Origin: a virus
Lineage: Duplodnaviria; Heunggongvirae; Uroviricota; Caudoviricetes
Strand: one strand, 5' to 3'
Length of the DNA: 8,888 nucleotides
IMG/VR virus record: IMGVR_UViG_2526164617_000010
Part shown: positions 1-8,888 of the stretch, in pieces
Position numbering within the stretch: position 1 is the first letter of the stretch
Layout of the letters: each line of letters starts with the position of its first letter
Position numbers and translations under genes: made by a program
Notes under the pieces: generated by a model
Databases searched by the model: none
The model's input: the letters and a program-made list of their open reading frames with translations, nothing else
Told to the model about the DNA's origin: nothing

Positions 1-278
1 AGAGCGCATGACAAAAGAGCTGACAGGTAAAGCCCTGTTTATGGCGCTCAGGAGCCAGCGCCCACCTGCCGGGCTAATCCACCACTCTGATCGAGGTTCA
101 CAGTACTGCGCATACGATTACCGGGTCATACAGGAGCAGTCTGGTCTGAAAACATCAATGTCGCGTAAAGGTAACTGTTACGACAACGCTCCGATGGAAA
201 GCTTCTGGGGAACGCTGAAAAATGAGAGCCTGAGCCACTATCGTTTTAATAACCGGGATGAAGCCATCTCAGTAATAC

Positions 279-287
279 GGGAATACA
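279..287. repeat. IS1 target-site duplication, left copy (GGGAATACA)
   Basis: Identical 9-mer at 1056-1064, immediately outside both IS1 ends. A 9-bp duplication is what IS1 normally makes. Confidence 0.9.
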
Positions 288-302
288 GGTAATGACTCCA
301 AC

Positions 303-806
303 TTATTGATAGTGTTTTATGTTCAGATAATGCCCGATGACTTTGTCATGCAGCTCCACCGATTTTGAGAACGACAGCGACTTCCGTCCCAGCCGTGCCA
401 GGTGCTGCCTCAGATTCAGGTTATGCCGCTCAATTCGCTGCGTATATCGCTTGCTGATTACGTGCAGCTTTCCCTTCAGGCGGGATTCATACAGCGGCCA
501 GCCATCCGTCATCCATATCACCACGTCAAAGGGTGACAGCAGGCTCATAAGACGCCCCAGCGTCGCCATAGTGCGTTCACCGAATACGTGCGCAACAACC
601 GTCTTCCGGAGACTGTCATACGCGTAAAACAGCCAGCGCTGGCGCGATTTAGCCCCGACATAGCCCCACTGTTCGTCCATTTCCGCGCAGACGATGACGT
701 CACTGCCCGGCTGTATGCGCGAGGTTACCGACTGCGGCCTGAGTTTTTTAAGTGACGTAAAATCGTGTTGAGGCCAACGCCCATAATGCGTGCTGTTGCC
801 CGGCAT
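303..806 (-). CDS. insB: IS1 InsB' frame, normally expressed as the InsAB' transposase through programmed -1 frameshifting
   Basis: 167-codon frame with an IS1 InsB-like sequence (...[44 protein letters not shown]...), overlapping the insA 3' end. Confidence 0.9.
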
Positions 807-1000
807 CCAACGCCATTCATGGCCATATCAATGATTTTCTGGTGCGTACCGGGTTGGGAAGCGGTGTAAGTGAACTGCAGTTGCCATGTTTTACGGCAGT
901 GAGAGCAGAGATAGCGCTGATGTCCGGCAGTGCTTTTGCCGTTACGCACCACCCCGTCAGTAGCTGAACAGGAGGGACAGCTGATAGAAACAGAAGCCAC
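725..1000 (-). CDS. insA: IS1 InsA (transposition regulator, zinc-finger/HTH)
   Basis: 91-aa [43 protein letters not shown]... matches IS1 InsA in length and sequence. Confidence 0.95.
743..749 (-). promoter_or_regulatory. IS1 programmed -1 ribosomal frameshift motif (A AAA AAC)
   Basis: The minus strand reads TTAAAAAAC at the insA/insB overlap. This is the known IS1 frameshift window. Confidence 0.7.
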
Positions 1001-1055
1001 TGGAGCACCTCAAAAACACCATCATACACTAAATCAGTAAGTTGGCAGCATCACC

Positions 1056-1064
1056 GGGAATACA
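1056..1064. repeat. IS1 target-site duplication, right copy (GGGAATACA)
   Basis: Identical to 279-287. Confidence 0.9.
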
Positions 1065-1155
1065 TTGAGATTTTCTACAATCGTCAGCGTCGTCACTCTC
1101 GTCTGGGGAATATCTCCCCGGCAGCCTTCAGGGAAAAATATCATCAGATGGCTGC

Positions 1156-1344
1156 TTAAAAAAAGAACAAATGGTAGTGTCCGCTATTGCCAGTACACCT
1201 CAGGGTATAAGGGGTTATGGCCACCGGACTACCAAACGGCTGCCAGCCCTCTTTCAGTTTATGTGTCAGCTTTTCCGCAAGATCTGACGGCGGCGCCGCC
1301 CTGACAACATCATAGTGTTTAAATGCCATGGTTCTTTCCACCAT
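1156..1344 (-). CDS. Small prophage-type ORF (possibly DUF1737-like); only 1203-1344 is native, the last 14 codons are encoded by the IS600-like terminus
   Basis: Track ORF MVERTMAFKHYDVVRAAPPSDLAEKLTHKLKEGWQPFGSPVAITPYTL|RCTGNSGHYHLFFF. The junction with the IS end (1202/1203) falls in codon 48. GGAAAG lies upstream of the internal ATG (MAFKHY...). The family assignment is a weak recollection. Confidence 0.4.
   Translation of the reverse strand: MVERTMAFKHYDVVRAAPPSDLAEKLTHKLKEGWQPFGSPVAITPYTLRCTGNSGHYHLFFF
1171..1202 (+). repeat. IS600-like right terminal inverted repeat
   Basis: The reverse complement TGAGGTGTACTGGCAATAGCGGACACTACC aligns with TGAGGTAGCCTGAGTTTAACGGACACTCC at 8159-8187 (positions 1-6 and 20-27 identical). 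Confidence 0.6.
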
Positions 1345-1589
1345 CTGAAAAATAATTCTTTAAAATACCTGACATGTAATACAGAAAAAACACAAAACCA
1401 TACCTTAAATAAAAACCTGATTATCAAGCAGATATGCATGGATAAACTACAAGACGAGATATAAACCACCCTGCATTTAAATAAACAATAAACAACATCA
1501 GAAAAATAATTCTGCTCTATGGTTTACATTCAAAAATATCATTTATACTTTTCAGAACATCACCAGCAAGGCATAAACAAGGAAACTAA

Positions 1590-1925
1590 ATGAAGTGGAT
1601 TGTGATTGATACAGTTATCCAGCCATCATGCGGAATATCTTTTTCAGTCATATGGAGTAAAATAAAATTAATAATCTGGTATCAATCGGATGCTTTCTTA
1701 CCTCCTGAAAGTATATTTACACTGACTCACACAGGCATCATGCTCAATAACAAAGTGCTACCTGTAACCATTTACAACGTAGTACCATTCAATAAAACAT
1801 TCTGGAATTCAATCAAAAATAGCCAGGAATGCCCTACAAATACAGATAACGTATTGAATGAATGCTTTAATAACCGTTGCACTCTGCAAATATGTCCTTA
1901 TGGACTAAAACAACAAAGTCCATAA
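1590..1925 (+). CDS. Hypothetical 111-aa protein in an AT-rich island (no family recognised)
   Basis: ATG is preceded by AAGGAAA with about 6-nt spacing. The ORF ends inside a 12-bp perfect hairpin. Composition is I/N/W-rich with a Cys-rich C-terminus (ECPTN...[16 protein letters not shown]), and 6 of 13 Ile codons are ATA. It could be a chance ORF in AT-rich DNA. Confidence 0.3.
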
Positions 1926-1928
1926 GGA
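1895..1928. repeat. Perfect 12-bp inverted repeat (stem 1895-1906 / 1917-1928, 10-nt loop AAAACAACAA)
   Basis: TCCTTATGGACT ... AGTCCATAAGGA read directly. It overlaps the stop codon of ORF 1590-1925. Confidence 0.85.
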
Positions 1929-1940
1929 GTTTACTCACAT

Positions 1941-1981
1941 CTGACAAAATCAATATAAACAGCCCCTCCGGAGAGGGGCTG
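1941..1981 (-). terminator. Rho-independent terminator for minus-strand transcription (GC-rich hairpin plus T-tract)
   Basis: Stem CAGCCCCTC / GAGGGGCTG (1960-1968 / 1973-1981) with loop CGGA. On the minus strand it is followed by TTTATATTGATTTTGTC (1959 down to 1943). There is no T-tract on the plus side. Confidence 0.55.
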
Positions 1982-2261
1982 GAGAGTGGCGCTATGTGCC
2001 ATTGCATGGTGCCGGGTGCCTCCCGGTGAATTCAGTACCAGCACCTGAATCCGCGATTATCCCATATACCTACTCGCTGATTGCCCCTCCGCACAGGGGG
2101 ATTCACCATGCCAGTTTCTTTTAACAAACTCCCCGCAAACCAGACAACAGTCAACCGCCTGAATTGTGAAGTATTTAAAAATTTCTCCCGCTAACTGATA
2201 CCCGGCTAACAGTCTGGCGTTTTCTTTTTCAGCAACGGGAAAGCAACAACCACCACACCCG

Positions 2262-2269
2262 CCACCAGC
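2262..2269 (-). other. Chi octamer (5'-GCTGGTGG-3' on the minus strand)
   Basis: The plus strand reads CCACCAGC at 2262-2269. It is the only Chi I found in the window, embedded in a CA-rich tract (2244-2287). Confidence 0.9.
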
Positions 2270-2372
2270 ACACCGTCAGCCAGCACTGACATTATCCGGC
2301 TGCTGCAATGCCATTCACAAAAACAGTAAGCAATCACTTTTTACCGTAACAGGTGATAATCCAGATATGTAT

Positions 2373-2726
2373 CTACCCCAGATGAGTAATCCGAAGTTCA
2401 TCCATACCACAGGTCCTGGCTATTCTGTTGTACTCCTGAACAAGAGCAAATAATTCTGAATTAGCAACCATGAACTCATCGCAAACCCTCTGTATAGCAT
2501 CACTATTCAGAATAATAACGTCTCTTCCCGAAAGACGATCAGGAGTACAGAACAAAACTGTCAAACGGCTGAAGGCCTTTGCTCGTGCTGCATTGACTAT
2601 ATCAATACGCTGCCTAAGGATGAAACACCCCGACGCCTCATCAATATTCACTCTACCCACACCATATGAATGATAAATATTTAATGCTGAAAAAACCATT
2701 AGACCGTATAACAAACACTCAATCAA
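2373..2726 (-). CDS. Hypothetical protein, 117 codons from TTG (108 aa from the ATG at 2699); unrecognised cargo ORF downstream of the phage tRNAs
   Basis: Longest ORF in the region and co-directional with Q and the tRNAs. Six of 11 Arg codons are AGA/AGG and 3 of 11 Ile codons are ATA, matching the adjacent tRNA specificities. No convincing Shine-Dalgarno before either start. No family recognised. Confidence 0.35.
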   Translation of the reverse strand: MIECLLYGLMVFSALNIYHSYGVGRVNIDEASGCFILRQRIDIVNAARAKAFSRLTVLFCTPDRLSGRDVIILNSDAIQRVCDEFMVANSELFALVQEYNRIARTCGMDELRITHLG

Positions 2727-2836
2727 TACTTAACAGAACTTTTATTTTTGACAAACATAAAATATTTTCAACAATATCCTGAGCCAGGTATATTTCAGTA
2801 TAAGGCTCTGCCGGAAGGAATCTGGAAGAATGAATA

Positions 2837-2913
2837 TGGCGCGCTGTACTGGATTCGAACCAGTGACCGATTGCTTAGAAGGCAATTGCTCTGTCCGGCT
2901 GAGCTAACAACGC
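2837..2913 (-). tRNA. tRNA-Arg (anticodon UCU, reads AGA), phage-type variant
   Basis: Hand-folded cloverleaf: acceptor GCGTTGT/ACAGCGC (one G-U pair), D-stem GCTC/GAGC, anticodon stem ATTGC/GCAAT with loop CTTCTAA, T-stem ACTGG/CCAGT with loop TTCGAAT, discriminator G, encoded CCA. 77 nt. Confidence 0.9.
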
Positions 2914-3013
2914 TGAATACCGATAATGGACCGCCATCGGGGACCCGCCCCCGCACCAACAACCCTGTTATCGTGTCGTCTGCTCTTCCTGATAAGCTAA
3001 TGGCGGTTTGTGA

Positions 3014-3089
3014 TGGTGGCCCTTGCTGGATTTGAACCAGCGACCTGGCGATTATGAGTCGCTCGCTCTCACCACTGAGCTAAAGGGCC
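3014..3089 (-). tRNA. tRNA with anticodon CAU, most like tRNA-Ile2 (lysidine type, reads AUA); elongator tRNA-Met not excluded
   Basis: GGCCCTTTAGCTCAGTGGTGAGAGCGAGCGACTCATAATCGCCAGGTCGCTGGTTCAAATCCAGCAAGGGCCACCA. Acceptor GGCCCTT/AAGGGCC, T-loop TTCAAAT, anticodon loop CTCATAA. Closely resembles the E. coli ileX/ileY sequence as I recall it. 76 nt with encoded CCA. Confidence 0.85.
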
Positions 3090-3124
3090 GGGAGCAGAAT
3101 AATAACGGTCCGTAATTAATTCCG

Positions 3125-3152
3125 CAATAAAAAACCCGCTCGGCGGCGGGTT
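3125..3152 (-). terminator. Rho-independent terminator between Q and the tRNAs (candidate tR')
   Basis: The minus strand reads AACCCGC-CGCCGA-GCGGGTT followed by TTTTATTG: a 7-bp GC-rich stem, 6-nt loop and U-tract. Confidence 0.6.
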
Positions 3153-3191
3153 GTAGAAACTCTTCTAACGTCAGGCATAAAACGCCCATAG

Positions 3192-4046
3192 TTATGACGA
3201 ATTTACCACAGATTCCGGAAAAATCAACCTAGTTACCTTTTTTAACTGCCGCTCAGCCCATGCTTCTTCAATATCAAACCGGGTCACCAGCGCATCATAG
3301 AATTTCTTAACTGTTTTTTCCCATGACGCGCGTGTTATCTGGTTTGTCACCTCGCATATAGCATTAAATGCCTCCGTTGATGGTAGTCTTTCATAGCCAC
3401 GACCACCACAACGCTGGCAGTCTCTGATAACAGGCATACCACGTTTTACCGACTCTTCACGATGAATGGCGACACCACGCCCACGGCAATCCTTACAGGC
3501 GGTGGAAACCTCACCCTTTCCGCCACACTCCGGACAGGCAACTTTTACCACCTCCCTGACTTTTTTCCATTCTTCCCAGTAAGACGGATACACACCTTTC
3601 GTACACTTTGCCCATACCGGCGGCTTACCATCCGGATACTGGACCTTGTTTGTAAAAACTACGCTTTCAATAAATTTTTCCCCATAGCAACAAGGGCACT
3701 GCTTTTTACTCGCTGCGCTGCGGGCATAATCCTCAAAAGCGTACGAAGCCATAATGCGCATCACTACCGGTTTTATTTCTGCCGGAAGTTTTCTCAACGC
3801 CGCCACACGATCGCACCGACTGAGTGCATAATCTGCCAGTAATTCTGTTGCCCGCGCCCTGTCATTCATACTGATGCCCATTTTCCCCAGGAACGCAGAA
3901 AACCCCATCTCAGCCCGATTCTGTGTCATGCCCTGCGCGGCCATCACATCAGTGATACTCAGCGCATCTTTTGACGTTGAGGCCGATGCATCGGTCAGGC
4001 AAGGGGATTTTGGGGAGTAGTATTTCGGTAAATCTTCCAGTTTCAT
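3192..4046 (-). CDS. Q: Late-gene antitermination protein Q (long, zinc-binding Q family of phage-82/Stx-phage type)
   Basis: 284 aa. N-terminus MKLEDLPKYYSPKSP...DVMAAQGM and three CxxCxGxG motifs (CPECGGKG, CKDCRGRG, CQRCGGRG). The start overlaps the rusA stop (ATGA). Followed by a candidate pR'/tR' and phage tRNAs, as in lambdoid late regions. Confidence 0.8.
   Translation of the reverse strand: MKLEDLPKYYSPKSPCLTDASASTSKDALSITDVMAAQGMTQNRAEMGFSAFLGKMGISMNDRARATELLADYALSRCDRVAALRKLPAEIKPVVMRIMASYAFEDYARSAASKKQCPCCYGEKFIESVVFTNKVQYPDGKPPVWAKCTKGVYPSYWEEWKKVREVVKVACPECGGKGEVSTACKDCRGRGVAIHREESVKRGMPVIRDCQRCGGRGYERLPSTEAFNAICEVTNQITRASWEKTVKKFYDALVTRFDIEEAWAERQLKKVTRLIFPESVVNSS
3200..3227 (-). 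promoter_or_regulatory. Candidate sigma70 late promoter (pR'-like) overlapping the 3' end of Q
   Basis: The minus strand reads TTGATT (3227-3222), a 16-bp spacer, then TAAATT (3205-3200). The predicted start is about 40-65 nt upstream of the candidate tR' hairpin. This is motif-level evidence only. Confidence 0.3.
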
Positions 4047-4417
4047 TTTTTGACCTGCTCTTCATGCATTATGGGGTAAATCTTCACCCCCAGACGTCCA
4101 CCAGATACTGGCTGACCACGAACGATATTGATTTCATCAAACTGCTCATCGTCCATTAACACTCCCGCATGTGTCAGTGCATCCAGTGGTGCTTTCAGGA
4201 TATTGTCCAGGTCACGACGGCGCTTATCCGGTGGCTCTGCAATAATCTTTATCGCCAGTCTTCCGGACAGGCTTAATTTCAGTCGCTGCTGACGGACAAT
4301 AAGCGCCACATCCCGGCGATAACGCTCACCGGCTTTTGATACAAAATATGTGTTGTCACGACGTCGCCAGTAAGTATTCACCGTCGGCGGATAAGGTAAA
4401 ATAAACTCATGGCGCAT
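4043..4417 (-). CDS. rusA: Holliday-junction resolvase RusA (crossover junction endodeoxyribonuclease)
   Basis: 124 aa; the PDKRRRDLDN motif and overall sequence closely parallel E. coli RusA. Start overlaps the upstream gene's stop (TGATG). Confidence 0.9.
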   Translation of the reverse strand: MRHEFILPYPPTVNTYWRRRDNTYFVSKAGERYRRDVALIVRQQRLKLSLSGRLAIKIIAEPPDKRRRDLDNILKAPLDALTHAGVLMDDEQFDEINIVRGQPVSGGRLGVKIYPIMHEEQVKK

Positions 4418-4674
4418 CAGCGCAGCACCTCCTGCACCAGTTTTTCAAACTTTCCGACTCTGGTTTCCAGCTCTGCCACACAGTCCACCAGCTCATCTAC
4501 TGCTTTCTGTGCGCGATGCTTCGCCTGCATCAGTTCCCGAAGCGCGGGTACCATATCTTTACGGATAGCGTCTTTTGTTATGCCCGTTTTTTCGAGTTGT
4601 TCAGCATGACGCAGCATTTCCTGCGCGTGTTTACGCAATTGTTCAGGGGTAAAAGTCATTGTCTGGTTGTTCAA
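4417..4674 (-). CDS. Hypothetical prophage protein (predicted helical, coiled-coil-like); start may be the ATG at 4659 rather than the TTG at 4674
   Basis: ORF translationally coupled to rusA. Charged, helical composition (…EQLRKHAQEMLRHAEQLEKTG…AELETRVGKFEKLVQEVLR). No family recognised. Confidence 0.55.
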   Translation of the reverse strand: MNNQTMTFTPEQLRKHAQEMLRHAEQLEKTGITKDAIRKDMVPALRELMQAKHRAQKAVDELVDCVAELETRVGKFEKLVQEVLR

Positions 4675-4789
4675 AAGAAACGCTCCATCTTACTGCTGTC
4701 AGTTCGTTTATTACTGTATCTGCGCGGATTGCCGGGCTTCATGGGAGTGGAAAGCACCCGTGCACTTTCCTGGTCCACAGGCAGAAAAT

Positions 4790-4794
4790 GTCCG
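4790..4794. repeat. IS2 target-site duplication, left copy (GTCCG)
   Basis: Identical pentamer at 8118-8122 abutting the other IS2 end. IS2 makes 5-bp duplications. Confidence 0.85.
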
Positions 4795-5008
4795 TAGACT
4801 GGCCCCCTGAATCTCCAGACAACCAGTATCACTTAAATAAGTGATAGTCTTAATACTAGTTTTTAGACTAGTCATTGGAGTACAGATGATTGATGTCTTA
4901 GGGCCGGAGAAACGCAGACGGCGTACCACACAGGAAAAGATCGCAATTGTGTCAACGCCACGATGTTTGACCGTTATTTGCCATTTTCATGCCCGCTAAA
5001 TACTTTCG

Positions 5009-6951
<1,943 letters not shown>

Positions 6952-7193
6952 GTTGATGTCCTTTCTGGTGTGAGAACCTTAAGGAAACAACATGGTGTAG
7001 CAGCCAGCCAGTTATTTCTCTGGCGTAAGCAATACCAGGAAGGAAGTCTTACTGCTGTCGCCGCCGGAGAACAGGTTGTTCCTGCCTCTGAACTTGCTGC
7101 CGCCATGAAGCAGATTAAAGAACTCCAGCGCCTGCTCGGCAAGAAAACGATGGAAAATGAACTCCTCAAAGAAGCCGTTGAATATGGACGGGC

Positions 7194-7200
7194 AAAAAAG
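7194..7200 (+). promoter_or_regulatory. IS2 programmed -1 frameshift heptamer (A AAA AAG) at the insC/insD overlap
   Basis: AAAAAAG read in the insC frame (codons AAA AAG at 7195-7200). The insD frame opens at 7200. Confidence 0.7.
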
Positions 7201-8106
7201 TGGATAGCGCACGCGCCCTTATTGCCCGGGGATGGGGAGTAAGCTTAGTCAGCCGTTGTCTCCGGGTGTCGCGTGCGCAGTTGCACGTCATTCTCAGACG
7301 AACCGATGACTGGATGGATGGCCGCCGCAGTCGTCACACTGATGATACGGATGTGCTTCTCCGTATACACCATGTTATCGGAGAGCTGCCCACGTATGGT
7401 TATCGTCGGGTATGGGCGCTGCTTCGCAGACAGGCAGAACTTGATGGTATGCCTGCGATCAATGCCAAACGTGTTTACCGGATCATGCGCCAGAATGCGC
7501 TGTTGCTTGAGCGAAAACCTGCTGTACCGCCATCGAAACGGGCACATACAGGCAGAGTGGCCGTGAAAGAAAGCAATCAGCGATGGTGCTCTGACGGGTT
7601 CGAGTTCTGCTGTGATAACGGAGAGAGACTGCGTGTCACGTTCGCGCTGGACTGCTGTGATCGTGAGGCACTGCACTGGGCGGTGACTACCGGCGGCTTC
7701 AACAGTGAAACAGTACAGGACGTCATGCTGGGAGCGGTGGAACGCCGCTTCGGCAACGATCTTCCGTCGTCTCCAGTGGAGTGGCTGACGGATAATGGTT
7801 CATGCTACCGGGCTAATGAAACACGCCAGTTCGCCCGGATGTTGGGACTTGAACCGAAGAACACGGCGGTGCGGAGTCCGGAGAGTAACGGAATAGCAGA
7901 GAGCTTCGTGAAAACGATAAAGCGTGACTACATCAGTATCATGCCCAAACCAGACGGGTTTAACGGCAGCAAAGAACCTTGCAGAGGCGTTCGAGCATTA
8001 TAACGAATGGCATCCGCATAGTGCGCTGGGTTATCGCTCGCCACGGGAATATCTGCGGCAGCGGGCTTGTAATGGGTTAAGTGATAACAGATGTCTGGAA
8101 ATATAG
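7200..8106 (+). pseudogene. insD: IS2 insD (DDE transposase) carrying a 1-bp insertion frameshift
   Basis: Track ORFs 7200-8003 and 7924-8106 together cover InsD but in two frames. The span is 907 nt instead of 906, and GGGTTTAACGG at 7956-7966 has one more T than the sequence needed to encode ...[15 protein letters not shown]... in one frame. Confidence 0.8.
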
Positions 8107-8117
8107 GGGCAAATCCA

Positions 8118-8122
8118 GTCCG
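8118..8122. repeat. IS2 target-site duplication, right copy (GTCCG)
   Basis: Identical to 4790-4794. Confidence 0.85.
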
Positions 8123-8222
8123 TTATAAAAACGCCGGTAAATCGTTCCCAGAGAACCGTGAGGTAGCCTGAGTTTAACGGACACTCCTTCCTGAAATAGA
8201 ATGGCATCAGAAGGAGCTAATA

Positions 8223-8558
8223 ATGAGCAGAAAAACCCAACGTTACTCTAAAGAGTTCAAAGCCGAAGCTGTCAGAACGGTTCCTGAAAATCAACTTTCG
8301 ATCAGTGAAGGCGCTTCCCGATTATCTCTTCCTGAAGGCACTTTAGGACAATGGGTTACCGCCGCCAGAAAAGGGCTCGGTACTCCTGGTTCCCGCACGG
8401 TGGCTGAACTGGAATCTGAAATTCTGCAACTGCGTAAGGCGTTAAATGAAGCTCGCCTTGAGCGAGATAATATTAAAAAAAGCAACAGCGTATTTTGCAC
8501 AGGAGTCGCTGAAAAATACGCGTTAATCGAACAATGGGCGACAACAATTTCCCATTGA
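8223..8558 (+). CDS. IS600-like transposase OrfA (HTH N-terminus intact; C-terminus appears frame-shifted in this copy)
   Basis: MSRKTQRYSKEFKAEAVRTV...ELESEILQLRKALNEARLERD, then an atypical tail NIKKSNSV...TTISH. The conserved IS3-family ending ILKKATAYFAQESLKNTR is encoded one frame over from 8470. An A7G slippery run lies at 8475-8482. Confidence 0.7.
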   Translation: MSRKTQRYSKEFKAEAVRTVPENQLSISEGASRLSLPEGTLGQWVTAARKGLGTPGSRTVAELESEILQLRKALNEARLERDNIKKSNSVFCTGVAEKYALIEQWATTISH

Positions 8559-8562
8559 AGCG

Positions 8563-8888
8563 ATGTGTCAGGTATTTGGTGTATCCAGGAGCGGTTATTA
8601 CAACTGGGTACAGCATGAACCCTCAGACAGAAAACAAAGTGATGAGTGGCTAAAACTGGAGATTAAGGTGGCACATATCCGCACTCGCGAAACATATGGA
8701 ACCCGGCGGCTCCAGACGGAGCTGGCAGAGAATGGCATCATTGTTGGTCGTGACCGACTGGCACGTCTTCGTAAGGAGCTAAGGCTACGCTGTAAGCAGA
8801 AACGCAAGTTCAGAGCGACTACGAACTCGAACCACAATCTGCCAGTTGCGCCAAATCTGCTGAACCAGACGTTCGCTCCTACAGCACC
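8563..8888 (+). CDS. IS600-like transposase OrfB, N-terminal part (3' end outside the window)
   Basis: Hand translation from the ATG at 8563: MCQVFGVSRSGYYNWVQHEPSDRKQSDEWLKLEIKVAHIRTRETYGTRRLQTELAENGIIVGRDRLARLRKELRLRCKQKRKFRATTNSNHNLPVAPNLLNQTFAPTA. This is a typical IS3-family OrfB N-terminus. It is missing from the ORF track only because it runs off the window end. Confidence 0.75.
   Translation, partial: MCQVFGVSRSGYYNWVQHEPSDRKQSDEWLKLEIKVAHIRTRETYGTRRLQTELAENGIIVGRDRLARLRKELRLRCKQKRKFRATTNSNHNLPVAPNLLNQTFAPTA

Follow-up and report, generated by a model that had tools for sequence, protein, structure and literature searches.

Directly repeated IS600 copies around a decayed prophage remnant in Shigella sonnei: probable old rearrangement junctions and a substrate for deletion

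The window (the whole stretch of DNA analysed, 8,888 nucleotides) is very probably the middle part of a prophage island, heavily decayed and located between yecD and yecE on the chromosome of Shigella sonnei, and this confidence covers the explanation as a whole. Two IS600 copies, copy B on the left and copy A on the right, lie at its ends in direct orientation. Both would be junctions left by earlier IS600-mediated rearrangements or deletions that joined truncated genes of unrelated origin, neither simple insertions nor carriers of the segment between them, and the pair now serves as about 1.26 kb of direct-repeat homology. The IS600 pair at this locus is a case of ordinary IS-driven genome decay, within Shigella IS biology that is already known.

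The window spans the entire draft contig AKND01000016.1 (GCA_000268005.1, Shigella sonnei), to which the exact variant of its IstA protein maps, and is 99.6% identical to S. sonnei 53G. The contig ends inside IS600 because the assembler halted in the repeat, so there is no further contig to inspect. The chromosome-scale view of both copies therefore comes from complete S. sonnei chromosomes. For the window strain, the outer halves of both copies are inferred from the near-identical 53G and CP044151, which share its state of an IS1 within copy B across the full 8,888 bases. From the Pfam content of neighbouring genes, the locus is bounded by yecE-yecN-cmoA-cmoB and dinI-yecD-aspS. The features of the window are as follows.

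1-287, plus strand: IS600 copy B, orfB segment (IS600 positions about 840-1126); left cut is the contig end; 100% identical to full IS600 copies in complete S. sonnei genomes; Pfam rve/rve_3 on the product
288-1055, minus strand: complete IS1 (768 bp) inside IS600 copy B; insA 1000-725, insB 806-303; Pfam Zn_ribbon_InsA and DDE_Tnp_IS1; ends GGTAATGACTCC... and ...GGCAGCATCACC
1065-1202, plus strand: final 138 bp of IS600 copy B with the right inverted repeat, terminating ...CAGTACACCTCA at 1202
1203-1344, minus strand: 5' part of a DUF1737 prophage gene, truncated by copy B; Pfam DUF1737 on the 57/62-aa product
1590-1925, plus strand: iraM-like anti-adapter gene, intact, 111 aa; Pfam PF11183 PmrD (PmrD fold family); PGAP annotation; exact protein named 'anti-adapter protein IraM'
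1951-2140, minus strand: STnc100-family small RNA; Rfam RF02076, 132 bits against a gathering score of 47
2206-2337, minus strand: DUF3927 small ORF, 43 aa; Pfam DUF3927
2837-2913, minus strand: tRNA-Arg (anticodon UCU); ARAGORN and Rfam tRNA; PGAP tRNA-Arg at the equivalent place in locus L013
3014-3089, minus strand: tRNA with a CAU anticodon; ARAGORN Met; Rfam; homologue is tRNA-Ile (lysidine type) according to PGAP
3192-4046, minus strand: late antiterminator Q gene, intact, 284 aa; Pfam PF03589 Antiterm
4043-4417, minus strand: rusA Holliday-junction resolvase gene, intact, 124 aa; Pfam PF05866
4417-4674, minus strand: 85-aa prophage ORF, called in all loci; locus L011 has the same gene after the helicase
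4671-4794, minus strand: phage replicative (DnaB-type) helicase gene, proximal part of the 3' end; resumes at 8118-8158 beyond IS2
4795-8117, plus strand: IS2 in the helicase gene; 5-bp target duplication GTCCG at 4790-4794 and 8118-8122
4950-6994, minus strand: IS21-type element nested in IS2; istA 6951-5782, istB 5770-5009; Pfam rve/Mu-transpos_C_2 and IstB_IS21
8118-8158, minus strand: helicase gene fragment between IS2 and copy A; its first 5 bp are the IS2 duplication; cut by copy A
8159-8888, plus strand: first 730 bp of IS600 copy A (left inverted repeat, orfA, start of orfB), beginning TGAGGTAGCCTGAG...; right cut is the contig end

The first-pass annotation placed IS600-like pieces on the plus strand at both window ends, and IS600 matches confirm this identity, with element ends at exactly 1202 and 8159. 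The copy B piece shows zero differences from full IS600 copies of complete S. sonnei genomes, and the copy A piece (8159-8888) matches elements annotated by PGAP as 'IS3-like element IS600 family' at 98.8-99.1% identity. Two 1-nt insertions in the window's copy A (8469 and 8536), which set it apart from all complete-genome copies, may be draft errors; copy A appears intact in 53G-type complete genomes. Pfam HTH_Tnp_1 and HTH_21/rve/rve_3 are found on the 100-aa, 272-aa, and fused 385-aa products, and PGAP annotates orfA (HTH) and orfB (DDE, rve) with a 'programmed frameshift'. The terminal repeats, described earlier as matching, are the usual imperfect IS600 repeats of the TG...CA type (TGAGGTAGCC... 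at 8159, ...GTACACCTCA at 1202), in which about 20 of the first 29 bases match by an eye count.

The window covers IS600 positions of about 840-1264 in copy B and 1-730 in copy A, which have no sequence in common, and a repeat search of the whole window found no long direct repeat within it. Since the two pieces do not overlap, their pairing follows from identification rather than from a repeat that the window itself shows. In complete S. sonnei chromosomes, both copies are entire (1263-1265 bp), in direct orientation, and 0-4 differences apart, and both ends of both copies are present on one strand in all 10 of the 10 Q-anchored loci. Thus, the outer halves proved to be the same element in the same orientation, not the differing halves that would have spoken against the first-pass annotation.

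Complementary, non-overlapping IS600 parts at the two ends of a whole draft contig are also what would be expected if the pair were a by-product of assembly, arising from a small circle with one IS600 or from wrongly joined repeat ends, and the draft carries 1-nt indels of the type expected from homopolymer sequencing errors. However, in all chromosome-scale places listed except L028 (the deletion) and L025 (rearranged), the segment is bracketed by two separate, complete IS600 copies whose outer flanks differ, and 53G and CP044151 reproduce the window's IS1 state over its whole length. An assembly by-product is therefore exceedingly unlikely.

Copy B is split by the IS1, which was overlooked in the first reading of this DNA. 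The IS1 is flanked by the 9-bp target duplication GGGAATACA (279-287 and 1056-1064), and in window-type strains 1126 bp of IS600 run unbroken ahead of the IS1. In most S. sonnei genomes, copy B lacks the IS1, and in most strains the transposase is undisrupted in at least one IS600 copy per genome. Depending on the strain, the IS1 is found in copy A, in copy B, or in neither. Movement of one IS1 between the copies by gene conversion was considered and rejected, as it sits at about position 516 in copy A and about 1126 in copy B; the differing positions indicate independent insertions.

A 3.6-kb lambdoid late-regulatory remnant and a 3.3-kb IS2 with its nested IS21-type element make up the 6956-bp segment between the copies, so that only about half of it is prophage. 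The earlier label of a Q-tRNA-cargo module misses this, since 3.3 of the 6.9 kb is nested IS DNA. The exact Q protein occurs in 1407 index blocks and is named 'antitermination protein [Shigella sonnei]'. The DUF1737 fragment is collinear (99.4%) with the DUF1737 pseudogene of a related prophage in L011, and once IS2 and one of the two GTCCG repeats are taken out, the window aligns unbroken at 99.4% to the annotated L011 helicase gene. IS2 is 98.7-99.8% identical to the annotated IS2 of L013 over IS2 positions 1-156 and 203-1331; positions 157-202 are absent, and its orfA is broken by the IS21-type element. The latter shares 98.6% identity with copies annotated by PGAP as 'IS21-like element IS21 family', is missing its terminus on the istA side, and has a 27-nt internal deletion at 5795. 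Genome L032 retains 102 bp more, comprising the missing end (...GCGCTGACA) and an ATTG duplication; compared with it, the loss in the window falls between two CAACATG repeats.

The flanks of the two copies speak to their history. Copy B is preceded by TAG and followed by GGG, and copy A is preceded by CCG and followed by AGG. A 3-bp target duplication is present neither at copy A, nor at copy B, nor around the whole unit, whose outer flanks read ...GATTAG and AGGCCA.... Three control IS600 insertions have clean 3-bp duplications (GTG in L010, CTC in L037, and CAT in L011). On the inner sides, the copies cut the DUF1737 gene (copy B) and the helicase gene (copy A). On the outer left, beside copy B, lies a 234-aa gene from a different small island, cut to 203 aa; on the outer right, beside copy A, lies a tail-fibre gene without about 255 N-terminal codons. 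The absence of target duplications together with unrelated, truncated outer flanks indicates that this is not a transposed composite transposon and that both copies are old rearrangement junctions. The missing duplications bear on the history of both copies, not on their identity as IS600.

Simple rearrangements were tried as explanations of this arrangement. Matching the four IS600 flanks crosswise, as a single inversion or translocation would predict, gave no 3-mer match, so the history takes more than one event. Under a simple inversion, the 203-aa ORF left of copy B would be the missing helicase N-terminus. It has no Pfam or PHROG match and is instead the truncated 234-aa hypothetical gene of a different island.

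Several further observations concern the outer flanks. The loci anchored on the cluster representative of the 203-aa flank protein were all short contigs ending at IS600, and the outer-left island had zero matches in the phage collection. The tail-fibre assembly protein gene is multi-copy across ipaH-bearing prophage ends and is uninformative as an anchor for deletions. In another genome (L047), an intact tail module occupies the same dinI-yecD-aspS site.

A check of outer ends and target duplications had been proposed earlier; in complete genomes, the outer ends are intact and the duplications are absent at both copies. Intact outer ends, copies of the same IS in direct orientation, and at least one undisrupted transposase per genome in most strains would suit a composite (compound) transposon, inserted as one piece through the outer IS600 ends and still mobile. 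However, the unit lacks the 3-bp duplication (TAG against AGG) that the control insertions carry, and its outer flanks are truncated genes from different elements, not two halves of one target. In every locus fetched (longest contigs), the unit is found only at the yecD-yecE site, and copy B is broken by IS1 in window-type strains. IS3-family elements move by copy-out/paste-in of single elements, and compound transposons are rare among them, which also counts against this reading. A composite transposon is extremely improbable, and the suggestion of a composite-transposon-like unit does not survive the lack of duplications at either copy or the unit and the single chromosomal site.

The two copies are a direct-repeat substrate for deletion, and the predicted outcome is seen in at least one sequenced isolate, S. 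sonnei CP151334.1 (L028). This chromosome has a single IS600 at the locus, with the outer-left flank of copy B and the outer-right flank of copy A, and window positions 1203-8158 are unmatched there. The junction reads ..GCTAAGCTGATTAG, IS600::IS1, AGGCCACTGCGG.. in that order. The hybrid IS600 carries the IS1 at position 516 of the element and has A-type alleles at 582 and 612, which places the crossover within IS600 positions 1-516. We infer homologous recombination as the mechanism: RecA-type crossing-over would excise 8220 bp as a loop, the segment together with one IS600 equivalent, and leave one hybrid IS600, and the excised DNA would form a circle that is then lost. The deletion is known from one assembly; the index shows two samples, perhaps duplicate records of the same assembly, and an assembly collapse or a laboratory-passage event may instead be the source of this structure.

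Five IS, IS600 among them, have expanded in every Shigella species, and homologous IS copies are known to foster rearrangements and the deletion of DNA between them (PMC7373316). Thus, an IS600 x IS600 deletion of this kind is expected. The literature searched gave no description of this locus or deletion, an absence that is not proof of its being unreported.

The first-pass annotation also suggested that the module could vary in presence or copy number between isolates. Its presence does vary, since L028 lacks it at this locus; tandem amplification found no counterpart, as no second module occurs within 10 kb in the chromosome-scale loci compared with the window. It is very unlikely that the 8.2-kb unit of one IS600 plus module is a translocatable unit, whose circle re-enters at any of the many IS600 copies of S. 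sonnei or which amplifies in tandem. If it were, the dosage of tRNA-Arg(UCU), tRNA-Ile(CAU), the iraM-like anti-adapter, and Q would change, and the presence, position, and copy number of the module would be under selection rather than subject to simple decay.

The module is present once, at the same place, in about 34 of the about 36 chromosome-scale places sampled from the outer flank, and the arrangement is common to old and recent strains, including Ss046 (CP000038) and 53G. This constancy would fit a frozen relic, in which the IS600 copies are fixed scars and the segment is effectively invariant in the species. However, the module is missing from L028 precisely at an IS600 x IS600 junction, L025 has the nin region of another prophage in place of the inner flank of copy B, and L004 has an IS600-associated deletion adjoining copy B. 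The strain-dependent location of IS1 and the additional IS600 copies within the module in L035 and L037 point the same way, and a frozen relic is unlikely. L025 also has a second lambdoid prophage with paralogues of at least rusA, Q, and the tRNA stretch.

When the module is lost, rusA, Q, the iraM-like gene, and two prophage tRNA genes go with it. The locus differs in structure between S. sonnei isolates, which makes it a potential typing marker, and it will break short-read assemblies. Short draft contigs with IS fragments at their ends are best interpreted by comparison with complete genomes. The finding has little significance beyond bookkeeping, as a clean, fully resolved case of IS600 acting both as a past junction and as a substrate for new deletion.

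Both copies are IS600 as known from Shigella and E. coli, an IS3-family element of about 1264 bp with orfA/orfB, a programmed frameshift, and imperfect TG...CA repeats. They differ in that fresh IS600 insertions carry 3-bp target duplications, whereas the copies at this locus do not. The segment between them resembles the late-regulatory module of lambdoid/Stx-type prophages (rusA-Q-tRNA genes-morons-lysis) in equal gene order, high DNA identity, and the tRNA-Ile(CAU) and tRNA-Arg(UCU) genes downstream of Q. DNA identity to the module is 94-98% for Escherichia phages vB_EcoS-640R1 and mEp460_ev081 and 99.4% for the prophage of E. coli FDAARGOS_944. Unlike those prophages, the module here lacks stx, has no lysis, head, or tail genes after it, breaks off at DUF1737 on one side and within the helicase gene on the other, and lies on the strand opposite to the adjoining tail-fibre remnant.

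The pair also recalls the compound transposon Tn9, with its directly repeated IS1 arms, in having one IS twice in direct orientation around cargo. However, the IS600 unit has no target duplication, a single location, unrelated truncated flanks, and an IS3-family mechanism rather than that of IS1. A further parallel is IS-mediated genome reduction in Shigella, in which direct repeats of expanded IS surround non-essential DNA (Hawkey et al., 2020; PMC7373316). The case described here does not differ from it in principle, and a natural isolate has the single hybrid IS that joins the outer flanks.

The window is bounded by two pieces of IS600, whose coordinates, orientation and identification were all right in the first-pass annotation. 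The pieces, and an insertion in the left one, are as follows:

Up to 1202, plus strand: right end of IS600, ending ...CCGCTATTGCCAGTACACCTCA
288-1055, minus strand: complete IS1 (768 bp), splitting the left-hand IS600 piece
From 8159, plus strand: left end of IS600, beginning TGAGGTAGCCTGAGTTTAACGGACACT...

The IS1 is flanked by a 9-bp duplication, GGGAATACA (279-287 and 1056-1064), and the right-hand IS600 piece has 98.8-99.1% identity to PGAP-annotated IS600 elements. With IS1 removed, the left piece covers IS600 positions of about 840-1264; the right piece covers positions 1-730. A repeat search of the window found no long repeat spanning the two pieces because they have no sequence in common, and their pairing is verifiable outside the window only. 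An entire draft contig (AKND01000016.1; GCA_000268005.1; 8888 bp), in reverse complement, makes up the window, which ends inside IS600 because the assembly broke in this repeat.

Many Shigella sonnei chromosomes encode a Q protein identical to the window's, and ten of them were gathered via this protein. In all ten, one common segment is bracketed by two complete, same-strand IS600 copies, copy B being the left one of the window and copy A the right one. Each copy measures 1263-1265 bp, and the two show 0-4 differences. Across these chromosomes, the outer halves thus prove to be the same element in the same orientation, rather than different elements or opposed ones. The IS1 state at the locus varies: either copy may carry the element, or neither does. 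In many S. sonnei genomes (loci L002, L005, L008, L009 and others), IS1 lies in copy A at about position 516 rather than in copy B. Three IS1 states at one locus could be a useful lineage marker.

S. sonnei 53G (HE616528.1) and CP044151.1 match the window at 99.6% over its full length, and no E. coli complete genome holds more than 72% of it in one place. Compared with 53G, the window has a 27-nt deletion (5795), three insertions of 1 nt each (7959, 8469 and 8536) and six substitutions. The three insertions are differences from all complete genomes and cause frameshifts in IS2 orfB and IS600 orfA; that at 8469 falls in an A run. These insertions may stem from sequencing error in an old draft and not be real mutations.

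Direct copies of this kind had been proposed to recombine, deleting, tandemly amplifying or excising as a circle the module between them (1203-8158). Presence of the module was looked up from an anchor lying about 1 kb beyond copy B, a 107-aa gene, which let genomes without the module show up too. The sample comprised about 36 chromosome-scale places, listed or counted as similar, drawn from the longest contigs of the index. The module occurs once, in the same place, in all but two of them (L028 and L025). The L028 locus (S. sonnei CP151334.1) has a single IS600, whose left flank is the outer flank of B (...GCTAAGCTGATTAG) and whose right flank is the outer flank of A (AGGCCACTGCGGAAG...); window positions 1203-8158 have no match there. 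This IS600 is a hybrid, carrying IS1 at position 516, the copy A site in other strains, and the alleles of A at 582 and 612. The crossover therefore lies within the first 516 bp. Found in one assembly, the locus is exactly the product expected from crossing-over between direct repeats, with 8220 bp lost, and the structure of this product suggests homologous recombination as the mechanism. The recombination proposal is thus supported by one natural deletion variant. Amplification fared differently: no tandem duplication of the module occurs in any locus compared, within 10-kb flanks that would have revealed it.

In the second exception (L025; LR213449.1; 12617-20245), copy B is kept, but on its inner side it now adjoins a nin region belonging to a second lambdoid prophage, with genes for hok, Rem, DUF968, rusA (126 aa), Q (273 aa) and a methylase. 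This exchanged flank indicates a larger IS600-mediated exchange, an inversion or translocation. In CP044151.1 (L004, 4901-8012 in window orientation), a complete IS600 abuts copy B at position ~191 of B, and the genes from the truncated Dam gene through the 203-aa ORF are missing; the structure amounts to a deletion beside copy B, associated with IS600. Extra IS600 copies also occur within the module. One (L037:13939-15202; about window 2525) is in direct orientation with a CTC duplication and lies between the DUF3927 ORF and tRNA-Arg, inside an unannotated 117-aa ORF at 2373-2726. Another (L035:about 16570-17832; about window 4375) is inverted and lies inside rusA.

The interval between the copies (6956 bp) had been described as a prophage module, which it is not simply, as IS2 and a nested IS21-type element are also inside. 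Its mapped features include:

1590-1925, plus strand: iraM-like anti-adapter gene of the PmrD family, intact; a moron that runs opposite to the late genes
1951-2140, minus strand: STnc100 small RNA (Rfam, 132 bits vs gathering score of 47)
4795-8117: IS2, inserted with a perfect 5-bp duplication, GTCCG
About 4950-6994, minus strand: IS21-type element inside IS2 orfA

Once IS2 is taken out, the DNA on its two sides aligns unbroken to the 3' end of a replicative helicase gene annotated in a related prophage. Prophage DNA proper is confined to 1203-4794 and 8118-8158; this remnant has 94-98% identity to Escherichia phages vB_EcoS-640R1 and mEp460_ev081. In minus-strand order, it comprises the helicase 3' end, an 85-aa ORF, rusA, Q, tRNA(CAU), tRNA-Arg(UCU), the DUF3927 ORF, the STnc100-type small RNA, the iraM-like gene (plus strand) and the 5' part of the DUF1737 gene. 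The counterpart of tRNA(CAU) in relatives is tRNA-Ile (PGAP annotation). Read on the minus strand, the small RNA site is downstream of both Q and the tRNAs, with the DUF3927 ORF on one side and the iraM-like gene on the other. The iraM-like gene is conserved in related E. coli prophages.

At the junction of the IS21-type element and IS2, S. sonnei CP180280.1 (L032:18436-18544) has 102 bp more, consisting of the istA-proximal IS21 terminus, a 4-bp ATTG duplication and IS2 positions 157-202. These 102 bp are absent from the window (at 6988-6994) and from most other S. sonnei genomes, having been lost between two CAACATG repeats; CP180280.1 holds the ancestral state. Relative to complete S. sonnei genomes, the 27-nt deletion of the window lies at the istA/istB boundary of the IS21-type element. 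The variant IstA, an unusual protein of 389 aa, also occurs at a second site in the window's own assembly (L018) and in one Logan contig (L020), and it may be a real strain-specific IS allele.

The pair had also been read as a composite-transposon-like unit. IS600 gives 3-bp target duplications, as three independent insertions show. These are GTG (Dam gene of locus L010), CTC (module of L037) and CAT (helicase gene of E. coli FDAARGOS_944). Neither copy A nor copy B has a target duplication (TAG and GGG flank B; CCG and AGG flank A), and crosswise pairing of the four flanks gives no match. All four flanks carry truncated genes:

Left of B: 234-aa hypothetical gene, shortened to 203 aa
Right of B: DUF1737 gene, truncated
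Left of A: helicase gene, truncated
Right of A: tail-fibre gene missing about 255 codons at its 5' end, with a tail-fibre assembly gene, ipaH and dinI beyond it

The 234-aa gene comes from another small island, which E. coli strain 4012 carries between yciI and tonB. Given the truncated flanking genes and the lack of target duplications, both copies are scars of earlier IS600-mediated rearrangements, and the unit was not inserted at this site as a compound transposon. The whole island sits between yecD and yecE. The Q module and the adjacent tail fibre-tfa-ipaH-dinI remnant are on opposite strands (L003:3087-4581), and the dinI-yecD-aspS site of another genome (L047) holds a full tail module in the tail-fibre direction. 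The Q module is either inverted or derived from another prophage.

Of the first reading, the direct IS600 pair is confirmed, its recombination is supported by the deletion variant, and the composite transposon is not supported. The likeness to a Tn9-like compound transposon is in outline only; unlike such a transposon, IS600-module-IS600 is without target duplication and, among the loci compared, without multiple locations. IS600 belongs to a set of five IS that have expanded in every Shigella species, and Shigella IS are known to give rise to rearrangements and to deletions between homologous copies (PMC7373316). All findings on the IS600 pair fit this known behaviour and are ordinary and already known in kind.

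Follow-up and report, generated by a model that had tools for sequence, protein, structure and literature searches.

The plus-strand ORF in an AT-rich island of an IS-riddled prophage remnant is very probably iraL, a known RssB anti-adaptor gene

The closest described system is the iraL gene of the uropathogenic E. coli strain CFT073. Hryckowian et al. (2014; mBio, PMC4045071) gave this name to the CFT073 ycgW homologue (c1429), which shares 58.9% amino-acid and 67% nucleotide identity with K-12 iraM. IraL stabilizes RpoS (sigma-S) in log phase in both CFT073 and Shigella sonnei: deletion of iraL lowered the log-phase level of sigma-S in either background and halved the sigma-S half-life in CFT073, and CFT073 IraL and RssB co-purified reciprocally (PMC4045071). 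In two-hybrid assays from the same study, IraL bound the N-terminal domain (NTD) of RssB only, whereas IraM bound both domains. A fragment extending from -100 through the iraL coding sequence (CDS) was sufficient to raise sigma-S in K-12 (PMC4045071).

The K-12 paralogue IraM (b1160) is encoded next to the e14 prophage and, according to its structure paper (PMC10844676), is induced under Mg2+ starvation. In the crystal structure of IraM(1-78) bound to RssB (PDB 8TWD), the contact residues of IraM fall into three clusters, and the fold was likened to that of PmrD (PMC10844676). PmrD (PDB 4HN7) is, like IraL, a small beta-barrel-plus-helix protein that binds the receiver domain of a response regulator; unlike IraL, it does not target RssB but protects phospho-PmrA, and it lacks the four-cysteine (Cys4) tail discussed below. 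A further IraM-family gene lies in the Stx2c prophage of O157:H7 17B6-2 (WP_001303568.1), and our literature search returned no functional study of this paralogue.

We analyzed a window of 8,888 nt from the IMG/VR virus record IMGVR_UViG_2526164617_000010. The G+C content was 0.323 in 1345-1930 versus 0.493 in the window as a whole, and was 0.286 in the upstream part of this island (1345-1589) and 0.345 in the CDS at 1590-1925. When followed in 200-nt segments, G+C stayed at 0.30-0.36 across 1301-1900, with flanks at about 0.45-0.58. The sole long ORF of the island occupies 1590-1925 on the plus strand, starts with ATG, encodes 111 aa, and is preceded by AAGGAAA (1579-1585), 4 nt ahead of the start codon. 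Q, rusA, two tRNA genes, and a DUF1737 remnant all occupy the minus strand, so the ORF runs antisense to the late genes. Two strong hairpins are found at 1895-1928 and 1960-1981, and the fold of 1885-2000 scored z = -6.4 versus shuffled sequences. An earlier note on this DNA, made from the sequence alone, had described the AT-rich island, the 111-codon ORF preceded by AAGGAAA, and the hairpins at 1895-1981, and each was recovered at the same coordinates.

We are highly confident that ORF 1590-1925 is iraL, a lambdoid-prophage moron with its own promoter whose product blocks RssB and stabilizes sigma-S. Nothing that we observed contradicts this identification. At a threshold of 90% identity, megablast of 1345-1990 found matching loci in 1446 of the 5426 complete E. 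coli genomes, nearly all of them over the full length. Among the matches listed, the gene was annotated as "anti-adapter protein IraM" at 99.2-99.5% nucleotide identity over 1345-1990 (99.2% for CFT073); four phage records matched the same interval at 98.1%. Aligned with the CFT073 locus, the window showed 6 differences in 701 nt, at positions 1342, 1399, 1556, 1587, 1810, and 1820. Two of these fall in the CDS, of which 334 of 336 nt are identical: the change at 1810 yields L74S and that at 1820 is synonymous, leaving 110 of the 111 residues unchanged. Hryckowian et al. assigned genes to iraL at 95% or more nucleotide identity across 100% of the CFT073 coding region, and 334 of 336 bases places the window gene in that class (PMC4045071). 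The upstream region, for which a conserved iraL type is defined by at least 96% identity to CFT073, differs at three positions in 1345-1589 (1399, 1556, and 1587). At least 999 contigs carry the exact 111-aa protein, which is catalogued as IraM [Shigella sonnei] or as MULTISPECIES [Shigella].

The earlier note had assigned no function and had suggested homology and structure searches with the 111-aa protein; both kinds of search gave matches, and the ORF turned out to encode an experimentally characterized RssB anti-adaptor. The protein scored 162 bits against the NCBIfam model NF007393 (IraM; cut-off 121), with residues 1-110 covering model positions 1-113 of 114, and matched IraM chain A of PDB 8TWD with an E value of 6.3e-31. 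Searching 5.8 billion proteins by word index yielded 20 clusters, and all those with a named source belonged to Escherichia, either E. coli or E. albertii, from which we conclude that the IraL/IraM family is narrow. The gene iraL has been known since 2014, and our analysis adds no new biology of the gene itself. It does establish the identity of the window gene, along with the conservation of its frame, promoter, fold, NTD-contact residues, and prophage context.

Built from an alignment of 16 sequences, an AlphaFold2 (AF2) model gave a six-stranded barrel with a helix at residues 69-76, at pLDDT 72-87 for residues 1-80. In Foldseek, this model superposed on 8twd_A with a TM score of 0.90 (rmsd 1.3 Å, 64% identity), and on PmrD 4hn7 with a TM score of 0.75 (rmsd 2.1 Å, 13% identity). 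All five cluster-I residues, which face the RssB NTD in IraM (I4, I6, W22, K26, and I42), are identical in the window protein. In contrast, the clusters that contact the C-terminal domain (CTD) and the linker differ from IraM at four positions (T13S, L75I, H63N, and I64V). Retained NTD contacts and altered CTD/linker clusters fit the NTD-only binding of IraL in two-hybrid assays. Overall, IraL and K-12 IraM share their fold, the RssB NTD-contact residues, and four C-terminal cysteines. IraL carries a terminal four-residue extension, QQSP; the sequences of IraM and the Stx-phage paralogue stop at PYG(L/R)K.

Previous work with the CFT073 protein or an S. sonnei mutant established RssB binding, the changes in sigma-S abundance and half-life, and the transcript start; in the window protein, the NTD-contact residues are conserved. 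In the most probable reading, iraL alone would be transcribed from a sigma-70-type promoter with TATACT at 1544-1549 and a start near 1557, opposite to the Q-dependent late operon. The product, predicted to be a PmrD-like beta-barrel with one helix (residues 1-80) followed by a Cys-rich tail, would bind the N-terminal receiver domain of RssB and thereby sequester or block the adaptor. Blocked RssB could then not pass sigma-S to the ClpXP protease, and the stabilized sigma-S would keep the general stress regulon partly on in unstressed, exponentially growing cells.

The window matches the CFT073 locus in its promoter, transcript start sequence, Shine-Dalgarno sequence, downstream hairpins, and slot between Q/tRNAs and the lysis genes. 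The CFT073 5'-RACE end reported in PMC4045071, ACATCACCAGCAAGG..., matches 1557-1571 exactly, which sets the start at A1557. The earlier note had expected a plus-strand transcript starting near 1560-1590; the transcript is borne out by the CFT073 RACE product, and its start maps slightly further upstream, at 1557. By this homology, the 5' untranslated region (UTR) is 33 nt long (1557-1589), includes the AAGGAAA motif, and showed no significant structure (z = +1.2). The -10 hexamer TATACT (1544-1549) is identical in CFT073 and lies 7 nt upstream of the start. At -1 (1556) the window has A in place of the CFT073 G, and at 1587 it has T in place of C. The best -35 candidate, TTTACA (1523-1528), is separated from the -10 by a 15-nt spacer, so its assignment is tentative; the short spacer also explains why a consensus promoter scan that required 16-18 nt did not report the iraL promoter. 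PMC4045071 marks the -10 and -35 elements solely in a figure.

The sequence GGTTTA is present at 1521-1526. This hexamer, read by eye, equals a single half-site of the consensus PhoP box; as a lone half-site, it was rejected as evidence of PhoP control.

A chance open frame within an AT-rich non-coding spacer might have looked similar, given the base composition, the odd amino-acid composition, and a Pfam scan of the 111-aa protein that returned only a spurious match to Nairovirus NSm at E <= 0.1, and the earlier note had accordingly allowed that the ORF might be spurious. However, open frames of 111 codons or more appeared in just 0.54% of 5000 composition-matched, first-order Markov simulations of the 586-nt island, with a stop probability of 0.074 per codon. 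The frame is also conserved, with dN/dS of 0.10-0.28 across paralogues and dS up to about 2. By the Nei-Gojobori method, dN/dS was 0.146 (dS 1.77) against K-12 iraM, 0.117 (dS 1.21) against the Stx2c-prophage paralogue, and 0.277 (dS 0.19) against a variant at 88% protein identity, and the substitutions in these three comparisons were mainly at third positions. Together with the curated family model passed, the solved paralogue structure matched, and the deletion, complementation, and pull-down evidence in PMC4045071, these values leave a chance frame with a negligible probability; conservation pattern and published genetics have already refuted it. That the gene is IraM proper, induced through PhoP on Mg2+ starvation, instead of the constitutive IraL is very unlikely: the PGAP and NCBIfam labels do read IraM and GGTTTA does match a PhoP half-site, but the position of the second half-site (1532-1537, AAAAAT) does not match, and the protein is 61-62% identical to K-12 IraM (about 70% at the DNA level) versus 99% to CFT073 IraL. 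The upstream regions of the window gene and K-12 iraM align only at scattered columns, and the K-12 context of e14 and icdC contrasts with a lambdoid late region in the window. Because the upstream regions are unrelated and the contexts differ, the database label does not justify calling the gene IraM proper; neither the iraM-type upstream region nor the chromosomal context that mark IraM sensu stricto was found here, and PMC4045071 separates iraL and iraM matches into non-overlapping classes. We give similarly little credence to a PmrD-like connector acting on a response regulator other than RssB, such as PmrA. The fold resembles PmrD 4hn7, and a precomputed PF11183 (PmrD) label is attached to 19 of 19 label-bearing homologues; yet identity to PmrD is just 13%, hmmscan of the window protein gave no PmrD match at E <= 0.1, and reciprocal co-purification ties IraL to RssB, as does its effect on the sigma-S half-life.

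A different question is whether iraL is a silent, H-NS-repressed xenogeneic gene that has no role under ordinary conditions in a degraded prophage; the earlier note had called AT-rich, foreign-looking DNA of this kind typically H-NS-silenced, a view that our analysis does not support. H-NS is reported to regulate the K-12 paralogue iraM as well as iraD (Battesti 2012), and the 29-35% G+C of the locus would suit such silencing. Furthermore, iraL is regulated and not purely constitutive: IraL was higher in a fur mutant, and iraL mRNA was 1.6 log2 higher at 37°C than at 23°C (PMC12890032). On the other hand, the RACE product and the deletion phenotypes came from CFT073 and S. sonnei growing unstressed in LB at mid-log phase, the native promoter fragment was active in K-12, and the high-affinity H-NS motif was not enriched. 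With up to 2 mismatches allowed, the motif TCGATAAATT had 4 matches in the window versus 8 expected, an uninformative count, and the AT-rich island held a single 2-mismatch match. H-NS has 0 mentions in the iraL paper (PMC4045071). Expression in log phase is hard to square with full silencing and argues against it, and we regard a wholly silent gene as unlikely; a partial, temperature-relieved silencing of iraL is possible. We infer that the source strain expresses the window allele in active form; the points that weigh against this are the L74S and -1 changes and the heavy disruption of the surrounding prophage by IS elements.

Returning to the reading of the ORF as iraL, we compared its surroundings with those of its relatives. 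In CFT073, strain WP2-S18-ESBL-08, and phage record vB_EcoS-640R1, the gene order reads replication genes, DUF968, RusA, Q, tRNAs, DUF3927, iraL (plus strand), DUF1737, holin, lysozyme, and terminase. Conservation in syntenic prophages, a check proposed in the earlier note, was thus observed, with iraL in the same slot in all three. In the window, the antiterminator Q gene lies at 3192-4046 (minus strand; Pfam Antiterm, E 7e-55) and rusA at 4043-4417 (minus strand). Downstream of Q are the minus-strand genes for tRNA-Arg (TCT) at 2837-2913 and a CAT-anticodon tRNA at 3014-3089. The latter was called Met by ARAGORN and is tRNA-Ile by PGAP in relatives; the two make up the ileZ/argO-type set known from lambdoid and Stx phages. 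On the other side of iraL, the 5' part of a nanS-p-type esterase gene (DUF1737) is left at 1201-1344 on the minus strand (Pfam PF08410, E 1.5e-15, residues 8-50), divergent from iraL; in a relative locus, the full-length neighbor is a 635-aa DUF1737-SASA protein. The small ORF (62 aa) that the earlier note had placed at 1156-1344 is indeed on the minus strand and divergent from iraL, but it is a chimera in which only 1201-1344 belongs to the DUF1737/esterase gene. At 1200 an IS3-family element, whose end makes up 1156-1200, truncates the gene, and the E. coli genome matches begin at 1200.

iraL is therefore a moron lying between Q and the lysis genes, where Stx phages carry stx. It has its own transcript start, lies on the strand opposite to Q, the tRNAs, and the lysis genes, deviates in G+C, and sits between conserved phage genes. 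The earlier note's proposal of an independently transcribed moron is supported by the CFT073 transcript start, the AT-richness, the strand opposite to the late operon, and the constant prophage slot. PMC4045071 places iraL only on the "potB genomic island"; what we add is its recognition as a lambdoid-prophage moron in the Shiga-toxin gene slot. The Stx2c-prophage paralogue likewise lies on the plus strand in the slot from Q/tRNA to the nanS-p esterase/lysis genes. It occupies 5001-5324 of the 17B6-2 locus, directly downstream of stx2B on the opposite strand and before a nanS-p-type esterase gene. It differs from iraL in length (107 aa) and sequence (77% nucleotide identity), is under purifying selection (dN/dS 0.12), and its promoter, with a TATAAT -10, is partly alignable with that of iraL.

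Unlike those of CFT073, the flanks of iraL in the window are cut by IS1, IS2-like, IS3-family, and IS21-like elements. On the left, an IS1 copy with insA/insB at 303-1000 interrupts the IS3-family element, which has transposase fragments at 8-292 and about 1061-1158 and ends on the right at 1200. The early side past rusA (4675-8888) has been replaced by IS21-like and IS2 sequences: istB at 5009-5770 and istA at 5782-6951 belong to the IS21-like element, and a TnpA-like frame from about 6970 and TnpB at 7200-8003 to the IS2 copy. The IS21-like element appears to be inserted into the IS2 copy, and a further IS3-family orfA is present at 8223-8558. The IS load of 4675-8888 is typical of Shigella. 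This IS arrangement was absent from the complete E. coli genomes, none of which held more than 72% of the window, and an exact scan of a contig collection for the junction of IS and DUF1737 (1186-1225) gave 0 hits. Because of this absence, and because the exact protein is catalogued in Shigella, we place the window in Shigella; it is almost certainly an IS-riddled prophage remnant of that genus. Q, rusA, the tRNAs, STnc100, and iraL with its promoter are still present in the window. The intact survival of iraL and its promoter in an IS-shredded Shigella prophage remnant is consistent with selection for the gene.

Beyond gene identity, three features seem worth flagging: the IraM-family paralogue beside stx2 in O157:H7, a family-unique L74S in the Shigella allele, and an invariant Cys4 tail. 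Residue 74 (codon 1809-1811) is Ser in the Shigella allele and Leu or Ile in all 14 other aligned family members. It lies in the single alpha-helix and adjoins cluster-II residue 75, an RssB CTD contact in IraM. If the S. sonnei strain of the 2014 study carries the S74 allele, its deletion phenotype implies that this allele is active.

The tail spans codons 81-105 (1830-1904). C81, C92, C97, and C102, as well as P82, I101, P103, and G105, are invariant in 15-16 IraM/IraL members, down to 53-54% identity, and every aligned family member carries the motif CP-x9-10-C-x4-C-x3-ICP-x-G. In the AF2 model, pLDDT is below 50 in the tail, so that residues 81-111 are unreliable and clustering of the cysteines is not readable from it. 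The crystallized IraM(1-78) is without the tail, which PMC10844676 calls less conserved and flexible; that paper mentions neither cysteine nor zinc, and our literature search found no studies of the four tail cysteines. The Cys4 tail could be a metal-binding or redox-sensitive module controlling the stability or activity of IraL/IraM; if so, the switch that governs RpoS degradation would respond directly to a chemical signal.

At the 3' end of iraL, a perfect 12-bp hairpin (1895-1928, plus strand; arms 1895-1906 and 1917-1928) covers the last codons and the stop. Its 3' arm encodes S110, P111, and the stop, and its loop carries Q108-Q109; the QQSP extension may be a by-product of the RNA/DNA hairpin rather than a selected peptide. 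Since the terminator scan found no plus-strand T-run after it, this hairpin is not a canonical intrinsic terminator, and the scan found no such plus-strand terminator after iraL. The second hairpin belongs to the minus strand, where 1960-1981 is the terminator (a 9-bp G+C-rich hairpin and T-run) of an STnc100-family prophage sRNA gene at 1951-2140. This gene matched Rfam RF02076 at 132.4 bits, against a gathering score of 47, over positions 1-206 of 206; the Rfam scan of 1300-2800 at E <= 0.1 gave no match within the AT-rich island. STnc100 is convergent with iraL, the two 3' ends lying about 26 nt apart, and is the immediate convergent neighbor in place of the 117-codon ORF that the earlier note had cast in that role. 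The latter ORF (2373-2726, minus strand, TTG start) had no Pfam or NCBIfam match, and in CFT073 and WP2-S18-ESBL-08, the two relatives compared, PGAP annotates no gene for it between DUF3927 and tRNA-Arg. It is doubtful whether it encodes a protein.

iraL and STnc100 were contiguous in 1443 of about 1446 iraL-bearing E. coli genomes; STnc100-like sequence was present in 2860 genomes, in up to 12 copies. STnc100 is treated in a 2026 preprint on prophage sRNAs that leaves iraL unmentioned. A weaker suggestion than that of the metal/redox module is that the fixed convergent pairing of iraL with STnc100, along with Q-dependent late transcription reading through in antisense, could link RpoS stabilization to the state of the prophage. 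Taken jointly, the two ideas are speculative, and we consider them improbable at present. In relatives, PGAP annotates a partial "hypothetical protein" pseudogene opposite the STnc100 gene.

Follow-up and report, generated by a model that had tools for sequence, protein, structure and literature searches.

In this study, we found that gene X, encoded on the minus strand at positions 2373-2651 of the window, is a real protein-coding gene that is under purifying selection and conserved across genera. The window is the whole stretch of DNA that was analysed (8,888 nucleotides; IMG/VR virus record IMGVR_UViG_2526164617_000010). It carries part of the late-control region of a lambdoid prophage, which reads on the minus strand (all coordinates are given on the plus strand). 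When the observations are taken jointly, the explanation that we favour, and hold to be probable rather than secure, is that X is a real lambdoid prophage gene of family phrog_2873 with a product of 92 amino acids (aa), which would serve as Q-dependent late accessory cargo with a protein-binding role. The coding status, the family membership, the conserved position, the fold class, and the compositional basis of the rare codons are the firm parts of this explanation.

The features of the region are as follows, from upstream to downstream on the minus strand.

4043-4417, minus strand: rusA.
3192-4046, minus strand: Q late antiterminator gene (PF03589 Antiterm, E 7e-55).
3200-3227, minus strand: putative pR′ late promoter, TTGATT-16-TAAATT with an upstream TG, proposed from a relaxed hexamer scan (8 of 12 matches) and overlapping the end of Q.
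3133-3152, minus strand: intrinsic terminator, candidate tR′, 40 nt after the Q stop codon, with a seven-pair stem (5 G-C pairs) and then TTTTATTG.
3014-3089, minus strand: tRNA with CAU anticodon, Ile2 type (ARAGORN; Rfam 72.5 bits; called tRNA-Ile by PGAP in the 99.6% identical RefSeq locus L002).
2837-2913, minus strand: tRNA-Arg with anticodon UCU (ARAGORN; Rfam tRNA 68 bits).
2727-2836, minus strand: AT-rich spacer from tRNA-Arg to the open reading frame (ORF) at issue, holding a weak sigma-70-like match, TTGAAA-16-AAAAAT, from 2771 to 2744.
2373-2726, minus strand: the ORF at issue, 117 codons from TTG 2726 to the stop codon at 2373-2375.
2652-2726, minus strand: the 25 codons first taken as the N-terminus (TTG 2726, ATG 2699), most likely a 5′ untranslated leader.
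2373-2651, minus strand: X coding sequence, 92 aa, with probable GTG start at 2651 and TAG stop at 2373-2375; predicted two-helix hairpin.
2206-2337, minus strand: TciB-like small membrane protein with DUF3927 (PF13064, E 1.7e-27), 36 nt downstream of X.
1951-2140: Rfam match to STnc100.
1590-1925, opposite strand: iraM-like gene.
1156-1344, minus strand: DUF1737 gene, followed by IS1.

The TciB-like gene matched phrog_1470 at profile positions 23-51 of 54. Alignment to an E. coli locus (L011) and a Citrobacter locus (L013) showed that this tciB is 5′-truncated, with its 5′ third missing, and that tciA, which elsewhere lies between X and tciB, is absent from the window. In addition, the lysis genes have been lost to IS1, and elements of the IS21 and IS3 families stand upstream of rusA. 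Thus, this prophage copy is a remnant, and this copy of X may be silent. The GC content of X is 41-44%, compared with 49% for Q and rusA; its flanks are mosaic, and its neighbours vary. Furthermore, X is absent from the equivalent place in phages JLK-2012 and P1, and X has both the deviating composition and the presence/absence polymorphism of a moron. The prophage small RNA HnrS (PMC13502914) was also considered as content of the region, and the Rfam scan gave no RNA family inside 2373-2836.

The initial annotation had described an ORF of 117 codons here and had allowed that it might be a chance ORF or a decayed remnant. The ORF is present as described, on the minus strand from TTG 2726 to the stop codon at 2373-2375. 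The conserved coding unit comprises the 92 codons of 2373-2651, and a boundary at 117 codons is probably wrong. Over these last 92 codons, pairwise comparison of the alleles of the window, L003, and L011, which share 59-63% protein identity, gave dN/dS values (ω) of 0.27, 0.22, and 0.31 at dS of 0.9-1.1. The differences between the window and L003 numbered 35, 33, and 55 at the first, second, and third codon positions, respectively (116 aligned codons). In addition, only the X frame is free of stops in every one of the nine lineages, which extend to about 21% identity, and every other frame has stops in at least eight of the nine. Both comparisons that had been proposed as checks, dN/dS over the coding unit and a search for homologues with an intact frame in relatives, were informative: purifying selection was evident in the first (0.22-0.31 over 92 codons), and conserved homologues were found across genera in the second. 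Purifying selection and frame conservation across lineages together identify X as a protein-coding gene.

The view that the ORF is an untranslated accident, arisen by chance in AT-rich DNA or within non-coding spacer, would be compatible with the missing Shine-Dalgarno (SD) sequence before TTG 2726 or ATG 2699, with the missing RefSeq/PGAP annotation of X in every near-identical genome listed, and with the missing Pfam or NCBIfam match. However, ω stays at 0.22-0.31 although dS is saturating; nine lineages, some as distant as about 21% identity, retain this frame and no other open; distant homologues have good SD sequences (for example, GGGAG, GAGGGG, and AGGAG); and the AF2 model of X is confident. 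We therefore regard the chance ORF as refuted, with hardly any probability left to it. Two other candidates in the same interval were rejected. An antisense ORF at 2470-2673 (plus strand), which reaches up to 95 aa in L011, has stops in its frame in eight of the nine lineages; its low ω arises because it shares third codon positions with the X frame. Meanwhile, a terminator-like hairpin at 2519-2537 lies inside the coding sequence with only 3 G-C pairs and was treated as chance.

A second alternative accepts the gene family as real and takes the window allele as a decaying pseudogene in a defective prophage. In this allele, the SD sequence AGGAG of L011 is replaced by TGGGT; tciA is gone, tciB has lost its 5′ third, the prophage is broken up by IS elements, and PGAP does not call X. 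However, of 5426 complete E. coli genomes, 1172 carry the 279-nt core with 99% identity or higher, CFT073 among them (NC_004431.1, 1342739-1343017), and 1,314 E. coli genomes contain a match. The identical allele is carried by the phage record mEp460_ev081. Among 83 near-identical copies that were sampled, the core contained no stop or indel, and its 10 variable sites carried 6 synonymous and 5 nonsynonymous alleles, within mosaic flanks. The nonsynonymous share of 5/11 compares with 77% expected under neutrality (P = 0.022 for 5 or fewer of 11), which is an excess of synonymous change. A decayed remnant is refuted by these 83 intact copies, the purifying selection, and the frame that is open in nine lineages, and a pseudogene confined to the window allele appears rather improbable.

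The start codon of X is probably GTG 2651, and the argument for this placement, drawn from comparison of sequences, is a strong one. All relatives beyond the closest E. coli alleles start at the equivalent of window codon 26, which is GTG 2651. The L011 allele is decisive: it has 29 homologous open codons upstream without any ATG, GTG, or TTG, and AGGAG stands 5 nt before its GTG. Both start codons proposed in the initial annotation, TTG 2726 and ATG 2699, are thus probably wrong, although its observation that neither has an SD sequence was confirmed, and a real start at GTG 2651 would explain why the SD sequence is missing there.

The 25 codons upstream of GTG 2651 differ from the coding unit in their evolution. 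This 75-nt leader evolves neutrally (ω 0.92 against L011; 0.65 against L003), and five of its six polymorphic sites in the 83 near-identical copies are nonsynonymous in the X frame. In addition, the stretch is absent from all homologues except the closest E. coli alleles, and in the AF2 model of the 117-aa form, residues 1-23 have pLDDT below 50 and are predicted to be disordered. In the window allele, only a degenerate SD sequence (TGGGT or GGTG) precedes GTG 2651, with TGGGT in place of AGGAG. This degraded site makes weak translation, or use of the upstream TTG, possible in this lineage. In the closest alleles (window and L003), the upstream 25 codons are open and the TTG is conserved; thus, an N-terminally extended form of X may be made there.

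The initial annotation could not assign the ORF to any family. We found that X is a clear member of the PHROG family phrog_2873 (E 5.6e-58, 194.8 bits), with residues 1-92 aligned to profile positions 17-108 of 108, and the part of the earlier statement that stands is that phrog_2873 is itself catalogued as function-unknown. The profile, being 108 positions long, therefore includes 16 positions upstream of the presumed true start. Of ten diverse family members, all matched phrog_2873 and nine also matched phrog_4827. The genomic context agrees with a phage and prophage family: X occupies the stretch from Q to the lysis genes in prophages of E. coli, Citrobacter, and Serratia as well as in phage mEp460_ev081. 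Pfam, NCBIfam, and PADLOC scans of X and the ten members returned no family, and PADLOC-DB gave no match at E ≤ 0.1 for X, the TciB-like protein, or the TciA and AraC-like neighbours of L011.

A first protein search found full-length relatives at 56-63% identity, together with more distant ones. When 1.84 billion representative proteins were then searched exhaustively with a profile, 21 relatives were obtained, and a second search in a set of 5.8 billion proteins gave 40 clusters from six enterobacterial genera. The relatives are 91-99 aa long and come from Escherichia, Citrobacter, Salmonella, Serratia, Morganella, and Xenorhabdus; R23, N64, and N75 are invariant across the family. In nucleotide collections, tblastn against 50,697 phage records matched mEp460_ev081 only, a scan of genome contigs for X gave 2 loci only, and the iraM locus of K-12 contained no copy of X. 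One distant member, P0030 (21% identity), is found in a Mu-like tail module, a different site of the late operon, and was kept out of functional inference.

X is uncharacterised but already catalogued, both in a PHROG family and among GenBank hypothetical proteins. GenBank submitters called it a hypothetical protein of 108 aa on more than 1000 contigs, and the 63% allele appears in RefSeq as 'MULTISPECIES: hypothetical protein' of 92 aa. RefSeq has no feature under the X match in any of the near-identical E. coli genomes listed. The literature on DUF3927, phrog_2873, and Tci yielded nothing on X.

The protein encoded by the 92 codons has a mass of 10.4 kDa and a pI of 5.7. Structure prediction, which had also been suggested as a check, was carried out with AF2 on the 92-aa form (alignment of 22 sequences) and gave a two-helix hairpin with pLDDT 89 and pTM 0.75, the helices spanning residues 3-34 and 50-81. 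The prediction is thus of a soluble and slightly acidic protein whose two helices form an antiparallel hairpin. No signal peptide is evident in the sequence, and the protein is expected to be cytoplasmic. Comparison of the predicted fold with known structures gave no informative match, and X contains no catalytic, membrane, or DNA/nucleic-acid-binding signature. GapR was considered as a relative and rejected: a weak match to GapR helix 1 (E 0.056) came from searching PDB sequences with a profile, and X has no Pfam DUF2312 match, no structural support for the relation, and an acidic character. X thus falls outside GapR/UPF0335 (DUF2312).

Regarding genomic position, the initial annotation had placed the ORF in the slot equivalent to that of stx, co-directional with Q and the tRNA genes. 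In Stx phages, stx lies downstream of Q and upstream of S-R-Rz, under the control of pR′ (PMC8065619). The placement holds, X sitting between Q/tR′ and the lysis genes. X is a genuine cargo-type gene of the Q-to-lysis interval, and its position recurs across genera, as seen in the following loci.

80 IMG/VR E. coli loci: mostly RusA, Q, X, TciB-like, (IraM), DUF1737, holin.
L011, E. coli: Q ... methyltransferase, YdeO-like AraC, X, TciA, TciB, holin.
L013, Citrobacter: Q ... tRNA-Thr ... X, TciA, TciB, holins, endolysin.
L105, Serratia, about 21% identity: Q, pR′-like promoter, terminator (tR′), three tRNAs, terminator, X, terminator, two small genes, lysozyme.
L112: X directly upstream of holin and lysozyme.
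L113 and L114: X just after the lysis genes.
L005, STEC: the 59% allele after a YdeO-like regulator, in a Stx-phage-like late region with nanS-p, DUF1378, and DUF826.
L017-L020, plasmids: tRNA-Thr and a terminator, then X after about 580 bp, next to a K88-like fimbrial operon.

X adjoins the TciB-like gene in 78 of the 80 IMG/VR loci, and L006 also places X in the Q-to-lysis interval. The relatives in Citrobacter and Serratia prophages hold this same interval down to about 21% identity.

The codon counts reported earlier for the 117-codon ORF were exact: 11 Arg codons, with 3 AGA and 3 AGG, and 11 Ile codons, with 3 ATA. The two tRNA genes are, as reported, co-directional with the ORF, and the nearer one (tRNA-Arg) ends 110 nt upstream of TTG 2726. 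In the 92-codon gene, 5 of 10 Arg codons are AGR (50%) and 3 of 9 Ile codons are ATA (33%). The averages for the E. coli genome are about 7% AGR and about 8% ATA. Against these averages, the excess had P of 3e-4 (AGR) and 0.03 (ATA) in the 92-codon gene and of 4e-5 (AGR) and 0.05 (ATA) in the 117-codon ORF. The claimed enrichment is thus significant against the E. coli average only, and it equals the expectation from the base composition of X itself. This composition predicts fractions of 0.42 AGR and 0.33 ATA for the 92-codon gene (P = 0.42 and 0.61). As a range for the ORF, the expectation is 42-45% AGR and 33% ATA (P = 0.36-0.75).

The further claim, that the codon usage is matched to the adjacent tRNAs, therefore fails, since composition accounts for the usage and the positions of the rare codons are mostly unconserved. 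One could still suppose that X is codon-adapted to, or functionally coupled with, the phage tRNAs, possibly with a tRNA-related function. The window, L005, L006, L013, L017, and L105 all have tRNA genes, of differing sets, within about 0.2-2.3 kb upstream of X, and the AGR and ATA shares of X (50% and 33% of the respective codons in the 92-codon gene) are high. However, these shares are those expected from composition (P = 0.42 and 0.61), and the majority of the rare codons stand at variable residues and differ between the alleles of L003 and L011. The L003 allele has only 2 of 9 AGR and 1 of 7 ATA, although its STEC prophage (L005) has tRNA-Ile and a tRNA-Arg. Similarly, the alleles beside tRNA-Thr(UGU) have 0-1 ACA codons and show no ACA preference. 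Furthermore, no tRNA was present in the sequence examined of L011, L008, L009, L112, L113, and L114. Other AT-rich cargo, such as the AraC-like gene of L011 and the iraM-like gene of the window, is as rich or richer in rare codons. Co-adaptation between the codons of X and the tRNAs was thus not found, and a coupling of X with the tRNAs is very unlikely. The AGA, AGG, and ATA codons simply reflect the AT-richness of horizontally acquired DNA, and X and the tRNA genes are located together because both are cargo of the same post-tR′ interval.

The initial annotation had also suggested a horizontally acquired, Q-dependent cargo gene. The cargo position was borne out, and the dependence on Q is plausible. 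In the window, Q (3192-4046), the terminator (3133-3152), the tRNA genes, and X follow one another on the minus strand, and the same order is found in L105, which has a promoter and terminator pair analogous to the candidate pR′/tR′ of the window. No terminator lies between tRNA-Arg and X in the window. In L013, L006, and L105, X is preceded by a terminator at a distance of 55-130 nt, and no promoter match was found between the two. A terminator follows X in L011, L013, and L105, and none follows it in the window; no promoter match was found by X in L011, L013, or L105. In some relatives, X is thus bracketed by terminators and has no convincing promoter, which suggests read-through that depends on Q. 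With moderate confidence, and judging from the arrangement of these signals, we infer that transcription of X may depend on Q by the same logic as that of stx.

The sigma-70-like site upstream of X could nevertheless allow expression without Q, and plasmid-borne copies of X must be expressed without it. A lysogenic-conversion moron would use such a promoter of its own in the uninduced lysogen and benefit the host, for example, together with the AraC/YdeO-like regulators, IraM, or TciAB. Besides the site at 2771-2744, this possibility draws on the downstream terminator that X has of its own in L011 and L013, the plasmid copies that adjoin a fimbrial operon, the YdeO-like AraC regulator immediately upstream of X in L003 and L011, and an AT-rich composition typical of morons (PMC8065619). 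However, 1.3 kb of scanned sequence contained 4 promoter-like sites where 2.0 ± 1.5 would be expected; therefore, the match at 2771-2744 is not above chance. Furthermore, L013, L006, and L105 have the terminator 55-130 nt upstream with no promoter match between, and X of L003 begins only 21 nt past the AraC stop codon. Expression of X from its own promoter for the benefit of the lysogen is thus unlikely, though it deserves to be kept in mind.

Returning to the Q-dependent cargo gene that we favour, we propose the following course. X would be an accessory ('moron'-type) occupant of the variable interval that heads the late operon, in the order Q, pR′/tR′, phage tRNAs, X, tciA/tciB and other cargo, and holin and lysin. 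It would be transcribed mainly within the Q-antiterminated late transcript, when terminator-resistant, Q-modified RNA polymerase reads through to X. The protein would then bind a partner protein, likely as a pair that forms a four-helix bundle, and act in lytic growth as a dispensable factor that modulates the host or adds to phage fitness. The protein-binding accessory role in late lytic growth is only tentatively suggested, mainly because catalytic, membrane, and nucleic-acid-binding signatures are absent.

A more specific role can also be imagined, in which many enterobacterial lambdoid phages would share X as a conserved late protein of the first wave, with a particular job tied to its constant location next to the phage tRNA genes and the lysis cassette. 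For instance, it might counter a host factor directed against tRNAs or translation at a late stage of infection, or it might be a new anti-defence or lysis-timing modulator. This idea leans on the conservation of position in different genera down to about 21% identity, on the tRNAs that often lie just upstream, and on the three invariant polar residues R23, N64, and N75, and we consider it improbable. A plasmid-borne copy of X also retains an upstream tRNA-Thr.

The results bear on annotation and on biology. X is unlabelled in the near-identical RefSeq genomes listed, and the start codon used by the submitters is probably wrong. Meanwhile, X is a recurrent non-toxin occupant of the Q-controlled interval that carries Shiga toxin; therefore, it is a cheap candidate for testing the function of non-toxin cargo. 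The useful outcomes are a corrected gene model, a rejected codon-tRNA inference, and a documented conserved position in the Stx-equivalent slot. A gene rich in AGA, AGG, and ATA beside phage tRNA genes should be tested against its base composition before co-adaptation is read from it. To a phage specialist, these results are unsurprising, and the family had already been catalogued without known function.

Among known systems, X is an ordinary member of phrog_2873 (and the related phrog_4827), sharing its size, helical-hairpin prediction, and prophage origin without any difference. At the level of the protein, small helical-hairpin proteins that form four-helix bundles (such as Rop) and the first helix of GapR (UPF0335/DUF2312) are among the closest known systems. 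At the level of the locus, X can be compared with the tRNA and tciA-tciB-tciC cluster of phage P1, whose tci genes are non-essential (PMC10695390). The DUF3927 gene of the window is a homologue of TciB (phrog_1470), and in L011 and L013, X is followed by a TerB-like TciA, 86.5% identical to P1 TciA, and then by TciB. In P1 and in phage JLK-2012, tRNA genes are likewise linked with tciAB; however, neither phage has an X gene, the window has no tciA, and X is also found without tciAB (L105, L112, and L017). With stxAB and other late-region morons, X shares the place downstream of Q, tR′, and the tRNAs and upstream of holin and lysin, the co-directional orientation, the AT-rich composition, and the mosaic flanks, although it has no relation to stxAB in sequence or fold. 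Unlike a sporadic moron, X recurs at one position across genera, down to about 21% identity.

The downstream end of the late antiterminator gene Q overlaps a candidate late promoter, and a strong intrinsic terminator lies about 50 nt past it.

3133-3227, minus strand: stretch containing the candidate late promoter (TTGATT-16-TAAATT; upstream TG) and the terminator

Judged by its sequence, this promoter-then-terminator layout is as expected for pR'/tR', and we regard it as a candidate for that pair. The same promoter and terminator pair was found in the Serratia prophage locus L105. Furthermore, the stretch from Q to the lysis genes in L105 (4250-5700) included seven terminator-like hairpins in 1.45 kb, against 1.5 expected. 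The small cargo genes of this prophage appear to be insulated one by one.

Several prophages of E. coli, including STEC, carry a YdeO/GadX-like regulator of the AraC family (phrog_1450) directly 5' of the small phrog_2873 gene, X.

L003 (E. coli), 164-889: AraC-family regulator
L011 (E. coli), 5142-5870: AraC-family regulator
L005 (STEC prophage), 4164-4889: AraC-family regulator

The NCBIfam YdeO model matched this regulator with an E value of 4e-35, but this match does not reach the curated cutoff. It may be a prophage-encoded regulator of the PsrA/PsrB/PatE type (acid resistance, T3SS).

With regard to annotation, none of the near-identical E. coli genomes listed has a RefSeq/PGAP feature over X (for example, NC_004431.1, 1342739-1343017). 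Unlike these copies, an allele with 76% identity is annotated as a hypothetical protein. In addition, a 2.7-kb contig binned as a Bacillota MAG (L024, JAEWMQ010000075.1) encodes a homologue with 62% identity, and this contig is probably mis-binned enterobacterial phage DNA. Relatives of X are also carried by four plasmid contigs (L017-L020, about 5347-6276), where the upstream tRNA-Thr(UGU) and terminator are kept and the adjacent DNA carries a K88-like fimbrial operon that includes a PapB regulator. This stretch looks like a phage late-region fragment captured on a plasmid.

The prophage in the window is broken up by insertion sequences (regions 8-1000 and 5009-8558), and IS1 lies beyond the DUF1737 gene, in place of the holin and lysin region.

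8-292: IS3-family fragment
303-1000: IS1 insA/insB
1156-1344: DUF1737 gene
5009-6951: IS21-family istA/istB pair, beside or within the IS3-family element
6802-8003: IS3-family element
8223-8558: IS3-family fragment

Downstream of X, the following features were found.

2206-2372, minus strand: 5'-truncated tciB homologue (DUF3927) and the intergenic stretch to X
1951-2140, minus strand: STnc100 sRNA, a strong Rfam match (132 bits; gathering score 47)
1590-1925, plus strand: anti-adaptor gene of the IraM family (so named in RefSeq; phrog_4407, E = 3e-72)

The STnc100 match is immediately 3' of the TciB-like gene and is oriented convergently to the iraM-like gene, whose 3' end it faces. The latter gene lies inside the prophage late region on the strand opposite to X. 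The iraM-like gene shares only 70% DNA identity with K-12 iraM, and no copy of X was found at the K-12 iraM locus.

Meanwhile, the window has lost the TerB-like gene tciA, which other prophages carry in the interval from X to tciB. The regions compared were as follows.

L011 (E. coli), 6280-7038: tciAB
L013 (Citrobacter), 6289-7063: tciAB

The cassette of tRNA and tciAB also occurs in phage P1 and the lambdoid phage JLK-2012, and TciA of P1 is 86.5% identical to the prophage TciA.
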